This document shows, piece by piece, positions 1 to 64,000 of a stretch of 64,000 bases of DNA (within the stretch, counting starts at the first letter, position 1; each line of letters starts with the position of its first letter). Location: contig JADHYE010000001.1 of the NCBI GenBank assembly GCA_016782605.1, positions 78,473 to 142,472 of the forward strand, in the 5' to 3' direction. The notes below the pieces were generated by a model. That model searched no databases. It was not told the origin of the DNA and saw only the letters and a list, made by a program, of their open reading frames with translations. A program made the position numbers and the translations under genes. The stretch comes from Minisyncoccota bacterium (GTDB lineage: Bacteria; Patescibacteriota; Minisyncoccia; Minisyncoccales; RBG-13-42-11).

Positions 1-473
1 ACCAAATCCTTCTTAATTCCGGAAATAGCGATAACGTTCTTTTGCACTGAAACATTAAGACCTTCCGGAATCTTTATCTTTACCGGCTCGCTGAAACCGA
101 CAAATAAAGATATCTCCTGGTCAACCATTTCTACTTTAAAACCGACCCCTTCAATCTCCAATTTTTTCTCAAAGTCAGAAACAACTCCTTTAACCATATT
201 CTCTATCATCATTCTTGTCATTCCCCATAAAGATTTTACCTGCTTTGCCTTTCTGCCGGGAATCTTTTTTTCCTCTAATATTTCCTTTTTGGGCAAAACA
301 AATATTTTATCTTCTTTCATTTCAATGCTAATTTCCGGTCGAAAATCTTTTGAAATTTCGCCTTTCGGACCTTTGACCGAAACATTATTCCCCTGTATTT
401 TCACCTCAACTCCCTGCGGTATTAAAATTGGTTTTTTGCCGACTCGCGACGTTAGTTCTACCATATTTCGCAT
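1..473 (-). CDS. rplF: 50S ribosomal protein L6 (3' end runs off the window)
   Basis: Own translation from the ATG at 473 gives MRNMVELTSRVGKKPILIPQGVEVKIQGNNVSVKGPKGE..., an L6-type N-terminus. GGAG lies upstream. The gene follows S8 in spc-operon order. Confidence 0.9.
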   Translation of the reverse strand, partial: MRNMVELTSRVGKKPILIPQGVEVKIQGNNVSVKGPKGEISKDFRPEISIEMKEDKIFVLPKKEILEEKKIPGRKAKQVKSLWGMTRMMIENMVKGVVSDFEKKLEIEGVGFKVEMVDQEISLFVGFSEPVKIKIPEGLNVSVQKNVIAISGIKKDL

Positions 474-847
474 AAAATTTCTCCTCCTCTTTTTTGTTTT
501 CTGGCTTCCTTATCAGTCATCAAACCTTTTGACGTGGAAATGACTGCCATGCCGTGGCCGTCTTTCACTCTTTTTATCCGGGTTGAATTAACGTAAATCC
601 TCTGGCCGGGTTTGGAAACCTTTTTCAATCCGGAAATTGCCGGAATCTTATCTTCGTACTTTAAAGTGATTTCCATGGTTTTCCTGTTTTTCCTGCCTTT
701 TTTATCAATCCCGCTGATAAAGCCTTGCCTCTCCAATAATTTAGCTATCTCGTATTTGAAATTAGAAAAAACAACCTCGACTGTCGGATGATTAACAGCT
801 TGAGCGTTTTTTATTGTATTTAACATGTCTGCTACTGGGTCTGTCAT
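458..847 (-). CDS. rpsH: 30S ribosomal protein S8
   Basis: ORF track 129 aa, MTDPVADMLNTIKNA...GGEILCEIW, a typical S8 sequence in the expected operon position. Confidence 0.95.
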   Translation of the reverse strand: MTDPVADMLNTIKNAQAVNHPTVEVVFSNFKYEIAKLLERQGFISGIDKKGRKNRKTMEITLKYEDKIPAISGLKKVSKPGQRIYVNSTRIKRVKDGHGMAVISTSKGLMTDKEARKQKRGGEILCEIW

Positions 848-853
848 ATATTT

Positions 854-1039
854 TTACCAACTGCTTTTTTTAACTCCTGGTATTAATCCTTGATTGGCCA
901 TTTCCCTGAAACAAATCCTGCATAATCCGAATTTCCTCATATATGCCCTTTTCCTGCCGCACCTGAAACAGCGCCTGACTATCCGGCTTTTGTATTTTGG
1001 CTTTTTCTTTGATTTTTCTATTTGTGATTTTGTCGCCAT
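854..1039 (-). CDS. rpsZ: 30S ribosomal protein S14, type Z (zinc-binding)
   Basis: 61 aa with CFRCGRK...CRIC (Cys4) and a C-terminal W. Lies between L5 and S8. Confidence 0.95.
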
Positions 1040-1040
1040 A

Positions 1041-1175
1041 CCCCGTATATCATCTTCCAGTTACTTCGTAATGCGAAGTGAAAGAAGTTTGTTTTATTAT
1101 ATTAAACTCATTTCTTTGTTTTAAATATTGCATGGGATTATATATATTAAGCATTCTGGAAGTTGTATTACAGGG
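1041..1175. mobile_element. MITE-like element, copy A (135 bp)
   Basis: Left end is CCCCGTATATCATCTTCCAG and right end is CTGGAAGTTGTATTACAGGG. Flanked by the direct repeat CATA (1037-1040 and 1176-1179). The interior is AT-rich. Two more copies occur in this window. Confidence 0.8.
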
Positions 1176-1183
1176 CATATTTC

Positions 1184-1741
1184 CTATTTTTTAATGGGAA
1201 ATCCCAATAATTTAAATAATTCCAATCCTTCTTCTTTGGTTTTAGAATTGGTGGCCACGGTGATTTCCAGACCGAAAATGTTCCTGGCTTTTTCCGGCAG
1301 AATTTCAGGAAAAGCAATGTGCTCTTTAATGGCAACGGTTAAATTTCCCTGCCCGTCAACCGAATCCTGGGGAATCCCCCTGAAATCCCTTGTCCTGGGA
1401 AGAACAATATTGATAAACCTTTCTAAAAAATCCTGCATTCTTTTTCCCCTTAAGGTAACTTTTGCGCCCAGAGCCATGCCTTCGCGAATCTTGAAACTTG
1501 AAATGGCTTTTTTCGCGTAGGTTTTTACAGCTTTCTGGCCGCAAATCAAAGTAAGATCTCCTGCAATAAAATCAGCTGTCTTTTTCTGCTCGTCATTCGT
1601 CTTACCAACCACCTGCCTGCCAAAACCAGTGTTAACCACCACCTTCTCCAACCTTGGTACAGCCATAGTGCTCTTGTAACCGAATTTCTCCATCATCTGG
1701 GGAATTGCTTCTTTTTTGTATTTTTCGGTTATCTTCATCAT
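1184..1741 (-). CDS. rplE: 50S ribosomal protein L5
   Basis: ORF 1184..1795 contains KFGYKSTMAVPRLEKVVVNTG. I place the start at the MM at 1741 (MMKITEKYKK), just after the L24 stop at 1746. Confidence 0.9.
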   Translation of the reverse strand: MMKITEKYKKEAIPQMMEKFGYKSTMAVPRLEKVVVNTGFGRQVVGKTNDEQKKTADFIAGDLTLICGQKAVKTYAKKAISSFKIREGMALGAKVTLRGKRMQDFLERFINIVLPRTRDFRGIPQDSVDGQGNLTVAIKEHIAFPEILPEKARNIFGLEITVATNSKTKEEGLELFKLLGFPIKK

Positions 1742-1745
1742 AAAT

Positions 1746-2066
1746 TTAAGTTTCCTGGCTGCATTTCTTGCAGACTCTGGCTTTTGATTTCTCACCCTTG
1801 GTGTTTGTCGTTAATTTGTATCCTGTTCTTGTCGGCCTGCCGCACTTTGAACAAATCAATTTTACGCTGGAAACGGAAACAACGCCAGGCAAAGTAATAA
1901 TCTGGCCTTTTTCTCCGGATTTTTTGGGTCTTTTGTGCTTCTTTCTCAAATTAACGCCCTCTACCATCAATCTGTTTTCTTTGGGAAAAACCTGAAGAAT
2001 TTTTCCTCTTTTTCCCCGATCTTTTCCGGAAACTACTAAAATTGTATCGCCCTTTTTAATCTTCAT
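1746..2066 (-). CDS. rplX: 50S ribosomal protein L24 (carries a CxxC...CxxC pair)
   Basis: [26 protein letters not shown] is a KOW motif. The C-terminal half has [14 protein letters not shown]...VCKKC. Confidence 0.9.
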
Positions 2067-2434
2067 ATAATTTCAGTTGCCAAAGAGGCTATTTTTTCAA
2101 AACCTTTTTCCCTGATTTCCCTGGGAATCGGACCGAGAATCCTTCCTCCTTTGGGCTCTTTGGTTTTGGCTTCCAAAATAACAGCCGCGTTTTCATCAAA
2201 CCTGATATATGTGCCGTCGGCCCTGCGGAAATTCTTTTTCTGACGGACTATCACCGCCCTGACAACCTCGTGCTTTTTGACTATTCTCCTCGGTTCAGCT
2301 TCCTTGACCGCGGCCACAATCACGTCGCCTATCTGGGCATAATGCCTTTTCGTTCCTCCTAAAACATGAAAGCACTGGATTATCTTTGCTCCGGTATTGT
2401 CAATGATTTTTAATTTTGTTCTTGGTTGAATCAT
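2063..2434 (-). CDS. rplN: 50S ribosomal protein L14
   Basis: [17 protein letters not shown]... is a canonical L14 sequence. Confidence 0.95.
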
Positions 2435-2436
2435 AT

Positions 2437-2676
2437 TTATTTAGCCAATTTTTTAACAACTTTCCATTTTTTGTCTTTGGAAAGCGGCCTGCATTCTTCA
2501 ATAACAACCTTATCTCCCGGTAAAAAATCCCCTTCCTCAACATGGGCTTTGTAGTTCTTGTGTACCCTGAATCTTCTTTTGTATTTGGGATGCTCTTTCA
2601 ATCTTTCAATTCTGACGACAACCGTCTTTTGCATCTTATTTGAAATGATATTTCCGATTAATTGTTTCTTTGGCAT
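2437..2676 (-). CDS. rpsQ: 30S ribosomal protein S17
   Basis: 79 aa, [19 protein letters not shown]..., in the expected operon order. Confidence 0.9.
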
Positions 2677-2678
2677 AG

Positions 2679-2861
2679 TTATTTGGCTAATATGGTTAAT
2701 ATCTGGGAAATTTCTTTTTTAATTCTGCGGATTTCCCTGACGTTTTTTACTTTTCCGGCAGCTAAATCAAACCTAAGCTGCCTTGTTTTTCCCCTGTTGT
2801 CTCTCAAAATCTTTTGCAGCTCTTCTTTCGGTTTTTTGATTAATTCGTCAATCTTTTTCAT
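2679..2861 (-). CDS. rpmC: 50S ribosomal protein L29
   Basis: 60 aa helical protein lying between L16 and S17. Confidence 0.85.
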   Translation of the reverse strand: MKKIDELIKKPKEELQKILRDNRGKTRQLRFDLAAGKVKNVREIRRIKKEISQILTILAK

Positions 2862-2864
2862 AGT

Positions 2865-3275
2865 TTATCTTTGAATTATTTTCGTTTTAATGGGCAGTTT
2901 GTCTGCTGCTTTTCCGAAAGCTTCTTTGACGACTTCTTCTTTCAAACCGTCCAATTCAAAAATTATCCTGCCGGGTTTAACTGAAAAAACGTAATGATCA
3001 ACGCTTCCCTTGCCTCCGCCCATGGGAACCTCTATTCCTTTTTGGGTTACTGGTTTGTCCGGAAAAATCCTGATCCAAAGCTTTCCTCCTTTTTTAAGGT
3101 ATCTGAGAATGGCCCGTCTGGATGCTTCTAGCTGTCTGGCTGTAACCCAGAGAGTCTGTAAAGAAACCAATCCGAAAGAACCGAAAGACAATTTGTTTCC
3201 CCGGGTTTCTATACCTTTGGAGCGTCCCCTATGCCACTTCCTGTGTTTAACTTTTTTGGGCATTAATATGGACAT
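2865..3275 (-). CDS. rplP: 50S ribosomal protein L16
   Basis: MPKKVKHRKWHRGR...GGGKGSVDHYV. The start could instead be the internal M at 3263. Confidence 0.93.
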   Translation of the reverse strand: MSILMPKKVKHRKWHRGRSKGIETRGNKLSFGSFGLVSLQTLWVTARQLEASRRAILRYLKKGGKLWIRIFPDKPVTQKGIEVPMGGGKGSVDHYVFSVKPGRIIFELDGLKEEVVKEAFGKAADKLPIKTKIIQR

Positions 3276-3280
3276 GGTCT

Positions 3281-3928
3281 TTAATCAAATTTATCCCCTT
3301 TATATATCCAAACCTTTATACCTATTGTTCCGTAAGTGCAGAAAGCTTGGTCTTGGATAAAATCAATGTCAGCTCTTATGGTCTGGCGAGGCAGCCTGCC
3401 TTTTTGCAGCCATTCCCTCCTGGCAATTTCTGCGCCATTCAATCTTCCTTTCATCTCAATCCTGGCTCCCTTGACCTGTTTTGACAAAGAAATCTTTTCC
3501 AGAGTTTGCTTCAAAACCTTTCTGAAAGGAACTCTCTTTTCAATTTGCTGGGCAACATATTGGGCAGACAAGGCGGCTGAAGACCAAACATCCTTGATTT
3601 CCCTTATCTCAATCCTGACTTCCTTCTTGGCTTTGTTGTTCTCTAAGACCTTCATTTCCAACCCCTTTTTCATTTCTTCAATACCTGAGCCTCCCCGACC
3701 GATAATCAATCCTGGCCTGGCGCTGAAAATAATGATATTCAACTTCCCGGAAAATCTTTCAATTTCAACTTTTTCCACTCCCAGCTTGCCGATTTTCTTT
3801 TTAAGGTATTCCCTAATTTTAAAATCCTCCTCCAAATATTTGGGGAAATTCTTTTGATCAAACCATCGCGAATTCCAGTTTGCAAGATCTCTCAGCCTGT
3901 ATGATTTTGGATGAACTTTGTGTGCCAT
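3281..3928 (-). CDS. rpsC: 30S ribosomal protein S3
   Basis: MAHKVHPKSYRLRDLANWNSRWF plus the KH-domain motif GRGGSGIEE. Confidence 0.95.
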   Translation of the reverse strand: MAHKVHPKSYRLRDLANWNSRWFDQKNFPKYLEEDFKIREYLKKKIGKLGVEKVEIERFSGKLNIIIFSARPGLIIGRGGSGIEEMKKGLEMKVLENNKAKKEVRIEIREIKDVWSSAALSAQYVAQQIEKRVPFRKVLKQTLEKISLSKQVKGARIEMKGRLNGAEIARREWLQKGRLPRQTIRADIDFIQDQAFCTYGTIGIKVWIYKGDKFD

Positions 3929-3934
3929 ATGGTT

Positions 3935-4459
3935 TTAAAATGCTTTTCTTCTGAAAATACGGTTTATTCCCTTTTGGCCTCTTGGCTTTTTCTCTTCAAG
4001 CTTCGGCCTGAATTTTTCCCTGTCTGACAGAGTTTTTTCGGTTTTCAAGGGTTTTTTCTCTTCTTTCACTTCTTCTGTGGCCTTTTCAACCAAAGGTTTC
4101 TTAACTTTCGCTTTTTTCTTGGTTTTGGTTTTTTCGTCAAGAACAAGAATGATGTGGGAACTTTTTTTCTGAATCTCGTAAGCCTGGCCCTTAGAACGGG
4201 CTCTCCACCTCTTGAATTTCGGCCCTTCGTCAACCATGATTTTTGAAATATATAAATTGTCAGGTTCTAACTGGAAAAGATTCTGGGCGCTGGTCACGGC
4301 CTGTTTTAAAAGTTTTGCCAAAGGCAAGGAAGATTTCTTCACAGCAAAATTAAGCAAGTTTTCTGCCTCTTTCACTGATTTTCCCCTTATCAAATCCGCT
4401 GTCAAACGAACCTTTCTGGGAGCTATTCTTAAATAATTTAATTTAGCTGTAACCGGCAT
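3935..4459 (-). CDS. rplV: 50S ribosomal protein L22 with a Lys/Glu-rich C-terminal tail
   Basis: ORF 3935..4624 overlaps S19. MPVTAKLNYLRIAPRKVRL starts at 4459, directly after the S19 stop at 4464. Confidence 0.9.
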   Translation of the reverse strand: MPVTAKLNYLRIAPRKVRLTADLIRGKSVKEAENLLNFAVKKSSLPLAKLLKQAVTSAQNLFQLEPDNLYISKIMVDEGPKFKRWRARSKGQAYEIQKKSSHIILVLDEKTKTKKKAKVKKPLVEKATEEVKEEKKPLKTEKTLSDREKFRPKLEEKKPRGQKGINRIFRRKAF

Positions 4460-4463
4460 ATTT

Positions 4464-4778
4464 TTATTTTTCAGGTGTTTCGGCTGCTTTTTCTGAAGCT
4501 TTTGATTCCAATTCTCTCTGCATCCTTCCGCCGTGCCTGCCGAACTTAGTGGTCGGAGAAAATTCGCCCAGCTTGTGGCCGACCATGTTTTCTGCTGCTT
4601 TAACTGTAATGAATTCCCTGCCATTATGGACGCCGAAAGTAAAACCGATCATTTCAGGAGTGATTGTTGACCTTCTTGACCAGGTTTTAATAATTTCCTT
4701 GCCCTCAGGTTTCAAATTCTTTATCTTTTTCAATAATTTTTCGTCCACAAAAGGACCTTTCTTAATTGATCTTGACAT
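4464..4778 (-). CDS. rpsS: 30S ribosomal protein S19
   Basis: [18 protein letters not shown]...GHKLGEF is a canonical S19 sequence. Confidence 0.95.
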
Positions 4779-4779
4779 A

Positions 4780-4911
4780 CCCTGTATATCAACATCCAGG
4801 CATTTTCAATGCGAAAACACTCTGAAGGTTGTCTTTATTTAATAATATATTCAACATAATAATTTTAATTAAGCTTTCAATACGAAGTATTCTGGATGTT
4901 GTATTACGGGG
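4780..4911. mobile_element. MITE-like element, copy B (132 bp)
   Basis: Left end is CCCTGTATATCAACATCCAG and right end is CTGGATGTTGTATTACGGGG. Flanked by CATA (4776-4779 and 4912-4915). The T-to-A change in the left arm is matched by the complementary change in the right arm. Confidence 0.8.
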
Positions 4912-4915
4912 CATA

Positions 4916-5695
4916 TTATTTCTTCTTGTGTTTTCTCCTTTGAATGATTAATTTGCTTGTCCATTTCTTTTTTCTTGTCCTAACTCCCATTGCTATCTTG
5001 CCCCAGGGAGTTTTGGCATGCTTCATACCGATTGAAGACCTCCCCTCTCCTCCGCCATGAGGGTGGTCGGGCGGATTCATGGCTGTCCCTCTGACTGTCG
5101 GCCTTATGCCTTTATGTCTCGCTCTTCCTGCCTTTCCCACTTTGATAAACTTGTGTTCAGGAAAAGAAACCTGTCCGATTGAAGCGCAACATTCAGCTAA
5201 AATTTTTCTTGTCTCAGTAGAAGGAAAAATTAAATGGGTATACTTTCCTTCCTGAGCAACAACCCTTGCTGAAGTTCCTGCCCCTTTTACCAGTTTTCCG
5301 CCCCTGCCAGGCTCCATTTCAATGTTATATACCTGCATTCCGACAGGAATGTTCTTCAATTTCATTCTGTTCCCTGTTTTTATCTCCGCTTTTTCAGAAC
5401 AAATCACGCTGTCTCCGACTTTCAACCCATGAGGGCAAATTCTATATCTTTTTTCTCCATTATCATATTGTAAAAGACAGATAAAAGAAGTTCTGTAAGG
5501 GTCATATTCAATGGCTAAAACTTTAGCCGGAGAATCCTGTCTTTCCTGGCCGAAATCAACGATTCTGTAAAGCCGCTTTGCTCCACCGCCCTTGTGCCTG
5601 ACAGTAATCCTGCCCCGAGAATCGCGGCCAGCCCTTCTTTTCAAGGATAAAAGCAGGTTTCTTTCCGGTTGCTTTTTTGACAATATCTTTTTCAT
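4916..5695 (-). CDS. rplB: 50S ribosomal protein L2
   Basis: 259 aa with GRDSRGRITVRHKGGG and PPDHPHGGGEGR. Confidence 0.95.
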   Translation of the reverse strand: MKKILSKKQPERNLLLSLKRRAGRDSRGRITVRHKGGGAKRLYRIVDFGQERQDSPAKVLAIEYDPYRTSFICLLQYDNGEKRYRICPHGLKVGDSVICSEKAEIKTGNRMKLKNIPVGMQVYNIEMEPGRGGKLVKGAGTSARVVAQEGKYTHLIFPSTETRKILAECCASIGQVSFPEHKFIKVGKAGRARHKGIRPTVRGTAMNPPDHPHGGGEGRSSIGMKHAKTPWGKIAMGVRTRKKKWTSKLIIQRRKHKKK

Positions 5696-5697
5696 AA

Positions 5698-6117
5698 TTA
5701 ACGTGGCAATAATTCAATTTTCTGTCCTTTTTTTACCTTGGCTATCGCTTTTTTATAACCTGGTTTCATTCCTTTAATCTTGCCTATCCTTCTTTCTTTG
5801 GCAGAAACATTAATAATTCTAACTGAAACAACTTCGACTCCGTAAGTATCCTCTACCGCTTTTTTTACTTCTGTTTTATTGGCTCTTCCAAAAACCCTGA
5901 AAGTGTACTGGTTTTTTTCCGCCAAATCAGAAGCTTTTTCCGCGACATGAGGATTTCTTAAAATCTTATAGCCCTCCCCTATCTTTATCGCTTTCTTGAT
6001 CTTCGGGCCTTCTTCTTTGACTGCTTTCTTTTCCGGCTTTATTTCTTTAGCTTTTTTCGGTTTTTCTTTCTTAACCGGAACAGCAGTCTTCTTTTTAAAA
6101 ATATCTAAAATAGCCAT
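5698..6117 (-). CDS. rplW: 50S ribosomal protein L23 with a ~45-aa Lys-rich N-terminal extension
   Basis: The C-terminal ~95 aa (ILRNPHVAEKA...YTFRV...KKAIAKV) is L23-like. Lies between L4 and L2. Confidence 0.88.
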   Translation of the reverse strand: MAILDIFKKKTAVPVKKEKPKKAKEIKPEKKAVKEEGPKIKKAIKIGEGYKILRNPHVAEKASDLAEKNQYTFRVFGRANKTEVKKAVEDTYGVEVVSVRIINVSAKERRIGKIKGMKPGYKKAIAKVKKGQKIELLPR

Positions 6118-6121
6118 ACAA

Positions 6122-6751
6122 TTATTTCAAAAAAGTTTCTTTTATCAATTTGATCGCTTCTTTTGGCATGATTAAGTATTTAAAAGAAAGTATGTCCAAA
6201 GCGTTCAAGTCTTTAGCCTGAATTGTCTCAATGGTAGCGATATTCTTGCTGGAAATTATAAGGTTTTTATCCATTTTGGGCAGAACAAGCAAAGCACTCT
6301 GTTTTTTAATGGGAAGCTTTTCCAAGACAACTACCATTAATTTTGTTTTTGCCTTTTCCAGCTTCAAATCTTCCAGAACAACCATCATATTGTTTTTTAC
6401 CTTGCCAGATAAAACCATCAGCAAAGCGCTTCTCTTAACTTTCTTGTTTATCTTCTTTTTAAAAACTCTTTCTTTTCTCGGACCGAAAGTTATGCCGCCC
6501 CCGCGCCATATCGGAGAACGACGGGAACCGTGCCTGGCACGGCCTGTTCCTTTCTGCCTCCAAGGTTTTCTTCCTCCTCCCCTGACCTCTCCTCTGGTCT
6601 TGGCGTTGGCTAAAACCTGCCTGCGGTTTGCCATTTGTGCAACAACAACCTGCTGAACCAGTTGCGGATTTATCTTTACGTCAAAGATCTCCTTTGGCAG
6701 CAAAGTATTTCCAATTTCTTTTCCTTCTTGATTGTAAACATTAATTTTCAT
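6122..6751 (-). CDS. rplD: 50S ribosomal protein L4
   Basis: RGEVRGGGRKPWRQKGTGRARHGSRRSPIWRGGG is the L4 signature. Confidence 0.95.
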   Translation of the reverse strand: MKINVYNQEGKEIGNTLLPKEIFDVKINPQLVQQVVVAQMANRRQVLANAKTRGEVRGGGRKPWRQKGTGRARHGSRRSPIWRGGGITFGPRKERVFKKKINKKVKRSALLMVLSGKVKNNMMVVLEDLKLEKAKTKLMVVVLEKLPIKKQSALLVLPKMDKNLIISSKNIATIETIQAKDLNALDILSFKYLIMPKEAIKLIKETFLK

Positions 6752-6753
6752 AA

Positions 6754-7341
6754 TTATCCTTTAATTTCCAATAATCCTCCTGATGCTCCGGCAATCGCTC
6801 CCTTAACCGCCAATAAATTGTTCTCTTTATCAATTTTAACAACTTTCAAATTCTTGATGGTTTTCCTTTCTCCACCCATTCGGCCAGGCATCTTTCTGCC
6901 TTTGATTACCCTTTCTGGGAAAGAGGTTCCCGTAGAGCCCAAACTTCTCTGTTCATGTTTTGTGCCGTGGGTAGCCGGACGCCCGGAAAATCCCCACCTT
7001 TTCACTCCTCCCTGAAAACCCTTTCCTTTGGAAGTGCTGGAAACTTTAACTTTGTCCCCCTCTTCAAAAACAGAAACATTTATTTCATCTCCCTGTTTCA
7101 TCTCGCTCTTTTCATCAATCTTAAACTCTTTTAAATATCTGAATTCTTTTCCTTTTTCTGTTTTCTTAGGTTTCTTTTTTTTAACAAAGCCAACCTGAAC
7201 AGCCCAATATCTGTCTTTTTCATTCGTCTTTATTTGGGTGATATAGCAGGGACCGGCCTCAATCAGGGTGACCGGAATAACTTTTCCTTCTTCGTCGAAA
7301 ATCTGCGACATTCCCAGTTTTTTTCCTAAAATGAATTTCAT
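6754..7341 (-). CDS. rplC: 50S ribosomal protein L3
   Basis: MKFILGKKLGMSQIF... from the ATG at 7341. The track ORF starts at a TTG at 7356. Confidence 0.92.
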   Translation of the reverse strand: MKFILGKKLGMSQIFDEEGKVIPVTLIEAGPCYITQIKTNEKDRYWAVQVGFVKKKKPKKTEKGKEFRYLKEFKIDEKSEMKQGDEINVSVFEEGDKVKVSSTSKGKGFQGGVKRWGFSGRPATHGTKHEQRSLGSTGTSFPERVIKGRKMPGRMGGERKTIKNLKVVKIDKENNLLAVKGAIAGASGGLLEIKG

Positions 7342-7351
7342 AAAAACTTTT

Positions 7352-7382
7352 CTCAAATAAAATACGGGGATTCTAACCCCGC
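7352..7382 (-). terminator. Intrinsic-terminator-like hairpin in the rpsJ-rplC spacer (possible attenuator)
   Basis: The minus strand reads GCGGGG-UUAGAAU-CCCCGU followed by AUUUUAUUU, about 10 nt before the rplC start. Confidence 0.45.
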
Positions 7383-7491
7383 ATTCATTCTCATAAGGTT
7401 AGCTTGACTAATTACTTCATGAAGTTTTCTGCATAATTGTTTCTAATTATAATATCACCAAAATGAGAATTTGTAAATTCCTTTTGGCCGA

Positions 7492-7833
7492 TTACATTTT
7501 GATCTCAATATCAACGCCAGCAGGCAGATTCAAATTTATCAAAGCATCAATCACTTTCTGGCCCGGATTCAATATGTCAATCAATCTCTTATGAACTCTC
7601 AGTTCAAACTGTTCTCTCGCATCCTTGTGGACGAAAGAAGAACGATTGACTGTTTGTTTTTGGATTTCCGTAGGCAAAGGCACAGGACCCAACGTTTGGA
7701 CACCGTAACGCAAAGCCACCTCGATAATCTGGCGGGCAGAACTATCAATCACTTTATGATCGAAAGCCCTCAGTTTTATCCTTATCTTGGATTTAGCTTC
7801 TTCTTCAACTTCAGTTATTTTCTTTTTTGGCAT
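7492..7833 (-). CDS. rpsJ: 30S ribosomal protein S10
   Basis: [22 protein letters not shown]...RLIDILNP is a canonical S10 sequence. Confidence 0.95.
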
Positions 7834-7867
7834 CTTGAAAGAACCTTTGCTTTAAATCTCTTTTTCT

Positions 7868-9067
7868 TTATTTAATTACTTTTGTTACCACGCCTGCTCC
7901 CACGGTTCTGCCGCCTTCTCTGATGGCGAATCTCTGCTTTTCTTCCATGGCAATAGGAGTCAATAACTTTGCTTTAAAATTGACTGTGTCTCCCGGCATA
8001 ACCATTTCAGTGCCTTCTGGCAATGTCACTTCTCCTGTCACGTCAGTGGTTTTAAAGTAAAGCTGAGGCTTGTAGCCGGTAAAGAAAGGAGTGTGTCTTC
8101 CGCCTTCTTCCTTTGTTAAAACATAAACTTCCCCTTCAAATTCAGTATGGGGGGTTATTGAACCTGGCTTGGCTAAAACCTGTCCTCTTTCAACATCTTC
8201 TTTCTTTGATCCTCTGAGCAATATGCCGACATTGTCTCCGGCTCTTCCTTCGTCCAGAATCTTGTTAAACATTTCTACGCTAACAGCAATTGTTTTGCTG
8301 GTCGGCTTAATACCAACCAATTCCACTTCATCGTTGGAATGGACAATTCCTCTTTCAATACGACCGGTAGCCACTGTTCCTCTTCCGGCAATTGAGAAAA
8401 CGTCTTCAATAGCCATTAAGAAGGGCTTATCAATTTCTCTGACCGGTTCTGAAATATATTCGTCTATTGCTTTAACCAGCTCTAAAATGGGCTTGGCTGC
8501 TTCATCATCAATAGAATTGGCTGCCAAAGCTTTTAAAGCTGAACCTTTGATTATTGGAGTGGTATCTCCCGGATAACCGTATTTCTTTAAAAGCTCTCTT
8601 AATTCCGATTCAACCAAGCTAATCATTTCCGGATCGTCAACTGCATCGCACTTGTTCAAAAATACGACCATTGCCGGCAATCCTACTTGCCTAGCCAAAA
8701 GAATGTGCTCTCTTGTCTGAGGCATAGGGCCGTCGGGAGCTGAAACAACTAAAACTGCTCCGTCCATCTGGGCAGCTCCGGTAATCATGTTCTTGATGTA
8801 GTCAGCATGTCCCGGACAATCAATCCAGGCATAATGCCTTTTTTCAGATTCAAACTCAACGTGAGTGACGTTGATTGTCAAACCACGAGCCTTTTCCTCT
8901 GGCGCTGAGTCAATCTGGTCTATGGATTTTTCGGTAGCTTTAAAACCGGCCAACTTCTGAATTTTCAGAATAGCGGCGGTTAAAGTGGTTTTGCCATGGT
9001 CAACGTGACCGATGGAACCTATGTTTAGATGGGGTTTTTCCCTTGCGAATTTTTCTTTTTCTGCCAT
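7868..9067 (-). CDS. tuf: Elongation factor Tu
   Basis: [33 protein letters not shown] from the ATG at 9067. The track ORF extends to 9100. Confidence 0.97.
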
Positions 9068-9172
9068 ATTTTTTTTGTGCGATGAAAACTTTGTTTTCAT
9101 CTTTCACCTCGCTCGCCTGAGGCGAGTTCGGCTATTAATTATTATTTATTTATATACTGACCGATATATAAT

Positions 9173-9200
9173 ATTTTATTAAACTTCTAATATTTGTCAA
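9173..9200 (-). promoter_or_regulatory. Candidate sigma-70 promoter for tuf
   Basis: The minus strand reads TTGACA-N16-TAAAAT, located between the fusA stop and the tuf start. Confidence 0.4.
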
Positions 9201-9207
9201 TTGTGGA

Positions 9208-11310
9208 TTATCTTCTTTTGCCCTCAATAATCTCCTGGGCAATATTGCCAGGAACCTCATCATAATGGTCAAATTCCATAGTAAAGGTTCCCCTGCCTTC
9301 AGTCAAGCTACGGATAGCGGTTGCATAGCCGAACATTTCAGACAAAGGTACTTTAGCATCAATTACTTTCATTTGCAATCTGTCTTGTGTTTCTTCGATT
9401 TTGCCTCTTCTGGCTGATAAATCTCCGATAACGTCCCCGAAAAAGTCAGCAGGAATAACCACTTCCAATTTCATAATTGGCTCCAATAATACTGGTTTAG
9501 CTCTTTTGGTTGCTGATTGAAAAGCCATGGAACCGGCAATTTTAAAAGCCATTTCCGACGAATCAACCTCGTGGAACGAGCCGTCAAAAAGCGTAGCAGA
9601 CAAATCAACGATCGGGTAGCCGGCAACCACCCCCTTATCAGCTGCCTCTATCACTCCTTTTTCAACGGCCGGAATGAATTCACGGGGAATAATTCCGCCT
9701 TTTATCTCGTTGATAAATTCAAATCCCGTACCTCTTTCTTTCGGCTCCACTTTCAGAAAAACATGGCCGTACTGTCCCCGGCCTCCTGACTGCCTGACAT
9801 ATTTTCCTTCTGCTTCAGCTTCCATTTTAACGGTTTCTTTGTAAGCAACCTGGGGCCTGCCGATATTCGCTTCTACCTTGAACTCTCTTTTTAATCTGTC
9901 AGTAATAATTTCCAAGTGCAACTCTCCCATGCCGGAAATAATCGTTTCGCTGGTTTCCAAATCTCCCTTAACCCTGAAAGTCGGATCTTCGTCCATCAAT
10001 CTTTTTAAAGCAGTGCCCATTTTTTCCTGGTCAGCTTTTGTTTTCGGCTCAATTCTGATTGAAATAACAGGTTCCGGGAAAACGATCTTTTCAAGAATAA
10101 TAGGACTGTTCTCGTCGCAAAGAGTGTGGCCAGTAGAAGTATTTTTCAAACCGACGGTAGCTGCGATGTCTCCGGTAAAAACTTCCTCCACCTCTTCCCT
10201 TTCATTGGCATGCATTCTTAAAATCCTGCCGATTCTTTCTTTCTCGCCGGTAGTCGTATTTAAAACGTAAGAACCACGCTTTAAAGAACCGGAATAAACT
10301 CTGAAAAATGTCAAAGTGCCGACATAAGGATCATTGGCCACTTTAAAAGCTAAAGCGCAAAAAAGCTTGTCGTCCGAAGCTTCTCTTTCAATAAACTCAC
10401 CGTTTTTTGGATCTGTACCAACGACAGCTGGAAGCTCAGTGGGATTCGGCAGATACTCAACTACTCCATCAAGCATTAGCTGCACTCCTTTGTTTTTTAA
10501 AGCTGAACCGCAAAAAACAGGAATAAGCTTATAATCAATAGTTGCTTTTCTTAAAGTTTTTTTCAGCTCTCCAACGGAAATTTCCTGCTTGGCCAAATAT
10601 TTTTCCAAGAGAGATTCGTCTTCTGCCGCAATTTTCTCAATCAACTTCTCCCTCCATTCTTTAGCTTTTTCTATTAAGTCTGCCGGAAGCTCCTCTTTTT
10701 TAATAGTCTGACCGAAGTCACCCTCAAACCTCAAAACTTTCATTTCCAGCAAATCAATTATTCCTTCAAACTTCGCTTCCTCGCCTATGGGCAATTGAAG
10801 CGCGACAGCGCAAGGAGAAAGCTTTTGCAGAATAGAATTAAAGCTTCCTTCAAAAGAAGCTCCCATCCTGTCTAATTTATTTATAAAGCAAATCCTGGGA
10901 ACGTGGAATTTATCTGCCTGTCGCCAGACAGTTTCAGATTGCGGCTCCACTCCTGCCACGCCGTCAAAAACAACGACTGCTCCGTCCAGAACTCTCAAGG
11001 CTCTCTGGACTTCAACAGTGAAATCAATGTGGCCCGGAGTGTCGATAATATTAATCCTGTATTCGTTTTCCTTTTTTTTCTCTGAATCGAGAGGCGTCCA
11101 AAAACAAGTGGTGGCAGCAGAAGTAATGGTGATTCCCCTTTCCCTTTCCTGAACCATCCAGTCCATGATAGCCTTGCCGTCGTGTACCTCTCCTATCTTA
11201 TGGGAGATGCCGGTGTAAAATAAAACTCGCTCGGTAACAGTTGTTTTACCGGCGTCAATATGCGCGATAATCCCTATATCTCTGTATCTTTCTATCGGAT
11301 ATTGCCTCAT
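9208..11310 (-). CDS. fusA: Elongation factor G
   Basis: 700 aa with [14 protein letters not shown] and DTPGHIDF. Confidence 0.97.
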
Positions 11311-11314
11311 AACT

Positions 11315-11782
11315 TTACCAAGAAAAATGAGCGAAAGCCCTGTTGGCCTCTGCCATTCGATGAGTATCTTCTTTCTTTTTAATGGCTGTTCCTTCGTTCT
11401 TTGAAGCTAAAATCAGCTCTTCAGCCAGTTTTTCTCTCATCGGCTTGCCTTTTTTTGACTTGGCTGCCTTAATTATCCATCTCATCGCCAAAGTAACCAT
11501 TCTGTCCCCCCTTACTTCGCGGGGCACCTGATAAGTTGCTCCGCCGACTCTTTTCGGTTTTATCTCCAGTAAAGGAGAAGCGTTTTTTATAGCTGTTTCA
11601 AAAACCTCCAAAGGCTCTTTCTTTGTTTTCTCTTTAATAATATCAAAAGTGCCGTAAATGATTTTTTCGGCTATTGTTTTCTTGCCGTTCCTCATCACCT
11701 GATTGATGAATTTGGCTACGGTTACATTCTCGTAAACGGAATCAGGAACAACAGGTATTCTCTTTTTTTTCTTTCTAGCCAT
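11315..11782 (-). CDS. rpsG: 30S ribosomal protein S7
   Basis: 155 aa ending ...RAFAHFSW, a canonical S7 sequence. Confidence 0.95.
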
Positions 11783-11785
11783 ATA

Positions 11786-12199
11786 TTATTTTTCTCTTTT
11801 TTTGCCGTATTTGCTTCTTTGTTTTTTTCTTCCTTCAACTCCAGCCGTATCTAAAACGCCTCTGACTATATGATATCTGACGCCTGGCAAATCTTTAACC
11901 CTGCCCCCTCTCAAGACAACCACTGAGTGCTCTTGCAGATTGTGGCCTTCTCCTGGAATGTAAGCCGTTACTTCCATGCCGTTGGTCAGCCTGACCCTGG
12001 CTACTTTTCTCAAAGCAGAATTTGGTTTCTTGGGAGTGGAAGTAAAAACCTTCAGACAAACTCCCCTTTTAAAAGGAGAATAAAAGTTTTTGGGCCGATT
12101 CTTTAAAACATTAAAACTAAAAGACAAAGCTGGCGACTTGGTGCGCTTTTTGGCTTTCTTCCTTCCTTTTTTAATTAATTGATGAATTGTCGGACACAT
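11786..12199 (-). CDS. rpsL: 30S ribosomal protein S12 (with a ~13-aa internal insertion)
   Basis: [11 protein letters not shown]...[20 protein letters not shown]...[14 protein letters not shown]. There is extra sequence between SPAL and KRGVC compared with my recollection of E. coli S12. Confidence 0.93.
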
Positions 12200-12224
12200 A
12201 AATTACAATTTATCATAAAGCCAA

Positions 12225-12842
12225 TTAAATTACAAGAGGCTGGCCGGTTACTAGAGAAAAAAGAAAATAAGCTGACTTGAAAATTAAGTTCAATCCGCCA
12301 AAGAAAATGAAGAACAGAAAAACAAAAAGTCCGTATCTTTCAAGAAACCTTCTGATTTCAAGAAGCTTTCCCGGGAAAAAAGAGAACAAAATATGTGAAC
12401 CGTCAAAGGGCGGAACGGGAATAAGATTGAAAACTGCCCAGGCAAAATTATATATAACGATTATACTGAAAAGCATCAAAAGAGGCTGGGACAAAGACAA
12501 AAATCTTATAGCCAATCCGAAAATTACTGCCAGAAGAAAATTGGTTGCCGGGCCAGCGATAGCTACTTTCAATGTTCCCCATCTCTGGTCGCGAAAATTC
12601 AAAGGATTAATCGGCACGGGCTTTGCCCAGCCGATAATCGGTCCCTTGCCCAAAGTGGCAAAAAGCAAAAGCAAAGGAACAAGAATCGTGCCCAAAGGAT
12701 CAATATGCTTTATGGGGTTCAGCGTCAAACGGCCGGCTCTCTTGGCCGTCTCGTCTCCCAAATGTAAAGCAACGCTTCCATGCGCCACTTCATGAATGAC
12801 AATGGAAAAAAATAAAATTAATAAAATAAAAACGATTTCCAT
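12225..12842 (-). CDS. Site-2 protease family (M50) membrane metalloprotease
   Basis: HEVAHG (HExxH) in the first TM helix; polytopic hydrophobic protein of 205 aa. Confidence 0.8.
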   Translation of the reverse strand: MEIVFILLILFFSIVIHEVAHGSVALHLGDETAKRAGRLTLNPIKHIDPLGTILVPLLLLFATLGKGPIIGWAKPVPINPLNFRDQRWGTLKVAIAGPATNFLLAVIFGLAIRFLSLSQPLLMLFSIIVIYNFAWAVFNLIPVPPFDGSHILFSFFPGKLLEIRRFLERYGLFVFLFFIFFGGLNLIFKSAYFLFSLVTGQPLVI

Positions 12843-12862
12843 GCTTTTAATGATAACACAAC

Positions 12863-12891
12863 TTGAAAAAAATAAAAATTTCTGCTAGAAT
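12863..12891 (+). promoter_or_regulatory. Candidate promoter of the rpmB-tRNA-Pro unit
   Basis: TTGAAA-N17-TAGAAT lies about 40 nt upstream of the rpmB ATG. Confidence 0.4.
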
Positions 12892-12933
12892 AAAAAAGTC
12901 GTAGTTTATCATTTCTAAAAAATCATCAAGAAT

Positions 12934-13122
12934 ATGGCAAACGAATGCCCAATCTGCGGTAAAAAAACTCTAATGGTTTGGAGAAGAGTGAAACTCCGAG
13001 GAAGATATAATCCAACAACGAAAACAAGAAAAAAACCAAATCTGCAATGGGTTAAATTGCCTTCGGGCAAAAGGATAAAAGCCTGCACGAAATGCATCAA
13101 GGCAATGGCGAAAAAGAAATAA
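12934..13122 (+). CDS. rpmB: 50S ribosomal protein L28 (Cys4 form)
   Basis: MANECPICGKK...RKKPNLQWVKLPSGKRIKACTKCIKA shows the L28 pattern with CxxC...CxxC. Confidence 0.85.
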   Translation: MANECPICGKKTLMVWRRVKLRGRYNPTTKTRKKPNLQWVKLPSGKRIKACTKCIKAMAKKK

Positions 13123-13124
13123 AA

Positions 13125-13197
13125 CGGGGCATGGTGTAATGGTTAACATACACCCTTGGGGTGGGTGTGAGTCTGGGTTCGATTCCCAGTGTCCCGA
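13125..13197 (+). tRNA. tRNA-Pro (anticodon GGG)
   Basis: Hand-folded cloverleaf. Acceptor CGGGGCA/TGTCCCG, anticodon stem CACCC/GGGTG, loop TTGGGGT, T arm CTGGG-TTCGATT-CCCAG. Position 37 is G. CCA is not encoded. Confidence 0.85.
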
Positions 13198-13208
13198 CCT
13201 CCGAAAAT

Positions 13209-13306
13209 GGTACAGGGTAAAGGTGGGTAATTGCTATTTACCTAAGGGTTTTTACCCCGCATAATCCGAACATGGTGAGGATTTGTGCGGGGCGATTCCC
13301 TGCACC
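13209..13306 (+). ncRNA. Unassigned structured RNA downstream of tRNA-Pro
   Basis: Closing helix GGTACAGGG/CCCTGCACC. Inner hairpin CCCCGCATAATCC...GGATTTGTGCGGGG (13255-13292). Small hairpin GGTAA/TTACC. Followed by a terminator at 13321-13347. GC-rich stems sit in an AT-rich context. Confidence 0.4.
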
Positions 13307-13320
13307 CCTAAAAGTAAACT

Positions 13321-13347
13321 AAAAAACCGCTGAAATGGCGGTTTTTT
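13321..13347. terminator. Bidirectional intrinsic terminator
   Basis: AAAAAACCGC-TGAAAT-GGCGGTTTTTT: the stem is flanked by an A-run and a T-run, so it can serve both convergent RNAs. Confidence 0.7.
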
Positions 13348-13350
13348 AGT

Positions 13351-13479
13351 GGCTCTGTTTTCTAGGAAGTTTTCTCGGAAAAAGTTACAAGTGGGAATCC
13401 TAGTCCGCCGCCACGGCGGCGGAATCATTTCAGACTCCCTTAAAAAACTTTTGTACCAGAACTAACTAGATTCAGAGCC
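13351..13479 (-). ncRNA. Unassigned ~130-nt rod-like small RNA with its own consensus promoter and terminator
   Basis: The 5' GGCUCUG pairs with the 3' CAGAGCC. Further helices are CUAG/CUAG and AAAAGUU/AACUUUU, with an apical GC clamp UCCGCCGCC/GGCGGCGGA (13404-13423). The predicted TSS is 7 nt after the TATAAT hexamer. The terminator follows immediately. Confidence 0.6.
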
Positions 13480-13485
13480 AATTTA

Positions 13486-13515
13486 ATTATACATTTTATG
13501 AAGGAGGAATGTCAA
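13486..13515 (-). promoter_or_regulatory. Near-consensus sigma-70 promoter driving the small RNA
   Basis: The minus strand reads TTGACA (13515-13510), an 18-nt spacer, and TATAAT (13491-13486). Confidence 0.65.
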
Positions 13516-13530
13516 ATGACTTCCGACTGA

Positions 13531-13562
13531 ATAAAATAAAGATGAGGGGTTATTCCCTCATC
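13531..13562 (-). terminator. Intrinsic terminator of the adenylate-kinase-like gene
   Basis: The minus strand reads GAUGAGGG-AAUAA-CCCCUCAUC followed by UUUAUUUUAUU. Confidence 0.6.
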
Positions 13563-13651
13563 GCCCATCCGACCGAGGAAGGATGTCAACGACATCCGAC
13601 TCCCGAGCAACAGCGAAGGGAGTTCGAAGAAACAAGTTTCTTCTATCGCTC

Positions 13652-14713
13652 TCACAAATTTAAAACATCGCTGATTTGCTTTATCAAAGAAACGACAACC
13701 GGCGGCGGAAGCAAGCTGTAAGAGGGTTCTTTGTTATCATCTGGAACAAGCCAAGGCCTTTCTTTAACGATTGCTTTATCTCCTTTCCATTCGTAATAAT
13801 ATTCCGGGGTAATCTCGTAATCGTCAACAGAGCTTTTAGCAGATTTCTTAGGAACAGAATTCCTTAGAAGAATCTTGGGAATACCATAAAGGGAAAAAGC
13901 CTGGTTAATCAGTTTCCCGTCTCTTTTTAATCTGTCTTTGATCGGCTTTATGCCGAAATCATCGCCTTCCTTGCGAACCATTCTCGTTCCCCTACACTTT
14001 GGGTTGTCGCAAAGCAGATAGAATTCTTTTTTCTTTGCCTCATAGCCTATTTTGGAAGTGGGCAATAATTTAAAATTTCTTGAAGTCTGACAATGAGGAC
14101 AAACCATCCTGTATTTTATCCTTTCGTCAATCACCTTTTCCGGTACGTTAATCAAAACAAAAAAGTCGGGGTCCTCACGATAGCCGATTAAATCCCTAAA
14201 AAATAAAGCAAAGTTTATTTGGTCTAAATCCCTGGGAAAGCCGTCAAGAAAAATAGTTTTTTTCTGTCTTTTTCCGATCTCTCTTTTTACCAAAGCTAGT
14301 ATCAATTCTGTCGGCAAAAGGGTTTTTGTACTTCTTTTTTCCAAAAAAGACACCAACTCTTTAGCTGACTGCCAGCCGCGATAATTCTTTTCCAAAAAGG
14401 AAAAAAACTCCTTTTTCTTTTTCGGGTCTTTCAGTTCGTTGTCGACTCCCCGAATTATATCGCCTATCGAAAAATGCTCTATTCTTTCCGGATCAACAAT
14501 CTCAGCGAACATTTTGGAATATGTTCCCTTACCTGAATTTTTCTTGCCGACAAGATAAGCGACGAAAGTATTCCCCTTTCTGAAATATTCCCTTAATTTT
14601 TTAATCTCTTTTCCCACTTTCAATTGGAAGTACTTTTCTCTTTCTTTCGGATTATTCAAATCAAAAGTTGCTTTTACTTTCGGATTTTTAGTTTTAAAAA
14701 TTGGAAATTGCAT
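13652..14713 (-). CDS. Atypical long adenylate kinase family protein (353 aa)
   Basis: P-loop GKKNSGKGT, HFSIGDIIR, FLDGFPRD, and a zinc LID-like segment CPHC...CDNPKC...RKEGDD. Also has N-terminal, internal and C-terminal extra segments. Confidence 0.7.
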   Translation of the reverse strand: MQFPIFKTKNPKVKATFDLNNPKEREKYFQLKVGKEIKKLREYFRKGNTFVAYLVGKKNSGKGTYSKMFAEIVDPERIEHFSIGDIIRGVDNELKDPKKKKEFFSFLEKNYRGWQSAKELVSFLEKRSTKTLLPTELILALVKREIGKRQKKTIFLDGFPRDLDQINFALFFRDLIGYREDPDFFVLINVPEKVIDERIKYRMVCPHCQTSRNFKLLPTSKIGYEAKKKEFYLLCDNPKCRGTRMVRKEGDDFGIKPIKDRLKRDGKLINQAFSLYGIPKILLRNSVPKKSAKSSVDDYEITPEYYYEWKGDKAIVKERPWLVPDDNKEPSYSLLPPPVVVSLIKQISDVLNL

Positions 14714-15572
14714 AATTTTTGCTGTTGGAAATAATTTTAATATCGCCTTGCTCGTCCGTCCTGAATATTCTTATACCATATTTTGTCAAAGTATCCAAAG
14801 TTTCCTGATTGGGATGGCCGTATTTATTGTCCTTACCAACGGAAATTACGGCAACCTCCGGAGAAACTTCCTCAATAAATTCTCGGCTGCTTGATGTTTT
14901 ACTGCCGTGATGGCCGACTTTCAAAATATCGGATTCAATAAAAATACCTTTTCCAACCAGCTGTTTTTCAACCGATTGGAAAGCGTCGCCGGTAAACAAA
15001 AAAGAATTATCTCCGAAAACCAATCTGACGACAATCGAAGTGTTGTCAACTTCTTTAATTTTTTGGTTTTCCAAATTTTCAAAAGGATAGAGAATTTCTA
15101 AAACCACTATACCGGCGATTACCTTTTGTCCGGACTGTGCAATATATACTTTGGTTTCCTTAATCGCTTCCTGCCATTTTTCAAAAATAGATGTTTCCAT
15201 TAAAACGCCTGTCCATAAAACATTTTCCACTTCATAATTTTCCAAAACCTTAATAAAGCCTGACAAGTGGTCATCGTGCGGATGGGTTAAGATAAGCAGA
15301 TCAATCGTTCTGTCCCAGAAAGGCATCTTTTCTCCCAACTTTTCCAAAACAGCTGAGCCCGGCCCTCCGTCAATCAGAATCTGCTGATTACCTGGCATTT
15401 CAATAAATATGGCATCTCCCTGCCCAACATCAAAGAAATTCACTTCCAAAGAACCTTGTCTATTCAAATCAAAAACAGTTAGCCAAGCCAAAATATTAAA
15501 ACAAAATAAAATTATTAAAACCACTAATATTCTGTTTTCTTTGTTCTCGCGCATTTTTCTATAATATCTCAA
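14694..15572 (-). CDS. ComEC/Rec2-type metallo-beta-lactamase domain protein with a single N-terminal TM helix
   Basis: DVGQGDAIFIE, HPHDDHLSG and KVGHHGS motifs. Lacks the polytopic competence domain. Confidence 0.75.
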   Translation of the reverse strand: MRYYRKMRENKENRILVVLIILFCFNILAWLTVFDLNRQGSLEVNFFDVGQGDAIFIEMPGNQQILIDGGPGSAVLEKLGEKMPFWDRTIDLLILTHPHDDHLSGFIKVLENYEVENVLWTGVLMETSIFEKWQEAIKETKVYIAQSGQKVIAGIVVLEILYPFENLENQKIKEVDNTSIVVRLVFGDNSFLFTGDAFQSVEKQLVGKGIFIESDILKVGHHGSKTSSSREFIEEVSPEVAVISVGKDNKYGHPNQETLDTLTKYGIRIFRTDEQGDIKIISNSKNYAISNF

Positions 15573-15647
15573 TAAAACGATAAAACAAAATCCCGTTAAT
15601 CAAAACAGGATTCTGTTCAAGAAATAACGTTATCTCTTGGGAAAAGA

Positions 15648-15803
15648 TTAGGCGTTTCCCATGATTCTGAACATCTTGGTCCCGCATTTGGGGCAAGTGC
15701 CAGTCATGGCTCTTCTTTTTCCCCCGCCCTTTCCTTTCATTGTTACTTCCTTTTCGTTAGATATTTCTTGTTTCTTTTTGCATTTTACACAATAACCTTC
15801 CAT
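15648..15803 (-). CDS. Small zinc-ribbon protein (51 aa, resembles the DUF5679 family from memory)
   Basis: Own translation: MEGYCVKCKKKQEISNEKEVTMKGKGGGKRRAMTGTCPKCGTKMFRIMGNA. It is below the ORF-track size cutoff. Contains CxxC...CxxC. Confidence 0.6.
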   Translation of the reverse strand: MEGYCVKCKKKQEISNEKEVTMKGKGGGKRRAMTGTCPKCGTKMFRIMGNA

Positions 15804-15844
15804 AATGTTGTAAAAAATGTAAATTTTTCAAAACCGACCTTTAT

Positions 15845-15926
15845 CCCGCACCACTTTGCAATAATCTCTTACTCAAAAATCAAAATTATAACTGATGGGT
15901 TTTAAATTACGACAAAGTGGTGCGGG
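15845..15926. repeat. Perfect 14-bp inverted repeat with a 54-nt AT-rich loop
   Basis: CCCGCACCACTTTG (15845-15858) pairs with CAAAGTGGTGCGGG (15913-15926). Located between nrdG and the zinc-ribbon gene. Confidence 0.8.
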
Positions 15927-15988
15927 GTTTATCCACAACTTCATTTAGCTTAATTTAAGCACAATTTTAAGTCAAGCCCCTTAAAAGA

Positions 15989-16690
15989 TTACCCCCTTAC
16001 CTGGCAAACTCCAAAAAAACCAGAAATTTCCTCTTTTATCGCCAAAAGAAAGTCTTGAGAATAAGGTTTTATCTTTTCAAAGTCAGGATCAATGGTTTTT
16101 TCGGGAAGAAAACTCTGCAAGAAGAACTTTTTTGCCGGACCAATCTCCTCAGCAATTTGAATCACGTCTTCTTTTTCATGGAGCGAGGGAACAACCGTCA
16201 TTCTGAACTCATAGTCAAGGCCCGAGTTCTTTATTATTCCAATACTTTCTTTAATATCCTGTAAATTTACCTTGATACCGACTGCTTTATCATATTTTAC
16301 GAAAGATGATTTGATATCCATGGCAATATAATCAAGCAGATTGTCGTCAATAAGCTTTTTTATCATTCCGGGGTTAGAACCGTTAGTATCAAGTTTAATA
16401 AGATAGCCCAGCTTTTTAATTTTTCCGATGAAGTCTATCAGCTCAATATGAATTGTCGGCTCTCCCCCGCAAATTACCACTCCTTCCAAAAGCCCTTTTC
16501 TTTTTTCCAAAAAATCAAAAAAATCTTTTTCTGAAATTCTCGGCTGCAGTTTTATTTTCTCCGGCAAAACCAATTCTGCAGAATAACAGAAAGGACAGCG
16601 GAAATTGCAACCCAAAAGAAAAACAGTGGCCGCAACGCGACCAGGAAAATCAATAAGAGTGGTTTTTTGAAGTCCGCCTATCTCAATCAT
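15989..16690 (-). CDS. nrdG: Anaerobic ribonucleotide reductase activating protein (radical SAM)
   Basis: CNFRCPFCY cluster motif; 233 aa; immediately downstream of nrdD. Confidence 0.9.
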   Translation of the reverse strand: MIEIGGLQKTTLIDFPGRVAATVFLLGCNFRCPFCYSAELVLPEKIKLQPRISEKDFFDFLEKRKGLLEGVVICGGEPTIHIELIDFIGKIKKLGYLIKLDTNGSNPGMIKKLIDDNLLDYIAMDIKSSFVKYDKAVGIKVNLQDIKESIGIIKNSGLDYEFRMTVVPSLHEKEDVIQIAEEIGPAKKFFLQSFLPEKTIDPDFEKIKPYSQDFLLAIKEEISGFFGVCQVRG

Positions 16691-16792
16691 TTATCGAGCT
16701 TCCAAAGGAAGCGAAGATGAAGATGAAATTTTAATTTCATCGACCACCGAGATTTAATTTTATAAAAACGCGAGTAAGTTCAAAGAAGAGAT

Positions 16793-18979
16793 TTATCTCT
16801 TCGACTCGCTGACTAAGTTAGGAACGCTGAATTCTTTTCTTTCTTTGAATTCTTCCTTTTTACTGGCATGCCATTGCTGAACCGGACGAATATACCCGAC
16901 TATCCTTGAATAAACTTCGCAGGGCTGTTTTATTGTGCATTGCGGACACTCAAAATGTTCTCCTGACAGATAGCCATGCGTGGGACAAATTGAAAAAGTC
17001 GGAGTAAGAGTAATATAAGGCAAATGGAAATTCTTAAATATTTTCTTAATTAAGCTTTTAACGTTTTCAATGTCGTTTATTTTTTCACCGATAAACATAT
17101 GGAGTACTGTCCCTCCAGTATATTTGCATTGAAGTTCATCTTGAAGTTTCAAAGCCTCAAAAAAATCTGGAGTATAATCAACCGGCAGCTGGCTGCTGTT
17201 TGTATAATATGGTTCTTCCTTGCCCGCTGTAATAATATCCGGATATTTCTCTCTGTCTATATGAGGTAAACGGTAGCTGACTCCTTCGGCCGGTGTAGCT
17301 TCCAAGTTGTAAAGATTGTCAGTTTCCTTTTGATAATCCACCAGCCTGTCTCTCATAAAATCCAGAACTTCCAGAGCGAAAGTCCTGCCCTTTTGAGAGC
17401 CCATATTCTCACCGATAAAGTTCAAAAGGGATTCGTTCATACCCACCAAACCTATGGTTGAGAAGTGATTGCCGTAATACTGGTCTCTCATCTTTTTTAC
17501 TCCCGACAAATAAAACTTCGAGTAAGGATACAATCCCTTTTCCATGAAGTTTTCCAGAATTTTTCTTTTTATTTCCAGACTTTCTTTGGCTAAATCCATC
17601 ACCTTGCCCAATCTTTCAAAAAACTCTTTCTTTGTCTTGGAAAGGTAACCGATTTGCGGAAGATTGATAGTCACCACTCCAATGCTTCCGGTAAGCGGAT
17701 TTGAACCGAAAAGTCCTCCTCCCCTTTTTAAAAGTTCTTTATTATCCAATCTAAGGCGGCAACACATAGCTCTCACGTCTTCCGGCTTCATATCTGACTG
17801 TATGAAATTTGAAAAATAATTTACTCCGTATTTTGCGGTCGCCTCCCACATCGGAATCAAACTAGAATTGTTCCAGTCAAAATCCTTGGTAATGCTGATT
17901 GTCGGAATCGGAAAAGTGAAAGGTCTTCCTTTTGCATCTCCTTCCATCAAGACTTCGTAAAAAGCCTTGTTGAACATGTCCATTTCCAGCTGGAACTCTC
18001 CGTAAGTTTCTTTCTGAGGCATTCCTCCGATAATCACCGGCTGTTTTGCCAGATTGACAGGCGGTTTGATGTCCAAAGTGACATTAGTGAAAGGAGTTTG
18101 GAACCCGACCCTTGTCGGAATGGCGCAATTAAAAATAAATTCCTGCATTGACTGCTTCACCTGTTGATAGCTCAGATTGTCATACTTAATGAAAGGAGCC
18201 AGTAATGTATCGAAAGAAGAAAAAGCCTGGGCGCCTGCCGATTCTCCCTGAAGAGTGTAAAAGAAATTTACAGTTTGTCCTAAAGCAATTCTCAAGTGTT
18301 TGGGCGGCTTTGATTCAACCTTTCCGAAAACTCCTCTGAAGCCCCTTTGGAGCAAATCATACAAATCCCAACCGCAACAATAAGTTGCCAGAGAATCAAG
18401 ATTATGAATATGCATTTCTCCGTTTTTGTAAGACTCTCTGATTTCCTGCGGATAAACTTTATTCAGCCAATATTTTTTTGTCACTGCAGATTTTACATAT
18501 TCATTCAAACCTTGCAGAGAATAAGCCATATTGGCGTTTTCCTTGATCTGCCAATCAAGCTCCTTTATGTATTTATCGATCATTTCAACAGATTCATCAA
18601 CGATCTTTACGGCGTCCCTGATTTGTCTTCTCTGTTCTCTATAAAGAATATAAGCTTTGGCAGTGTCTACCAAATTTTCCAAAATCAAAACCTCTTCAAC
18701 AATGTCCTGGATCTGCTCAACTGCCGGAATATCCCCTTCCTTGAATCTGCGATTCAAAAAAACAAGCACCTTATCAGAAACTTTCTTTGAGATATCGCCG
18801 TCGCCCTGGCCGGTGGCCGTTAACGCCTTAAAAATTGCCTTGGCAATTTTGGATTGGTCAAAATCAACAATCGTACCGTCCCTTTTTTTAATTTTTGTAA
18901 TTTTATTCTGGTCCATTTTTAGAGAAAAAATAGTCGAAGAGCGTTTCGCACCCTTCTTCACCTTCGCTCCCTTCTTCAA
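16793..18979 (-). CDS. nrdD: Anaerobic ribonucleoside-triphosphate reductase (class III) with an N-terminal ATP-cone
   Basis: ATP-cone KIKKRDGTIVDFDQSKI, C-terminal CPTHGY...CPQC zinc site, and glycyl-radical-type SRIVGY. The start is ambiguous: TTG at 18979 or ATG at 18916. Confidence 0.92.
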   Translation of the reverse strand: MKKGAKVKKGAKRSSTIFSLKMDQNKITKIKKRDGTIVDFDQSKIAKAIFKALTATGQGDGDISKKVSDKVLVFLNRRFKEGDIPAVEQIQDIVEEVLILENLVDTAKAYILYREQRRQIRDAVKIVDESVEMIDKYIKELDWQIKENANMAYSLQGLNEYVKSAVTKKYWLNKVYPQEIRESYKNGEMHIHNLDSLATYCCGWDLYDLLQRGFRGVFGKVESKPPKHLRIALGQTVNFFYTLQGESAGAQAFSSFDTLLAPFIKYDNLSYQQVKQSMQEFIFNCAIPTRVGFQTPFTNVTLDIKPPVNLAKQPVIIGGMPQKETYGEFQLEMDMFNKAFYEVLMEGDAKGRPFTFPIPTISITKDFDWNNSSLIPMWEATAKYGVNYFSNFIQSDMKPEDVRAMCCRLRLDNKELLKRGGGLFGSNPLTGSIGVVTINLPQIGYLSKTKKEFFERLGKVMDLAKESLEIKRKILENFMEKGLYPYSKFYLSGVKKMRDQYYGNHFSTIGLVGMNESLLNFIGENMGSQKGRTFALEVLDFMRDRLVDYQKETDNLYNLEATPAEGVSYRLPHIDREKYPDIITAGKEEPYYTNSSQLPVDYTPDFFEALKLQDELQCKYTGGTVLHMFIGEKINDIENVKSLIKKIFKNFHLPYITLTPTFSICPTHGYLSGEHFECPQCTIKQPCEVYSRIVGYIRPVQQWHASKKEEFKERKEFSVPNLVSESKR

Positions 18980-19007
18980 TGAAGGAAGCTCAGTTAAATA
19001 TTATTAT

Positions 19008-19036
19008 ATTTTATCCAAAATTTAAAGAGGGGTCAA
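19008..19036 (-). promoter_or_regulatory. Candidate nrdD promoter
   Basis: The minus strand reads TTGACC-N17-TAAAAT, between MITE copy C and the nrdD start. Confidence 0.4.
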
Positions 19037-19075
19037 ATTCCTGACAACTACTCTTAAAAGCTCGGCTTTTCCACA

Positions 19076-19218
19076 CCCCGTATATCAACTTCCAGAACCA
19101 AACTTTTATTCGCAGAACTAATTCTGAATTATTATTTTATATCTTTAATATCCCCCCCCAACTATATTATTTTATTACGTTTGGTTTGTTGCGAATAACT
19201 GGAAGTTGTATTACGGGA
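19076..19218. mobile_element. MITE-like element, copy C (143 bp)
   Basis: Left end is CCCCGTATATCAACTTCCAG and right end is CTGGAAGTTGTATTACGGGA. Flanked by CACA (19072-19075 and 19219-19222). Confidence 0.8.
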
Positions 19219-19227
19219 CACACCCGA

Positions 19228-19407
19228 TTATTCCTCTTTTTTTTCAATGGCTCCGTAAGGACAAATGCTTTCTCCGCCGCATTCTGCCAGCTTTTGGTTA
19301 TCAATAACCTCAGCTTTGCCCTCGTCATTCATTTCTGTCCCGCCCGGGCATTGAGTAACGCACAGCCCGCAGCCAATGCACTTTTCTTTGTTTACTTTGT
19401 AATACAT
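19228..19407 (-). CDS. Small 4Fe-4S ferredoxin (59 aa)
   Basis: Own translation: MYYKVNKEKCIGCGLCVTQCPGGTEMNDEGKAEVIDNQKLAECGGESICPYGAIEKKEE. Contains CxxCxxCxxxCP plus a distal CP. Confidence 0.75.
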   Translation of the reverse strand: MYYKVNKEKCIGCGLCVTQCPGGTEMNDEGKAEVIDNQKLAECGGESICPYGAIEKKEE

Positions 19408-19434
19408 ATATATATTAAAAAACTAAAAAGACCT

Positions 19435-19878
19435 TTAATCTCCGATTATTTGTATTTGGAATCTCCTTTGCCTTGACTGGTCAAGTTCAACAAAGAAAAT
19501 TCTCTGCCATTGGCCCAGCTGCAGTTTTCCGTTTATCAGATTCAAAACAGCTGATACCGGTAAATGAATCGCCCGACAGTGAGCGTGTCCGTTGACACAC
19601 TCCTCAGCGCACATATTGACCGTCCTAATAGTAAAATCATTATGCCTATAATCTCTGTCCTTGCTGGCTGACTCTTTCAAGTGCCTTTTAAAATCTTCAA
19701 TAAGCAAAGGTTCGTTTTCGTTAACGATAACTGTCGCTGTCGTGTGCATGCTTTGAATATTTACCAAGCCGTTTTTAATTTTGCTTTCACTGACAAAAGC
19801 TGTCACCTTGTCTGTAACGTCAATAAAATCCAGCTCCTCTTTTGTCTGAAACTCGATTGTTTTGTTCAACGACTTCAT
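19435..19878 (-). CDS. YjbQ/UPF0047 family protein (secondary thiamine-phosphate synthase-like)
   Basis: 147 aa with HTTATVIVNENEP...GHAHCRA...LQLGQWQRIFFVELD. Confidence 0.75.
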   Translation of the reverse strand: MKSLNKTIEFQTKEELDFIDVTDKVTAFVSESKIKNGLVNIQSMHTTATVIVNENEPLLIEDFKRHLKESASKDRDYRHNDFTIRTVNMCAEECVNGHAHCRAIHLPVSAVLNLINGKLQLGQWQRIFFVELDQSRQRRFQIQIIGD

Positions 19879-19883
19879 TTTAA

Positions 19884-20168
19884 CTATTTGCTTGTTTTTT
19901 CTTCGATTTCTTTTTTGCCCTCTTCCAATTCCTGTAACTGTTCTGCATCTTCTCTCAAAAGCAATGTTTCAAATTCTCCGACATGGGTTTTTTCTTCCTT
20001 GGCAATATCCAAAAGAATTTTTTTAATGTCTTCTTTGTCGGTCATTGCCGCCAGCTGCTCGTAAAGGGAAACAGCGTCAAGTTCGGCAATCATGCCTATT
20101 CTTAAAATCTCCTTGTCCAAATCTTCTTTTTTTACTTTTTCAAGTGAAATTGGTAATTGCGATAACAT
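19884..20168 (-). CDS. Ferritin-like / encapsulated-ferritin-type small protein
   Basis: 94 aa with ELDAVSLYEQL...IAKEEKTHVGEFETLL, an E...ExxH di-iron-type motif. Confidence 0.6.
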   Translation of the reverse strand: MLSQLPISLEKVKKEDLDKEILRIGMIAELDAVSLYEQLAAMTDKEDIKKILLDIAKEEKTHVGEFETLLLREDAEQLQELEEGKKEIEEKTSK

Positions 20169-20247
20169 ATTTTTAAAATTAATTGTTGGCGACCTTTCAA
20201 ATTAATAATTCCAATCCTGCTCTAAAAATAACTTAATTCAATATATT

Positions 20248-20679
20248 TTATTCTTTCTTTGCTTTTATCAATAGGATAACACTGCCCAGTAAACCAATCA
20301 AGAAAGCTATCGGGCAAACAACAATCGCTAAAAGAAAGAAGAAAGGTTCGTCCCCCAAGCCGATTCTTTCCCAAAAGCTTTCTCCGAAAAGAAAGATAAA
20401 AAGGCCATAAACCAGATTGTGCAAAATTACACTGACAACCATTACTAAGGGAGAAATACCTGTCAGCAGCAAAAACTTTTTAAGCTTTCCGCCAACTTTC
20501 TTTCTAAAGGTAAAAACTATCAAAATAATGCTCAGTAGAAAAAATATCAGAAAAGAAATCAAAAAAAGAACAGGTCTCCAAAAGCTATTGAACGTTTGCC
20601 CCAAAATCTGAAAGCTGGCTACAACGTAAAGGAAAACGACCATTAATGCTCCGAGTATTATTACGAATGGTTTTTTCAT
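20248..20679 (-). CDS. Hypothetical polytopic membrane protein
   Basis: 143 aa with four hydrophobic segments. No motif recognised. Confidence 0.5.
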   Translation of the reverse strand: MKKPFVIILGALMVVFLYVVASFQILGQTFNSFWRPVLFLISFLIFFLLSIILIVFTFRKKVGGKLKKFLLLTGISPLVMVVSVILHNLVYGLFIFLFGESFWERIGLGDEPFFFLLAIVVCPIAFLIGLLGSVILLIKAKKE

Positions 20680-20742
20680 ATATTTAATTATACCAAAAAC
20701 TACCTTATTTTAAAAAGTAACTCGCATTAGAAGATAACTGGA

Positions 20743-21300
20743 TTATCTGTTGAATAACTTTAGCAGCCAGCCGAATAAACTGAATTGGCCTTCCTGCGTT
20801 TCTATAAAATTATCAATTCTTGCTTGCTCCTGTTCTAGTGTCTGAATTTGGTTTTGAAGTTCCGTCCCCTCTGCTTCATTCTGGACATTTTCCATTAATC
20901 TGTTCAACTGTTCCAATCTATTTCTGGTTTGGACAACCTCGCTTCTTAACGCTCCTAAATTCTTGTAGTCTGTACCCATCAAAAATGTCTTTATTCTGCT
21001 TCTTGTTTGAATCCTTTCCATCGCCTGGATCGTTGTGCTTGCCGATTGGTTCTGTTCCTGGGCAATGGTTCTCACCTGCTGGCCAATGCCTCCCTCTCTG
21101 TCAGCAACCTGTAAGAGGCTTTGGACAAAGTTTGCCACGGCGCTTTGATGCTGTTCAGCATTAATCTGTCCTTGCTGATTTTGTTTTTGATTAGCGTTCT
21201 GATTTTGTGCCGCTTTTGCATTCACAAAAAAAGCAAAAGAAAAAACAAGCATTATTGCTAAAATAGATACGAATAATATATTATTTTTTGTTTTAAACAT
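20743..21300 (-). CDS. Hypothetical secreted Gln/Asn-rich coiled-coil protein
   Basis: Signal-peptide-like N-terminus ending VNAKAA, then a Q/N-rich helical sequence. Confidence 0.5.
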   Translation of the reverse strand: MFKTKNNILFVSILAIMLVFSFAFFVNAKAAQNQNANQKQNQQGQINAEQHQSAVANFVQSLLQVADREGGIGQQVRTIAQEQNQSASTTIQAMERIQTRSRIKTFLMGTDYKNLGALRSEVVQTRNRLEQLNRLMENVQNEAEGTELQNQIQTLEQEQARIDNFIETQEGQFSLFGWLLKLFNR

Positions 21301-21361
21301 ATTTGATTTATTTTTTAATAATAATGCAACCTTTATACGATTCTAACAAAAAACTGTCTTC

Positions 21362-21634
21362 TTATGCAAATAAGCTCATAATTCCCTTTATGCTTAATAA
21401 AACTATAGCGATAATCAGAATCGTTTGAGGTATTATCATAAAGAAAGTCAAAATAAGCAAAATGCCTGCCATTAAATCAAAAAGGCTTCCTATATCGGGC
21501 AGAAAAGGAATTGCTTTTATCAGCAGAATCACTGCAAATAAGATTATTACTCCTTTGGGAAAATCGATTCCAGTGACAACTGATAATAATAAAAAAGCAA
21601 CAAATAAATCTATTAATCCTAATATTTTAACCAT
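21362..21634 (-). CDS. Hypothetical small membrane protein
   Basis: 90 aa with three hydrophobic helices. Confidence 0.45.
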   Translation of the reverse strand: MVKILGLIDLFVAFLLLSVVTGIDFPKGVIILFAVILLIKAIPFLPDIGSLFDLMAGILLILTFFMIIPQTILIIAIVLLSIKGIMSLFA

Positions 21635-21638
21635 TAAA

Positions 21639-21822
21639 TTACCACTTCAATAAGAATTCGTGATATTCATCGCCCCGGGAAATGCATTTTGTTTCTTCGC
21701 ATGCAACTTCTCTCCGAACGACCATTTTAGCCGATGCGATGAAATAACCAATAAGATACTGGCAATGAAAAACATTAAGGTTGATATTCTCTAATTTAAT
21801 AATAACATATTTTTTCTTTCAT
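21639..21822 (-). pseudogene. Stand-alone V4R-like domain ORF interrupted by a 1-nt frame offset in an A6 run
   Basis: AGGA-N8-ATG at 21822 opens ATG AAA GAA AAA, which stops after 8 codons. The +1 frame continues as YVIIKLENINLNVFHCQYLIGYFIASAKMVVRREVACEETKCISRGDEYHEFLLKW*. The A-run lies at 21810-21815. Confidence 0.45.
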
Positions 21823-21834
21823 ATATTTATCCTA

Positions 21835-21862
21835 CCAAAAAACCGCCGCCGCCGAAAGGCGG
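21835..21862 (-). terminator. Intrinsic terminator after tRNA-Asn
   Basis: The minus strand reads CCGCC-UUUC...GGCGG followed by UUUUUU. Confidence 0.55.
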
Positions 21863-21915
21863 ATTGGCGATTTTTATCGTGGCTTGCCCTGAGCGAGCGA
21901 AGCGAGTCGAATGGG

Positions 21916-21987
21916 CTCCGGAGGTAGGACTCGAACCTACAACCCACTCGTTAACAGCGAGGCGCTCTGCCATTGAGCTACTCCGGA
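21916..21987 (-). tRNA. tRNA-Asn (anticodon GTT)
   Basis: Hand fold: acceptor TCCGGAG/CTCCGGA, D arm GCTC-AATGGCA-GAGC, anticodon loop CTGTTAA, T arm GTAGG-TTCGAGT-CCTAC. Confidence 0.85.
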
Positions 21988-22026
21988 ATATCTCTTATTA
22001 TATTCAATTTTAAGAATTTTTCAAGC

Positions 22027-22422
22027 TTAACGAACTAATAAAAAATACTGTAAACTGACAATAACAAATATAGTAAGGGTAAAACAGGTTATAAATTTAT
22101 GCGGCAAGTGTATGTGAAACTTGCCAAAAAATTCCTTAGCAAAAGAATGGCTATAATTTCTTTCGTCTGATATGGATTTGCCCCTTAAAAGCTGGTGTAT
22201 GGTCGTTAGAAAGCAAACCATCCGGTATTTCTTGGTCCAGGGCATAATGATTAGACCCCAGATGAATTGGTTAAAAACAATCACTAGAGTCAGATAAAAA
22301 TGGAATATTATTTTATCCGGCCACCAGCTTGTCGGAACAAATAACAAACCTAGCCAGAAAACAACAATAGCAGAATGAATCCAGAAAATAATTTTACCCA
22401 AAAAATCTTTCATGAAAATCAA
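22027..22422 (-). CDS. Hypothetical membrane protein
   Basis: 131 aa with four hydrophobic segments. Overlaps the rpoD stop by 4 nt. Confidence 0.5.
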
Positions 22423-23660
22423 TAACCTTTTAGCTTTTTGAGAGAACCATGCTCTCTGATTCTTTCCAAGGCTTTGGCTTCAATCTGGCGGATTCTCTCC
22501 CTGGTCACGCCAAACTCGTTTCCCACCTCTTCTAAAGTGTGGGTTACGCCGTCTTGCAATCCAAACCTCATTGCAAGGATTTTCTGCTCTCTAGGGGTTA
22601 AATCAACTAAAATTTCTTTTAATCTTTCTTTTAATAAATTTCTACCAGCTTCCAAAGAGGGAGAAATTGACTTTTCGTCTTCAATAAACTCAGCCAAAAC
22701 AGAGTCTTCTTCGTCTTCGCCAACAGGAGTTTCAAGAGAAACAGTATCCTGGGAAATCTTCATTATATGATAAACTTTCCCCAGCTCAATACCCATTTCA
22801 GCTGCAATTTCTTCCGGCAAAGGTTCCCTGCCCAAATCCTGCAGCAGCCTTCTTCTTATCTGGGTGTATTTTGAAATGGTTTCCACCATATGAACCGGAA
22901 TTCTGATGGTTCTTGCCTGATCAGCCAAAGCTCTGGTGATTGCCTGGCGAATCCACCAGGTAGCGTAAGTTGAAAACTTATAACCTCTTCTCCAGTCAAA
23001 CTTTTCAACTGCTCTAAAAAGCCCCAAATTCCCCTCCTGAATCAAATCAAGCAAAGTCAGATTAGGAGAACGTCCAACATATCTTTTGGCAATGGAAACG
23101 ACCAATCTCAAATTAGCTTTGGCTAACTTCTTCTTTGCCTCAAGATCACCTTTCTCTATCTTTTTTGCCAGTTCTTTTTCTTCGGCAGCTGTAACAAAGG
23201 AAAGTTTGCCTATTTCCTTCAAATACATTTGAATCGGGTCTATCCTGCTCTCGCTTGCTTTTGGTTTTTTAACTTTTTCTCCGATTGTAATCAATTCTTT
23301 GACCTCCTGCACTTCGATCCCAGCCTTTTCAAAATCATCGTAAAGCCTTTCCAGCCCCTTTATATCCCTTTCTATTGCTGGAAAATAATAAAGGATTTCA
23401 GAATAAGTGACGAATCCCCTTTCTTCTCCCTTTTCAAGAAGCTGCTGGAATTTTTCCTCAGTGAAAACCTTTTTCGGCCTGCCCAGCTTTATCATTATTC
23501 TTTTCTTTTTCTTCGCCTTTTTCCTTAACTTAACTCTGGCTTTCTTTTTAATTATTTTCTTGGATTTGGGCTTTTTCTTAACAACAATCCTTTTCTTCTT
23601 TGGCACTCTTTTCTTTTTGGCTGATCTTTTCTTCTTTTTTACTTTTTTTGATTTTGGCAT
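22419..23660 (-). CDS. rpoD: RNA polymerase sigma-70 (RpoD) with a polybasic N-terminus
   Basis: Region 2 [16 protein letters not shown] and region 4 [20 protein letters not shown]. The first ~65 aa are almost entirely K/R. Confidence 0.93.
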
Positions 23661-25381
23661 TTTTGTTGAAGTATTTGGTTAAAATCTTTGGTTAATTCCC
23701 CAACTCTTTCCCAGTTTTTTTCTTCTTCCGCCCTTTTGATTTCCTGGGATATCTGATCCAATTCGTTCTTGGCTTTTATCAGGACGGTTTCAGACAAGCA
23801 ATACTGTATTTCAGATTCAATGTCCTTTTCTTCGATTTCCTCTATTTCCGACTTTAAGGCAAGCTGATTGAATAATTCCGAATCGATCTTTAAACCCTTT
23901 TTCATCTTTAGCATAATCTCCTTAATTTGGGGAGAGAAATCTTCCAGGCATTCGTCTTTGATAATTTCTATGCTTTTTGGAAATTTTAAAAACAAAATGA
24001 CTAATCTTTCTTCCAGAAGCTCATTCCTTGATTTTACTGGCAAATTCTTAATTTCTTCTGGCTCCATGCCCAAATAATCAGAATACTCTTCCAGTTTGAT
24101 TTTTTTCAATTCTTCTTCAATATTTTCTTCTTTTGTCTTAAGCTTCTTTGCCAGTTCGCCAATCCAGTGAGACTGGACTATTCTGTTGGAAATTCTTTTA
24201 ATGATCGGCAGCAATATTTTTGAAATTTCTTTTTTGCCTTCGGGAGTATCTTTGTCAAATTTTGAAAAAGCGCTTTCAAAATAGAAATCCATGATTGATT
24301 TTGCTTCCTTCACCTTCTCTTCCCAAGCTTTCGGGTCTTTAAAAATTAGGTCTGCCGGATCCAAGCCCTCTGGCAAAACAATAACTTTAACATCAAAACC
24401 GTGAAGCTGCGCCAAATCGATTCCTCTTTTAGTGGCTGCTTCTCCTGCTATATCCATGTCAAAAGCAGTCAATAAATTATCAGAATACCGCTTCAAGGTT
24501 TTAAGCTGCAAAGGGGTCAAAGCAGTACCAGAAGTAGCAACCACATTCTCAAAACCAGCCTGAGACACCATTATTAGATCAACGTATCCTTCCACCAAAA
24601 TACAGAAATCATTTTTCCTTATCTCCACTTTTGCTTTGTCCAAACCATAAAGAATACGGCTTTTATCGTAAAGAATGGTCTGGGGAGTATTAACGTATTT
24701 GGCTATTTCCTTTTTGTCTTTTTCCTTAAAAACCCGGCCGCCAAACCCAACCACCTGAGAATTCAAATCAAAAATAGGAAATATAATCCTACCCCTGAAC
24801 CTGTCGTAAAAAGAACCTTTTTCAGAAGACAAGCCTACCCCAGCTTTCTTAATTTCCTCCTGAGAATAGCTCCTGGAACTCAAAAAATCAGCTAAGCCCT
24901 GCCAGACATCGGGTGCATAACCGACTCTCCACTTTTCCAAACTTTCCTTTGTAATACCCCTATCTAAAAGGTACTGCTTGGCTTCCTTGCCTGTTTTGCT
25001 TTCTGCCAGTTGCTTTTCAAAGAATCTTGTTGCCAAATCGCAAATTTCGTAAAGACGCTCTCTTTCTGTTTGAAATTCTTTGTATTCTTTAGTTTGCCTT
25101 TTCAACTCCACGCCCGCTCTCTGAGCCAGAATGCGCAAAGCATCGCCAAACTCAACCCCTTCAATTTTCATTACAAAATCGAAAATTCCGCCTCCGACCG
25201 AACAACCAAAACAATGCCATATCTGGCGCGCAGGAGAAACAAAAAAAGAAGGTTTTTTTTCAGAATGGAAAGGACAGACAGCCCGATAATTAGCTCCTGC
25301 TTTTTGAAGCTTGATATAGCTGCCGATTACCTCGATTATATCGAGCCTGCTTTTGATTTCATCAATAGGCGAAGAAATCAT
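23639..25381 (-). CDS. dnaG: DNA primase
   Basis: Zinc finger [11 protein letters not shown]...CFGC and TOPRIM motif EGYVDLI. Confidence 0.93.
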
Positions 25382-25845
25382 ATTTTTTTAATAATTTTAT
25401 CCACCATTTCAAGTTCTTCCCAAATCCCGCCTATCAAATCGTAATTCTTAGCTTCTTCAAGACTTACCCATTTATAATCAACGTTTTCTTCGTTCATTTT
25501 CACTTCGCCCGACTGCCAATCGCAGTAATAACTCAAAGTAATGACCGGGACATTGTCAGAACGGAGAAAAGTCAAATCCAAAAGATATTTCAATTCGCCA
25601 ACCTCCAAATCCGTCTCTTCCTTAATCTCCCGTTTCAAAGAATTGGTTAAGGGAAAATACCAGGCGTCAAGATTGGTTTTGGGCGTATTAATGTAATCGC
25701 TGAGCTCTAAACCGCCGCCTGGAACGCTCCATCTTGAAGGAAAAGCTTTTTTATTTGGGCTGCGCTGCAAAATAAGATACCTACCGTCTTTTTGAATGAT
25801 TGCCGTAGCTGTAACCCTATGAAGTTCTAATTTCTGATTTTCCAT
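25378..25845 (-). CDS. NUDIX hydrolase
   Basis: GGG...REIKEETDLEV is a Nudix box with an insertion. Confidence 0.75.
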   Translation of the reverse strand: MENQKLELHRVTATAIIQKDGRYLILQRSPNKKAFPSRWSVPGGGLELSDYINTPKTNLDAWYFPLTNSLKREIKEETDLEVGELKYLLDLTFLRSDNVPVITLSYYCDWQSGEVKMNEENVDYKWVSLEEAKNYDLIGGIWEELEMVDKIIKKI

Positions 25846-25850
25846 AATTT

Positions 25851-26207
25851 TTACTTCTCGTTCCAGTCTATTCCCTGTCTTTTGGCATGCTTTTTTGAAA
25901 AACCTTCAGGATACCTTTTCTTGAGTTTGGCAATATTTTCTTCCAAAACTTCGTCCAAATCCCAATCAAAGAAATTGCAGATCATGGCTGCATACCACAA
26001 AGTATCTCCGATGTTTTCCCTGATACCGGCAATCTGGTCGTTTTTATGCGAGAAAGTCTTTTTAATGCAGCCTGCCGCATCCCCTGCTTCGCCGACAATA
26101 CCCAAACCCCAGGTCAATATCTCTTTTTCTTTGTCTTGAAATTTCTGAGCTGTGTTTTTACAAAGCTTTTGATATTCTTTTAATTTTTTAATTTTATTTT
26201 TTGCCAT
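25851..26207 (-). CDS. MazG-like nucleotide pyrophosphohydrolase
   Basis: 118 aa with LGIVGEAGD...IGDTLWY, a helical all-alpha NTP-PPase pattern. Confidence 0.65.
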   Translation of the reverse strand: MAKNKIKKLKEYQKLCKNTAQKFQDKEKEILTWGLGIVGEAGDAAGCIKKTFSHKNDQIAGIRENIGDTLWYAAMICNFFDWDLDEVLEENIAKLKKRYPEGFSKKHAKRQGIDWNEK

Positions 26208-26209
26208 TT

Positions 26210-26596
26210 TTATTTTTTAATCTTGCAAAAAGAACTTAATATTCTCTTCGCTTTATTAAGATTCTTGTCTTCGACCAAAAGATAATTGGTTTCGTAAGTC
26301 GAAACATTGAAAATACTGATGCCGGCTTTTGCCAAAGGTTTTGATAGAGCAACAATAACGCCCACAGAACCTATATCCAAATCTCCCTCAAGTCTGAAAG
26401 CCCTCCAATCTTTCTCAAACATAACTCCTGCCGGAATCTTCATCTGGGGGCAAACAACAGAAAGCTCTGTTCTCGTTCTTGTAATAGAACAAAAAAAGGT
26501 TTTTCCCGCCCACTCTGGAATGGGAATGTTTTTGGACAAATGACAAATGCCTAATTTTTCAGGCAATATGGAAAGCGTAAACTTTTTATTTTTCAT
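26210..26596 (-). CDS. ACT-domain protein
   Basis: 128 aa with VGVIVALSKPLAKAGISIFNVSTYETNYLLV. Confidence 0.6.
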   Translation of the reverse strand: MKNKKFTLSILPEKLGICHLSKNIPIPEWAGKTFFCSITRTRTELSVVCPQMKIPAGVMFEKDWRAFRLEGDLDIGSVGVIVALSKPLAKAGISIFNVSTYETNYLLVEDKNLNKAKRILSSFCKIKK

Positions 26597-26623
26597 ATGT
26601 TTTAAGGTTAATAATAATCCGAG

Positions 26624-26708
26624 CGGAGGAGGTGGGATTCGAACCCACGAGCCCCTTGCGGGGCACGGCTTTCCAAGCCGTTGGAATAAACCGCTATCCG
26701 ACTCCTCC
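26624..26708 (-). tRNA. tRNA-Ser (anticodon GGA), class II with a long variable arm
   Basis: Hand fold: acceptor GGAGGAG/CTCCTCC, anticodon stem ACGGC/GCCGT, loop TTGGAAA, variable arm GCCCCGCAAGGGGC, T arm GTGGG-TTCGAAT-CCCAC. Confidence 0.85.
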
Positions 26709-27605
26709 CTAAATACTCATTCCCCTTAAAGCTTTGACCCTCTCTTCCACCGGAGGATGAGTCATAAATAATTTATGGAACCACGATTTTGTTTCTTTTC
26801 CTCGAAAAGGATTAGCAATATATAAATGGGAAGTGGTGTCTTCAGCTGCTTTTAAAGGATTCGGGTCTCTAGAAATCTTTTCTAGAGCCCTGGCTAATCC
26901 TTCAGGATATCTTGTCAAAAGAACGCCGGAAGCATCAGCTAAAAATTCCCTTTTTCTGGAGATGGCCAGATGAATCAAACTGGCAGCAATAGGAGCAAGA
27001 ACAGCAGCAATAATTCCGACTAAGGCCAAAATACCTCCGCCAGAGCTCTTTGAATTCCTATTTCCCCCGAAAAAGCTTATTCTTAAAAAGAAACTGGACA
27101 ATATAGCGATAACCCCGGCCATAACAACAACAACTGTCTGTAAAAGCATGTCTTTATTGCCAATATGGGAAAGTTCGTGAGCAATTACTCCTTCTAATTC
27201 TGGCCTTTCAAGCTTATCTAAAAGACCCCTAGTTACAGCAATAACAGCATGATTTTTATCGCGGCCAGCGGCAAAAGCATTAGGCTGGGCTTCTTCAATA
27301 ATATAAATCTTTGGCAAAGGAAGCCCAGCAGCAATGCAGAGATTTTCAACCAACCTGTACAATTCCGGATTGTCCTTCTTTTCAATCAGTTTTGCTTTAG
27401 CAGTAGCCAAAACTATTTTATCTGAATACCAATAACTGGAAATGCTGGTTAGAAGGCTGAAAGCTACGGCAATCAATAGGATTACCTGGTTCTCCAATAT
27501 GTTGCTGAACAACCAGCCTAAAGCAATAACCAATATCAGAAAACCTGTCATTAACAGCCAGGTCTTACGGATATTAGATCCGGCTTGCGTATATATTGTC
27601 GCCAT
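26709..27605 (-). CDS. htpX: HtpX-type M48 membrane protease
   Basis: HELSHI motif; TM helices; C-terminal HPPVEERV. Confidence 0.9.
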   Translation of the reverse strand: MATIYTQAGSNIRKTWLLMTGFLILVIALGWLFSNILENQVILLIAVAFSLLTSISSYWYSDKIVLATAKAKLIEKKDNPELYRLVENLCIAAGLPLPKIYIIEEAQPNAFAAGRDKNHAVIAVTRGLLDKLERPELEGVIAHELSHIGNKDMLLQTVVVVMAGVIAILSSFFLRISFFGGNRNSKSSGGGILALVGIIAAVLAPIAASLIHLAISRKREFLADASGVLLTRYPEGLARALEKISRDPNPLKAAEDTTSHLYIANPFRGKETKSWFHKLFMTHPPVEERVKALRGMSI

Positions 27606-27607
27606 AC

Positions 27608-28162
27608 TTAAAACTTAACTTTCACCGGCTCTCTTTCTTCAGCTGCGCCAGTTTCAAAGAAATCCATTTTCTTGAATCTGAAAATAGCTGCAATAATATT
27701 TGCCGGAAAAGTTTCAATCTGGATATTCATGTCTCTAACATTGCTGTTGTAAAACCTTCTGGCGGCCTGAATCTTATCTTCAGTGTCAGTTAATTCATCT
27801 TGGAACTTCTGGAAGTTTTCTGAAGCCCTTAGATTGGGATAATTCTCAGCCACGGCAAAAAGGGATTTTAAAGTCTGAGAAAGAGCGTTTTCTGCTTCCC
27901 CTTTTTCTTTTAAAGTCTGGGCTCCCATTGCTTTAGTCCTGGCTTCAGTTACTCTTTCAAAAACTTCTCTTTCGTGAGTAGCATAGCCTTTGACTGTTTC
28001 CACTAAATTGGGAATCAAGTTGTACCTTCTCTTTAGTTGAACCTCAATATCTGACCAGGCCTCTTTTGCTCTGTTTTTAAAGGCAATCAGCCGGTTATAA
28101 ACCAAGACTATCCAAAGAACGATAACAACGCCTATTATTATGAGAATTTTATTTAAATCCAT
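27608..28162 (-). CDS. lemA: LemA family protein
   Basis: N-terminal TM helix followed by YNRLIAFKNRAKEAWSDIEVQLKRR. Confidence 0.88.
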   Translation of the reverse strand: MDLNKILIIIGVVIVLWIVLVYNRLIAFKNRAKEAWSDIEVQLKRRYNLIPNLVETVKGYATHEREVFERVTEARTKAMGAQTLKEKGEAENALSQTLKSLFAVAENYPNLRASENFQKFQDELTDTEDKIQAARRFYNSNVRDMNIQIETFPANIIAAIFRFKKMDFFETGAAEEREPVKVKF

Positions 28163-28267
28163 AATAGATTTACAAATTAAAAATTGGTATATTGACCTAT
28201 TACCAGTATAACTAAAAACTCCTCTGGTTTCAACCAGGAAGAGTTTTTAGGTAATTTTTAAATTTCT

Positions 28268-30185
<1,918 letters not shown>

Positions 30186-30203
30186 AATTTAGCTTTTTTA
30201 ATT

Positions 30204-30230
30204 TTAGCAAACATGACCTTTGAGTGCTAA
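30204..30230. promoter_or_regulatory. CIRCE operator (HrcA site)
   Basis: TTAGCAAAC-N9-GAGTGCTAA compared with the consensus TTAGCACTC-N9-GAGTGCTAA. The right arm is perfect; the left arm matches 7 of 9. Confidence 0.75.
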
Positions 30231-30235
30231 TATCC

Positions 30236-30263
30236 AGTTTAATAAATAAAGAAAATTTGTCAA
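30236..30263 (-). promoter_or_regulatory. Candidate groES promoter
   Basis: The minus strand reads TTGACA-N16-TAAACT immediately upstream of CIRCE. Confidence 0.45.
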
Positions 30264-30267
30264 GTGT

Positions 30268-30303
30268 GAAAATAGAACGGAGCGTACTTTAACGTACGCT
30301 CCG
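30268..30303 (-). terminator. Intrinsic terminator of the orphan gene 30336-30827
   Basis: Perfect 10-bp stem CGGAGCGTAC/GTACGCTCCG with a 6-nt loop, followed by UUCUAUUUU on the minus strand. Confidence 0.6.
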
Positions 30304-30335
30304 GTAATTTAACTTGCTATGTTTAACCTCCTGTT

Positions 30336-30827
30336 CTATTTATTGTATAGCCCGAACCACCACTTAATGGTACCTATGACTAGTTTTAATGCATCTTCAT
30401 CTGAGATATACCAAGGGATCACCAAAAGACATCGGTTTCTGTCGCTCATCGCTTCCATTAAGTCCAGGCCTCCACTGTTTTTAACGTCTATCAATAACTC
30501 TACTCCGCTGCTGAACAACACCTTTGTGTCGATGCCTTTTCTATCCTCCAAGCTCAAATGCTGGTAAGAAATGATTTCCGTAATTACTCCTATCTTGCCA
30601 AATTGCAGCTTAGTCGACCGGATGGTTCTAAGGTTCTCAATTGCTTTATTCTCGGAGATTAGCGCCTTCTCTCTGGACTTGGTAGTGGCAACGCCAACGC
30701 CCCAAAGACCTCTTTTTACCTCTTCTCTGTTCAAGATTTCCCTTCGTGTCTCATCCACGTGACGTTTTCTTTTGACTGTTCCATGAAAGTAGCTCTTGCT
30801 TCTTTTTTTATGTCTTCCTTTACTCAA
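30336..30827 (-). CDS. Hypothetical protein with a basic N-terminus and a possible PD-(D/E)xK-like motif
   Basis: 163 aa. TTG start preceded by AAAGGAGGTGA. The segment GIDTKV...VELLIDVKNS resembles a D...(D/E)xK nuclease core. No family recognised. Confidence 0.4.
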   Translation of the reverse strand: MSKGRHKKRSKSYFHGTVKRKRHVDETRREILNREEVKRGLWGVGVATTKSREKALISENKAIENLRTIRSTKLQFGKIGVITEIISYQHLSLEDRKGIDTKVLFSSGVELLIDVKNSGGLDLMEAMSDRNRCLLVIPWYISDEDALKLVIGTIKWWFGLYNK

Positions 30828-30915
30828 TTCCTGTCACCTCCTTTCATTCCATAAATTTGGTAAAAACCAAGGAACTGAGTCAACCCTAACTCTTTCCAAA
30901 TATAAAATCAAGAGA

Positions 30916-33723
30916 TTATCCTTGCTTTAAATATCTGCCGGTATAGCTCTTTTTACTCTTGGCAATTTCAGAAGGAATACCCTCAGCAATAATGTATCCT
31001 CCCTTTTCGCCTCCTTCCGGCCCCAAATCAATAATCCAATCAGCATTCTTAATAAAATCCAGATTATGCTCGATTGTTACAACTGTATTTCCCTTTTCAA
31101 CCAGGCCTTTTAAAACCTGTATCAGTTTTTTAATGTCGTCAAAATGAAGACCGGTGGTCGGCTCGTCCAGAATATACAAGCTCTTGCCTGTCGCTTTTCT
31201 GGAAAGCTCGGTAGCTAGTTTCACTCTCTGTGCTTCTCCTCCAGAGAGCGAGGGAGCTGGCTGTCCCAACTGAATATAGCCCAAGCCGACTTCGTTCAAA
31301 GTTTTCAATTTCTCATAAAGACCAACGATATTTTTGAAAAAGTCCAAAGCTTCTTCTACCGTCATTTCAAGAACCTGGGCAATGTTTTTTCCTTTATATT
31401 CAACTGACAAAGTTTCCTTATTAAATCTCATACCTTTGCAATCTGAACACTGTATATATATGTCAGGCAAAAAGTACATTTCTATCTTTTTCACTCCCTG
31501 GCCTTCGCAGCTTTCGCATCTTCCTCCTTTAACGTTAAAGCTGAAACGGCCGGGTCTGTACCCCCTGACTCTCGCTTCTTTGGTCTTGGTAAACAAATCC
31601 CGAATGTATGAAAAAGCGCCTGTGTAAGTGGCAGGATTTGACCTGGGAGTTCTGCCTATCGGCGACTGGTCAACTAAAACTACTTTATTTAAAAATTCGG
31701 CTCCCAGAATTTCTTTGTGTTGCCCCGGCTCTTCTTTGGCCCTATAAAACTTTTTTAACAGGGCGCGGGCCAGAACGTCGTTCATCAAACTGCTTTTGCC
31801 GGATCCTGAAACTCCGGTAATACAAACGAACTTAGCTAAAGGCATTTTCACGTCAATATTCTTTAAATTATGCTCTTTTGCCCCCTTAACAATTAAATAA
31901 TTTTGCAGGATTTGTTTAGGCCTGGCCTCAACAGCATGTTGAGGTTTAACCTCAACGGTTTTTCTTCCGGAAAGATACTCGCCGGTCAAAGAACGTGATT
32001 CCAACAATTGTTTTGGCGTACCCTGGAAAACGATCTTGCCGCCGTGTTTGCCGGCTCCCGGCCCAATATCAACCACCCAGTCGCTCTGCAAAATAGTCTG
32101 GCGGTCGTGTTCGACAATAATAATCGTATTGCCTAAATCCTTGAGCTTTTCCAAAGTCTGAATCAAACGGCCCTGATCTCTGGCATGTAGCCCAATTGAA
32201 GGCTCGTCTAATATATAAAGTACTCCTGTCAGTTTTGAACCTATTTGCGTGGCCAGCCTTATCCTCTGTTCTTCGCCCCCTGCCAAAGTGTCTGATTTCC
32301 TGTCCAAAGTCAGATAATCCAAGCCAACATCAATTAAAAACTGCAACCGGTTTAAAACCTCTTTGATAATGAGAGAAGCGATTTTCAATTCGCTGTTTTT
32401 TAATTTAGAATTACGGCTTTTGATTAAACTTTCAAAAAACTCCTGGACCTTATTAATCGGCGTACCAACAATCTTATCAAGAGACAAACCAGCTACTGTA
32501 ACAGCCAATATTTCCGGCTTCAATCTCTTGCCCTGGCATATTTCGCACTGCTTTTCAACCATGTACTGTTCTATTTCGCTTCTGGTGTAATCGGAATCCG
32601 TTGCATGATATCTCCTTTCCAAATTAGGAATCACTCCTTCAAAGTCAGCATTACCCTGCAATATCAAATCAATGATTTTCTTTGGCAGTTCTTTGACCGG
32701 AATATCTAAAGAAAATTTATGCGTTTCTGCCAGCTTTTGCAGATGGGACCAGAAATACCCCTGCCTGCCGATTTTATGAGAAGCAAAAGCCCAAGGGAAT
32801 ACAGCTCCTTCGGCAATCGTTAAGTTTTGGTTTGGTATGACGAGCTTTGGATCAACTTCCAGCCTTTCCCCCAACCCCTGGCAGGAAGGGCAAGCGCCGA
32901 AAGGAGAATTGAAAGAAAACAATCTCGGCTCAAGTTCCGACAAAGAAAGCCCGCACTCTTCGCAGGCAAAATGCTCGGAAAAAATAAAATCATTGTCTTT
33001 TCGGCTTACCATTACTATGCCTTTCCCCAATTTCAAACCTGTTTCCAAGGAATCAATTAATCTTGATTTATCCAAACTCTTGTCTAAAACCAATCTATCA
33101 ACAACCACTTCGATATTATGCTTTTTATTTTTGTCCAAGGTTTTATCAATAATCTCTTCAATACGATGAACAACACCATCTACCCTGACCCTGACAAAAC
33201 CTGCTCTCTGCGCCTCTTCCAGAACTCCCCTGTGCTCTCCTTTCTTGCCCCTGACCAAAGGGCCGAGAATACTAATCTCGCTTTTCTTTGGAAGATTCAG
33301 AATCTGCTCTGTGATCTGATCTATTGTCTGCCGACTGATTGGCTTGCCACATTTTGGACAATGGGGCTTACCAATTCTGGCAAACAAAAGCCGGAGATAA
33401 TCATATATCTCTGTTATCGTACCCACAGTTGAACGAGGATTATGGGAAGCTTTTCTCTGATCGATTGAAATTGCCGGACTAATGCCTTCGATATAATCGA
33501 CGTCTGGCTTATCCATAACTCCCAGAAACTGCCTGGCATAAGCAGAAAGAGATTCAACATATCTTCTCTGGCCCTCAGCGTATAGAGTATCAAAAGCTAA
33601 AGAAGACTTGCCAGAGCCTGAAATGCCGGTAATGACCACCAGCTTGTCTTTCGGGATATCAAGGTTGATATCTTTTAAGTTGTGCACTCTTGCTCCGCGT
33701 ATTTTAATGTAATTTTCAGCCAT
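30916..33723 (-). CDS. uvrA: Excinuclease ABC subunit A
   Basis: Two ABC ATPase modules (GISGSGKSS and GVSGSGKSS) plus zinc modules. [17 protein letters not shown] from the ATG at 33723. The track ORF starts at a TTG at 33735. Confidence 0.96.
31926..31956. repeat. REP-like triple-arm palindrome embedded in frame in uvrA
   Basis: CCTCAACAGCATGTTGAGGTTTAACCTCAAC. The 20-mer TGTTGAGGTTTAACCTCAAC is identical to the intergenic palindrome at 57642-57661. Confidence 0.75.
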
Positions 33724-33758
33724 AAGAGTATTCAATTATACTGCAAATTTAAAAAAAA

Positions 33759-33788
33759 TTCAACGGTAGCTAGAGAAAAAGGTATAAT
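33759..33788 (+). promoter_or_regulatory. Candidate capA promoter, with the -10 hexamer only 4-7 nt from the ATG
   Basis: TTCAAC-N18-TATAAT. ATG codons lie at 33793 and 33796. Confidence 0.35.
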
Positions 33789-33792
33789 ATAT

Positions 33793-34803
33793 ATGATGGC
33801 CTACTTAAAAACAAAACTGATTATCTTGACATTTGCCGTAGCAATAATTCTTTTTATTGCTGCTTCCTTTCTGATTAATCCGAAAACAATCGAAATCTTT
33901 CGTTCCCCTATTCCAGAAGAAACAGAAAACAAAACAGTAAGCGTAATTTTGACGGGCGATATTATGCTTGATCGCGGAGTAGAATATATGATAGAAAAAC
34001 AAGAAAAAGGAGATTTCAGATTTCCTTTCCTGAAAATCGCTGATTATTTTAAAAAAACTGACATTGTTTTCGGCAACCTGGAAGGAATAATTTCTGACAA
34101 AGGAACGAAAATAGGCAGCATCTATTCTTTCCGAGCAGACCCCAAGGCAATGGAAGGCTTGGTTTTTGCCGGTTTTAGCGTAGTCTCCCTAGCCAACAAC
34201 CACGCTTTAGATTACGGAAAAGATGCTTTAGAGGATTGTTTGGTTAGATTAAAAGATTCGGGTATTGACTACGTTGGCGCCGGTTTCAATGAAAAAGAAG
34301 CTTTTTCTCTTGTTATTGAAGAAATAAATGGCACTAAAATAGGTTTCTTGGCATATACTGATTTGGGTCCTGAAGTCTGGAGAGCCAGAGAAGAAAGCTC
34401 CGGTATTGCCTGGATTGAAGATTCCGACTTTGGAAAAATTGGACAAGATATTCAGAAAGCGAAAAATAATGTCGATGTTTTAATTGTTTCGATCCATTCG
34501 GGAGAAGAATACGTTCAGGAATTAACGCCATTTCAGCTAAACTTTACCAAAATGGCGATTGAAGCTGGAGCAGATTTAATAGTCGGTCACCATCCACATG
34601 TTGTCCAAAGAGACGAAAAATACGAACAGAAATACATCTTTTACAGTTTGGGTAATTTCATTTTCGATCAAAGCTTTTCAGAACAAACTATGCAAGGAGA
34701 AATCGTTGAAATTACAATAGAAAACAAAAAGATAAAAGAAGTTACAACAAAACAAATCAAAATAAACGAATTCTTCCAACCGGAAATCTATGAACCCCGT
34801 TAG
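33793..34803 (+). CDS. CapA/PGA-cap family metallophosphoesterase-like protein
   Basis: N-terminal TM helix; motifs GDIMLDRGV, ANNHALDYG and GHHPHVVQ. The start is taken at MMAYLKTK. Confidence 0.8.
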   Translation: MMAYLKTKLIILTFAVAIILFIAASFLINPKTIEIFRSPIPEETENKTVSVILTGDIMLDRGVEYMIEKQEKGDFRFPFLKIADYFKKTDIVFGNLEGIISDKGTKIGSIYSFRADPKAMEGLVFAGFSVVSLANNHALDYGKDALEDCLVRLKDSGIDYVGAGFNEKEAFSLVIEEINGTKIGFLAYTDLGPEVWRAREESSGIAWIEDSDFGKIGQDIQKAKNNVDVLIVSIHSGEEYVQELTPFQLNFTKMAIEAGADLIVGHHPHVVQRDEKYEQKYIFYSLGNFIFDQSFSEQTMQGEIVEITIENKKIKEVTTKQIKINEFFQPEIYEPR

Positions 34804-34923
34804 AAGTCTTGGGCAGAAAAAATTAGATTAAATTTTTTTCTGCTTGTAAATAACGGGGTGTAATTAAAAACAGAAGTTTGTCTGAAATCAGCCGAAAACT
34901 GTATAAGACGAACTTCTAACGGG

Positions 34924-36156
34924 GTGAATAAATTCAAATTCCTGGACAAAAACGATATTTCTAAACTACCCAAAACCTCTGGCGTTTACGCTTTTTTTAC
35001 CCGCCGAAGCCTCGGCGAAGGCAGGAAAAAAGGAAAACAAATACTTTACGTCGGCAAAGCAACCAACATTAAAGAAAGAGTGAAAAACCACAAAAAACTT
35101 CTCAGTCAGGCTGAAAAAATAGGATATATTAAAACCGATTCTGAAATCGAAGCTTTGATTTTAGAAGCAAGCTTAATCAAAAAATACCGGCCGAAATACA
35201 ACGTTGCTTGGAAAGACGACAAGAATTATTTTTTTGTCGCAGTAACAAAAGAGAAATTTCCCGGAATTCTCATCACACACCAAACAAAACAGAAAAACAA
35301 ATACCTTGGCCCTTTTGTGGACGGTTCTTCCTTAAAACAAGTTTTAATAATCCTAAGAAAGGTTTTCCCTTTTAGAACTTGTACAACCCTGCCGAAGAAG
35401 CCCTGTCTTTGGCATCAACTTAACCTCTGCCCTGCCCCCTGTCTGACAAAAACAAAAAACTTATGTCAAAAAAACGCTAATAATATTTTAAAGATACTCC
35501 AAGGAAGAAAAAACCAGGTTTTAAATAACTTAAAAAAAGAAATGAAAATAGCTTCCAAAGAACAAAATTATGAAAAAGCAGCAAAGACAAGAGATAAGAT
35601 AGTTTATTTGGAAAGAATAATGCGCAACGCCAGAATTTTCGAACCCAATAAAGCTGATTCAACGCTTCAATCAATCTTAAAAGCTGAAAAACCGATTTCA
35701 AGAATCGAAGCTTACGATATATCCAATATCCAGGGACAGGAAGCAACAGGCTCCATGGTAACTTTTATTCAAGGAAAACCAAACAAAAGCTTTTACCGCA
35801 AATTCAAAATAAAGCTCCAGGCTAAGCCCAATGACGTGGCCATGATAAAAGAAGTCTTATCCCGCAGATTGAAACATAAAGAATGGCCATGCCCTGACTT
35901 AATATTGATTGACGGCGGCATCGCCCAATTGAATACTGCCATTAAAATGAAAAATGAAATAAACAAAAATATAAAAGCAGTGAGTTTGGCGAAAAAACAA
36001 AACAAACTTTTCATTGAAGGAAGAAAAAAGCCAATCCTGTTAAAAACTTTGCCTAAAGAAATCTTTAATCTTGTACTGCATTTGCGCGACGAGGCTCACA
36101 GGTTTGCCATAACCTACCACCGCAAATTAAGGACCAAGGCCTTGCTTCCCAGATGA
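34924..36156 (+). CDS. uvrC: Excinuclease ABC subunit C, short form lacking the C-terminal (HhH)2 domain
   Basis: GIY-YIG motif (GVYAFF...ILYVGKATNIKERV), UVR motif (YEKAAKTRDKIVYLE), and endonuclease domain (RIEAYDISNIQG...RDEAHRFAITYHR). Ends at 410 aa. GTG start. Confidence 0.85.
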   Translation: MNKFKFLDKNDISKLPKTSGVYAFFTRRSLGEGRKKGKQILYVGKATNIKERVKNHKKLLSQAEKIGYIKTDSEIEALILEASLIKKYRPKYNVAWKDDKNYFFVAVTKEKFPGILITHQTKQKNKYLGPFVDGSSLKQVLIILRKVFPFRTCTTLPKKPCLWHQLNLCPAPCLTKTKNLCQKNANNILKILQGRKNQVLNNLKKEMKIASKEQNYEKAAKTRDKIVYLERIMRNARIFEPNKADSTLQSILKAEKPISRIEAYDISNIQGQEATGSMVTFIQGKPNKSFYRKFKIKLQAKPNDVAMIKEVLSRRLKHKEWPCPDLILIDGGIAQLNTAIKMKNEINKNIKAVSLAKKQNKLFIEGRKKPILLKTLPKEIFNLVLHLRDEAHRFAITYHRKLRTKALLPR

Positions 36157-36176
36157 ATCTCTGATATCATGGATTT

Positions 36177-36536
36177 ATGATTAAACTAATCTTTCAGGTC
36201 GCCGGTGGCGTATTAAGCTTTTGGTTAGCTATCAGATTCGTTCCTGGCGTTGAATTCATCGGAGAAACCAAATATCTGGTAATGGCCGGCGCTTTTTTAG
36301 GATTGATTAATTTCTTCATTAAGCCGATCCTAAAAATAATCACTCTGCCTTTAAGGATCTTGACACTCGGGCTTTTCGGCTTGATAATCAACATGGCTTT
36401 AATTTGGTTCGTTGATATCATTTTCCCGGAACTGGTCATCCCCGGCATCGTTCCGCTTTTCTGGACGACATTCATTGTCTGGCTGGTCGGTTATTTCCTG
36501 GGGCTCAGTTCTCCAAGTAAAAAAACTAATAACTAA
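36177..36536 (+). CDS. Membrane protein of the phage-holin-4/DUF360-like family
   Basis: 119 aa with four TM helices, containing FIKPILKIITLPLRILTLGLF. Confidence 0.55.
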   Translation: MIKLIFQVAGGVLSFWLAIRFVPGVEFIGETKYLVMAGAFLGLINFFIKPILKIITLPLRILTLGLFGLIINMALIWFVDIIFPELVIPGIVPLFWTTFIVWLVGYFLGLSSPSKKTNN

Positions 36537-36541
36537 GTAAT

Positions 36542-36757
36542 ATGCAGCAATACTTACCTTTAATTCAAATCATCGTATCTGTGTTATTAATCGTTTTCAT
36601 TCTCCTGCAGCAAAGAGGAACTGCTTTAGGTTCTGCCTTTGGCCAGGAAGGAGGCTTTTACGCTACTAGACGTGGCGTGCAGCAAAAAATCCTTTGGGCA
36701 ACAGTAGTCTGCGGAGTTTTATTCATCGGTTTGGCTCTGTTAAATCTCATTCTTTAA
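36542..36757 (+). CDS. secG: Preprotein translocase subunit SecG
   Basis: 71 aa with two TM helices, containing LLQQRGTALGSAFG. Confidence 0.8.
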   Translation: MQQYLPLIQIIVSVLLIVFILLQQRGTALGSAFGQEGGFYATRRGVQQKILWATVVCGVLFIGLALLNLIL

Positions 36758-38740
36758 ATGCCTTTTCTGATTTCCAAATGGCCTTCCAGGTCCCAATGGA
36801 GGCAATTTTTTAAAGTTTTCAGCAAAAGAGAAAAGACCATCTTCTTTGTTTTTTTATTTTTCGCTTTGGTTAGTTTGCTTTTCCTTTCTGTCAGTTTTTA
36901 TCTGACTCATACGGAAATCCAGCCAGCCAATGGAGGAAACTACGTTGAGGGTGTAGTCGGCTCTCCAAGGCTGATCAACCCGCTTTATCCGTCCCGCGAT
37001 GTTGATAGGGATTTGATTGAATTGATTTATTCTGGCTTGATGAAATACGACGGAGAAAGCCAACTGGCCGCCGACCTGGCAAAAGATTACAAAATTCTTG
37101 ATAACGGGAAAGCATTTGAATTCTATTTAAAAGAGAATCTTCTCTGGTCAGACAACCAACCCCTAACAGCTGACGACGTAATTTTCACGGTCAAAGCTGT
37201 CCAGAACCAGTCCTTACATAGTTCAATCAGGGCAAAATGGCTGGGAGTAAAAGTAGAAAAAATATCTGATTTGGCAGTCCGTTTTGAATTAAACAACCCC
37301 TCTGCCGTCTTCTTGGAAAATTGCACCCTGAAAATCATGCCAAAGCATATCTGGAAGAATATTTCCGACCAAAACTTTTCTCTTTCAATATATAACTTAA
37401 AACCGATCGGCTCAGGCCCATATAAAATAAAGGAACTGCAGCAAGACAAAGAAGGCGCTGTCAGGTCAGCCAAATTGACGATAAACGGCAACTACCAGGG
37501 AAACTTGCCCAATATCCGGGGGATAACTTTCCTTTTCTTTGAAAACGAAGACGAACTGATTTCCGCTTTCAATTCCGGGAAAATAAAAGGATTTACCCTC
37601 AGCTCTCCGCAAAAGTATGAAAAGATAAAAGGGAATTCTTTTTCCGACTATCAGCTTATGGTGCCAAGCTACTTTGCCATTTTCTTTAACAATGAACAAG
37701 CTAAGGTTTTGGCTGACCAGAATATAAGAGAAGCTTTAAACTACGGCACCAACAAAGAAGAGATTATCAACGAACTTCTGGCTGGGCAAGGAAGAGTAGC
37801 TGATTCGCCGATCCTGCCTGACGTTTTCGGTTTTGAAAACCCTTCAAGCATTTACAGCTTTGATTTGGAAAAAGCAAAAGAGCTCCTGGAAGCAGCTGGC
37901 TTTACTGCAGGAGAATCAGGCATCAGGGAAAAAACAACTAAAAAAGAATCGTCTTTCCAATTCAAGAGTAATCTTCAATCAGGCTCCCAGGGAACTGAAG
38001 TCCAGGAACTGCAAAAATGCCTGGCTGAAGACCCTGAGGTTTATCCTGAAGGAGAAATAACAGGCCATTTCGGAGATAAAACAAAAGAAGCGGTAATACG
38101 ATTCCAGGAAAAATATAAAGAAGACATTCTGGTGCCGAACAATTTGACCGAAGGCAACGGAAAAGTTTTGGGAAGCACCAAGAAAAAACTGAATGAACTC
38201 TGCGCTGCTCCCTCAGAACAAACCGCTTCCCTTTCTTTCACTTTAACGACAGCTGACCAGCCGATTATGAAAAACTTAGCTGCCCTTTTAAAACAGCAAT
38301 GGCAGGCAATGGGAGTGGAAATAAACATCAATGCTTTAGATACATCAACTCTCGAACAAGAAGTGATAAAGCCAAGATACTATGAACTGCTTTTATTCGG
38401 CCAGGGCCTGGAACTCTTCCTGGATCCCTTCCCCTACTGGCATTCTTCACAAATCAAAGACCCGGGATTCAACCTTTCCAACTACGAAAATAAAGAAGCT
38501 GACAATCTTTTGGCTCAAGCACGACAAACTTTAGACCAAGAAGAAAGAAAAATGCTTCTGGAAGAATTCCAAAATATTCTCATTGAAGACGCCCCGGCAG
38601 TCTTCCTCTACAGCCCGGATTATATTTATTTGGCCTCAGAAAAAATAAAAGGAATCTCAGATAAAATAATTACCGACCCTTCCAAAAGATTCTCTGATAT
38701 AGGAGATTGGTATATAAAAACAAAAAGAGTATGGAAATGA
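36758..38740 (+). CDS. Family-5 (peptide/nickel-type) solute-binding protein with an inserted peptidoglycan-binding-like domain
   Basis: 660 aa with an N-terminal TM anchor and an SBP_5-like fold sequence. The insert at roughly aa 405-470 reads GSQGTEVQELQKCL...GHFGDKTKEAVIRFQEKY. Confidence 0.7.
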   Translation: MPFLISKWPSRSQWRQFFKVFSKREKTIFFVFLFFALVSLLFLSVSFYLTHTEIQPANGGNYVEGVVGSPRLINPLYPSRDVDRDLIELIYSGLMKYDGESQLAADLAKDYKILDNGKAFEFYLKENLLWSDNQPLTADDVIFTVKAVQNQSLHSSIRAKWLGVKVEKISDLAVRFELNNPSAVFLENCTLKIMPKHIWKNISDQNFSLSIYNLKPIGSGPYKIKELQQDKEGAVRSAKLTINGNYQGNLPNIRGITFLFFENEDELISAFNSGKIKGFTLSSPQKYEKIKGNSFSDYQLMVPSYFAIFFNNEQAKVLADQNIREALNYGTNKEEIINELLAGQGRVADSPILPDVFGFENPSSIYSFDLEKAKELLEAAGFTAGESGIREKTTKKESSFQFKSNLQSGSQGTEVQELQKCLAEDPEVYPEGEITGHFGDKTKEAVIRFQEKYKEDILVPNNLTEGNGKVLGSTKKKLNELCAAPSEQTASLSFTLTTADQPIMKNLAALLKQQWQAMGVEININALDTSTLEQEVIKPRYYELLLFGQGLELFLDPFPYWHSSQIKDPGFNLSNYENKEADNLLAQARQTLDQEERKMLLEEFQNILIEDAPAVFLYSPDYIYLASEKIKGISDKIITDPSKRFSDIGDWYIKTKRVWK

Positions 38741-39300
38741 AAAAACCCGATATCCGCTATTTGAACGACATGAAAAATGTGCTGCAAGATAAAGAATGGG
38801 CAAAAAAAGCTCCAAATTATGAGCTGTACTATATGTATCGGGGAGTAAAAAAAGAAAAAGGGTTCAGATACAATATTACTGTGATTCCGCCAAGAATGCT
38901 TGGAAAAGAATTCGTAAAAACAAAAGGGCATGACCACATTGGAAAATTCAAGGAAATCTATACTATTTTGAACGGAGAAGCAATCTATCTTTTCCAGAAA
39001 TGTAAAAACAAAATGGTTTTAGACGTTTATGCGATAAGAGCAAAGAAAAACGAGTCCGTATTAATCCCCGCAGGATACGGCCACATAACAATCAATCCTT
39101 CTAAAAAAATCTTGAAAGAAGCTGACTGGGCAGTAGAAAATTGTAAAAATGATTATAGCTTTATTGAAAAAATGGCTGGCATGTGCTATTACTATACGAA
39201 ATCTGGCTGGATAAAGAACAAGAACTACAAAAAGATACCGAAATTAAAAATCAAAAAACCTCTTAAAAAAGCACCAAAAGACTTAAGCTTTCTAATATGA
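38731..39300 (+). CDS. Cupin-type (archaeal-type) glucose-6-phosphate isomerase
   Basis: TKGHDH...GEAIYLFQK...IPAGYGHITINP. The start overlaps the upstream stop (ATGGAAATGA). Confidence 0.7.
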   Translation: MEMKKPDIRYLNDMKNVLQDKEWAKKAPNYELYYMYRGVKKEKGFRYNITVIPPRMLGKEFVKTKGHDHIGKFKEIYTILNGEAIYLFQKCKNKMVLDVYAIRAKKNESVLIPAGYGHITINPSKKILKEADWAVENCKNDYSFIEKMAGMCYYYTKSGWIKNKNYKKIPKLKIKKPLKKAPKDLSFLI

Positions 39301-40163
39301 TTAAAAAAGCTATTATTCCAATTGCTGGCTTGGGATCAAGATTCCTACCTCTGACAAAAACTGTTTCCAAAGAACTCTGGCCTTTAGTTGACAGACCGGT
39401 TTTGCAATATATTATTGAGGAAGCTTATGAATCAGGAATTAAAGAAATCATTTTCGTTAACAAGCCCGGCAACCAGCTGGTCAATAATTACTTTGAAAAA
39501 AAATTAAAAGAAAAGAAAACTTCTTTTTCCAAATACAAGAGCCATTTCTCAAACGAACTCGAAAGACTGGAGAAGATTTCAAAGAATCTTTCTTTCTATC
39601 ATGTTTTTCAAAAAAAGCCTTTAGGAAACGCCCAGGCTGTATTGCAAGCGGAAAAATTAGTCGGCAAAAACCCTTGCGCTGTTTTGTGGGCAGATGACGT
39701 AGTTGAAGCAAAAGTCCCCTGCCTTAAACAACTGATTAAGGTTTTTACAAAATATAAAAAACCAATAATCGCTTTATACAAAGTGCCGAAAGAAAGCTTT
39801 CAGTTTTACGGAATGATAAAAGGAAAAAAAATAGCAAAAAGGACCTATAAAATTGAAGACTTCATTGAAAAGCCCTCGATTAAGGAATCTCCTTCTGATT
39901 TGGCTATTGTCGGAAAATACATTATCACTCCTCAGGTTTTTGAATACCTTAAAAAAACTAAGTTTGATTTGAAAAGCGACATAACATTAAGCACCACTTT
40001 AACTGATATGGCCAAAGATAAAAAAGACGTTTACGGCTATGAATTTGAAGGCAAATGGCTGGAATGCGGCAACAAACTGGCATATTTGAAATCAAACTTC
40101 TATCTTTCTTTGAAAGACCCGAGATTCGGCAAGGAACTCAAAAAATTCATTAAAATGCGCTAA
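39297..40163 (+). CDS. galU: UTP-glucose-1-phosphate uridylyltransferase
   Basis: KAIIPIAGLGSRFLPLTKTVSKELWPLVDRP. Confidence 0.9.
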   Translation: MIKKAIIPIAGLGSRFLPLTKTVSKELWPLVDRPVLQYIIEEAYESGIKEIIFVNKPGNQLVNNYFEKKLKEKKTSFSKYKSHFSNELERLEKISKNLSFYHVFQKKPLGNAQAVLQAEKLVGKNPCAVLWADDVVEAKVPCLKQLIKVFTKYKKPIIALYKVPKESFQFYGMIKGKKIAKRTYKIEDFIEKPSIKESPSDLAIVGKYIITPQVFEYLKKTKFDLKSDITLSTTLTDMAKDKKDVYGYEFEGKWLECGNKLAYLKSNFYLSLKDPRFGKELKKFIKMR

Positions 40164-40250
40164 GCGGACGTGGTGGAACTGGAAGACACGATAGCTTCAG
40201 GAGCTATTGGGAGCAATCTCTTGTGGGTTCGAATCCCACCGTCCGCACCA
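40164..40250 (+). tRNA. tRNA-Leu (anticodon CAG), CCA encoded
   Basis: Hand fold: acceptor GCGGACG/CGTCCGC, anticodon stem ATAGC/GCTAT, loop TTCAGGA, long variable arm, T arm GTGGG-TTCGAAT-CCCAC, then ACCA. It directly abuts the galU stop. Confidence 0.88.
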
Positions 40251-40296
40251 AAAAAAGTTCTCAAGTTTTAAACAATTATTTTTAATTAGAAAAGAT

Positions 40297-41985
40297 ATGA
40301 TAACACAAACGAAACAGGAAAATCTCCGCCTCATCCCCTTAGGCGGACTGGGAGAAGTAGGAAGAAACATGATGCTTTTGGAATATAAAAGCAGCATTTT
40401 GATTATTGATATGGGCTTTCGCATGCCAGGAGAAGACATGCCCGGCATTGATTACATCGTCCCTAATATCAATTATTTGAAAGACAAAAAGAAAAACGTT
40501 GTCGGAATCGTTTTTACGCATGGACACTACGACCATATCGGCGCTGTCCCCTATTTGATTGAAAAAATCTGGCACCCTAAATTAGAAATCTTCGCTTCTT
40601 CCCTGACTCGCGGAATAATTATAAGAAGGCAGGAAGATTTTCCGAACCAGCCGCCTCTCAATATTAACGAGGTGAAAAACGGCTCTAAGATCAAACTGGG
40701 CCCGTTTAAGATTGAGTTTTTCAGGCAGAATCACAACATTCCAGACAATCTCGGCCTTTTTATTGAAACGCCTGTCGGCAATATCCTGCACACTTCTGAT
40801 TTTAAGTTCGACCCAACGCCGATAAACGACCTGCCCACAGATTTCAATAAATTAAAAACAATGGCTAACAGAAAAATCCTGCTCATGCTTTCCGATTCTA
40901 CCGGCGCTGAAGAAGAAAACCATTCTCTTTCTGAAAAAACAATTGAAAAGAATTTGGAGGAAATTTTCGAGAAAGCGACAGGCAGGATTATCGCAGCCAC
41001 TTTCGCTTCTTTGATCAACAGGGTCCAGCAGATAATCGCTCTGTCTGAAAAATACGGCAGAAAAGTGATAATTGAGGGATACTCGATGAAAACCAACGTG
41101 GAAATTTGTAAAGTTTTAGGATTCATCAAATCAAAAAAGGGAACGATTATCAAAACGAAAGACGCCCACCGCTATCCTGATTCGAAAATAACCATTTTGT
41201 GCACCGGCGCCCAGGGAGAAGGTTCAGCCGTCTTAATGAGAATAGCTACCAGGGAACACCGCTTTATCCGCTTAAAAAAAGGAGATAATATTATTCTTTC
41301 CTCGTCTGTCATCCCGGGAAACGAAAGAACGGTCCAAAACTTGAAAGATGACATTCTGCGCCAGGGCTGCCGCGTATTCCATTACAAAATGATGGATATC
41401 CATGCTGGAGGCCACGCCCAGAAAGAGGAACTGATGGAAATGATAAAAATCATAAAGCCGACTTTCTTCATTCCGATCCATGGACAATATTCAATGCTTG
41501 TCAGCCACGCTGAAATTGCCAAGGAAGCTGGCATTCCTGAGAAAAATATAGTGGTAGCAGAAAACGGCCAGATTATCGACTTAACCCAAAAGAAAATCTC
41601 TGTTGAAAAATCATGGGTACCCTCAAACTACATTATGGTTGACGGCCTGGGCATCGGAGATGTCGGCGAAATCGTCTTAAGAGATAGGCAAATATTGTCC
41701 GAAGACGGCATGTTCGTCATTGTCGTGGTGGTGGATAAACAGACTGGCAAAGTAAAGGGCTCTCCTGATATAATATCAAGAGGATTCGTTTATCTCAGGG
41801 AATCGAAAGAATTGCTGAAAGATACAAGGAAAAAAGTAGTTGAAATTATCCACCATGCAACAGATTCCGGAGGGGCGGTCAATTGGAGCTATATTAAAGA
41901 CGAAATGAGGAACAAAATCGGCCAGTTTTTCTACACCAAAACCAAAAGAAGGCCGATGATCCTGCCAGTGGTTATTGAAGTATAA
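40297..41985 (+). CDS. rnj: Ribonuclease J
   Basis: MITQTKQENLRLIPLGGLGEVGRNM; beta-lactamase motif HGHYDHIG. The track ORF start at 40207 lies inside the tRNA and is rejected. Confidence 0.92.
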   Translation: MITQTKQENLRLIPLGGLGEVGRNMMLLEYKSSILIIDMGFRMPGEDMPGIDYIVPNINYLKDKKKNVVGIVFTHGHYDHIGAVPYLIEKIWHPKLEIFASSLTRGIIIRRQEDFPNQPPLNINEVKNGSKIKLGPFKIEFFRQNHNIPDNLGLFIETPVGNILHTSDFKFDPTPINDLPTDFNKLKTMANRKILLMLSDSTGAEEENHSLSEKTIEKNLEEIFEKATGRIIAATFASLINRVQQIIALSEKYGRKVIIEGYSMKTNVEICKVLGFIKSKKGTIIKTKDAHRYPDSKITILCTGAQGEGSAVLMRIATREHRFIRLKKGDNIILSSSVIPGNERTVQNLKDDILRQGCRVFHYKMMDIHAGGHAQKEELMEMIKIIKPTFFIPIHGQYSMLVSHAEIAKEAGIPEKNIVVAENGQIIDLTQKKISVEKSWVPSNYIMVDGLGIGDVGEIVLRDRQILSEDGMFVIVVVVDKQTGKVKGSPDIISRGFVYLRESKELLKDTRKKVVEIIHHATDSGGAVNWSYIKDEMRNKIGQFFYTKTKRRPMILPVVIEV

Positions 41986-41989
41986 TTAT

Positions 41990-42967
41990 ATGAGAATTTT
42001 CAGCGGCATCCAGCCGACAGGTGAAATACATATTGGCAATTATTTGGGAGCGATAAAACAATGGCTTGAGCTTCAGGAAAAAAATGAATGCATCTTTTGC
42101 GTTGTTGATTTACATGCTTTGACAGTACCCTACGACACTAAAACCCTTCAAGAATTAATTCTGGAAAAAACAATAGCTTATCTGGCTGCCGGCATAAATC
42201 CTGAAAAATCAAACATTTTTGTCCAATCCCAAATAAAAGAACATTCAGAACTTGCCTGGATGTTAAACACGGTAACGCCTGTCGGAGACCTTTTAAGAAT
42301 GACTCAATACAAAGAAAAAGCAAAGAAATTCCAAAATAATCTCAATGCTGGGCTTTTAAACTATCCCATTTTAATGGCTTCTGATATCCTTTTATATAAA
42401 ACAGACTTTGTTCCCGTAGGAGAGGACCAGAAACAGCACGTTGAATTAGCCAGAACAATCGCTAAAAAATTCAATCAGCGATTCGGAGAAGTTTTCAAAC
42501 TGCCCGAAGTGAAAATGATGAAAATAGGCTCGAAGATAATGAGCTTGACTGAACCAACAAAGAAAATGTCAAAAAGCGATTCTTCAGAAAGCTATATCGG
42601 CCTCTTTGACGAACCAGAAGTGATAAAAAGAAAAATAATGGCAGCGGTTACTGACACAGGAAAAATAATAAAATACAACCGGAAACTAAAGCCAGGCGTT
42701 TCCAATCTGCTAACAATATATTCTTTATTTTCCGAAAAAGGCGTAAAGGAACTGGAAAAGAAATTCAAAGGAAAAGGATATGCTGATTTCAAGAAAGCTT
42801 TAGCAGAGCTTCTAATTAATTCTCTGGAGCCTTTCCGCAAAAAAAGAAAAGAGCTTCTCCAGAGAAAAGTCTATGTCAAAGAAATTCTAGAACAAGGCAG
42901 AAAAAAAGCTGAAACTATCGCCCAATCCACTATTCAGGAAGTAAAGGAAAAAATGGGATTAGCTTAA
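41990..42967 (+). CDS. trpS: Tryptophan-tRNA ligase
   Basis: MRIFSGIQPTGEIHIGNYLG and the KMSKS motif. Confidence 0.95.
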   Translation: MRIFSGIQPTGEIHIGNYLGAIKQWLELQEKNECIFCVVDLHALTVPYDTKTLQELILEKTIAYLAAGINPEKSNIFVQSQIKEHSELAWMLNTVTPVGDLLRMTQYKEKAKKFQNNLNAGLLNYPILMASDILLYKTDFVPVGEDQKQHVELARTIAKKFNQRFGEVFKLPEVKMMKIGSKIMSLTEPTKKMSKSDSSESYIGLFDEPEVIKRKIMAAVTDTGKIIKYNRKLKPGVSNLLTIYSLFSEKGVKELEKKFKGKGYADFKKALAELLINSLEPFRKKRKELLQRKVYVKEILEQGRKKAETIAQSTIQEVKEKMGLA

Positions 42968-43040
42968 TATCTCGGCTCCTGATAAATTTTCACTATTGTT
43001 GGCATTCCCACTTTCTAAAAATATTCAAACTTTTTTCCCT

Positions 43041-43067
43041 CAACCCAAATAACTGGGTTGATTTTAA
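43041..43067 (+). terminator. Hairpin downstream of trpS
   Basis: CAACCCA-AATAAC-TGGGTTG followed by ATTTTAAT. Confidence 0.4.
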
Positions 43068-43092
43068 TAATATTTTATTATATCATATTAGT

Positions 43093-44108
43093 ATGTCTTT
43101 TTCAGTGGGTATAATCGGTCTTCCCAACGTCGGGAAATCAACCCTATTCAAAGCGCTTACCAAAATACCAGTTGATATAGCAAACTATCCTTTTACGACT
43201 ATCCACCCCAATGTCGGAGTGGTCCAGGTGCCGGATAAAAGATTAGAAGAAATCGCCAAGATTATCAAACCGGAAAAAACCACTCCTACAATAATCGAAT
43301 TTGTCGATATTGCCGGCTTGGTCAAAGGAGCGCACAAGGGTGAAGGCTTAGGCAACCAATTTCTGGCTCACATCAGGAACTGCGACGCCCTGGTTGAAAT
43401 TGTCAGGGAATTTGAAAACGCCAAGGTTGAACACATGGACGGAACAGTTAATCCGGAAAAAGACATTGAAACAGTAAGAGTTGAACTTTTAATGAAAGAC
43501 TTGGAAACTTTGGAAGGACTGCTTTCAAAAACTGAAAAAGATAAAAGTTCATCAAAAGAAACAGAGTTTTTGCAGAAAATCAAAGATTGGGTTTCCCAAG
43601 ATAAGCTAATCTCGGAATTAGATTTAACAGAAGAGGAAAAAATAGAAACCAAAAAATACCAATTTCTGACCCAAAAACCCCTGCTTTACGTCCTGAATAC
43701 CAATGGAAAAGCTGAGGCAATTTCCTCCATAAAATACCTGACAATGAATTTAAAAGACGAACAAGACTTTTCAGAGCTATTGCCAGAAGAAAGGCAGGAA
43801 CTAAACCTCAAATCAAACCTTGACCAATTAATCACTGACTGCTACAATATCCTTGACTTAATCACTTTTTTTACAGTAGCCGGTTTAAAAGAAACGCGAG
43901 CCTGGACGCTTAAAAAAGGACTAACAGCCTATCTTGCCGGAGGAGTCGTTCATTCCGACTTCCAGGAAAAGTTCATCAAAGCGGAAGTGATCAACTGGCA
44001 AAAACTGATGGAAAGCGAGAACTGGCACAAAGTAAGGGAATTGGGCTTGTTAAAGACAGCTGGCAAAGATTACATTGTCCAGGACGGCGACGTAATTGAA
44101 TTCAAAAT

Positions 44109-44112
<4 letters not shown>
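43093..44112 (+). CDS. ychF: Ribosome-binding ATPase YchF (short form, 339 aa)
   Basis: GIIGLPNVGKSTLF, DIAGLVKGA, and a C-terminal TGS-like segment GKDYIVQDGDVIEFK. Confidence 0.9.
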
Positions 44113-44931
<819 letters not shown>

Positions 44932-44933
44932 TT

Positions 44934-45131
44934 ATGGAGTGCTATTTTTGCCAAAGAAATATTAAAAATATAGATTTTAAAGATACGCAAATTTTGTGGA
45001 GATTTATCTCAGCTTCGGGAAAAATCAAGCCAAAAAAAAGAACCGGAGTTTGTTCCAGCCACCAGAGAAAATTAACTCAGGCGATAAAAAGAGCCAGATA
45101 CTTAGCTCTTCTCTCGCCAACTTCTAAGTAG
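44934..45131 (+). CDS. rpsR: 30S ribosomal protein S18
   Basis: [14 protein letters not shown]...[10 protein letters not shown]...[17 protein letters not shown]. Confidence 0.9.
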
Positions 45132-46103
45132 CAATTCTTTAATTTTCTCAGTAATTTTAGGATTCGCTCTCAGGAATTCCTTGCTTGCCTCTACTCCCTG
45201 ACCAAGCTTATCGTTTTCAAACTGAAGCCAAGAACCGGCTTTTTTTATTATCTCTGCTTTTACCCCGGCTGACAAAACGTCACCGTAATATGAAATACCT
45301 TCGTTGTAGAAAATATCGAATTCCGCTATCTTAAATGGCGGAGCAACTTTATTTTTGACTATCTTTGCTTTGATTCTTGAACCGATAACTTCGTCTTTTT
45401 GCTTAATTTGAGCGATTCTTCTCAAATCAATTCTAATAGAAGCATAAAATTTCAAAGCTAAGCCACCTGGCGTTGTTTCCGGATTCCCCCAGAGCACTCC
45501 AATTTTCATCCTTGTCTGATTAAGAAAAATCAAAACTGTTTTCGTTTTAGCAAGTATGCCAGACAATTTTCTCAGTGCCTGGCTCATCAATCTCGCTTGC
45601 AGGCCTATCTGGAATTCTCCCATTTCTCCGGCAATTTCAGCTCGAGGAACCAAAGCAGCAACAGAATCAACGACAATCACGTCAATCTCCCCTGATTTGA
45701 TCAAGCTTTCAACTATCTGCAAAGCTTGTTCTCCTGAATCTGGCTGGGAAATCAAAAGGTCGTCAATATTGACCCCGATTCTCTTTGAATAGTCAGGATC
45801 TAAAGCGTGCTCAGCGTCAATAAAAGCGCCAACTCCCCCTTTTTTCTGAGCTTCAGCTAAAATATGCAGAGCCAGAGTGGTTTTGCCAGAACTTTCCGGG
45901 CCGAAAATCTCAACCACTCTTCCCCGAGGAACTCCAGCTACTCCCAAAGCCAAATCCAAAGAAAGAGAACCTGTAGGAACAGCATCAACGTCAACTGCTT
46001 TTGCATCCCTCAGTTTCATAATCGCTCCTTCCCCGAAGCGCTGCTTTATTTCATCGACTGCTTCCTGCAAGTTGCTTGATTGTTGAGTTTTTTTCTTTAT
46101 CAT
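45102..46103 (-). CDS. recA: Recombinase RecA
   Basis: [12 protein letters not shown], plus FIDAEHALD and L2 regions. Confidence 0.97.
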
Positions 46104-46125
46104 ATATTGTTATTTTATCAATAAA

Positions 46126-48285
46126 TTAAATTTTTTCCCAGCCCTCATCTACTTCCTCGTTTTGCGCTTCCTGTTTTGAAAAGACTTCTCTTGGCTTTGC
46201 CCCTTCGCCAGGCCCAATAATCCCTTTTTCTTCAAGTATGTCCAGCAATCTGGCAGCTCTGGCATAGCCGATTCTCAGCCTTCTTTGCAAAAAAGAAGCA
46301 GATGCTTTTCTCGTTTCAATCACTATTTTCTTCGCTTCTTCATACAAAGGATCTTCACCTCCGGCATAGCCGTCAAAACTTTCTCCATTTTTTGTTTCTT
46401 CCAAGATTTTTTCCAAATCCTCTGCCAAATGGTTTTCAAATAAAGCAGGTTCCTGGGTGTCTAAAGCCTCTTCTCTTTGGTTTTTAACGTAGTCTATTAC
46501 TTTTTTCACTTCTTTTTCTGAAGTGTAAGCGCCTTGTATCCTTTTCGGTTTTGAAACTTCTGCTGAAATGAAAAGTAAATCTCCAGCTCCTAAAAGTTTT
46601 TCAGCGCCAGCCATGTCCAAAACAGTACGGCTATCAACTTGCGAGGCAACTTGGAAAGTGACTCTTGAAGTAATATTGGCTTTTATCAGGCCGGTAATCA
46701 CTTCTACTGATGGCCTCTGGGTGGCAACAACCAAATGAATACCCACTGCCCTTGCCATTTGAGCTAACCTGACAATACCAGCTTCCATTTCCCTGCCCTT
46801 AGCTGCCATCAAATCAGCCAGTTCGTCAATAATCAAAACAATATAAGGCAAGGGCTTTTCCCCTTCTTTCATGATTTTTGCATTATAGCTGTCTATATTC
46901 CTTGAACCATTGTTAGATAGAATATTAAATCTTTTCTCCATTTCCATAATCAGCCACTTTAAGGCATTGATCGTTCTCTGAGGATCGAAAATGACCGGAG
47001 TCAAAAGATGGGGAAGGTCTTTATAAGCTGAAAATTCAACCCTTTTCGGATCTGCCAGTATAAAACGCAGAGTTTCCGGAGAATTCTGATAAAGCAGACT
47101 CAAAATCAGAGAGTTCAAAAAAATAGTCTTGCCGGTACCGGTTGCTCCAGCCACCAAAAGATGAGGCATTCTGGCCAAATCAGCATAGCAATAATTTCCT
47201 GAAACATCCTTGCCTAGAACGATATTTAAGCCTGAAACAGCGCTTTGGAACTGGGGGCTAGCCACCAAATCCCTCATTCTGATCTGGCATCTTGTCTTAT
47301 TGGGCACTTCAATACCGACCAATGATTTGCCTGGAATCGGCGCTTCAATCCTGATTGGATGGCTGGCTAAAGCCAAAGAAAGATTATTTGAAAGGGCGGT
47401 AATTTTGGAAAGTTTTATTCCTTCAGCCGGCTTTAAGCTGTATTGGGTGACTGTCGGACCAATATTGATTTCTGACATTTCTACTGATACGCCAAAGTTT
47501 TCTAAAGTCTTTTTAATGATTGCCGAATTGGTCACCGTATCGCCGGCAGTCGGTTTCCCCTTGTCTGTTTCTAATAATTCCAAGGGCGGAGTCTTATACT
47601 GCGCTCCTGCTAAAATATTAGGCAGTTTTTGGGTCTCAATATCCAAAATCGGCGCCTCTGGCTTAAAAGGAGTTTCTTTTACTTTTGGCTCAACCTCCCT
47701 GACCCTGAACTGCGGCAGGAATATTTTCTTTATTAAAGAAGGCTCCTTTTCTATTTCCTGTTTGTCTTGTTTAGGAGTTTCTTTAAGGTCAGGCCTTTTT
47801 ATCAAATACCAAAAAATCAAAAGCCCTATAAGGATTATTCCGCCAAAAACTATCTTGGTCACCAAAAGCCCGAATAACTTCAAAAGGGGCCAGTTTAAGA
47901 TATACCCCAGCCAGCCGCCCTGCTTTGCCTCGGAAGCAAAGCTTTCAATAATTCCGGATGTTCCGATAATCAAGATGAAAATCGCCAAGACTGTCGGGCC
48001 GAAAAACTTCTTATATTTTGTATTAAAAAAGACAATGCCAGCTAAAACCAAAATTAAAGGAATAAGGAAAATGGCACTGCCGATTAAGAAAGTAAGTCCT
48101 TTGATTAAAGCATTCCCAGCTACGCCAGCTAAACCAAAAAAACTCAAAGCAATAATTATCGCCAGGATGAAAATTATTACGCCGGAAATCCATTTCTTGG
48201 TTTCTCCAGGTAGATAAAAAATGCCTGGCCTTCTCTGTTTTGCCAGAAATCTTTTGTTATTTTTATATTTTTTCTTTTTCCCCAC
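46126..48285 (-). CDS. ftsK: DNA translocase FtsK/SpoIIIE
   Basis: N-terminal TM helices, Walker A motif GATGTGKT, and a C-terminal gamma winged-helix domain. Confidence 0.93.
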   Translation of the reverse strand: MGKKKKYKNNKRFLAKQRRPGIFYLPGETKKWISGVIIFILAIIIALSFFGLAGVAGNALIKGLTFLIGSAIFLIPLILVLAGIVFFNTKYKKFFGPTVLAIFILIIGTSGIIESFASEAKQGGWLGYILNWPLLKLFGLLVTKIVFGGIILIGLLIFWYLIKRPDLKETPKQDKQEIEKEPSLIKKIFLPQFRVREVEPKVKETPFKPEAPILDIETQKLPNILAGAQYKTPPLELLETDKGKPTAGDTVTNSAIIKKTLENFGVSVEMSEINIGPTVTQYSLKPAEGIKLSKITALSNNLSLALASHPIRIEAPIPGKSLVGIEVPNKTRCQIRMRDLVASPQFQSAVSGLNIVLGKDVSGNYCYADLARMPHLLVAGATGTGKTIFLNSLILSLLYQNSPETLRFILADPKRVEFSAYKDLPHLLTPVIFDPQRTINALKWLIMEMEKRFNILSNNGSRNIDSYNAKIMKEGEKPLPYIVLIIDELADLMAAKGREMEAGIVRLAQMARAVGIHLVVATQRPSVEVITGLIKANITSRVTFQVASQVDSRTVLDMAGAEKLLGAGDLLFISAEVSKPKRIQGAYTSEKEVKKVIDYVKNQREEALDTQEPALFENHLAEDLEKILEETKNGESFDGYAGGEDPLYEEAKKIVIETRKASASFLQRRLRIGYARAARLLDILEEKGIIGPGEGAKPREVFSKQEAQNEEVDEGWEKI

Positions 48286-48383
48286 AGATAAAAATTTAAT
48301 TTACTGATTCCATTCTATTATATCACTTCTTTGCCTAATTAAAAATCCCTACAACTTTATTTACGTCTGGGTTTTTGAGATCT

Positions 48384-51300
48384 TTACTTTTTCTTAAAGC
48401 CGGTACCAGCCGGAATCAGTTTGCCGATAATTACGTTCTCCTTTAAGCCTCTTAGTTTGTCTTCCTTGCCTTCAAGAGAGGCTTTTATAAGAACCCTAGA
48501 AGTTTCTTGGAAAGAAGCTGCTGAAAGGAAACTGTCTGTGGTCAAAGCAACCCTGGAAATGCCAAGCAAAACAGAAGCGCCTTTGGCCGGCTTTTTCTTT
48601 GCTTTTTTGAGCTGGTTGTTTTCTTCCAAGAATTTTGTTTTCTCAATAATTTCTCCTGGGGAGAATGAAGAATCTTCAGATTCTTTGATCTTTATTCTTG
48701 AAAACATCTGCCGGCAAATTATTTCAATGTGTTTATCGTGGATTAAAGCGCCCTGGGAAACGTAAATTTTCTGGATTTCCTTGATAATGTACTTTTGCGC
48801 TTCTTCTTCTCCAGCTAATTTGAACAATTCTTTCAATTCCAAGCTTCCTTCGCAAAGCTGCTGGCCTTTTTTAACTTCCTGGCCGATCTCCACCCAAATT
48901 GCTGATTTTGCCAGAATTTGGTATTCAAGCACTTCTGATTTTTTAGATTTTGATTTGCCGCTTTCCGCTTTTGATTTTATCTTTATCACCTTGTCTTGAG
49001 TTATTTCCAAAACTTTTCCGTCAGTACGGGATATTTCCGCTTTTCCACCAGGCACCCTTGCCTCAAAAACTTCCTGGACTCTCGGCAAACCCATGGTAAT
49101 ATCTCCTCCGCCCGCTACTCCTCCAGTATGGAAAGTTCTCATTGTCAGCTGGGTTCCCGGTTCTCCGATTGACTGGGCAGCCACCACTCCGACTGCTTCT
49201 CCTAATTGTATCGGCTTGTTTTTACCGACATCCCAGCCGTAGCACTTCTGGCAAACGCCCCTGATTGACTTGCAGCCTAAAGGAGACCTTATTTTTACCC
49301 CCTCAATGCCAGCCTTGGCTATTTTCTCAGCTTTTTCCCAATCAATAACATCTCCCTGTTTGCAGATTTTCTTTACGTTCTCAAGGCAAATCCTGCCCAA
49401 AAGCTTAAAAACAAAGTTCTGGCCGATTTCATCAGCATCTTTTTTCAATACAGTTACTCCTTCTTTGTCTCCGCAGTCCTCTTCAGTAATTATCGCCTCA
49501 TGGGCAACGTCAACCAACCTTCTGGTTAAATAGCCTGCTGTGGAGGTTCTGAGAGCAGTGTCAGCTGTTCCCTTTCTGGCTCCGTGAGTGGAAATAAAGT
49601 ATTCCAAAACGTCAAACCCTTCTTTAAAAGAGCTTTTCACGGGCAATTCAATAATCTGGCCTGCTGGATTGATCACCAAGCCTTTCATGCCAGCCATTTG
49701 CACTGGCTGGCCCCAGGAGCCCTTTGCTCCAGAATCAATAATCTGAAAAACCGAGCCGTCTTTCGGTAAAGCTTTTGGCACTAATTCTTCGATTTTGGTC
49801 TTGACCCTGCTCCAAACTTCGATAACTTTGGAGCTTTTTTCTTCTTTTGAAAGCAAGCCTTTTTTGAAATGCGCTTCAATTCCTTCTATTTCTTTTTCCG
49901 CTTCAGCGACAATCTTTCCTTTTTCCGGAGGAACGACTAAATCATCCATTCCCCAAGAAACTCCAGACCAGGTTGAATATTCAAAGCCCAATTCTTTTAT
50001 TTTATCCAAAGCTTCCTCTGTTTTTTCAGAGTCGTATTTTTCAATAATGTCTCTGGTTATAATTTCCAAATCCTTGATTTTTATTAAAGAGTTCTGGAAA
50101 GGATAGTTTTCTGGCAAAGCTTCGTTGAAAATAATCCTGCCAACGCTAGTTTCAATTAAAGACGAAGTCTGGGAAAACCTGACTTTCATTTTTGCCTGTA
50201 TATCAATGTCTCCTAACTCAAAAGCAAGAATAGCTTCGTCTTTGCTGCTGAATATCTTTCCTTCGCCTTTTGCTCCTTCTTTTAATCTCGTCATCCAGCT
50301 GCAACCAAGAATAATGTCCTGATTAATGCTGATGACCGGAGTACCGGTAGCTGGCTTCAAAAGATTATGGGTAAAAAGCATGATTTCCTTGGCTTCTTTT
50401 TGGGCTTTATCAGACAAAGGCAAATGAACTGCCATCTGGTCTCCATCAAAATCAGCATTAAAGGACTTGCAAACCATGGGATGGATCCTAAGTGATTCGC
50501 CTTCTATTAATATCGGGTAAAAAGCCTGAATTCCCAATCGGTGAAGAGTAGGGGCTCTATTAAGCAGAACAAGCTTATCTTTAACCACTTCTTCCAAGCT
50601 GGCCCAAACCTCATCGGTTTCCTGTTCGATTAATCTGGCTGCGCTTCTAACGTTATATGTCAGTTCTTTGTCCAATAATTTCTTAATAATAAAAGGTTTA
50701 AAAAGCTCCAAGGCCATTTTCTTGGGAATACCCACCTGGTTAAGCTTTAATTCAGGGCCAACGACAATGACTGATCTTCCGGAATAATCCACTCTTTTGC
50801 CCAGAAGGTTCTGTCTGAACCGTCCCTGTTTTCCTTTGAGTATGTCAGCTAAAGACTTTAGTAATCTTTTACCTCCGGTAGTGGCTGTGGTCATAGTTCC
50901 TTTTCTCATGCTGTTGTCAATCAAAGCGTCAACCGCTTCCTGAAGCATTCTTTTTTCATTTCTGACAATAACTTCCGGAGATCCTATTTCCAAAAGGTAT
51001 TTCAAACGGTTGTTCCTGTTAATGACTCTTCTATAAAGGTCGTTTAAATCAGAAGAAGCGTAGCGGCCGCCGTCCAATTGGACCATTGGCCTTAAGTCAG
51101 GCGGCAACACAGGCAAACAGGTCAAAAACATCCATTCTGGCCTCACGTTGGCCTTAACCATTCCCTGAAGAAGCTTTAATCTGACCAGCATTTTTCTCTT
51201 GGAAACGGGCTGGGCAGATTCTATTTCTTTTTTCAGCTCTGTAATCTTTTTCTTTAAATCAATCTTTTCGAAAATCTTTCTCAGAACTTCAGCTCCAGTG

Positions 51301-51965
51301 CTTGCTTCGAAAATCTCTCCGTATTTCAAAGAAAGACGGTGGTAGTCAATTTCCGACAAAGTCTTAAAAGGCTTTAAATTCAAAACTTCTTCTCTGGCTG
51401 CGTCTTTAGCTGATTTCAAATCGCTCAATTTTATCTTTTCTTTTTTCGGGCCTTTTGTTTTTTTAACAGTTTTGGATGGCTTTTGCTCTTTTAGCTTTGA
51501 TTTATATTCTTTCTCGATTTCTTCCAAAACCTTTTTCTTGGCTTCCTCGTCAATACTGATAACAATGTAAGAAGAAAAGTAAATTACCTTTTCAATTTGC
51601 TGCATCGGAATATCAAAAATCATGCCCATTCTGGAGGGCACTCCCCTCAAAAACCAGATATGCGAACAGGGGCTGGCTAAACTAATATGGCCCATTCTTT
51701 CCCTTCTGGTCTGGGCTTTGGTCACTTCCACTCCGCATCTATCGCAGACCATGGCTTTGTAGCGGATTCCCTTGTACTTGCCGCAATAGCATTCGTAATC
51801 TTTAACCGGACCGAAAATCTTCTCGCAAAAAAGCCCGTCTTTTTCAGCGCGCTGGGTCCTGTAGTTGATGGTTTCTGGCTTTGTCACTTCTCCACGCGAC
51901 CAAGTCAAAATATCATCTGGCGAGGCAAGCTTTATTCTTATTGATTCTAAATCTTGTACTCTCAT
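48384..51965 (-). CDS. rpoC: RNA polymerase beta' subunit
   Basis: [12 protein letters not shown] catalytic motif; zinc motif CYCGKYK...CDRCGVE. Confidence 0.97.
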
Positions 51966-51971
51966 ATATTT

Positions 51972-54900
51972 TTAGAAAATTTCTCTTGGCTTTTCTTTAA
52001 CTTCAACGTTTAATCCCAATGATTTCAATTCAGCCACCAAAAGATTAAAGGAAGCTGGTATGTTTGGAGCTTTTATCTCCTCTCCTTTCAATATCGCTTC
52101 GTAAGTGGCTGCTCTGCCCGGCATATCATCTGATTTAATGGTCAGCATTTCCTGAAGCGTATTAGCTGCGCCGTATCCTTCCAATGCCCAGACTTCCATT
52201 TCTCCAAATCTCTGCCCACCAAATTGCGCCTTGCCTCCCAAGGGCTGCTGGGTAATCAAAGAATACGGACCTATTGACCTCATATGGATTTTGTCTTCAA
52301 CCATATGAATCAGCTTCATCATGTATATGTAACCGACAGTAACGGGCTTTAGAAAAGAAACGCCTGTTATACCGTCGTACAACATAATCTTTCCGTCTTC
52401 TGGCAGCCCGGCTTCTTTCAATTCTTTCTTTATGTCTGCTTCTGTTGCTCCAGCTAATGCCGGAGAAACTGCCTGGTATCCCAAAACCTTGGCTGCCCAT
52501 CCTAAATGGGTTTCCAAAATCTGGCCCAAGTTCATTCTGGAGGCCACGCTCATCGGATTGAGAATAATATCAACAGGAGTGCCGTCTGCCATAAAAGGCA
52601 TTTCTTCAACCGGCATAATCTTCGAAACTACTCCTTTGTTTCCGTGGCGACCGGCCAATTTGTCGCCAGCCTTAATTTCTCTTAACTGGGCTACTTCCAC
52701 TTCAATCCTTTTGATTACTCCAGGATCTAATTTGTGTCCCAGCTCTCTGGAAAATATTTTAACTCCGATCACTCTTCCTCTTTTACCGTGCTCCATTAAA
52801 AGAGAGCTGTCTTTTATTTCTCTTGCTTTTTCACCAAAAATAGCTCTTAACAATCTTTCTTCGGCAGTCAAATCAGCTTCGCCTTTCGGTGAAATCTTGC
52901 CTACCAAAATATCATTGGGTCCGACTTCAGCTCCGATTATAATAATTCCCTCCTCGTCCAAGTCCTTCAGTTTTTCTTCGGAAACATTGGGAATATCAGA
53001 GGTTGTCAGTTCAGGTCCAAGTTTGGTTTCCCTGACATCGCAGGAAAAGCTTTCAACGTGGATTGAAGTATAGACATCGTCTTTGACTAGTCTCTTTGAA
53101 ATAATAATCGAGTCTTCAAAGTTACCTCCTCTCCAAGGCATGAAAGCGACCAAGATATTCTGGCCCAAAGCCAAAGACCCCTGGGCGATTGAACCGCCGT
53201 CAGTCAAAATATCACCCTTTCTCACTTTTTGGCCTTTTTTGACAATTGGCTTTTGGTGGAAACAGGTATATTGGTTTGTCCTGATAAAAGTTTTTAAATG
53301 GTGAGTCTTTGATTTTGATCCGCCCTTTATCCTGATAACAATATGATTGGCGTCAACTTCGGAAATAGCGCCGTCTTCTTCAGCAACTATTGCCTGGCCT
53401 GAATCCAAAGCTACCTTCTTTTCAACGCCCGTAGCAACCAAAGGAGCTGCCGGGTTGAACAAAGGAACTGACTGCCTTTGCATGTTAGAACCCATCAAAG
53501 CCCTGTTTGCGTCGTCATTCTGCAAAAATGGAATACAGGAAGTGGCAATTGAAACTGACTGCTCCGAAGAAACATCAATAAAATCAATCTTGTCCCTGTC
53601 CATAACTCCGGGTTCTCCTTTTATCCTAGCTTCCACTTTTTCCGGAATAATGTAACCTTTATTGTCAATCGGCACAGCGCCTGAAGCAATATTGTATTTT
53701 TCCTCCTGGTAAGCATTAAGATATTGTATTTCCGAAGTTACCCTTCTTTTGTCAACTTTGAAATACGGCGTTTCCAAAAAGCCGTACTGGTTGATTCTGG
53801 AAAAAGAAGCCATGTGCCCGACCAGTCCGATATTCGGACCTTCCGGGGTTTGAATAGGGCAGATTCTGCCATAGTGGGAGGGTTGGACGTCCCTGACTTC
53901 AAAACCAGCTCTTTCCCTGGTCAAACCGCCAGGTCCTGTAGAAGACAATCTTCTCTTGTGTTCTAACTCAGCTAAAGGATTTTCATTGTCCATAAACTGA
54001 GACAACTGAGACGAAGTGAAAAACTCCTTAACCACTGCCATAAAAGGCCTGGGGTTTATCAGCTGGGCCGGAGTAAGAGTGAAAACATCAAGAGTGGACA
54101 TTCTGTCTTTGATGATTCTTTCCATCCTCATTAAGCCCACCCTAAGTCTGTTCTGCAATAACTCATTCAAGGTTCTAACTCTTCTATTGCCCAAGTGGTC
54201 AATCTGGTCAGGCTGGGATCCTGGCGTATTATTCAACCTGATTATTTCCTTAATCACAGTTACTACGTCTTCTAGCTTCAAAACTCGATCTTCAACCTTG
54301 ATATCTCCTTCTGTTTTTTTGCCTTTTTGACTTTGAGACGGTAATCTTTGAGACATCCTCCATCTGCCCACTTTTGAGAGATCATACCTTTCAAAATTAA
54401 AAAACATATTTTCAATCAGCTCTCTGGCAGTGTCAGGGGTAGCCAAATCTCCTGGCCTCAGCCTCTGGTAAATTTCAACAAATGCTTCTGCCTGACTGTG
54501 AGTGGTGTCTCTTTTTAGGGTTTCTTCAATGTATTTTATCTCTCCTTTATCAACGTCCTGAAAAGTTTCCTTAATTGATTCGTCTTTTTCAATGCCAAAA
54601 GCCCTTAATAGGGTGGTAGCCATTATTTTCCTTCTCCTGTCAATCTTCAGTCCTATGGCTCCCGAAGACTCTGTTTCAAATTCAAGCCAGGCGCCTCTGT
54701 TTGGAATGATTTTTGCGCCAAAAGCTCCTTTGCCTGGGACTTTTTGACCGGTGAAAAAAGCGCCAGGAGAACGAATCAATTGGGAAATAGTCACTCTTTC
54801 CACTCCATTAACAATAAAAGTTCCCCTTTCTGTCATTAAGGGGAAATCAGTTAGAAAAACTTCCTGTTCTTTGATCTCTTTTGTTTTTAAATTGACCAGT

Positions 54901-55163
54901 TTTGTTTTTGCTCTCAGGGAAGCTTCGAAAGAATCGTTGTTTTGTTTGGCTTCCAAGTCAGTCTTGTATTTTGGTTCGTCTAATTTAAAATCTGAAAACC
55001 AAAGCTCAAGTTCTTTGCCTGTGTAGTCTCTGATCGGAGAAATTTCCTGAAAAAGCTCCTTCAAATCCCTGTCCCGAAACAACTGCCAGTTGTCTTTCTG
55101 TATTGAAATCAAATAAGGCAGGGAAAGAGAAACCTTTGCTTTTGTGAAGTTTTTAGTTTCCAT
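51972..55163 (-). CDS. rpoB: RNA polymerase beta subunit
   Basis: GRHGNKGVVSKI and GGQRFGEMEVWALE. Confidence 0.97.
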   Translation of the reverse strand: METKNFTKAKVSLSLPYLISIQKDNWQLFRDRDLKELFQEISPIRDYTGKELELWFSDFKLDEPKYKTDLEAKQNNDSFEASLRAKTKLVNLKTKEIKEQEVFLTDFPLMTERGTFIVNGVERVTISQLIRSPGAFFTGQKVPGKGAFGAKIIPNRGAWLEFETESSGAIGLKIDRRRKIMATTLLRAFGIEKDESIKETFQDVDKGEIKYIEETLKRDTTHSQAEAFVEIYQRLRPGDLATPDTARELIENMFFNFERYDLSKVGRWRMSQRLPSQSQKGKKTEGDIKVEDRVLKLEDVVTVIKEIIRLNNTPGSQPDQIDHLGNRRVRTLNELLQNRLRVGLMRMERIIKDRMSTLDVFTLTPAQLINPRPFMAVVKEFFTSSQLSQFMDNENPLAELEHKRRLSSTGPGGLTRERAGFEVRDVQPSHYGRICPIQTPEGPNIGLVGHMASFSRINQYGFLETPYFKVDKRRVTSEIQYLNAYQEEKYNIASGAVPIDNKGYIIPEKVEARIKGEPGVMDRDKIDFIDVSSEQSVSIATSCIPFLQNDDANRALMGSNMQRQSVPLFNPAAPLVATGVEKKVALDSGQAIVAEEDGAISEVDANHIVIRIKGGSKSKTHHLKTFIRTNQYTCFHQKPIVKKGQKVRKGDILTDGGSIAQGSLALGQNILVAFMPWRGGNFEDSIIISKRLVKDDVYTSIHVESFSCDVRETKLGPELTTSDIPNVSEEKLKDLDEEGIIIIGAEVGPNDILVGKISPKGEADLTAEERLLRAIFGEKAREIKDSSLLMEHGKRGRVIGVKIFSRELGHKLDPGVIKRIEVEVAQLREIKAGDKLAGRHGNKGVVSKIMPVEEMPFMADGTPVDIILNPMSVASRMNLGQILETHLGWAAKVLGYQAVSPALAGATEADIKKELKEAGLPEDGKIMLYDGITGVSFLKPVTVGYIYMMKLIHMVEDKIHMRSIGPYSLITQQPLGGKAQFGGQRFGEMEVWALEGYGAANTLQEMLTIKSDDMPGRAATYEAILKGEEIKAPNIPASFNLLVAELKSLGLNVEVKEKPREIF

Positions 55164-55329
55164 AGGAAATAAAACACTAAAAATACCCCAAACAAAAAAA
55201 ATTCTGGGGCAAAAAATTATTTTGATTTTTTACAATAAGAAGGGAACCAAGATAATATTGAAAAACTTTAATTTATTCGTATTTTACCTAGAAATAAAAT
55301 CGCAGTTTCTATAGTAAACAGTAAATTTA

Positions 55330-55358
55330 ATATTACTCTTATCACAAGGGGCTGTCAA
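55330..55358 (-). promoter_or_regulatory. Candidate rpoB-rpoC promoter
   Basis: The minus strand reads TTGACA-N17-TAATAT, about 165 nt upstream of the rpoB ATG. It is preceded by the hairpin GGGCT...AGCCC. Confidence 0.5.
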
Positions 55359-55379
55359 GGGCTTTTTGGTTTTAGCCCA

Positions 55380-57581
55380 TTATTCTGTAGGTACGGTCAA
55401 ACTGCTTATTTTTGATATAACATCGGCATCACCCGGGTTCAATTCAAGCACCCTGTTGTAGTAGGTTAAAGCTTTGCTTATCTGTCCCTTTTCCTGATAG
55501 GCTAAACCCAAAAAATAAAGAGAATTGGAATGTTCCGGGAAAATCTGAATAGCTATTTCGAGCTGAACAATCGCTTTGTCTATTTGGTTATCATCAAGAT
55601 AAAGGCGACCCATCTCGAAGAAAGCTTCAAAATAATCAGGTTTTACCTCTATTGCCTTACTAAAACTTTCTTCTGCCTTTTCAATATCGCCAGAAAGAAA
55701 ATAAAGTTTTCCTAGTTCTGTTCTTAAGATTGGGTTTATCGGCTCCAAGTTTACTGCTTTTTCAAAGTGCTGTATGCCCAATTTTAAAGCTTCCTGTTCA
55801 TTCGCTTTCACCCTGAAATCGCGATAAATCATTCCCAGAGTTTCCTGGACAAAGACTTTGTTCGGACTTATTTTTTCAGCTCCCTTTATTGTAATCAAAT
55901 TGTTAGGATCAGCATTCGGATTCAAACATATCTCAGATGTCTCTCCTCCTTTTACATAAGCCAATGCCAAGGAAGCGTTGCAAATCAGCTGGTTTCCGTC
56001 AAACGCCCCTTCTTCAATAATCATATTGGTTTCTTGCAGATAATACCTTGCCGCAACAATCCCGTATTGCGATTGATAGGGATTGAGCCTTGTCGCCTTT
56101 TCCACTAATTCAATGCTGGCTTTTTCTATCCCTTTTTTATAATTGACATCAGCTAAATAGAATTGCACGGCAAAGAAATATGCTCCCAGAAATAGTAAAA
56201 CAATAACTATAAGCAAAATAGAGAAAACTAAAGACATTTCCGGAAAATCCTTAAAAGAAATTGTTTTTTCTTTTGTTGATTCGCTATGCCAATTTGCTGC
56301 TGACAATCCCAAAACCAGCCAAAAAGTAAAAGCCAATACTGCATTCTGATAATAAAAGAATTGGCCTACTAATATGGCCAAAAAGAGCATTAATAAAAGC
56401 ACACTGCTTTTGTTCTTGCCAAAAAAGATAAAGCTGATTAGTAAAGCTAGTCCGATTAATAAAATATAAGAGATGATGCCTAAAAATCCTGTTGTTCCTA
56501 AGATTCCGGCAAAATAATTGCCCGGTCTATCAATCCTTATCTGCCAAAAAATGTTTTGGTTAAAACTCAATGGTTTGAATTTCGCAAATTCATAATGAAA
56601 AGTGCCGACCCCAGACCCAAAGAATCCAGATTTAATATTTTCAGCCGCTGCTTTAAATCCGATAATCCAGGAATCCCCCTGGTTCAAGAATTGCTCTTGG
56701 GGTAGATTGTCTTTTAACAACAAGCCTTGCAGGCCCGAAGTATTAATAAGCATGAATGCTATAGCCAGAATGACAAGAGTTATGGGCAGTAAAAGCTTGT
56801 TAACGTTTTCTTTAAACGTCCTTTTCCAGAAAGCGAAGATCAAAAATATGATTAAGCTTAAAAATACTATCAGCCAGGCTGTATTGCAATCAATAATCAA
56901 TAGTAAAAATACAATAGCAACCAGCAACAAATAATTAAAAATTTGGATTATTTTTTCTTTTTTGTCAAAAATCAGAATTTTCCCGATCAAAAACAGCAAA
57001 ATTATACTTAAAAATATAGCCAGACCTTCCATGCTAGCTGTGATAGGATTAAAACCGGATTGCAACATCATTGTTGGCAGAACAGAATTATCGCCAAACA
57101 GACCGTTTATTCTTTCGAAAATGCCAAAGATTGAAAAATAACTGATTAAAACAACAAAGAAGATAGACCAAAGAAATATTTTCAGCAATGACTGAACCCT
57201 TATTGCGCTTTCTTTTTTATTCCCAACATTGTTGGTTATTAAGAAATAAAGCAAACAAAAACTGAACAAGCCCATTAAGCTGTTTGGGAATCTTCCATAG
57301 AATCCGAACAAGCTTGAGAATTTATCAACTGAAAATACTGTACTCAATAAAGAAACAAAGAAAAATGCAAGGATGAAAATATCTAAAGGAGATTTCTTAA
57401 ACTTGACCTGCTTATCAAAGATAATCATTTTCGCCAACCAAGCCAAAAACGCCAGAGAAACCAAAAAGAATAAAAGATAAAGTTTGTTTAGTTCAAACTT
57501 TTCAAAGGAAAAAGGCAGAAAAAACAAAGGCACCAGAAAAACCAATAAATAAAGGCTCCACTTTATAATCCTGTTATACAT
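55380..57581 (-). CDS. O-antigen-ligase-like polytopic membrane protein fused to C-terminal TPR repeats
   Basis: About 470 aa of TM helices followed by TPR-type repeats (AEESFSKAIEVKPDYFEAFF...). Confidence 0.7.
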   Translation of the reverse strand: MYNRIIKWSLYLLVFLVPLFFLPFSFEKFELNKLYLLFFLVSLAFLAWLAKMIIFDKQVKFKKSPLDIFILAFFFVSLLSTVFSVDKFSSLFGFYGRFPNSLMGLFSFCLLYFLITNNVGNKKESAIRVQSLLKIFLWSIFFVVLISYFSIFGIFERINGLFGDNSVLPTMMLQSGFNPITASMEGLAIFLSIILLFLIGKILIFDKKEKIIQIFNYLLLVAIVFLLLIIDCNTAWLIVFLSLIIFLIFAFWKRTFKENVNKLLLPITLVILAIAFMLINTSGLQGLLLKDNLPQEQFLNQGDSWIIGFKAAAENIKSGFFGSGVGTFHYEFAKFKPLSFNQNIFWQIRIDRPGNYFAGILGTTGFLGIISYILLIGLALLISFIFFGKNKSSVLLLMLFLAILVGQFFYYQNAVLAFTFWLVLGLSAANWHSESTKEKTISFKDFPEMSLVFSILLIVIVLLFLGAYFFAVQFYLADVNYKKGIEKASIELVEKATRLNPYQSQYGIVAARYYLQETNMIIEEGAFDGNQLICNASLALAYVKGGETSEICLNPNADPNNLITIKGAEKISPNKVFVQETLGMIYRDFRVKANEQEALKLGIQHFEKAVNLEPINPILRTELGKLYFLSGDIEKAEESFSKAIEVKPDYFEAFFEMGRLYLDDNQIDKAIVQLEIAIQIFPEHSNSLYFLGLAYQEKGQISKALTYYNRVLELNPGDADVISKISSLTVPTE

Positions 57582-57640
57582 AGCATAATCTTATTAAGCA
57601 TACATTTATTATACAACCTTTTGAATTATTGTTGAAGTTA

Positions 57641-57663
57641 TTGTTGAGGTTTAACCTCAACAA
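57641..57663. repeat. REP-like perfect palindrome
   Basis: TTGTTGAGGTT-T-AACCTCAACAA has 11-bp arms. It is preceded by the near-duplicate half ATTGTTGAAGTT. Confidence 0.8.
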
Positions 57664-57665
57664 TC

Positions 57666-58025
57666 CTAAACGATGTTTTCGTAGTAATTTAAACGCTCAA
57701 TAGTATAGTTTTTTCTTAAAACAATGCATATGGCGTCTATTCTATAAGAATTTTTCCACTTGGCTCTGGCTACATAGGCCGCGGCGTTACCCCGAAGCTT
57801 TTTCAATTTCTTTTTGTTGATGGTTTCTTCCGGAGCCCCAAAATCTTCCCCCACTTTCGTTCTCACTTCCACAAATATCATTTCATTTTTATGCCTGACA
57901 ACTAAATCAATCTCAGCATATTTTGTTTTGTAATTTTGTTCAATTATTTTATATCCTTTTTTCTCTAAATACTCCTTTGCGATCTTCTCACCCACCTTCC
58001 CCGTCGCCAAATTAGACTGTTTCAT
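57666..58025 (-). CDS. yraN: YraN family (UPF0102) endonuclease-like protein
   Basis: 119 aa with GEKIAKEYLEKKGYKIIEQNY...EIDLVV...MIFVEVRTK. Confidence 0.85.
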   Translation of the reverse strand: MKQSNLATGKVGEKIAKEYLEKKGYKIIEQNYKTKYAEIDLVVRHKNEMIFVEVRTKVGEDFGAPEETINKKKLKKLRGNAAAYVARAKWKNSYRIDAICIVLRKNYTIERLNYYENIV

Positions 58026-59547
58026 ATATTTTTGGCCGGTACTGCAGGGCCTCGGCCATATGAGAAACAGTTATTTCCGACGCACCCTCCAAATCAGCAA
58101 TGGTTCTGGTAACTTTTATCAATTTCATATAAGACCTTGCGGATAATTGAAATTTCATACTCGCTTGCTTTAAAAGTTGTTCCACTTCTTTTGTCAGTTT
58201 GCAATATTTTTTAATGTGACTGTTTTTCATTTGGGCGTTGGATTGAATAGATTCTCCCTTCAAACGCTTCTCCTGCCTTTCCCTTGCCAGAATTACTCTT
58301 TTTCTGATTGTCTTCGACGATTCCAAAAATTCAGAGGCTTTTTGATTTTCTGAAAATTCTTCTACATTGACCGGCTGAACGGTAATGTGCAAGTCAATTC
58401 TATCCAAGATGGGCCCTGAAATTCGCTTTTGATATTTTCTTATCTGACGGGGAGTGCAAACGCAATTTTTCTTCGGATGATTCAAATAACCGCAAGGACA
58501 GGGATTGGCAGAAGCCACAAGCATAAAATCCGCAGGGTATCTTACTATTTCTTTACTTCTTGAAATAGTAAGATAGCCTTCCTCCAAGGGCTGACGCATT
58601 GCCTCCATGACTTGTCTCGGGAACTCATTAAATTCATCGAGAAAGAGAACCCCCCGGTGAGCCAAACTTATTTCGCCGGGGTGCGGTCTTGTGCCACCGC
58701 CGATTAGTCCTACTGGAGAAGCTGTGTGGTGCGGCACTCTGAATTGTCGATAAGTTATTACAGAGCCTCCTGGAGGAATATTGCCTGCTACAGAATATAT
58801 TTTAGTTACTTCTAACGATTCTTCTTCGGTTAAAGGAGACATAATCCCAGGCAAAGCTCTGGCCAACATTGTTTTTCCGGAACCCGGACTTCCCACCATA
58901 ATAATATTATGGCCGCCAGCTGCCGCTATCTCTGCTGCTCTCTTTGCTTGTTCTTGCCCTAAAATTTCTTTCATATCAAACTCTGCCGGAATAGGCAATC
59001 TGTCTTCGGGTTCTTTATAAACAGCAGGTTCAATTAATTTTCTTCCTAAAAAGTGCGAAATAAGTTGAAAAAGATTTTCTACTGGATATACTTTTATTCC
59101 CTTGATCACCGCTGCTTCGTTTGCTGAATCTTTGGGAACAAATAAATTTTTAAACCCTTTTTCTTTGGCAAAAAGCGCCAGCAGAAATGCTCCTTTTGTG
59201 TGCCTTAAAGAACCATCAAGCGATAATTCCCCGAAAAACAGAGATTCTTCAGGTATGTCAAATTGCAAAATACTTCTCAAAATCCCCAAAGCAATCGGCA
59301 AATCGTAAAACGAACCTTCTTTGGGGATATCAGCCGGCGCCAAATTGACGGTAATTTTCTTTGCCGGAAACTCAATGCCCGAACTTGAGATTGCAGCCCT
59401 AACTCTTTCTTTGCTTTCATCCACCGCTTTGTCTGGAAGACCGACAATTTCAAATCCAGGCAAGCCCCTGTTTGCCAAATTCACTTCAACATCCACTTTA
59501 ATTGTTTCCAGCCCTGAATTAGCGGCTGATGGAACTTTAACTAACAT
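58012..59547 (-). CDS. comM: YifB/ComM family Mg-chelatase-like ATPase
   Basis: 511 aa with a Lon-like N-terminal domain and AAA+ motif GSPGSGKTMLA. Confidence 0.9.
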   Translation of the reverse strand: MLVKVPSAANSGLETIKVDVEVNLANRGLPGFEIVGLPDKAVDESKERVRAAISSSGIEFPAKKITVNLAPADIPKEGSFYDLPIALGILRSILQFDIPEESLFFGELSLDGSLRHTKGAFLLALFAKEKGFKNLFVPKDSANEAAVIKGIKVYPVENLFQLISHFLGRKLIEPAVYKEPEDRLPIPAEFDMKEILGQEQAKRAAEIAAAGGHNIIMVGSPGSGKTMLARALPGIMSPLTEEESLEVTKIYSVAGNIPPGGSVITYRQFRVPHHTASPVGLIGGGTRPHPGEISLAHRGVLFLDEFNEFPRQVMEAMRQPLEEGYLTISRSKEIVRYPADFMLVASANPCPCGYLNHPKKNCVCTPRQIRKYQKRISGPILDRIDLHITVQPVNVEEFSENQKASEFLESSKTIRKRVILARERQEKRLKGESIQSNAQMKNSHIKKYCKLTKEVEQLLKQASMKFQLSARSYMKLIKVTRTIADLEGASEITVSHMAEALQYRPKIYETV

Positions 59548-60433
59548 AATATTTATTGCCCTCTTGTTGGATGAAGCCTTTCAATTGCATTAAAGATAAA
59601 GTTGTGCCAATCTTCGCGGCCGGCAATCCGAAAATCCTGGCTAAAGCATCTGTTTCCATCGGTTCTCTTTGCAGCTGTTCTAAAATTTTCCCCTCAATAC
59701 TCCCATTAAGAAACTTAGTTCCTTTTTTGGAAACTAAGTTTCCAAGTTTTTGGGAAACACCGTAAAATTTCAATATCTCTCCTGCGTCCGTCGCTACCTC
59801 AGCTCCTTCTTTTAAGAGCTGCGAAGTTCCTTTTGACACTTCGCTTGTGATGGGACCCGGCACGGCGAATATTTTCCTTCCGAATTTTTTGGCAAATTCT
59901 GCCGTAATCAATGTTCCGCTGTTTAATCCAGCTTCTACAATCAAAACCGCTTTTGAAAGACCAGCCACTATCCTGTTTCTTTTGGAATAAGTCCAATTGG
60001 CTGGCGGAAATTTTCCCTCAAACTCGGAAATAATCAATCCTTTATTTTCCAGAATTTTATTATAAAGTTCTTCTTGATATTCAGGATGTATCATATTTAT
60101 TCCGCAAGGCATTACAGCTATTGTTCTGCCCCCCACTTCTACCGTGGCCTTATGAGCGGCCTCATCCCCACCATACATAAATCCGGAAACTATAGTTACG
60201 CCAGCTGCCGCAATTTCTGTTACTAATTGCTCTGTTATTTTCCTTCCGTAACTGGTCAAACGCCTTGAACCGACTACCGCCAAACAATTATCAAAAATAT
60301 CGTCTTTACCCTGAGCCGTACCAAAGGGCCAATCGCCCTTATAATAAAGTTTTTCCGGTGCCTCTTTGCCAATTTTCTTTAACAACTCCGGATATCTTTT
60401 ATCTTGTATATTTATTGTATTTCCCTCCTCCAT
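59537..60433 (-). CDS. dprA: DNA processing protein DprA
   Basis: VVGSRRLTSYG...SGFMYGGDEAAHK...GTLITAEFA. The start is taken at the ATG at 60433 (MEEGNT). The track's TTG start at 60457 lies inside the REP palindrome. Confidence 0.9.
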   Translation of the reverse strand: MEEGNTINIQDKRYPELLKKIGKEAPEKLYYKGDWPFGTAQGKDDIFDNCLAVVGSRRLTSYGRKITEQLVTEIAAAGVTIVSGFMYGGDEAAHKATVEVGGRTIAVMPCGINMIHPEYQEELYNKILENKGLIISEFEGKFPPANWTYSKRNRIVAGLSKAVLIVEAGLNSGTLITAEFAKKFGRKIFAVPGPITSEVSKGTSQLLKEGAEVATDAGEILKFYGVSQKLGNLVSKKGTKFLNGSIEGKILEQLQREPMETDALARIFGLPAAKIGTTLSLMQLKGFIQQEGNKYYVS

Positions 60434-60438
60434 AGATT

Positions 60439-60459
60439 TGTTGAGGACTCTCCTCAACA
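60439..60459. repeat. REP-like palindrome
   Basis: TGTTGAGGA-CTC-TCCTCAACA has 9-bp arms. Lies in the comFC-dprA spacer. Confidence 0.75.
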
Positions 60460-60464
60460 GTCAA

Positions 60465-61121
60465 TTAAACGGTGCGGGCGAGAGTAAAACCCCAAACTTT
60501 TTTCACTCCCGACCTTTTTAATACCCTGCAACATTCTTGCATCGTCGCTCCGCTTGTCCAAACATCGTCTACTAAAAGGACATCTTTTGTTAAGGATTTG
60601 TTTAGGCCTGGCCTAAACAAAGCAAAGCTATCCTTGACGTTTATTATTCTCTCTTTTTTGCTCAATTTAGTTTGAGATGGCGTATCTTTTATTTTTTCAA
60701 CCAAGGATAATACTTCTCTGCCGGTTATTTCACCCACCTTTTTAGCAATCAACTCCGCCTGATTAAATCCTCTTCGTTTTTCTTTTTTCTTGAACATCGG
60801 CACAAAAGTTATTGTCGTGTCTTCCGGAATATACGGTTCTCTTATCTCAAAAGCCTTTGCAACAAGTTCATTTATCGCATCAAACATACTTTCGTATTTA
60901 ATTTTAAAAATAATATTTTTAATTAATCCTTCGTACTCCCACGCACTAACAACTTCTTCTAACCCGCCTGCCATAAAAACATTTGGGGCTTCGGAAAGAA
61001 ATAAACCGCATTTTTCACAGATATATTTTCCCTCTTTTCCGCACGCCACACACGTTCTGGGCAATAAAATATCTATTATATTTTCTTTTATATTTTCTAA
61101 TATTCTAGAAATTTCCCGCAT
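60465..61121 (-). CDS. comFC: ComF family (ComFC-like) phosphoribosyltransferase-domain protein
   Basis: N-terminal CxxC...CxxC and a C-terminal PRT motif VLLVDDVWTSGAT. Confidence 0.85.
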   Translation of the reverse strand: MREISRILENIKENIIDILLPRTCVACGKEGKYICEKCGLFLSEAPNVFMAGGLEEVVSAWEYEGLIKNIIFKIKYESMFDAINELVAKAFEIREPYIPEDTTITFVPMFKKKEKRRGFNQAELIAKKVGEITGREVLSLVEKIKDTPSQTKLSKKERIINVKDSFALFRPGLNKSLTKDVLLVDDVWTSGATMQECCRVLKRSGVKKVWGFTLARTV

Positions 61122-61126
61122 GTGTT

Positions 61127-61149
61127 TTGTTGAGGATTCGCCTAAACAG
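61127..61149. repeat. REP-like sequence flanking the transposase at its 3' side
   Basis: TTGTTGAGGATTCGCCTAAACAG. It is an inverted copy (19 of 23) of 61876-61898. Confidence 0.75.
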
Positions 61150-61152
61150 ATT

Positions 61153-61866
61153 TCAATCTTCTAGTGTTAATTTTCCTAATTTATTGCTTAGTTCTATTCT
61201 GGTAAGGCATTGTTCGGAAAATTCTTTATACTCCTCTGGTCCTGAGAATAATTCCCCTAAAATATCTTTATCAATTATCGGTGAATTTCTTTCTCCCGCA
61301 TAATCCCCTAAGCTACTATAAGGATATTTAATGGCCCACTCATACGCCTTATCAAAGTTTCTAATCGCTTCGTTCAAACCACCGGGATAAAGTTCAAATA
61401 CATTTTTTACTTGAATATAAACACTTAAATATTTAAAATATATTTCTTCGTTAATTAATTTTGATTTATATGGTCCTTGAAATAATCTTCCCGTTTCCTG
61501 ATATTTTTCATTAAAATAAGTTGCCATTCCCGTACCTAATCTCCTCATAAATTTTGTAATGCCACCTTCCCGTATTTCTTTTAAGAATAAATGAAAATGA
61601 TTTTCCAAAAGAGAGAATGCCATAATTTTTACAAGCGGTTTTCGTTCTGGCCAAGTTAATGGCCTAATAAATGGTTTGTTTGGGCCAGTCTTAAACAATT
61701 TCTGGACGTCACGGAATGGATTCATTAAAGTAAATTCATCGTTAAAATAATACAGCATTTCAAGAAAATGCCATTTATCCTTAGAATCACAAACTATCGG
61801 CTGCTTTCTATTACCCCTGTTGTAAATGTGCGCGAATGAATCTATTGTAATTTTCTCTTTTCTCAT
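61153..61866 (-). CDS. Y1/HUH transposase of the IS200-like / REP-associated tyrosine transposase (RAYT) type
   Basis: 237 aa with AHIYNRGNRK, HUH motif NHFHLFL, GRLFQGPYKS, and Tyr motif YLSVYIQVKNV. Flanked by inverted REP-like sequences. Confidence 0.75.
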   Translation of the reverse strand: MRKEKITIDSFAHIYNRGNRKQPIVCDSKDKWHFLEMLYYFNDEFTLMNPFRDVQKLFKTGPNKPFIRPLTWPERKPLVKIMAFSLLENHFHLFLKEIREGGITKFMRRLGTGMATYFNEKYQETGRLFQGPYKSKLINEEIYFKYLSVYIQVKNVFELYPGGLNEAIRNFDKAYEWAIKYPYSSLGDYAGERNSPIIDKDILGELFSGPEEYKEFSEQCLTRIELSNKLGKLTLED

Positions 61867-61876
61867 TTTTTTGGTT

Positions 61877-61898
61877 TGTTTAGGCGAATCCTAAGCAG
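61877..61898. repeat. REP-like sequence flanking the transposase at its 5' side
   Basis: TGTTTAGGCGAATCCTAAGCAG. Confidence 0.75.
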
Positions 61899-61923
61899 AC
61901 ACCTATTTCGCTATTTCGACCAC

Positions 61924-62190
61924 CTACGACACGCCTTCGTCGTCTAACAATTTTTTCGCTTTGTCCGCAATCACTTCTTTGATTTTACCCCATTCAATAT
62001 CCTGTATCATCATTGGCGCTGGATCGCTTTCGGCATCGTCAAAATAGCTAAAACTTTTTAAAATATGAAGTTTATTGTATTCAGCGGTGCCGCCAGCCAA
62101 ATAGAAATCTTTGGCAAAAGAACTGTCCCCTATTTTTTCCAAAATATATCTTGTTTTTTTATCAATTGATTCTGAATGCATTTTAATCAC
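61924..62190 (-). pseudogene. Internally deleted AbiEii/nucleotidyltransferase-toxin-like remnant (88 aa)
   Basis: The N-terminal FYLAGGTA motif is joined directly to a C-terminal-type ...SYFDDAESDPAPMM...W..IKEVI segment. The catalytic core is apparently missing. The family pattern is recalled from memory. Confidence 0.4.
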
Positions 62191-62210
62191 TTAAGATTAA
62201 AATATTGACG

Positions 62211-62414
62211 CTAAAAAGACGTTGATTTTTTACCAAGCACTTTGCTTTTAAGAAAATACTCTTTTATTTTTTCTTTGCCATAAAAATCAACCGCCCAATT
62301 AAAATCATCTTCTTCGCCAAAGGCCAAAATTCTTTCAATAAAAAATCGAACGTGTTTCCGCGGGTCGAGATCTTTAACATCCCAAAAAAGAGAAGTTTTT
62401 TGAAGTGTTTCCAT
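62211..62414 (-). CDS. Small protein resembling the partner domain often found next to AbiEii-type genes
   Basis: 67 aa with SLFWDVKDLDPRKHVRFFIERILAFGEEDDFNW. The family name is uncertain. Confidence 0.4.
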   Translation of the reverse strand: METLQKTSLFWDVKDLDPRKHVRFFIERILAFGEEDDFNWAVDFYGKEKIKEYFLKSKVLGKKSTSF

Positions 62415-62457
62415 AAATTTATTTTACCATAAAATTACAGTATTTTCCACTAACTAA

Positions 62458-62482
62458 GATGGAGAGGTAAATCCTCTCCATC
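62458..62482. other. Perfect 10-bp stem hairpin
   Basis: GATGGAGAGG-TAAAT-CCTCTCCATC. Confidence 0.7.
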
Positions 62483-62491
62483 TGCGCCTCC

Positions 62492-62513
62492 TGTGTAGGC
62501 GAATCCTCAACAA
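62492..62513. repeat. REP-like sequence (contains GTAG)
   Basis: TGTGTAGGCGAATCCTCAACAA, in the same orientation as 61877-61898. Confidence 0.75.
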
Positions 62514-62688
62514 AGCATTGTTATGGATAAAAAATTAAAATGCTTATAATGGTCTATTTTTATAAAAAAATTCTCGCTTTTATTTACAAATATCTTTTTG
62601 GTGGCTAATACTAAAGAAAACAACTGTATCGTCTCGAAAATAAAATATTATGGAATTCAATTCGCAAATTAGCACTATTCAAAAAGAT

Positions 62689-64000
62689 TTATTCTGGAGG
62701 TTTTGTATAATTTTTTTCTATATCTTTTAAGATTGTATCAATATAAGTTTTTTCTAGTTCTGAATAATCTAAAATATTTTCTCTTTGTTCTTTGGCTTTA
62801 TCCATCTCCCCCAATTGAAGATAAATACCTAATAACATACGATTAGCATTCAAATCCTGCGGGTTATCTTTTAAAACTTCTTGAATATCAAACAAAACTT
62901 TTGTCAGATTATTTTTTATCAGCTCTTGAAGAGCATAAGCTACAGCATAATAATCTTCCTTATTCTGATAAAAATTCAGCGCTCCCATAAGGACTGTTTG
63001 TCCTCCAACCAATTCAGATTCTCTTCTTTTTATATCGTCTATCTTTTCTCGAGACAATTCTTCTTCTCCCGCCATTTTGTAAGCCATTGCCAAATACCAA
63101 TGAAACTCCCTCAAACGTGGGTCTAAATCTATGACTTTTTGCAGTAATTCAAATTGTTCTTTGTATTTCCCTTGTGAAAACATGATATCTGATAGTCTCC
63201 AGTGCCCTCTTTGGTTTCTGGGCGACAATGCGATGGCTTTTCTTAAAGTAGACTCAGCTAAAACAAGTTTTTCTTTATCCCCAGTGAGTTGAAAAGAATT
63301 ATTATAAATACTCGCCAATTGAAGATGAAGATAAAAATCTAAAGGATTTTCTTTGATATTTTTTTCAAATTCTTCCTCCGCAATATTAAGCTCATTTTTT
63401 ATAGCTTCTCTATCCATAGAACAAGAATCAAAAAGGGATTGAGTAATTTTATTATAGAAATACTTGTTTCCATCTAATCGGCTCATTGGATGAATTTTAA
63501 AAGATTTCTGGAAAAGAGGAATTGATTCTCCTAAGGATTCGTTCATCGCTCGGGTAATGTAAAAAGAAGCCCTAGCTGGTTGGATATTGCCAAAATAAAT
63601 TATTAAAATGACAAACATTATTAATGTAACGCCAAGCCAGGGAGAAATAGATTTTTTTGTCGTTTCTTTTCTATCGAACTCTTCTGATTTTTTCTGCTCT
63701 AAAATATAACCAACGAATGCCAATATTAAGAAAAACATCATATAGCTATTAATCGTATCCAGTAGCAATAAATTCTGTATAAAATAAACCACCAAAAGAA
63801 CGGTTACGCCCATAAGAAACACGGCTTCTTTTTTATCTAAAGCTTCTCTACAGGTTTTTAAAAGAATAAAAATACTTGCAACAAAAATTGCCAAATAACT
63901 CAAAACTCCGAATAAGCCAGAGGCAATTCCGATATCAAAAATAATGTTATGAGCCCTGTCAAAAATAAGCTCTCCCCCTTGTTGAACTATAACCAATTTA
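62689..64000 (-). CDS. O-antigen-ligase/TPR protein, C-terminal part (5' end beyond the window)
   Basis: The frame is still open at position 64000. TM helices are followed by TPR repeats. Paralogue-like to 55380-57581. Confidence 0.65.
   Translation of the reverse strand, partial: KLVIVQQGGELIFDRAHNIIFDIGIASGLFGVLSYLAIFVASIFILLKTCREALDKKEAVFLMGVTVLLVVYFIQNLLLLDTINSYMMFFLILAFVGYILEQKKSEEFDRKETTKKSISPWLGVTLIMFVILIIYFGNIQPARASFYITRAMNESLGESIPLFQKSFKIHPMSRLDGNKYFYNKITQSLFDSCSMDREAIKNELNIAEEEFEKNIKENPLDFYLHLQLASIYNNSFQLTGDKEKLVLAESTLRKAIALSPRNQRGHWRLSDIMFSQGKYKEQFELLQKVIDLDPRLREFHWYLAMAYKMAGEEELSREKIDDIKRRESELVGGQTVLMGALNFYQNKEDYYAVAYALQELIKNNLTKVLFDIQEVLKDNPQDLNANRMLLGIYLQLGEMDKAKEQRENILDYSELEKTYIDTILKDIEKNYTKPPE

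Follow-up and report, generated by a model that had tools for sequence, protein, structure and literature searches.

Among the closest described counterparts of the elements studied here are bacterial MITEs such as the Correia elements of Neisseria, which have inverted ends of approximately 26 bp, duplicate a TA, and have no known ORF-bearing parent. Selfish GIY-YIG nuclease genes, such as the T4 seg genes and other relatives of I-TevI, are known to lie between conserved host genes; their homing depends on a long cognate site as well as on homologous flanks, and neither inverted ends nor duplications are formed. In IS200/IS605, REP/RAYT, and the T-shaped hairpin ends of parvoviruses, folded DNA ends are conserved instead of plain sequence. 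IS200/IS605 and REP/RAYT use HUH (Y1) nucleases with covalent intermediates, and IS200/IS605 inserts beside a tetranucleotide and leaves no duplication. Rickettsia palindromic elements (RPEs) and the introner-type transposons of eukaryotes survive in or near essential genes because their sequence leaves the host gene expressible: RPEs are translated as in-frame segments of the protein, whereas introners are removed by splicing. Slx1 is a structure-selective nuclease with a C-terminal zinc-finger domain that works with Slx4 in DNA repair, and its family includes YhbQ and YazA (PMC7017083). Non-intron insertions have been reported in the rRNA genes of Patescibacteria (CPR), some encoding a GIY-YIG protein and others short and without an ORF (PMC11270868).

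The window, that is, the whole stretch of 64,000 nucleotides that was analysed, contains three elements of 132-143 bp, here called copies A, B, and C, with 20-nt imperfect inverted ends (complementarity 17/20). An earlier note on this DNA had described the three elements, their positions, and the two 20-mers of their ends. All of this was reproduced, and both 20-mers matched exactly at all six ends. Elsewhere in the window no match was found at ≤3 mismatches (chance expectation 0.00-0.01 per window), and further ends at ≤6 mismatches yielded nothing convincing. On the forward strand, the flanking repeats are CATA/CATA (1037-1040 and 1176-1179), CATA/CATA (4776-4779 and 4912-4915), and CACA/CACA (19072-19075 and 19219-19222). 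Because the host genes are all on the minus strand, the duplications read TATG (A), TATG (B), and TGTG (C) on the coding strand. Two of the three copies (A and B) are inside the ribosomal-protein operon. The features are as follows.

854..1039, minus strand: rpsZ (S14, 61 aa), the host gene directly 3' of copy A
1037..1040, minus strand: downstream duplication of copy A, holding the rpsZ start codon (1039-1037)
1041-1175, minus strand: copy A with its two ends, between rplE and rpsZ
1041..1060, minus strand: L-type end of copy A, coding strand CTGGAAGATGATATACGGGG, with the invariant TGA at 1052-1050
1050..1178, minus strand: copy A ORF of 42 codons (MPCNTTSR...VTGR*), opened by the captured ATG and closed by the L-type TGA 10 nt short of the rpsZ ATG
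1061..1155, minus strand: AT-rich interior of copy A, with the subterminal hairpin ACTTCG-CATTA-CGAAGT at 1063-1079
1156..1175, minus strand: R-type end of copy A, coding strand CCCTGTAATACAACTTCCAG, a 20-mer match
1176..1179, minus strand: upstream duplication of copy A (TATG), holding the captured ATG (1178-1176); the original rpsZ context TAGGAAAT-ATG is kept
1184-1186, minus strand: rplE stop codon, the upstream border of the copy A spacer
4464..4778, minus strand: rpsS (S19, 104 aa), the host gene directly 3' of copy B
4776..4779, minus strand: downstream duplication of copy B, holding the rpsS start codon (4778-4776)
4780-4911, minus strand: copy B with its two ends, between rplB and rpsS
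4780..4799, minus strand: L-type end of copy B, CTGGATGTTGATATACAGGG, with the TGA at 4791-4789
4789..4914, minus strand: copy B ORF of 41 codons (MPRNTTSR...MPGC*), from the captured ATG to the L-type TGA, 10 nt before the rpsS ATG
4800..4891, minus strand: interior of copy B, with hairpin 1 AATAC-TTC-GTATT (4891-4879), AT-rich filler, and hairpin 2 GCATT-GAA-AATGC (4812-4800)
4892..4911, minus strand: R-type end of copy B, CCCCGTAATACAACATCCAG, a 20-mer match
4912..4915, minus strand: upstream duplication of copy B (TATG), with the captured ATG (4914-4912) one T after the rplB stop TAA (4918-4916)
19072..19222, minus strand: copy C with its duplication (element 19076-19218), in the ferredoxin-nrdD spacer
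19222-19219 and 19075-19072, minus strand: TGTG duplication of copy C, with the R-type end at 19218-19199 and the L-type end at 19095-19076

The interiors had been described in the earlier note as AT-rich and unrelated. They are not simply unrelated: copy B has 5-bp hairpins beside both of its ends, copy A has one beside its downstream end, and copy C belongs to a subfamily of 143-145 nt whose interior is approximately 75% identical to copies in other metagenomes. Both ends of the copy A interior resemble the entire interior of two 63-nt elements, L176 and L220 (AATGCTTA..GCATTACGAAGTAA). The two-hairpin layout of copy B was also found in short family members, and its L-type end carries a T-to-A change at stem position 15 that is compensated in the R-type end. 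The interior of copy C contains the subfamily motifs TTATTCGCA / TGCGAATAA and AAACCAAACG / CGTTTGGTT, and this subfamily retains CCAAACGC/GCGTTTGG, a motif that the full-length ORF also has. Copy C is off any start codon, approximately 95-110 nt upstream of the nrdD start and after a ferredoxin-like ORF, and the ORF from its flanking GTG ends after 19 codons. The only ORFs in the window copies are the 41- and 42-codon read-through frames of B and A. No GIY-YIG homolog was found in the 64-kb window, and hence there is no full-length copy there, in agreement with the earlier view that the elements are non-autonomous. Like MITEs, the window copies are short, have terminal inverted repeats, and lack their own transposase gene, and for copies A and B a target-site duplication was found together with an empty site.

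Look-ups with the S19 and L2 proteins led to the corresponding loci of relatives, while an exact look-up of the rpsZ protein returned no record. Contigs with 95-97% nucleotide identity and an identical S19 protein were empty at both ribosomal loci. The empty sites read rplE-TAGGAAATATG-rpsZ (AAAAATAGGAAATATGGCGAC in the relative L002) and rplB-TAATATG-rpsS (GAAATAATATGTCAAGATC in L001-L007), and the alignments to the relatives broke at 1176/1040 and 4912/4779 with a 4-nt overlap. The empty rplE-rpsZ site that had been predicted is thus present exactly in close relatives. The results showed that copies A and B are real mobile insertions, which occurred recently and duplicated TATG. Both were also present in same-strain contigs of independent assemblies. 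An empty site for copy C was not found, and its identical ferredoxin occurred only on same-strain contigs. In the same-strain contigs, gene callers were misled, with rpsZ missed and rpsS shortened.

A search for both ends beyond the window, which had been suggested in the earlier note, returned at least 129 unique related elements, nearly all of them in Patescibacteria (CPR) MAGs and groundwater metagenomes. An R-type end was paired with an L-type end in every one; the scan patterns fixed the R-type end and left the L-type end free, and the invariance of the R-type end is partly a matter of ascertainment. The recovered elements fell into size classes of 63-84, 104-243, and 306-315 bp. Duplications of 4 bp were counted in 99 elements, of 3 bp in 15, and of 5 bp in 6; they read TATG (74), ATG (10), CTTG (8), TAAA (7), or less often CATG, AATG, TGTG, and a few 5-mers, the two copies matching each other within each element. 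Because the flanking repeats vary between elements and still match within each one, they represent genuine target-site duplications and do not belong to a conserved motif. Four unpaired ends had enough flanking sequence to be read, and they reflected truncation, a scar, or a nested insertion. The genome UBA4787 held one intact copy and at least six ORF-less copies, including a composite at two loci. The R-type end had 0 matches in viral_contigs, with no sign of a phage vector there. The family is large and apparently undescribed: a literature search on GIY-YIG nucleases, UPF0213/YhbQ, transposons/MITEs, and CPR, with most subscription journals outside its reach, gave no description.

The position of copy A next to the rpsZ start codon was confirmed, with the ATG at 1039-1037 inside the duplicated TATG. 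This position had been regarded as an oddity of copy A, and among the elements recovered it is instead the rule of the family. The orientation relative to the target was nearly fixed in this set (TATG 74 vs. CATA 1; CTTG 8 vs. CAAG 0). Reading from the flanking ATG gave an ORF of 60 codons or more for 49 of the 62 mid-sized elements and for 32 of the 36 full-length ones, compared with 26% of random TATG sites. The start-codon enrichment could be the result of selection after insertion instead of targeting. At 61 independent sites no conserved target position was found besides TATG, and few Shine-Dalgarno motifs were found upstream of the captured ATGs.

The members of 306-315 bp encode one protein only, a putative GIY-YIG nuclease of approximately 100 aa of the Slx1/YhbQ (UPF0213) branch, and among the recovered elements this ORF was enclosed by the ends in 36. 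The reading frame starts at the host ATG that was captured and stops at a TGA within the downstream (L-type) end, with 10 nt left to the regenerated host ATG; in P0005, the host gene begins exactly 10 nt past the nuclease stop. The initial 7-8 residues of the protein, its last residues, and its stop codon are all supplied by the inverted ends, the R-type end reading as M-P-[RS]-N-T-T-S-. Of 33 full-length copies, 29 keep this frame open over its whole length, captured ATG to TGA. Full-length relatives matched Pfam GIY-YIG (PF01541) with E = 2.5e-18. The protein clusters found with a length of 100-102 aa numbered more than 730, and among the 120 best matches nearly all start with MP[SR]NTTS and end with FG.GS; residue 9 is often V, not M. 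The catalytic residues (Y, Y, G, R, H, and E) have been conserved, and the ORF is under strong purifying selection (median dN/dS = 0.10). A profile search against PDB sequences ranked UPF0213 first (4e-9), followed by SLX1 (1e-3 to 0.3). With an AlphaFold model (pLDDT 81), Foldseek returned 1ZG2 and then at least six Slx1 chains at probability 1.0, and I-TevI and UvrC reached E values of only approximately 1-2. By sequence and predicted fold, the protein therefore appears closest to the UPF0213/Slx1 nuclease domains.

We believed, with a probability of roughly 0.7, that the three copies in the window belong, as ORF-less (MITE-like) representatives, to a family of very small mobile elements that is spread across Patescibacteria and whose full-length forms encode a GIY-YIG nuclease, and that they capture start codons and would be moved by nuclease supplied in trans. 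Insertion duplicates 3-5 bp, usually TATG, and is found overwhelmingly at real start codons in the orientation of the gene. The upstream duplicated ATG, together with the initiation context of the host gene, opens a frame through the R-type end, which in full-length copies continues into the nuclease and ends at the invariant TGA of the L-type end. The nuclease may move ORF-less copies in trans by cutting the folded or cruciform ends at their base and may make a staggered cut at the target, with joining left to host repair. Termination and reinitiation would then preserve expression of the host gene. The search for an autonomous element with the same ends, another suggestion of the earlier note, did yield the ORF-bearing elements of 306-315 bp, and their nuclease may have the mobilising role. 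A bolder claim is that the nuclease of approximately 100 aa itself mobilises these units, which would be autonomous elements of a new enzymatic class that recognise folded T-shaped ends, insert directionally at T-ATG, borrow a start codon, and return translation through a built-in stop; this claim we hold only tentatively, at somewhat less than even odds. If autonomous, they would be, to our knowledge, the smallest in cellular genomes. A 4-nt stagger is atypical for characterised GIY-YIG enzymes.

The reading frames of the ORF-less copies bear on how the host genes are expressed. With a shuffled interior, the copy A frame would be open with a probability of approximately 0.045. Among 57 ORF-less copies with a captured ATG, 17 were open to the TGA, compared with 1.6 expected from shuffled interiors; A and B are both open. 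Ribosomes from rplE and rplB can plausibly cross the element and re-initiate on rpsZ and rpsS, and translational coupling would rescue these two genes. In 40 of the 57, a premature stop lies 24-175 nt before the host ATG, and close stop-start coupling therefore cannot be the general route of host-gene expression. The GGGGU-AUG arrangement before the regenerated ATG is a poor Shine-Dalgarno arrangement, a point against the favoured reading. A promoter scan gave a weak lead: promoter-like hexamers were found inside A and B, with a regional count not above that of shuffles.

The R-type end (CCCNGTAATACAACTTCCAG) and the L-type end (reverse complement of CCCNGTATATCAWCTTCCAG) can pair in a stem of 7 bp and 10 bp interrupted by an invariant 3x3 mismatch, with two covarying hairpins inside. 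Short members are predicted to fold as the stem and two small hairpins, forming a three-way junction. In the short elements 97.2% of cells were paired and 9 pairs were changed on both sides, which 0 of 500 shuffles reached; stem position 4 covaries and is Watson-Crick in 114 of 124 elements. Folding, which had also been suggested for these elements, gave structures more stable than those of shuffles (z = -3.4 to -5.9). Stem mismatches showed no strand bias (8 G.T in the sense and 12 in the antisense strand), so both DNA strands fold equally well, which fits a constraint at the DNA level. The hairpin-2 loops (C-GNA-G) belong to the type of extra-stable DNA minihairpins. Two structural classes were dropped on sequence inspection: archaeal bulge-helix-bulge introns, as the mismatches are directly opposed and not staggered, and hammerhead-type ribozymes, as the junction lacks the conserved cores.

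Such structures raise the question of a function at the RNA level, in which a structured RNA (an RNase III site or a translational device) would be removed or processed so that the insertion is harmless, with DNA mobility secondary. The stable folds, the strong covariation in the stem and both hairpins, and the co-orientation of all window copies with transcription agree with this explanation, and the Correia elements are cut by RNase III within mRNAs. The non-intron insertions in CPR rRNA genes (PMC11270868) would also fit. We regard it as quite unlikely, since the unbiased G.T mismatches and the loops of DNA minihairpin type speak against it, it leaves the duplications and empty sites unexplained, and Rfam 15 gave no match on the elements, whether at the gathering score or with E cut-offs of 1-5. 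The reading of the earlier note's alternative, in which the ends are a lineage-conserved intercistronic regulatory stem, and the reading as an assembly artefact are practically refuted. The ends are extremely conserved and their positions are fixed in same-strain contigs, but close relatives have empty sites, elements of this family are present at over 100 unrelated loci, where the duplications vary but match each other, and independent assemblies contain them.

Other explanations accept mobility and assign it to another enzyme or process. Ordinary MITEs could be moved in trans by a conventional DDE transposase (IS1380-, IS5-, IS701-, or ISH3-like), with the GIY-YIG ORF as a passenger or an unrelated inhabitant. 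Inverted ends with duplications of 3-5 bp are the classic DDE signature, ends that start with CC and have 4-5 bp duplications recall IS1380, and we know of no strand transfer by GIY-YIG enzymes, which hydrolyse DNA. Even so, we consider this unlikely, because among at least 134 paired elements (approximately 240 loci listed) none exceeded 315 bp, no DDE-encoding element of these or other IS families with duplications of approximately 4 bp was found among them, and the GIY-YIG ORF was the sole one enclosed; a transposase with these ends was likewise not seen among the matches listed. The ends encode the terminal residues and the stop codon of the nuclease, its ORF is under purifying selection, and a fixed R/L asymmetry with a fixed target orientation is untypical of DDE MITEs. 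It is very improbable that the elements are a free-standing homing-endonuclease gene spread through the repair of double-strand breaks, with ORF-less copies as decayed remnants. The catalytic domain of such a gene would be GIY-YIG, as here, and the T4 seg/mob genes likewise sit between conserved genes; however, the 61 independent sites share TATG only, so that a long recognition site is lacking and the flanks offer no homology for repair, homing yields neither inverted ends nor target-site duplications, and the protein is a bare domain of approximately 100 aa without a DNA-binding domain, with a fold nearest to Slx1/UPF0213 and not I-TevI.

If the nuclease-based reading is true, the core of a transposon would be a class of nuclease for which no role in prokaryotic DNA transposition is known, and approximately 310 bp would suffice for it, since the inverted ends would at once code for protein, provide the stop codon, and fold into the structure that is recognised. 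This reading would explain how start codons of ribosomal-protein genes that are essential and tightly coupled can be colonised in some of the most streamlined genomes among bacteria, the abundance of small GIY-YIG "excinuclease" genes in CPR genomes, and the CPR assembly breaks at such sites. The nuclease and hairpin pair is small enough for a direct trial as a DNA-insertion tool. The short non-intron insertions of CPR rRNA genes (PMC11270868) might be further members of this family.

Compared with the known systems, the window copies are like Correia elements in their size (approximately 100-150 bp in the latter), inverted ends, short duplication, many dispersed copies, and absence of an own transposase, and Correia elements are co-transcribed with their neighbours as a long hairpin. 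The family differs from them in its 3-5 bp (TATG) duplication, its insertion at start codons in one orientation, the fixed 3-nt mismatch of its ends, and its GIY-YIG-encoding relatives. The protein of the full-length members is closest to UPF0213 proteins (1ZG2, 1YWL) and Slx1 domains, and unlike Slx1, this putative nuclease is a bare domain, has termini formed by the element ends, and is multi-copy and mobile. A selfish GIY-YIG gene between conserved host genes is shared with the I-TevI relatives, whereas only 4 nt are common to the insertion sites here, and inverted ends and duplications are present. As in IS200/IS605, REP/RAYT, and the parvovirus ends, it is apparently the folded DNA end that is conserved; unlike IS200/IS605, the only ORF is GIY-YIG, and empty sites prove a real 4-bp duplication. 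Like RPEs and introners, these are small palindromic elements in or near essential genes whose layout would let the host gene still be expressed, and they differ from both in capturing a start codon and carrying a built-in stop 10 nt before the regenerated one.

The earlier note placed three MITE-like elements in the window, and re-inspection of the sequence returned them at the same coordinates:

1041-1175, neighbouring genes on the minus strand: copy A, between rplE and rpsZ
4780-4911, neighbouring genes on the minus strand: copy B, between rplB and rpsS
19076-19218, neighbouring genes on the minus strand: copy C, between a small ferredoxin-like ORF and nrdD

The gene positions (minus strand) also agree with its statement that copy A follows rplE and abuts the rpsZ start. 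On the coding strand, each copy reads 5'-[TATG or TGTG]-CCCNGTAATACAACWTCCAG ... CTGGAWGWTGATATACNGGG-[TATG or TGTG]; the first and second 20-nt inverted ends are termed R-type and L-type, respectively. Within the window, matches to the two 20-mers with at most 3 mismatches were confined to these six ends (chance expectation 0.00-0.01), and a search at 6 mismatches gave no credible further end copies. The host is a Patescibacteria (CPR) MAG whose S19, L2, and S8 proteins are listed under Candidatus Pacebacteria/Paceibacterota. Its nearest named relative is Ca. Nealsonbacteria RBG_13_38_11, and TGA is a stop codon in its genome.

Copies A and B are insertions. The search for empty sites in relatives recovered both junctions: all seven contigs with an identical S19 protein show rplB-TAATATG-rpsS without an element, and one of them also shows rplE-TAGGAAATATG-rpsZ. 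These relatives share 93-97% DNA identity with the window. The blastn alignment breaks at 4912/4779 and 1176/1040, and the 4 nt TATG are common to both segments. The empty sites and this overlap confirm that the 4-bp repeats are target-site duplications, which is the outcome that the earlier note's own test asked for. In independent assemblies, contigs with 99.99-100% identity to the window either include the elements or terminate at them. For copy C, the contigs found were all of the same strain, and no empty site was among them. In two contigs of the same strain (L123:5781-5947 and 9513-9848, and likewise L124), automatic gene calls cut rpsS to 94 aa and skip rpsZ because of the insertions. 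The elements are thus an annotation hazard for ribosomal-protein marker sets.

Two scans, one of species-representative genomes and one of metagenome contigs, yielded at least 129 unique elements. The patterns held the R-type end fixed, and the genome scan demanded C or T at position 4, so the common CCCAG variant was missed in genomes. Among the matches listed, the hosts were MAGs of Saccharibacteria, Parcubacteria, Kerfeldbacteria, Niyogibacteria, and other Patescibacteria, or groundwater and aquifer metagenomes; the exceptions were the single chance hits expected. A MAG labelled 'uncultured Gammaproteobacteria' (CAYOXC010000001.1, 463 kb) holds two elements (L010:7361-7561 and L011:2365-2567). 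Both have the variant end CCCCGCTATACAAC, which also occurs in a Patescibacteria MAG (L063); either the label is wrong or the family extends beyond CPR.

Each of the 129 elements listed has one R-type and one L-type end, and their lengths fall into groups of 63-84, 104-153, 194-243, and 306-315 bp. Most flanking repeats span 4 bp (99 elements), whereas 15 elements have 3 bp and 6 have 5 bp; the repeats differ between elements yet match within a pair. TATG was the most frequent (74), followed by ATG (10), CTTG (8), TAAA (7), CATG (3), and ATGA (3), with singles including TGTG, AATG, TTTGA, and CAAAG. Read with the R-type end first, the targets listed were TATG in 74 cases versus CATA in 1, and CTTG in 8 versus CAAG in 0. 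Short elements are equally fixed in orientation, though they lie off start codons, so selection on translation alone is unlikely to explain the orientation. Aligning 61 independent TATG sites gave no conserved position beyond TATG. From the downstream ATG, a reading frame of 60 codons or more was open in 49 of 62 mid-sized elements and in 32 of the 36 full-length ones, compared with 26% of random TATG sites.

Several unusual arrangements were also seen. Head-to-tail arrays have a 4-nt repeat between units (the whole contig L151, minus strand; L202:131-270; L040:820-1182; L095:6038-6400), for example at least four elements (141, 309, 141, and 141 nt) separated by TATG, or two 68-nt elements separated by TAAA. 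In the genome UBA4787, a composite [137 nt]-TATG-[222 nt] occurs at two different loci, and the contig that carries both also has an intact 312-nt GIY-YIG copy. In the metagenome contig L195 (Ga0315280_10014951), the L-type end of a larger element, whose R-type end is at 6794-6813, contains a 38-nt micro-hairpin (CCCCGTATAGCTCCCTCCTAAAGGGTGATTATACGGGG) flanked by TTGA/TTGA, about 150-190 nt from the element's start. The micro-hairpin retains just the outer ~9 nt of the family ends, which suggests a still smaller mobile unit. At L194:1822-1841 and downstream (minus strand), a solo R-type end is in frame with a membrane-protein gene (MPSNTTSSRNYTLALIVII...), whose N-terminus is now an element scar.

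Among the elements listed, the largest with these ends are ORF-bearing members of 306-315 bp. Their ORF begins directly after the R-type end, and its product carries a GIY-YIG domain (Pfam PF01541, E = 2.5e-18). The upstream duplication supplies an ATG in the same frame (ATG + 20 nt + 1 nt = 8 codons). The frame stops at a TGA within the L-type end, with 10 nt between this stop and the downstream ATG. This exact geometry is intact in 29 of the 33 full-length copies listed. A database search with the nuclease gave over 730 clusters of 100-102 aa. Of the best 120 hits, nearly all start with M-P-[SR]-N-T-T-S and end with F-G-x-G-S, two segments whose codons lie in the inverted ends. At residue 9, V frequently replaces M; therefore, many copies lack a start codon of their own and rely on the captured ATG. 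In one population-fixed insertion, which encodes nuclease P0005, the nuclease stop is followed 10 nt later by the host gene start. There (L113-L122, about 2501-2511), the upstream gene, which encodes an HD-domain protein, overlaps the captured ATG by 11 nt, so its last codons now come from the R-type end. Insertions can thus change the C-terminus of an upstream gene.

The catalytic residues (two Tyr, Gly, Arg, His, and Glu) are conserved. The median dN/dS of 0.10 at a dS of about 1.7, with end-encoded codons left out, indicates that the nuclease is under purifying selection, whereas the ends stay almost invariant. The nearest solved structures by sequence are UPF0213 proteins (1ZG2, 1YWL), followed by SLX1. 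The AlphaFold model (pLDDT 81) best matched 1ZG2 and then at least six Slx1 chains (probability 1.0), at 1.7-3.3 Å over about 72 residues; I-TevI and UvrC matched at E of about 1-2 only.

Pairing of the two ends can form a stem of 7 bp, a 3x3 mismatch, and 10 bp. The mismatch (A.A, T.T, A.A) is invariant in 124 elements. Any of C/A/G/T occurs at stem position 4, with covariation of its partner (a Watson-Crick pair in 114 of the 124), and the four inner pairs also change together (CCAG/CTGG, CGAT/ATCG, CGTT/AACG). From R-type to L-type end, the short elements contain a 5-bp hairpin (TYC loop), AAAA, and a second hairpin of 4-5 bp whose GNA loop is closed by C:G. C-GNA-G loops are an extra-stable type of DNA minihairpin. 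Across 15 aligned short elements, 97.2% of cells were paired and 9 pairs had changed on both sides, and none of 500 shuffles scored as high. Stem mismatches showed no strand preference (8 versus 12), so the constraint looks like a DNA-level fold open to both strands, a cruciform or single-stranded T-shape, rather than a single RNA.

These data bear on several other explanations. The empty sites rule out a purely regulatory stem without mobility. An RNA-level role may exist alongside mobility, but the strand-bias test gave it no support. The target of only 4 nt, together with the TIRs and duplications, rules out homing. A hidden DDE partner transposase may mobilise the elements; however, none of those listed exceeds 315 bp, and the element ends form part of the GIY-YIG reading frame.

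The window copies agree with the earlier claim that they are non-autonomous, as the family's GIY-YIG gene is absent from these 64 kb. Copy C is one of 10 members of a subfamily (143-145 nt, interior identity ~75%). It retains the CCAAACGC/GCGTTTGG motif, which in full-length copies lies in the D-A-K-R-R codons and just before the L-type end, and is therefore an internal-deletion derivative. Its centre (19152-19159) has an 8-nt C run (a G run on the coding strand), which other members lack and which could be slippage-prone. Copy B is ordered as R-type end, hairpin 1, AT-rich filler of ~66 nt, hairpin 2, and L-type end, and copy A resembles the 63-nt type (L176/L220) with about 72 nt within hairpin 1. 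The captured ATG opens frames of 42 and 41 codons in copies A and B, respectively, ending at the TGA in the L-type end; a shuffled interior would stay open in about 4.5% of cases per copy. Among the family matches listed, 17 of 57 ORF-less copies keep such an open frame (expected 1.6), and 40 of 57, at start codons, stop earlier, 24-175 nt upstream of the host ATG. Sigma-70-like hexamer pairs point toward rpsZ and rpsS within A and B (TTTAAA-18-TATAAT, 1096-1125; TTGAAA-16-TATGTT, 4853-4880, minus strand). Such hexamers are a lead only, with no excess over shuffles in the A and B region (10 versus 7.1 +/- 2.9). A TATAAT-like stretch also occurs in several inspected copies of the 147-152-nt subfamily.

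The elements insert at T-ATG with duplication, in fixed orientation, with a set frame geometry and a conserved fold. Beyond insertion with duplication, we infer every mechanistic step. Full-length copies would express the nuclease through the initiation signals of the host gene. The nuclease may bind the folded ends and cut the stem base. A staggered 3-5-nt target cut, followed by host ligation or fill-in, would give the duplication, and a non-palindromic overhang would set the orientation. In copies A and B, ribosomes from rplE and rplB would initiate at the captured ATG, as before insertion, melt the stem by translating across the element, terminate at UGA, and re-initiate 10 nt on at rpsZ and rpsS. 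The 40 copies with earlier stops count against such coupling as a universal route and need another one, which might be stem processing, post-termination scanning, or an internal promoter.

A full-text literature search, which covered few subscription journals, returned no prior description of TIR/TSD elements with a GIY-YIG nuclease. CPR rRNA genes have been reported to contain GIY-YIG proteins in insertions other than group I or group II introns, and many uncharacterised ORF-less insertions under 200 bp (PMC11270868). These may be the same element family. The window copies have every structural feature of MITEs. They lack the defining features of DDE IS families, of IS200/IS605, and of homing endonuclease genes, and match no Rfam family. 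We therefore describe the window feature as a MITE that targets start codons and brings its own stop; a bolder reading is that the GIY-YIG protein may represent a new class of transposase.

Follow-up and report, generated by a model that had tools for sequence, protein, structure and literature searches.

How can two ribosomal-protein genes still be translated after a mobile element has inserted at the start codon of each? The question is raised by a 64,000-nucleotide stretch of contig JADHYE010000001.1 from a Minisyncoccota bacterium (the window), in which miniature elements, copies A and B, occupy the rplE|rpsZ and rplB|rpsS junctions and a third, copy C, lies farther along (Table 1). All genes and elements at these loci are on the minus strand. 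Re-reading of the sequence agreed with the layout given in a preliminary description. Duplication of TATG places a new ATG 1 nt past the rplB stop and 5 nt past the rplE stop, and each ATG opens a relay frame (41 codons in B, 42 in A) that ends at the TGA of the 3′ terminal inverted repeat (TIR), 10 nt before the rpsS or rpsZ ATG; the elements measure 132 nt (B) and 135 nt (A). As had also been described, A and B have unrelated interiors, and the shared part of the two peptides (MPxNTTS) is the TIR read in frame. BLAST against all family loci and the window found no relatives of either interior, and the relay peptides had no exact record in the gene-call index and no Pfam family match. At the Rfam gathering threshold no match fell on the elements, the window yielding four tRNAs only. 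The matched change described in both arms of copy B (..ACATCC../..GGATGT..) was confirmed; other genomes have it too, as the marker of a subfamily, and family-wide six TIR positions co-vary between the arms.

Table 1. Coordinates of the three elements and of adjoining host signals in the window
Feature	Coordinates	Strand	Description
Copy A inserted DNA	1040..1178	-	Between rplE and rpsZ; 135-nt element plus one TATG copy
Copy A TIRs	5′ 1175-1156; 3′ 1060-1041	-	TIR matches
Copy A relay frame	1050..1178	-	ATG 1178-1176 to TGA 1052-1050; 42 codons by translation
rplE stop TAG	1186-1184	-	Followed by GAAAT before the copy A ATG
rpsZ ATG	1039-1037	-	
Copy B inserted DNA	4779..4914	-	Between rplB and rpsS; 132-nt element plus one TATG copy
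Copy B first TATG	4912..4915	-	0 nt after rplB stop TAA 4918-4916; T 4915; ATG opens relay frame
Copy B 5′ TIR	4892..4911	-	CCCCGTAATACAACATCCAG; codes for PRNTTS(R)
Copy B interior	4891-4800	-	
Copy B 3′ TIR	4780..4799	-	CTGGATGTTGATATACAGGG; holds relay-frame TGA
Copy B second TATG	4776..4779	-	T 4779; ATG 4778-4776 is the rpsS start codon
Copy B relay frame	4789..4914	-	ATG 4914-4912 to TGA 4791-4789; 41 codons by translation
Copy C	19072..19222	-	143-nt element 19076-19218; flanks TGTG/TGTG

The proposed target duplication could be read directly from empty sites. Seven related contigs with 100% identical S19 and near-identical flanks carry an empty rplB|rpsS site (...AAATAATATGTCAAG...), with a single TATG where the window has TATG...TATG, and one of the seven (L002) also has an empty rplE|rpsZ site. 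These empty sites establish both A and B as genuine insertions of the MITE type, each with a 4-bp target duplication (TSD), and the occurrence of the empty TAAtATG site in contigs with identical S19 indicates that the insertions are both real and recent. An empty site was likewise found in a related contig for a full-length copy of the element described below, and one MAG has a pair of 145-bp copies whose sequences are 99.3% identical and whose flanks are unrelated. Family copies with non-ATG duplications (TGAA, CACG, TAAA, TGTA, TTTG, and TGTG) indicate that the 4 bp derive from the target.

The family set comprised at least 144 unique copies from Patescibacteria (CPR) genomes and metagenomes, with 43 genome loci, all in CPR MAGs, and at least 120 metagenome loci; the metagenome scan demanded an ATG, the loci are a sample, and members of one subfamily are not independent observations. 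The 20-bp TIR consensus is CCCAGTAATACAACTTCCAG ... CTGGAAGTTGATATACTGGG, and 20-nt arms are present in all three window copies. In a scan that did not demand an ATG, 39 of 47 copies (∼83%) had duplicated one, 26 of the 47 being flanked by TATG/TATG. Nearly all ATG-duplicating copies lay on the start codons of genes in the sense orientation, and an ORF of at least 60 codons begins at the 3′ ATG in 79 of 85 assessable MITEs and 29 of 31 full-length copies among the matches listed. TATG sites in the window are mostly coding (260, with 37 intergenic and 31 at start codons), so random use of TATG would not give this distribution.

Two size classes make up the family. At least 93 unique copies are 120 to 159 bp (the MITE-size class), and full-length members are 309 to 315 bp (∼312 bp) with one ORF of ∼100 amino acids coding for a GIY-YIG nuclease of the UPF0213/Slx1 type. 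Remnants of this ORF were kept in 52 of 86 MITEs among the matches listed, forming a graded deletion series that joins the two classes. The miniature copies thus have what places an element among the MITEs: TIRs, a TSD as judged against an empty site, small size and multiple copies without a transposase-type gene, and a longer coding relative. Two 68-bp copies (L084 and L156) were the only ones among the matches listed that were fused in frame to a host ORF. TIR pairing up to 6 kb, with lone repeats inspected, identified no larger element with the same repeats above ∼370 bp among the more than 160 loci listed. A scan of viral contigs gave five matches with neither an ATG flank nor a second repeat, which were taken as chance matches inside ORFs.

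The ORF of the full-length element starts at the flanking ATG, reads through the 5′ repeat (encoding MPSNTTSS), and stops at the TGA in the 3′ repeat; after a further 10 nt comes the second ATG copy, the start codon of the host gene. Among the matches listed it was intact in 28 of 31 unique full-length copies, all stopping at the repeat TGA, and 13 of the 31 stood as an extra cistron no more than 10 nt from the stop of the upstream gene. As the nuclease ORF reads in exactly the frame seen in copies A and B, the relay frame is the coding architecture of the family itself and not a quirk of these two copies. A median dN/dS of 0.11 indicates that the full-length ORF is under strong purifying selection. 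Its product matched the GIY-YIG family PF01541 over profile positions 2 to 74 of 78 (60.9 bits against a cutoff of 22.6; E value, 1.5e−16), with weak Pfam matches also to SegE_GIY-YIG and T5orf172. Across 35 homologs Y14, Y25, R35, E38/H39, and E59 were invariant and I26 and G27 were at least 90% conserved; homologs of ∼101 amino acids formed 882 clusters. An AF2 model predicted strands at residues 11 to 18, 24 to 29, and 53 to 61 and helices at 32 to 40 and 64 to 75, a beta-beta-alpha-beta-alpha fold. The nearest structures were those of UPF0213 (1ZG2; E value, 2.5e−7) and Slx1, and Foldseek returned 1ZG2 together with the Slx1 entries 6SEH, 4XLG, and 7CQ2. Codon 9 of the nuclease ORF is GTG or ATG in 27 of 31 copies among the matches listed; the nuclease may therefore start there, and capture of the host start codon would perhaps be unneeded.

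Retention of the frame was then compared with chance expectation in the miniature copies. On shuffling of the interiors, the relay frame of copy B stayed open in 4.5% of trials and that of copy A in 4.9%, ∼5% each, in line with the few percent per copy estimated in the preliminary description. Across the family, among the matches listed, 23 of 88 MITEs (∼130 bp) had stop-free interiors against 6.2 expected from shuffles, and weighting by interior-similarity cluster left 12.75 open against 2.9 expected, of 41. The open frames lay in phase 0 in 22 of the 23 listed. The two other forward frames were open in 6 and 8 of 86 listed MITEs, and reverse-strand frames in 8 to 16 of the 86; reverse frames are thus fairly often open, and the shuffles somewhat understate the background. 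Element lengths divisible by three were overrepresented (44 of the 88 listed; p = 9e−4). Repeat-only copies, which keep no remnant of the nuclease ORF, were open in 11 of 34 listed cases against 2.5 expected, and at coupled junctions in 6 of 11. At L137 (L13|S9), one more open copy occupies a ribosomal-protein junction. At another locus (L074) a full element, two successive 141-bp copies, and the host gene form a chain in which the TGA of each ORF lies 10 nt before the next ATG.

The dependence of the frame on context was less clear-cut. The preliminary description had called for a comparison of frame conservation between copies inside operons and intergenic ones. An in-phase open frame was indeed more frequent at tight junctions (8 of 19) than at other sites (14 of 69) among the matches listed, although the difference was not significant (p = 0.07). 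The contrast between coupled and other sites was similar among the listed in-phase copies (p = 0.069) and weaker under cluster weighting. Enrichment of open frames at coupled junctions is therefore suggestive. The frame was closed or out of phase in 11 of the 19 tightly coupled copies listed, examples being rpoA-CTD|L17 (rpoA|rplQ), MreB|MreC, and a junction upstream of SecG. The rpoA|rplQ copy is 146 bp long and its frame closes after 11 codons. Closed copies inside operons were among the findings that the preliminary description had named as counting against its hypothesis. The relay frame is not obligatory at coupled junctions, and since more than half of the coupled copies lack it, another route to translation of the host gene must exist. 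The earlier suggestion that the insertions are tolerated because ribosomes may read through the relay frame was supported in part, by the family-wide frame and the excess of open copies, but not for those 11 copies.

The repeat stem pairs UAUG with UAUG, so that the host ATG is within the stem, with a predicted MFE between −36 and −37 kcal/mol and z scores of −4.7 and −5.6. No GGAGG-type motif lies 5 to 10 nt before the rpsS or rpsZ ATG, the 3′ repeat supplying only a GGAWG 14 nt upstream. Shine-Dalgarno-like motifs upstream of the duplicated ATG were also rare across the family (15 of 137 among the matches listed), in a lineage that seldom uses Shine-Dalgarno sequences.

On balance we favor the reading that nonautonomous miniature derivatives inserted recently to give copies A and B, and that their relay ORF is family architecture which has been kept and is probably advantageous without being obligatory. 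With this layout, ribosomes can probably continue from the element into the host gene. Ribosomes bound for the host gene would start at the first ATG instead; translation across the element would melt the repeat stem, in which both ATGs would otherwise be buried, and termination at the TGA would leave the host ATG within reach for reinitiation. The outcome would be an element expressed from host signals and a host gene that is still translated. The relay in A and B would have stayed in phase and stop-free even though unrelated AT-rich DNA replaced the nuclease coding sequence, and it would probably be of advantage where coupling had sustained the host gene, an example being rplB|rpsS (TAAtATG), which shows no evident Shine-Dalgarno sequence at a usable spacing.

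The most serious competitor, which we regard as somewhat unlikely, is that A and B owe their open frames to chance and family ancestry and that these frames have no role, the host genes being translated in another way. The repeat stem could loop the element out and set the upstream leader beside the second ATG, or initiation could occur afresh on AT-rich mRNA. Consistent with this, over half of the tightly coupled copies lack an open in-phase frame and yet precede rplQ, mreC, and secG, the stems are stable, and the junction effect falls short of significance; moreover, at the family base rate of 25%, two or more open frames among the three window copies are unremarkable (P = 0.16). However, the excess of open frames persists in the listed copies without ORF remnants, A and B included, and the open frames fall almost exclusively in the single phase terminated by the TGA; a stem that buries the host ATG should also hinder fresh initiation. 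A promoter in the AT-rich interior that re-expressed rpsS and rpsZ independently would be another way for the insertions to be tolerated. Weak hexamer pairs do occur inside both copies (A, 1125->1096, TTTAAA-18-TATAAT; B, 4880->4853, TTGAAA-16-TATGTT), but the 10 promoter-like pairs in the region, in DNA of 23% GC, do not exceed the shuffle expectation of 6.8 ± 2.5. We consider this improbable, as the elements lie in a long co-oriented operon, where transcription is not limiting, and as a promoter is no remedy for an ATG without an evident Shine-Dalgarno sequence at the foot of a 20-bp stem. That the relay frames encode functional micropeptides is barely credible despite their being open and sharing an MPxNTTS start, and was rejected: the shared residues are the repeat read in frame, and the interiors resemble neither each other nor any other copy and lack a Pfam match.

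What moves the elements is a separate matter, on which the GIY-YIG protein is the obvious candidate enzyme. We tentatively propose that the 309- to 315-bp element is an autonomous DNA transposon, the smallest known, that uses the GIY-YIG nuclease as its transposase and captures the host start codon, with miniature copies selected for the relay; we hold this to be possible, though short of an even chance. Such a transposase would belong to a catalytic class represented in no described prokaryotic IS family, and the element would lack its own promoter and ribosome-binding site and, in some copies, even a start codon. It would insert at a TATG start, take over the initiation signals of the host gene, and hand the ribosome back by way of the stop in its repeat. 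A conventional transposase encoded elsewhere could instead move the elements in trans, the GIY-YIG ORF being a passenger or serving a role other than mobility. In its favor, a 100-amino-acid single-domain nuclease without a recognizable DNA-binding domain is unlikely to be a complete transposase, and repeats together with a TSD are the classic signature of a DDE enzyme. MITEs are also present in the window with no full-length copy: tblastn with the nuclease found no full-length element in the 64 kb, the sole match being a weak GIY-YIG-like one at 34975-35121, which may be uvrC. Action in trans nevertheless appears unlikely to us, given that the repeats enclose nothing above the ∼370 bp noted for the listed loci and that the ORF, itself under strong purifying selection, runs the full length of the element and into both repeats. 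In addition, an asymmetric target used in a single orientation, as TATG is here, is atypical of DDE transposases. A look-up of P0107 for identical nucleases at separate loci returned one locus only, from many samples.

Several known systems share part of this arrangement. Correia, ERIC, RUP, and BOX elements are characterized as short, multicopy, noncoding sequences with TIRs and a TSD that form RNA hairpins inside transcripts (PMC10969869). The present family resembles them in its small size, TIRs, TSD, and copy number and in forming a stable hairpin in operon transcripts. They target symmetric or loose intergenic sites, whereas the present family targets the start codon in one orientation, is spanned from end to end by a frame whose stop has a fixed place 10 nt short of the host ATG, and descends from a 312-bp nuclease gene, unlike MITEs derived from IS with a DDE transposase. 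Rickettsia palindromic elements (RPEs) and the ORF-carrying ERIC and BOX elements are described as palindromic sequences with one frame open, so that insertion spares translation (PMC10969869). RPEs lie inside genes and are translated within the host protein; neither A nor B is an in-frame insertion of this type, and the present elements form a separate upstream minicistron that stops before the host start.

The mycobacteriophage mobile elements (MPMEs) of Sampson et al. (2009) reportedly carry one small ORF unlike known transposases. That ORF is not known to be of the GIY-YIG type. These “ultra-small mobile genetic elements” are 439 bp long with short inverted repeats and have inserted independently in closely related genomes (MPME1 and MPME2; PMC3029335). 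They leave a 6-bp insertion of unknown origin and no TSD and are not tied to start codons, whereas the present element has a TSD, is smaller (309 to 315 bp), and resides in CPR chromosomes. With the T4 Seg and Mob and I-TevI-type genes it shares a selfish character, a GIY-YIG catalytic domain, and a position wedged between host genes. Homing endonucleases have a separate DNA-binding domain and spread by repair to the cognate allele without inverted repeats or a TSD; the present protein is a bare catalytic domain of ∼80 amino acids with tails, encoded by an element that has repeats and a TSD and precedes many unrelated genes, and so differs from a free-standing homing endonuclease. UPF0213 (YhbQ/BH0048) and Slx1 are the best matches of the nuclease in sequence and fold. 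UPF0213 proteins have, to our knowledge, not been described as mobile, and Slx1 acts with Slx4 on branched DNA. As in termination-reinitiation coupling, including that in ribosomal-protein operons, an upstream stop lies a few nucleotides from a start that shows no evident Shine-Dalgarno sequence, and upstream translation would open an inhibitory stem. The spacing between TGA and host ATG is 10 nt both in the two miniature copies A and B and in 28 of 31 full-length copies among the matches listed. What differs is the origin of the upstream cistron, which comes with a mobile element whose insertion duplicated the start codon. A full-text literature search, which did not cover all journals, found no repeat-flanked GIY-YIG element and no MITEs on start codons.

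If the layout works as outlined, a mobile element can occupy the most sensitive triplet of a gene without silencing it, which would explain how the family settles in essential, tightly coupled ribosomal-protein operons of genomes with ∼90% coding density. The open, closed, out-of-phase, and fused copies are natural variants on which termination-reinitiation, and the distance that a start codon may move from its leader, could be studied. A bare GIY-YIG domain may represent a new kind of transposon enzyme, and the element a lower size limit for self-contained mobile DNA. Hundreds of CPR genes labeled “excinuclease ABC subunit C” or “GIY-YIG nuclease” are probably copies of the element, and annotation pipelines will miscall starts beside the miniature copies.

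Copy C, like the parent element, its nuclease ORF, and the targeting of start codons, is absent from the preliminary description. It lies off any start codon, 5 nt after a 59-amino-acid ferredoxin-like ORF and ∼90 nt before nrdD, and its equivalent frame closes after 19 codons. It is a member of a 143- to 145-bp subfamily found in other genomes at 74 to 78% identity.

Copies A and B, two MITE insertions of one family, occupy the rplE/rpsZ and rplB/rpsS junctions, respectively. At the rplB/rpsS junction, copy B reads TAA-T-ATG followed by a 20-nt terminal inverted repeat (CCCCGTAATACAACATCCAG), an interior of 92 nt (24% GC), the inverted partner repeat (CTGGATGTTGATATACAGGG) and T-ATG. Copy A has the same layout with an interior of 95 nt, the interiors of the two being 23 to 24% GC, and both show all the structural characteristics of MITEs. 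Promoter-like hexamers were present in both, not above expectation for DNA so AT-rich. Translation from the first duplicated ATG gave peptides of 41 (B) and 42 (A) residues exactly as written in the preliminary description, and both frames ended at the TGA within the distal repeat, 10 nt upstream of the real start. Its hand estimate of a few-percent chance per copy was also right, since shuffled interiors stayed open in 4.5% (B) and 4.9% (A) of trials. Because the family base rate of open in-phase frames is 25%, finding two open among the three copies of one window has P = 0.16; by itself the window carries little weight, and the case for a translational relay rests on the family-level pattern. 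The interior of the third copy, C, contains a run of eight G (window 19152 to 19159, minus strand).

Genes flanking copies A and B, and copy C, in window coordinates
Feature	Position	Strand	Remark
rplB	5695-4916	minus	ribosomal-protein operon
rpsS	4778-4464	minus	ribosomal-protein operon
rplE	1795-1184	minus	ribosomal-protein operon
rpsZ	1039-854	minus	ribosomal-protein operon
copy C	19076-19218	minus	TGTG-flanked; off start codon; equivalent frame closed after 19 codons

An exact-sequence look-up of the S19 protein of the window matched nine contigs, and in all seven of those listed the rplB-rpsS gap was a single nucleotide with flanks matching the window. Among the matches listed, one contig with this S19 also had an empty rplE/rpsZ junction. 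Filled sites had the element and a second TATG that the empty ones lacked, which establishes the proposed TATG duplication as a genuine 4-bp TSD. Copies A and B are thus real, recent insertions with strain-level presence/absence polymorphism. One MAG carried two 145-bp copies with 99.3% identity and unrelated flanks, again indicating recent movement, and a related contig (L100) had one TATG and no element where L083 carries a full-length copy.

Scanning one genome per species with a two-arm pattern identified 43 loci, all in Patescibacteria/CPR MAGs (Portnoy-, Terry-, Yanofsky- and Curtissbacteria, together with auto-labelled bins), and a one-arm metagenome scan anchored on ATG gave at least 120 loci. 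Pairing of arms and removal of duplicate sites left at least 144 unique copies, which share ancestry within subfamilies and whose gene context was assessed by ORF length. Five 5′-arm matches in IMG/VR viral contigs (L171 to L175), three of them in one common ORF context, had neither a flanking ATG nor a second arm and were taken as chance similarity. Arm pairing resolved size classes of 63 to 69, 120 to 159 and 190 to 260 bp and a sharp class of 309 to 315 bp; among the paired arms of the loci collected, no element above ∼370 bp was bounded by family repeats.

Of most value here are the parent element, represented by this sharp class, and its start-codon lifestyle; the first interpretation finds partial support and is substantially reframed. 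In 28 of 31 unique 300- to 325-bp copies, the frame from the flanking ATG was open for 100 to 105 codons, to the TGA of the distal repeat, with the product MPSNTTSS-FFYVYVLES..YIGYTNNLKRRLEEH...YFEG...DAKRRE.YLKTTQGRRFLGLRL...FGSGS. The product matched the GIY-YIG catalytic domain in Pfam (PF01541; E value, 1.5e−16), and the nearest solved structures by sequence were the UPF0213 proteins BH0048 and EF2693. An AlphaFold model (pLDDT 75) had the expected fold with the seven repeat-encoded N-terminal residues disordered; among its structural matches, I-TevI and UvrC ranked below UPF0213 and Slx1. Homologs formed 882 clusters (∼101 amino acids), named in their sources "GIY-YIG nuclease family protein," "putative endonuclease" or "excinuclease ABC subunit C." A median dN/dS of 0.11 over 90 pairs points to strong purifying selection on the ORF. 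Codon 9 was GTG or ATG in 27 of the 31 copies, so the nuclease may have a start of its own there; initiation at the host ATG would still read in frame.

A classical GIY-YIG homing endonuclease gene was considered and rejected, as the element has no DNA-binding domain, carries repeats and a target duplication, and precedes many unrelated genes. A mycobacteriophage MPME reportedly carries a single small ORF (attributed to Sampson et al. 2009). Enzyme family, target duplication and position on start codons set the parent apart from MPMEs. Like them, it is ultra-small (439 bp for MPMEs) and has short inverted repeats (PMC3029335). No published description of such an element emerged from a full-text literature search of incomplete coverage, so this negative counts as absence of evidence and no more. 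The parent may prove to be a categorically new, self-sufficient GIY-YIG transposon, a reading we consider less likely than not. The window copies are like Rickettsia palindromic elements in that they remain translatable (PMC10969869); the Rickettsia elements are fused to the host protein, whereas the window copies form a separate mini-cistron.

When the ATG requirement was dropped, 39 of 47 copies duplicated ATG (26 as TATG/TATG) and the remainder duplicated other 4-mers (TGAA, CACG, TAAA, TGTA, TTTG and TGTG); the 4 bp therefore derive from the target. Orientation relative to the ATG was constant among the collected copies, and an ORF of ≥60 codons opened at the second ATG in 79 of the 85 miniature copies that were assessable and in 29 of the 31 full-length ones; the family thus occupies start codons and lies in the sense orientation. 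Of the TATG sites of the window, 260 are coding, 37 intergenic and 31 at ORF starts; had TATG been used at random, with insertions in coding regions then lost, roughly half of the copies would lie away from start codons, and either orientation would occur. The observed location is tighter than this, owing to either mechanism or selection. Going by longest-ORF starts, T occupied position −1 in 31 of 45 ATG-initiated long ORFs of the window, making the preferred target of the family the commonest start context of the host. Shine-Dalgarno-like 4-mers preceded 15 of 137 element-bearing starts, and the lineage seems to make little use of this signal.

What was first noticed in the window as a relay frame is the frame in which the parent encodes its protein, and the TGA-10 nt-ATG arrangement is a family constant. 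Ribosomes brought by the leader of the host gene would initiate at the first ATG and produce the nuclease; termination at the TGA would leave the host ATG within or just past the ribosome footprint, from where they could reinitiate at the host gene. Termination-reinitiation coupling is established in bacterial operons, and together with the geometry it makes such a relay the simplest reading for the full-length element. RNA folding predicted a stable stem between the repeats (−36 to −37 kcal/mol; z, −4.7 and −5.6), with the two UAUG copies base-paired to each other; ribosomes translating the first cistron would thus expose the second start as well. An upstream stop lay within 10 nt in 13 of 31 full-length copies. 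In L176 to L185, an HD-domain gene and a DUF72 gene flank the element, which adds a cistron between them; the DUF72 ATG lies 10 nt after the TGA. At the empty rplB/rpsS junction, read by eye, the sole AAGGAG sits 20 nt upstream of the ATG, and for this reason translation of rpsS probably depended on its coupling to rplB prior to insertion.

Selection for the open frame in miniature copies was assessed in 88 unique 100- to 159-bp copies with a start codon. Stop-free interiors numbered 23, where shuffling predicted 6.2, and all but one of them (22/23) were in phase and ended at the TGA; weighting by interior-similarity cluster gave 12.75 versus 2.9 of 41. The other forward frames were open in 6/86 and 8/86 copies and the reverse frames in 8 to 16 of 86, often enough that the shuffles somewhat underestimate the background. 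Lengths divisible by three were over-represented (44/88; p = 9e−4). By a profile of the full-length element, 52 of 86 miniature copies still contain pieces of the ORF; in the remaining 34, copies A and B among them, the repeats are all that is left, and the open frames of these 34 (11/34 versus 2.5 expected; 6/11 at junctions of ≤10 nt and 5/23 elsewhere) are therefore not owed to a surviving ORF fragment. Taken with the chain of ORFs in one array (L074), these sequence patterns favor some selection for the relay. Tightly coupled copies, lying ≤10 nt from the upstream stop, were open and in phase in 8/19 cases versus 14/69 elsewhere (p = 0.07), or 8/10 versus 14/34 when only in-phase copies were counted (p = 0.069), a contrast that was suggestive but not significant. 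The other 11 of the 19 were closed or out of phase; closed coupled copies lay at rpoA-CTD/L17 (146 bp, closed after 11 codons), MreB/MreC and a junction before SecG (Pfam-checked). Such closed copies are what the preliminary description had itself named as refuting its hypothesis. The relay frame is thus the coding architecture of the family and is open in excess, but an open frame is not a strict requirement at coupled junctions.

Several features of the repeats were also observed. On the coding strand, positions 8 to 10 are ATA in each arm, giving a fixed 3 × 3 mismatch in the stem; the TGA of the 3′ arm exists because of this asymmetry, since a 3′ arm fully complementary to the 5′ arm would contain no stop. 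The invariance is partly by construction, as the search patterns forced those bases, and two unpaired copies had variant 3′ arms (GATATGC and GATGTAC). In L074 (minus strand, oriented 59 to 657), a 309-bp full-length and two 141-bp elements stand in tandem, separated by exactly TATG, ahead of a 447-codon host ORF, and the TGA that ends each ORF in its repeat precedes the next ATG by 10 nt; arrays can accumulate since each insertion recreates its target. At 1501 to 1511 of L176 to L185, the HD-domain gene now stops at a TAA in the 5′ repeat (..CAG TAA, frame 2), so upstream genes that formerly overlapped the start codon also receive their stop from the repeat.

The smallest copies comprised little beyond two repeats (63 bp in L101 and L165, 68 bp in L084 and L156, and 69 bp in L080). 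Those of 63 bp retained the in-phase frame to the TGA, and those of 68 bp (length mod 3 = 2) ran in frame into the host ATG and would lengthen the host protein by ∼24 residues. Two 134-bp copies (L110, +44; L115, −2506) were 100% identical, with a common upstream flank (97%) and unrelated downstream flanks (30%), a pattern that could reflect recombination between copies, rearrangement or chimeric assembly. In L080 (minus strand, oriented ∼607 to 690), the 3′ repeat end was partly duplicated (..GTTGATATACGGGGTTGATATACGGGGTATG), which could be a trace left by an aborted or nested event.

Follow-up and report, generated by a model that had tools for sequence, protein, structure and literature searches.

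A probable miniaturised 6S RNA gene in a Patescibacteria (CPR) bacterium

On the minus strand of a stretch of DNA of 64,000 nucleotides (the window) from a Minisyncoccota bacterium, a promoter and an intrinsic terminator enclose a short gene without an evident protein product, and the question raised by this locus is which kind of RNA it encodes. An earlier sequence-only reading described the product as a rod-like RNA of unknown family with the appearance of a housekeeping RNA of 6S or 4.5S type. The analysis presented here indicates that the locus is probably a miniaturised 6S RNA (ssrS-type) gene of a Patescibacteria (CPR) bacterium, equipped with its own sigma-70-type promoter and terminator. 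The RNA is a conserved, structured unit that is separately promoted and terminated, and it has the architecture and the core sequence signature of 6S RNA. Polymerase binding, synthesis of a product RNA (pRNA) and a release rearrangement are proposed by homology with known 6S RNAs.

The promoter hexamers are both perfect, and their combination (TTGACA-N18-TATAAT, 13515-13486, minus strand) is the sole 12/12 promoter match in a 2-kb scan. The 5' end of the RNA, GGCUCUG (from 13479), is complementary to its 3' end, CAGAGCC (13357-13351), and three bases (ACU) lie between the latter and the terminator; promoter, end pairing and terminator are all present as the sequence-only reading had described them. 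The gene on the upstream side (13652-14713, minus strand) ends in its own terminator at 13562-13541, and tRNA-Pro(GGG) and rpmB, downstream of the RNA, lie on the plus strand and are convergent with it, so that the RNA forms a separate transcription unit. Since the terminator of the RNA is symmetric, with an A-run as well as a T-run, it can also end the convergent tRNA-Pro/rpmB transcript. The same unit recurs in relatives: in 62 of 89 distinct homologous loci a promoter with at least 10 of 12 matches stands directly upstream of the RNA, in 50 of these 62 with a gap of 6 nt between TA(T/A)AAT and the RNA, and a terminator-like hairpin with a T-run follows the 3' end in 57 of the 89. The view that this is a stand-alone, strongly promoted, rod-like small RNA of housekeeping type is upheld. 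A spacer of 18 nt between near-consensus -35 and -10 hexamers is unusual, and it is kept in 49 of the 62 promoter-bearing loci.

Table 1. Position and anatomy of the RNA gene in the window (nt, numbering within the 129-nt RNA)
Feature	Nt of RNA	Window position	Strand	Sequence and remarks
-35 hexamer		13515-13510	minus	TTGACA; own promoter of the 129-nt RNA, 12/12 promoter match
-10 hexamer		13491-13486	minus	TATAAT; 6 bases before the first G of the RNA
Rod RNA	1-129	13479-13351	minus	GGCUCUG...CAGAGCC; 138.3 bits with covariance model R1
Closing arm, 5' strand	1-24	13479-13456	minus	P1 GGCUCUG, P2 UCUAG, AG, P3 UUCUGG
Central bubble, 5' strand	25-40	13455-13440	minus	16 nt, UACAAAAGUUUUUUAA; ACAAA nearly invariant
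Predicted pRNA start	C27	13453	minus	Third base of the 5' bubble, assigned by position; predicted pRNA 5'-GUACCAGAACUAAC
Apical arm	41-87	13439-13393	minus	About 17 bp and one internal loop
Central bubble, 3' strand	88-101	13392-13379	minus	14 nt, ACUUGUAACUUUUU; opens with invariant AC
Closing arm, 3' strand	102-129	13378-13351	minus	CCGAGAA..AAC..CUAGA..CAGAGCC
Intrinsic terminator		13350-13318	minus	AAAAAACCGCCAUUUCAGCGGUUUUUU (= ACUAAAAAACCGCCAUUUCAGCGGUUUUUUAGU); A-run/GC-stem/T-run, found on both strands

The 158-nt transcript folds as a rod with an energy of -61.2 kcal/mol (z = -7.3), and none of 200 shuffled sequences folds as well, which confirms the long imperfect hairpin that had been folded by hand. 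The rod is composed of a closing arm, a central bubble and an apical arm (Table 1). The apical arm contains a GGG/CCC clamp, an 8-bp helix (GGGAGUCU/AGGAUUCCC) and an asymmetric loop (GAAAUGAU/CUA), and its tip is an 8-bp apical helix closed by the loop CGUG. The 3' strand of the bubble (nt 88-101) lies where 6S RNAs have their "-10-like" element; its initial AC is followed by YUGG in most relatives, which matches CCC-ACCUgg in the consensus of RF00013, the Rfam family of 6S RNA.

Conservation and covariation among related loci had been proposed as checks on the sequence-only reading, and both are pronounced. A search with a covariance model (R1) and a motif-pattern scan of metagenomes yields at least 96 full-length homologues (at least 91 of them distinct) of 129-149 nt, found in Patescibacteria (Nealsonbacteria/Paceibacteria-like) genomes and in metagenomes. 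The window copy, at 129 nt, is among the three shortest of the matches listed. Homologues score 49-139 bits with R1 on the sense strand versus at most about 40 bits on the antisense strand, a difference due to the many G-U pairs. Nine pattern matches in viral contigs (L143-L151, IMG/VR) were rejected, as R1 confirmed none of them; eight of the nine share an 83-nt span and presumably represent a conserved viral sequence with a fortuitous fit to the pattern.

The genomic setting of the RNA is conserved as well. Relatives of the upstream protein occur in genome records labelled Nealsonbacteria, Paceibacterota, Staskawiczbacteria and the like, which assigns the window to Patescibacteria/CPR, and of 21 such genome loci 13 have a homologous RNA after the upstream gene; at the syntenic site of L007, L010 and L020 the RNA was not found. 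Gene order is broadly kept (radical SAM, DUF5679, metallo-beta-lactamase, ADK-like, the RNA, then tRNA-Pro/L28 on the other strand, M50 peptidase and S12). A functional tie between the RNA and the ADK-domain gene was considered and rejected: the RNA is retained also where no ADK-like gene adjoins it, and synteny extends over the entire neighbourhood, so that their adjacency says nothing about function. The upstream protein itself (353 aa) contains a domain of the adenylate-kinase type, which scores 43.5 bits with Pfam ADK; it is extended at both the N- and the C-terminus and carries CxxC...CxxxxC motifs. Identity across the clade is 50-96%, and the gene is separate from any ribosomal-operon adk.

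Two readings that dispense with a structured RNA can be weighed against these data. The rod is also an imperfect inverted repeat of 129 bp, and a palindromic repeat is indeed dispersed through these genomes (see below), so that the locus might be seen as a palindrome acting at the DNA level, either a mobile or repeat element or an inverted repeat bound by a protein. Yet each family locus has exactly one sense-strand match to R1, in most loci at the conserved syntenic position, the sense strand outscores the antisense strand, and the promoter and terminator are strand-specific and conserved, which makes a DNA-level role very improbable. An mRNA for a small protein has equally little probability. 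Its starting point is the GGGAG that stands 6 nt before an AUG in the asymmetric loop and resembles a ribosome-binding site with a start codon: the window and 63 of 91 relatives have AGGGAG-N6-AUG, which in the window opens a frame of 58 codons (13428-13252, minus strand). But the AUG is missing in 28 of 91, the frame splits into two unrelated readings with lengths from 4 to more than 67 codons and runs through the terminator in the window and 24 relatives, and substitutions keep base pairs, not codons. The statement that the locus has no credible open reading frame is thus borne out, in that no conserved frame exists.

The conserved bases of the RNA are concentrated at its centre, and variability is greatest in the apical helix and loop. 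In all 91 distinct sequences, alignment columns G59-61, A62, C154-156, A157, C158 and U160 are invariant, and the family consensus of the bubble is GACAAAMGUUYUUUYA (5' strand, 16 nt) facing ACYUGGAUUNUUUU (3' strand, 14 nt).

Covariation supports the paired arms and leaves the bubble open. Under a 6S-type pairing scheme 88.2% of cells pair versus 77.3% in shuffles, compensatory double changes are found at 28 of 35 pairs, and the covariation score of 0.389 exceeds that of shuffles (0.197) and of registers displaced by 1-3 columns (at most 0.133). All seven P1 pairs and all five P2 pairs covary, P3 is 90% paired, and the covarying positions of the apical arm include all six apical-helix pairs, the loop-closing pair and four further pairs of the clamp helix. 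The putative pairs across the bubble (AAA/UUU, GUU/AAC) covary at the level of slid registers (0.078 vs 0.060-0.070), and the duplex energy of the two bubble strands is -1.78 kcal/mol for native versus -1.74 kcal/mol for swapped partners. The AAA/UUU stretches could pair, with a predicted unpaired probability of about 0.5. The 16/14-nt central region behaves like an open bubble that is conserved in sequence and has G-C pairs as clamps. Two structural details of the sequence-only reading do not survive this comparison: the proposed AAAAGUU/AACUUUU helix lies inside the apparent open bubble and is without covariation, and the suspected kink-turn is contradicted by its supposed UCU bulge, which covaries as Watson-Crick pairs with AGA/GGA (columns 64-151, UA 69/CG 19; 65-150, CG 81/UA 6/UG 4; 66-149, UA 29/UG 22/CG 18).

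The assignment to 6S RNA is drawn from comparison with RF00013 in scans of 4,227 Rfam families, in which the RF00013 gathering cut-off of 46.4 bits is an operational threshold and not a biological property. In the window, the scans return four tRNAs only and, at the permissive threshold, terminator-driven noise and chance sub-threshold matches to short stretches of the rod; the window copy has no match to RF00013 even at E<=10. The sequence-only reading, which had found no SRP, tmRNA or RNase P signature, was right in so far as neither the gathering nor the permissive threshold (E<=10) gives the window copy a credible Rfam match. The model R1, in turn, does not match E. coli 6S RNA (ssrS).

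Relatives of the window RNA are more informative. Among 34 family loci scanned at the permissive threshold (97 kb in total), seven give sub-threshold matches to RF00013, with scores of 31.5 (L127), 31.1 (L064), 29.6 (L101), 29.3 (L105), 23.7 (L095), 21.3 (L045) and 19.8 bits (L032), the four best of which all come from members of 137-145 nt. Each of the seven covers model positions 1-187 on the same strand as the R1 match and within 5 nt of its boundaries, and these 97 kb of family loci, as distinct from whole genomes, contain no further 6S match. Targeted scans of all 4,227 families give the 6S match an E-value of 0.0026 in L095 and of 3.8e-5 in L127, where 6S is the sole family with E<=1. 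The alignments lack about 25 model positions of the apical arm and about 15-20 of the closing arm; their high-confidence portions comprise P1, the 5' bubble together with GGGAG, CACCCACCUG and the CUUG at the apex.

The same positions carry the invariant bases of the family. The RF00013 consensus reads ...gAaaauuuuuauaauaGGGagcc...CUUG...gggcaCCCACCUggaA... as printed and ...CCgAaaauuuuuauaauaGGGagcc...CUUG...gggcaCCCACCUggaAcagCaGG... in the reading taken from the alignment of locus L059, and with it coincide the family's GGGAG...CCCACYUGG, the 5' bubble GACAAA..UUYUUU and the apical CUUG. GGGA, CCCAC.U and ACAAA align to consensus positions at high posterior probability, the apical loop (CUUG/CGUG) aligns with the CUUG of the consensus, and the 5' bubble of RF00013 (gAaaauuuuuauaaua) has the same length (16 nt) and the same pattern, A-rich then U-rich, as that of the window RNA. 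With an invariant core that matches the 6S consensus and relatives that give full-length sub-threshold matches, the description "unknown family" is not supported, and the lineage is most likely of the known 6S kind and not a new kind of system.

These comparisons also bear on the 4.5S half of the earlier suggestion. A signal recognition particle (SRP) RNA with a divergent domain IV would share with the window RNA its size of about 130 nt, its hairpin-rod shape and its strong, housekeeping-type expression signals. In SRP RNA conservation lies at the apex, in a GNRA loop and Ffh-binding loops. The window RNA has neither; its family shows the reverse pattern, a conserved centre and a most variable apical helix that ends in CUUG or CGUG, and no SRP family (RF00169 / RF01854) matches at E<=10. 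The probability of an SRP RNA is accordingly minute, and of the two types suggested, 6S stands, by its core signature and the RF00013 matches, and 4.5S falls.

A further alternative is a clade-specific structured RNA with another partner or function (a scaffold, a decoy or an RNA of the Ms1 type), its likeness to 6S RNA being convergent or a relic. All Rfam scores are sub-threshold and the window copy has none, the arms are unusually short, and the invariant unpaired bases (ACAAA, A62 and the AC after CCC) would also suit a sequence-specific protein site. Against this, the bases that are invariant here are also the conserved ones of the RF00013 consensus, where they occupy equivalent places in the same architecture, and 6S is the sole family among the 4,227 scanned with repeated, co-terminal, same-strand matches. 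Another partner is, on balance, distinctly improbable, and a 6S RNA is the preferred reading.

A second RNA of this kind came to light in locus L059, which is unrelated and had been fetched owing to a chance pattern match inside a nearby coding region. R1 gives a weak match there (21.5 bits, E=0.0032 in 13 kb). The 157-nt rod RNA at 12100-12256 (plus strand) has a promoter-like sequence, judged by eye, and a terminator, and stands in front of a tRNA gene. Its match to RF00013 (30.6 bits, E=1.3e-4) is under the cut-off, and it is probably another unannotated, divergent 6S RNA. Recognised by R1 as well as by RF00013, it serves as an intermediate that connects the family with 6S RNA.

Known 6S RNAs imitate an open promoter and in this way bind to the housekeeping holoenzyme at its active site, with a "-10-like" element in the 3' bubble strand and a "-35-like" region in the apical arm; pRNA is then transcribed from the 5' bubble into the closing-side helix, whereupon the RNA is refolded and the enzyme freed (PMC8876501). 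In B. subtilis 6S-1 RNA, pRNA synthesis starts at nt 40 with GTP as the initiating nucleotide (PMC8876501). If the window RNA acts in the same way, the rod with its open 16/14-nt bubble would mimic an open promoter, fill the active-site cleft of an RNA polymerase that carries the housekeeping sigma factor, and damp transcription globally. With nucleotides in good supply, the 5' bubble strand would serve the polymerase as template, synthesis beginning at the near-invariant C27 with the product 5'-GUACCAGAAC..., and the growing pRNA would unzip helix P3 (UUCUGG/CCGAGAA), upon which the RNA would refold and the enzyme be released. A C is found at the predicted start column in 87 of 91 sequences. 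The pRNA start of E. coli 6S RNA, U44, is the third base of the bubble in our own indexing, and we take it to be equivalent to C27.

Two rearrangements can be examined in the family alignment. With a bound 14-nt pRNA simulated, 57 of 91 sequences form a hairpin in which YUGG from the 3' bubble pairs with CCRG, the P3 strand thus set free. This hairpin resembles the release hairpin of the E. coli type; it is pairable in 82.9% of cells, its covariation does not exceed that of shuffles, and as a modelled structure it is plausible. [quoted passage not shown]

The window RNA resembles canonical 6S RNA in its overall plan of a closing arm, a central bubble and an apical arm, with both arms interrupted by small loops; in its 16-nt 5' bubble, GGG/CCC clamp, ACCUGG-like start of the 3' bubble and CUUG-type loop; and in being a stand-alone gene with a strong housekeeping promoter. 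It differs in size, the family measuring 129-149 nt as compared with about 180-200 nt, in that both arms are much shorter, and in scores against RF00013 that lie under 46.4 bits or are absent. The neighbours are also different: E. coli ssrS lies between zapA and the 5-formyltetrahydrofolate cyclo-ligase gene, whereas the window RNA follows the ADK-domain gene and faces tRNA-Pro/rpmB.

The short arms have a counterpart among engineered RNAs. Truncated B. subtilis 6S-1 RNA, reduced to the bubble and two short arms, binds sigma-A polymerase, templates pRNA and is released (Ganapathy et al. 2022, PMC8876501), completing the 6S cycle in vitro with an affinity that is about 10-fold lower, and the "-35-like" apical region is not strictly needed in vitro (PMC8876501). 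Those RNAs are laboratory constructs, while the window RNA belongs to a natural, conserved lineage that is known here from its sequence alone. Ms1 of Actinobacteria is likewise a 6S-like rod with a bubble, filling the 6S niche in a phylum in which the standard model detects no 6S RNA; it binds core polymerase instead of the holoenzyme, and its relation to 6S RNA is described as one of structure only (PMC9130861). The window family, by contrast, keeps the 6S core motifs. The apical arm of the window RNA may be too short for a "-35-like" contact. A bolder and unlikely version of the 6S reading is that the RNA has lost much of both arms, perhaps with the "-35" mimic, and holds the polymerase by the bubble alone, or that its partner has changed to the core enzyme, as for Ms1, or to a CPR-specific factor. 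If this were true, the RNA would be the smallest 6S-type regulator found in nature and could serve structural work as a ready minimal model.

As a probable 6S RNA, the window RNA would place a 6S-type global regulator of transcription in a clade of Patescibacteria/CPR and would indicate that even such reduced genomes retain one. A literature search, in a collection that is itself incomplete, found no paper on 6S RNA in CPR/Patescibacteria, and small RNAs go unmentioned in a review of Patescibacteria biology. The standard Rfam 6S model gives no reportable match in this clade, which amounts to an annotation gap, and 91 distinct sequences with a working covariance model are now usable for annotation. 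As a natural counterpart of the engineered "bubble plus two short arms" 6S RNA, the family also bears on the question of how little RNA is needed to trap RNA polymerase.

Several repeats and sequence fragments occur in and near these loci. A dispersed small palindromic repeat has 11-bp terminal inverted repeats (CCCCGTTAGAA...TTCTAACGGGG) that are 50-135 bp apart, and it looks like a MITE or REP-type element. Copies lie at 34795-34924 of the window, L003 1712-1792, L012 6505-6651, L046 6737-6797, L100 6354-6486 and elsewhere, and 67 occurrences of the 11-mer were counted over 1.07 Mb of fetched loci, as against about 0.5 estimated by chance. The window copy fills the gap between the plus-strand open reading frames 33682-34803 and 34924-36156. 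In 17 family loci a hairpin ending in ...ATAATTTCTAACGG abuts the 5' end of the RNA (among them L015 5225-5311, L046 and L092, about 90 nt 5' of the RNA). In these three named loci the true promoter stands farther upstream; after it come another copy of the P1 strand, (A/G)GCCCTGC, and next the repeat element. This arrangement looks like an insertion of the palindromic repeat into the 6S gene with target duplication; the transcript there would carry an extra 5' hairpin and may need processing.

A different motif, AACCCCGCCCTCTAAGyTCkTGAATTAAGrTTA, is found 0-40 nt 3' of the RNA, in place of an immediate terminator, in eight loci (L023, L067, L075, L048, L033, L076, L139 and L015) and six times elsewhere, and may be another repeat element. 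Just beyond the terminator of the window RNA, positions 13283-13306 (minus reading AGGGGTGCAGGGAATCGCCCCGCAC) hold a fragment in which 14 of 16 bases match the start of the reverse-complemented tRNA-Pro gene that relatives have in this place (L002: GGGGTGCCGGGAATTG). The intact tRNA-Pro(GGG) gene lies about 100 bp past it, at 13125-13199, and the fragment may be the relic of a tRNA duplication or integration event.

Follow-up and report, generated by a model that had tools for sequence, protein, structure and literature searches.

The question raised by this locus is whether a gene that encodes a Y1/HUH protein, is bracketed by short hairpins and lies beside competence genes in a patescibacterial genome belongs to an insertion sequence or to a unit of the REPtron type. 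REPtrons, i.e. RAYT (TnpAREP) genes flanked by REPs or REPINs, are reportedly known from the work of Nunvar in 2010, of Ton-Hoang in 2012 and of Bertels and Rainey. The window, i.e. the whole stretch of 64,000 nucleotides that was analysed, contains one Y1 gene only. We consider it probable (about 0.7) that this gene and its hairpins form a vertically inherited REPtron-like unit, which combines a single-copy gene for a Y1/HUH single-strand DNA endonuclease/transposase with its own recognition hairpin.

The Y1 gene (61153..61866, minus strand) encodes a 237-aa protein of the TnpA_Y1 class-2-like, RAYT/TIRYT-like type. The initial annotation attributed to this ORF the HUH and catalytic-tyrosine motifs of such enzymes, and the ORF and both motifs were all found where expected, as N89-H90-F91-H92 (within NHFHLFL) and Y150-IQVKN. 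The protein also carries RLFQG and a tail serine, S185. The profile check suggested at the outset gave a divided answer: the protein is recognized by Pfam PF01797 (Y1_Tnp; 25.6 bits for a cutoff of 23), with an alignment spanning aa 79-152 only, but fails the RAYT equivalog of NCBIfam (NF047646, REP_Tyr_transpos; 15.9 bits for a cutoff of 80). Sequence and profile searches of the PDB with the 237-aa protein and profile A1 as queries found nothing relevant, hhalign of profile A1 against the sequence of 4ER8 aligned the HUH strand alone, and only the fold search was informative. The AF2 model, built from 22 homologues (pLDDT 79.5, pTM 0.80), has as its top Foldseek match 4ER8_A, the E. coli TnpAREP bound to a REP hairpin (E 2.5e-4), followed by the IS608, ISDra2 and Sulfolobus IS200 transposases; 4ER8, 2A6M, 2XO6 and 2VJV were all matched with a probability of 1.00. 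The residues N89-H-F-H92, Y143, Y146, Y150, Q152 and N155 are invariant across the 22 homologues. In the model, H90-F-H92 stands at the start of strand 91-97, while the three tyrosines, Q152 and N155 all lie in helix 141-157. The tyrosine motif of the family, YIQVKN[VP], has one residue more than the Y---NP of class 2, so that catalytic competence is assumed rather than established. According to both alignment and model, an insertion of ~40 aa before the HUH strand holds a loop encoded by a hairpin. A Pfam search detected neither an HTH nor a DnaA_C tail in the protein, and no tnpB is adjacent to the gene. The view that the layout is of the REPtron type, with a gene for a RAYT-like HUH/Y1 enzyme instead of an ordinary IS200 element, is supported.

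Two cognate hairpins bracket the gene. One of them, TTGTTGAGGATTCGCCTAAACAG (61127..61149), lies 3 nt past the Y1 stop codon, fills the spacer between Y1 and comFC and has one G.A mismatch in its stem. The other, TTGTTTAGGCGAATCCTAAGCAG (61876..61898), is located 9 nt before the ATG and is inverted relative to the former (loop CGAAT vs ATTCG). The reverse complement of TTGTTTAGGCGAATCCTAAGCAG is identical to TTGTTGAGGATTCGCCTAAACAG at 19 of 23 positions, and a repeat search reports the two as an inverted pair of 21 nt (90%), in agreement with the positions, identity and orientation initially given for these ~23-nt hairpins. The pairing of these two copies with each other was only partly upheld: they are inverted copies, but the best inverted partner of 61123-61149 is a distal upstream copy at 62491..62517 (27 nt, 93%), which barely folds alone in DNA folding. 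Next to the latter lies a perfect hairpin, ATGGAGAGG-N5-CCTCTCCAT (62459..62481), a doubly compensated variant of the same stem that is the cognate type of a 69%-identical orthologue (L007/L018). Within the gene itself, a decayed in-frame copy (TTGTTTGGGCCAGTCTTAAACAA on the plus strand, 61676..61698) begins 169 nt after the first base and encodes LFKTGPNK, placed by the model in a low-confidence loop at the protein surface.

The hairpins are not confined to the Y1 gene. The 16-mer AGGATTCGCCTAAACA, common to both flanks, occurs 6 times in the window with at most 3 mismatches, vs 0.76 expected, and 6 occurrences were reached in 0 of 100 shuffles. Recurrence of the arms nearby and in uvrA had been noticed from the sequence, and eight copies of the type TGTTKAGG-N5-CCTMAACA are indeed present (31913, 31937, 57642, 60439, 60599, 61128, 61877 and 62492) together with the degenerate one at 61676. 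Seven of these nine copies are grouped within 5 kb, from yraN to a DUF6922 gene. The two others form a doublet (31912..31958, copies 24 nt apart) that is in-frame in the linker of a 939-aa ORF, a putative uvrA, and encodes 15 aa. No copy of the window type was found in the 7.9 kb past the window. One hairpin (60438..60460; -8.0 kcal/mol) fills the spacer between comFC and dprA, and the 31-nt Y1-comFC and comFC-dprA spacers are both occupied in this way. Another (60598..60620; -9.7 kcal/mol) is in-frame inside comFC and encodes LFRPGLNK, the peptide also specified by the internal site in the Y1 homologue P0005. A perfect hairpin (57641..57663; -10.2 kcal/mol) directly follows the yraN stop codon at the end of the operon. 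In DNA folding, the copies flanking the Y1 gene are the weakest of this family in the window (-3.6 and -4.6 kcal/mol), whereas the copies at 57642, 60439 and 60599 and the uvrA doublet fold strongly (-8 to -12 kcal/mol, z -3.8 to -6.4). The hairpins were also considered as intrinsic terminators, a candidate rejected as they lack T-runs and the terminator scanner made no call, and as a known RNA family, also rejected, the Rfam matches being four tRNAs only.

The source of the window is a Candidatus Pacebacteria MAG. The family to which the Y1 gene belongs is large and closely conserved. A word-index search with the 237-aa protein gave 561 matches, the best 120 of the 561 having 55-86% identity; among the matches listed, most originate from MAGs labelled Patescibacteria or Omnitrophota. 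Clusters at 50% identity number 276 with E <1e-30, and the wider superfamily includes 15,160 with E up to 1e-3. The contexts of relatives were collected by identical-protein look-ups and a scan of GTDB genomes (78 loci), and hairpins were compared for 46 full-length homologous genes (38-80% identity). Some genomes harbor 2-3 diverged Y1 paralogues, 39-50% identical, each associated with a different hairpin (as in L015, or in L018 vs L048). Distant patescibacterial relatives (24-35% identity) carry YHVYNRGN, NHFH, GRLFQG and YIH[LR]NP, and many of them are flanked by shared hairpins, for example TCAACCCCNGGGGTTGA. Judging from the alignments, the family of the window is a derived branch characterized by the ~40-aa insertion and the tyrosine motif YIQVKN[VP].

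All 46 homologues possess a hairpin of a cognate type specific to their genome, located 20-150 nt before the gene. In 42 of the 46, the same hairpin is present on both flanks, the downstream copy usually starting 0-25 nt after the stop codon. The REPtron layout initially proposed from the two flanks of the window (61127-61149 and 61876-61898) is therefore found well beyond it. The inverted orientation that formed part of this proposal is less general: comparison of the loops shows inverted flanks in 15 loci, direct ones in 11 and ambiguous ones in 3. A third hairpin, internal to the gene and in-frame, occurs in 30 of the 46 homologues, always in one reading frame and at +160 to +184 nt from the first base. 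The stem types vary by genome and include TGTTGAGG, TGGAGAGG, GGTTGAGGC, TGTCGGTAT, TGGCGGTAT, TGTAAGGGC, GTGCTTCAC and others. Their consensus has a stem of ~9-10 bp, a loop of 3-5 nt and a foot, (C/T)TGT...ACA(G/A), that belongs to the stem; an unpaired guide tetranucleotide conserved at the foot, for example GTAG or 5' GT[AG]G, was not found in these hairpins. The idea that, in the clade of the GGTTGAGG type, a stop codon would bar the internal copy was dropped, as no stop arises in the correct frame.

The stems vary in a compensated manner. When one hairpin per locus is aligned over 36 loci, 93.5% of the cells of the 10-bp stem pair, vs 30-43% in slid controls; since these hairpins were chosen by a hairpin finder, the percentage paired is inflated, whereas the compensatory changes between genomes are unaffected. 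All 10 stem pairs show double changes across the 36 loci, and the observed covariation is reached by 0 of 500 shuffles. Mismatches in the stems, read on the sense strand, are G.T in 42 cases vs A.C in 22, an excess that hints at some RNA-level selection. The internal copy resembles the flank of its own locus (median 20/21) much more than the flanks of other loci (11/21), and its best match is its own flank in 27 of 34 loci. Sequence comparison thus indicates that the three copies within one genome undergo concerted evolution, the internal one doing so at an orthologous coding position. In the alignment, the protein varies in one stretch only, the one encoded by the internal copy (LKSDFNR, MERSNLSK, LFRPGLNK etc.). 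This stretch corresponds to a low-confidence loop of the model (aa 51-70, pLDDT 56-58), N-terminal to the HUH strand.

As for their spread, REP-like palindromes had been announced from the first reading, and this description is right insofar as the hairpins recur beyond the gene but not as to abundance: they are low-copy and lie within a few kb of it. When another 20-kb locus from the same genome was searched for the cognate type of one Y1 gene, this type was absent in 7 of 8 tests, and no classic genome-wide REP proliferation is therefore seen. Dispersal around the gene takes several forms. In one locus (L130), three inverted doublets, 41 or 61 nt apart, occupy successive spacers upstream of the Y1 gene, and in another (L115), copies are found in three successive spacers. 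Hairpins also occur without the gene. A metagenome scan for TGTTGAGG-N5-CCTCAACA gave, among the matches listed, 80 loci, of which ~10 multi-copy ones are informative; most of the 80 are single matches without a nearby Y1 gene, so that they look like background. Six near-identical contigs from different samples show neither gain nor loss of hairpins and no insertion polymorphism.

The four genes downstream of Y1 (57666..61121, minus strand) are co-directional with it: comFC (60465-61121), dprA (59537-60433), a comM/Mg-chelatase-like gene (58012-59547) and yraN/UPF0102 (57666-58025), all on the minus strand. This context is common to the whole dprA-linked clade, and the order Y1-(comFC)-dprA-comM-yraN is found in 16 loci that span 41-80% identity. 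Extra hairpin copies of the orthologous loci occupy the same junctions, dprA/comM and after yraN, the cognate copy after yraN being present in L014-L017, L019-L021, L023 and L025. A neighbour-joining tree groups the dprA-linked genes into a nearly monophyletic clade, inside which L022 and a short contig, L027, are nested; L057 lies apart. Other clades with the same hairpin design adjoin Wzy_C/TPR, rpsL, rplJ, rpoD, pgk, yceG, PfkB, PemK, TaqI_C or surface-protein genes. Since these sister clades lie beside unrelated genes, the link with dprA is clade-specific and not family-wide. The comFC-dprA neighbourhood singled out in the initial annotation is thus kept in 16 loci but characterizes one clade only. 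Being members of a single syntenic clade, the dprA-linked genes have a distribution that fits vertical inheritance, and vertical inheritance in compact genomes accounts most simply for the linkage. The expectation of a single-copy, vertically inherited gene of the REPtron type agrees with the one Y1 copy in 64 kb and with this near-monophyletic, syntenic clade.

How does this unit compare with known systems? It shares several features with the REPtron of E. coli (YafM, PDB 4ER8). The protein has the Y1/HUH fold and 4ER8 is its best structural match; short palindromes bracket the gene and are also present elsewhere, in some cases as inverted doublets; the hairpin type differs from paralogue to paralogue, and the gene is single copy with vertical descent in one clade. 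However, the window protein fails the RAYT equivalog, its hairpin is devoid of the GT[AG]G foot, and only a few hairpins per tens of kb lie near the gene whereas REPs are present in tens to hundreds genome-wide. The host also differs, as it belongs to the Patescibacteria. The comparison indicates that the unit is a real but low-copy relative of known REP/RAYT systems.

TnpA_Y1 proteins have been divided into subclasses, one of which, 2.1, corresponds to Bertels group 1 and consists largely of the TIRYT or 'TIRtron' genes of Di Nocera et al. 2013 (Quentin et al. 2018, PMC6006769). Members of subclass 2.1 have NH[YF]H, 'FQ' for W, Y[IV]HLNP and a tail Ser, with a median length of 238 aa, and no REP-like hairpins were reported for them (Quentin et al. 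2018, PMC6006769). At the sequence level, the motifs of the window protein resemble those of this TIRYT-like subclass, not those of the E. coli or Pseudomonas RAYT groups: it has NHFH, RLFQG and S185, and its 237 aa are close to the median of 238. Its distant patescibacterial relatives have the complete set of motifs of the 2.1 type. Its flanking repeats are low-copy, as are TIRs (Di Nocera et al. 2013, PMC3733652). On the other hand, the flanks in the family of the window are true hairpins, as in many distant relatives, and its members differ from subclass 2.1 by YIQVKN[VP], by the ~40-aa insertion before HUH and by the lack of a detected HTH/DnaA_C tail. In-frame REPs inside tnpAREP are known only in subclass 2.4 (Bertels group 4), where they lie between HuH and Y at a variable place (PMC6006769). 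The family of the window likewise carries a cognate palindrome in-frame in the gene of its own enzyme, in a peripheral loop, but at one fixed site N-terminal to HuH, the frame being identical in 30 of the 46 homologues. Hairpins in a putative uvrA also have precedents, as REPs are found inside repair genes, excinuclease genes included (Di Nocera et al. 2013, PMC3733652). No relevant paper on a RAYT in Patescibacteria or on a link with dprA was found in the literature searched.

Three other explanations have to be weighed against a REPtron-like unit. The gene might belong to an active IS200-like insertion sequence whose left and right subterminal ends would be the flanking hairpins, the whole unit of ~0.8 kb being transposed. 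The TnpAs of IS200/IS605 elements recognise subterminal hairpins on single-stranded DNA, and hairpins at both ends are the layout of these elements. The Y1_Tnp domain, the HUH/Y1 fold shared with the TnpAs of IS608 and ISDra2, the direct orientation of the end hairpins in 11 of the 26 orientable pairs, as in IS, and the location of family members between unrelated housekeeping genes would all fit. However, an active element is expected to differ from what is observed in many respects: there is one Y1 copy in 64 kb and the family lacks multiple identical copies, paralogues of the same genome are only 39-50% identical and have different hairpins, the position of the dprA-linked genes is constant and syntenic across 55-80% protein identity, hairpins exist without the gene, and the six population contigs show no insertion polymorphism. 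Neither an adjacent tnpB nor the Y---Q motif of IS200 is present, the motifs (NHFH, FQ) being those of class 2. An insertion sequence is thus very unlikely.

It is also unlikely that the hairpins are primarily RNA-level elements of operons, i.e. mRNA stabilisers, processing sites or translational couplers that would be independent of the Y1 protein. They do occupy short spacers of co-directional genes, after stop codons, the sense strand has the G.T excess (42 vs 22), and many REPs were argued to act as RNA (Di Nocera et al. 2013, PMC3733652). Yet a different Y1 paralogue comes with a different hairpin type, which brackets the Y1 gene in all contexts examined, the in-frame internal copy is kept and evolves in concert with the flanks, and the hairpins have no T-run, terminator-like call or Rfam family. 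An RNA role could coexist with a REPtron-like unit. All four genes downstream of Y1 (comFC, dprA, comM and yraN) have functions on DNA that is single-stranded or undergoing recombination. The Y1 protein and the hairpins of the dprA-linked clade might be a working part of the transformation/recombination machinery and process incoming or gapped single-stranded DNA with ComFC, DprA, ComM and YraN. This proposal would explain the gene order shared by the 16 loci (41-80% identity) and the hairpins that punctuate exactly the Y1-comFC-dprA-comM-yraN operon and occur in the putative uvrA. It is improbable as it stands, since sister clades have the same three-hairpin design beside rpsL, rplJ, rpoD, pgk, PfkB or surface-protein genes, vertical inheritance alone predicts synteny in compact genomes, and an uptake signal would require a far higher density of hairpins.

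For the REPtron-like unit, the following model can be drawn by analogy with the TnpAs of IS608 and ISDra2 and with the E. coli TnpAREP. The Y1 protein would bind the folded hairpin on single-stranded DNA, as its co-evolution with the hairpin also suggests. It would then cleave and rejoin DNA beside the hairpin foot through a tyrosine of the helix, Y150 or Y146. These reactions might lead to the copying or conversion of hairpins, chiefly at short range, which would keep all copies matched to the specificity of the enzyme. That an in-frame copy is fixed and shares the concerted evolution of the flanks argues indirectly but strongly, at the level of sequences, for a continuing interaction of the enzyme with its sites. 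In the window, the copies nearest the gene have partly decayed and the internal copy is degenerate; the system may therefore have hardly any activity left there. A bolder version, which we hold to be rather doubtful, is that the internal hairpin, instead of being a tolerated insertion, is a functional self-recognition site through which the enzyme would target its gene (autoregulation, or a self-conversion by which the gene stays matched to its sites) and that, in the dprA-linked clade, the unit is in addition coupled to ComFC, DprA, ComM and YraN. If true, Patescibacteria would have a sequence-specific step on incoming or gapped DNA.

The REPtron-like reading extends enzyme-plus-hairpin systems of the REP/RAYT type to Patescibacteria, whose genomes are of ~1 Mb and tightly packed, so that one would not by default expect such a unit to be retained. 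It also means that cognate hairpins do exist in a lineage whose motifs are those of a subclass described as REP-less. With over 40 natural pairs of enzyme and hairpin whose stems have changed in a compensatory way, the family is a ready resource for deducing how hairpins are read by HUH enzymes, a question relevant to HUH-tag and single-strand DNA tools. In addition, the stable place of the gene before dprA-comM provides a testable link between the supply of single-stranded DNA and the activity of the enzyme.

Two minor observations concern individual loci. A locus considered as a hairpin-mediated deletion (L067) was rejected as such, as it is a pseudogene whose junction is devoid of hairpin; this pseudogene retains its 3' hairpin. 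In two others (L144 and L149), hairpin copies lie inside ORFs.

Cognate hairpins of the Y1 transposase-like gene also lie within coding sequences of the window. A perfect copy (60598–60620) is located in-frame inside comFC (60465–61121, minus strand), where it encodes the peptide LFRPGLNK. P0005, an 80% identical Y1 homologue, has the same peptide encoded where its internal hairpin lies, the position 160 to 184 nt from the first base of the gene at which 30 of 46 homologous Y1 genes carry an in-frame cognate hairpin. The initial annotation had also placed hairpin arms in uvrA: hairpins are indeed present there, as a doublet of two copies spaced 24 nt (31912–31958) inside a minus-strand ORF of 939 aa (30916–33735), the name uvrA being that given by this annotation. 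This doublet is in-frame, encodes a 15-letter peptide and sits in a linker that joins the '...LSGRKTVEV' segment to a second, 11-letter one. Intragenic REPs are reported to be common in excision-repair genes (Di Nocera et al. 2013, PMC3733652).

Upstream of the window Y1 gene, a perfect hairpin, ATGGAGAGG-TAAAT-CCTCTCCAT (62459–62481), lies beside a decayed copy (62491–62517). Its stem corresponds to the window type with a double compensatory change (TT>GA with AA>TC) and is the cognate type of a 69% identical Y1 orthologue found in loci L007 and L018. This hairpin could be either a relic of the local type or an alternative to it. Two small minus-strand genes (61924–62414) separate the distal and proximal upstream hairpins: one encodes a 67-aa DUF6922 protein (Pfam, 8.8e-14) and the other, an ORF of 85–88 aa, has no match in Pfam. 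Just 5' of this pair, the minus strand carries a TG-extended site resembling a promoter (62449 to 62421).

Of the layouts observed in this family, that of L130, on the 404-kb contig Ga0209310_1000020, most closely resembles a REPIN. Between 7066 and 9420, three doublets of inverted hairpins, with TCAAA/TTTGA loops and 41 or 61 nt between copies, occupy three consecutive intergenic spacers 5' of a Y1 gene; this gene also has its own upstream and internal hairpin copies. In the homologue P0074, an insertion of about 40 aa made of repeated RSNL/LRSNLD units occurs at the internal hairpin site (columns 90–135 of alignment A1); judging from this protein alignment, it looks like several hairpin copies in tandem, translated in-frame. 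Another member, from Parcubacteria GW2011_GWA2_38_13b (L067, 10001–10395), is a pseudogene that has an in-frame stop and lacks the segment matching query aa 43–153 and that retains the 3' hairpin TTGTTGAAGTTTAACTTCAACGA.

Several MAGs with this patescibacterial-type gene and operon (L021, L023, L027, L030, L059–L073) are titled 'Planctomycetia', 'Gammaproteobacteria' or 'Saccharibacteria' in TPA assemblies, labels that look unreliable. In L012, a second family of short hairpins, AAAGGAGC-TWA-GCTCCTTT (at 11243, 13870 and 14003), is unrelated to the cognate hairpins and represents repeats within the same operon in a different lineage.
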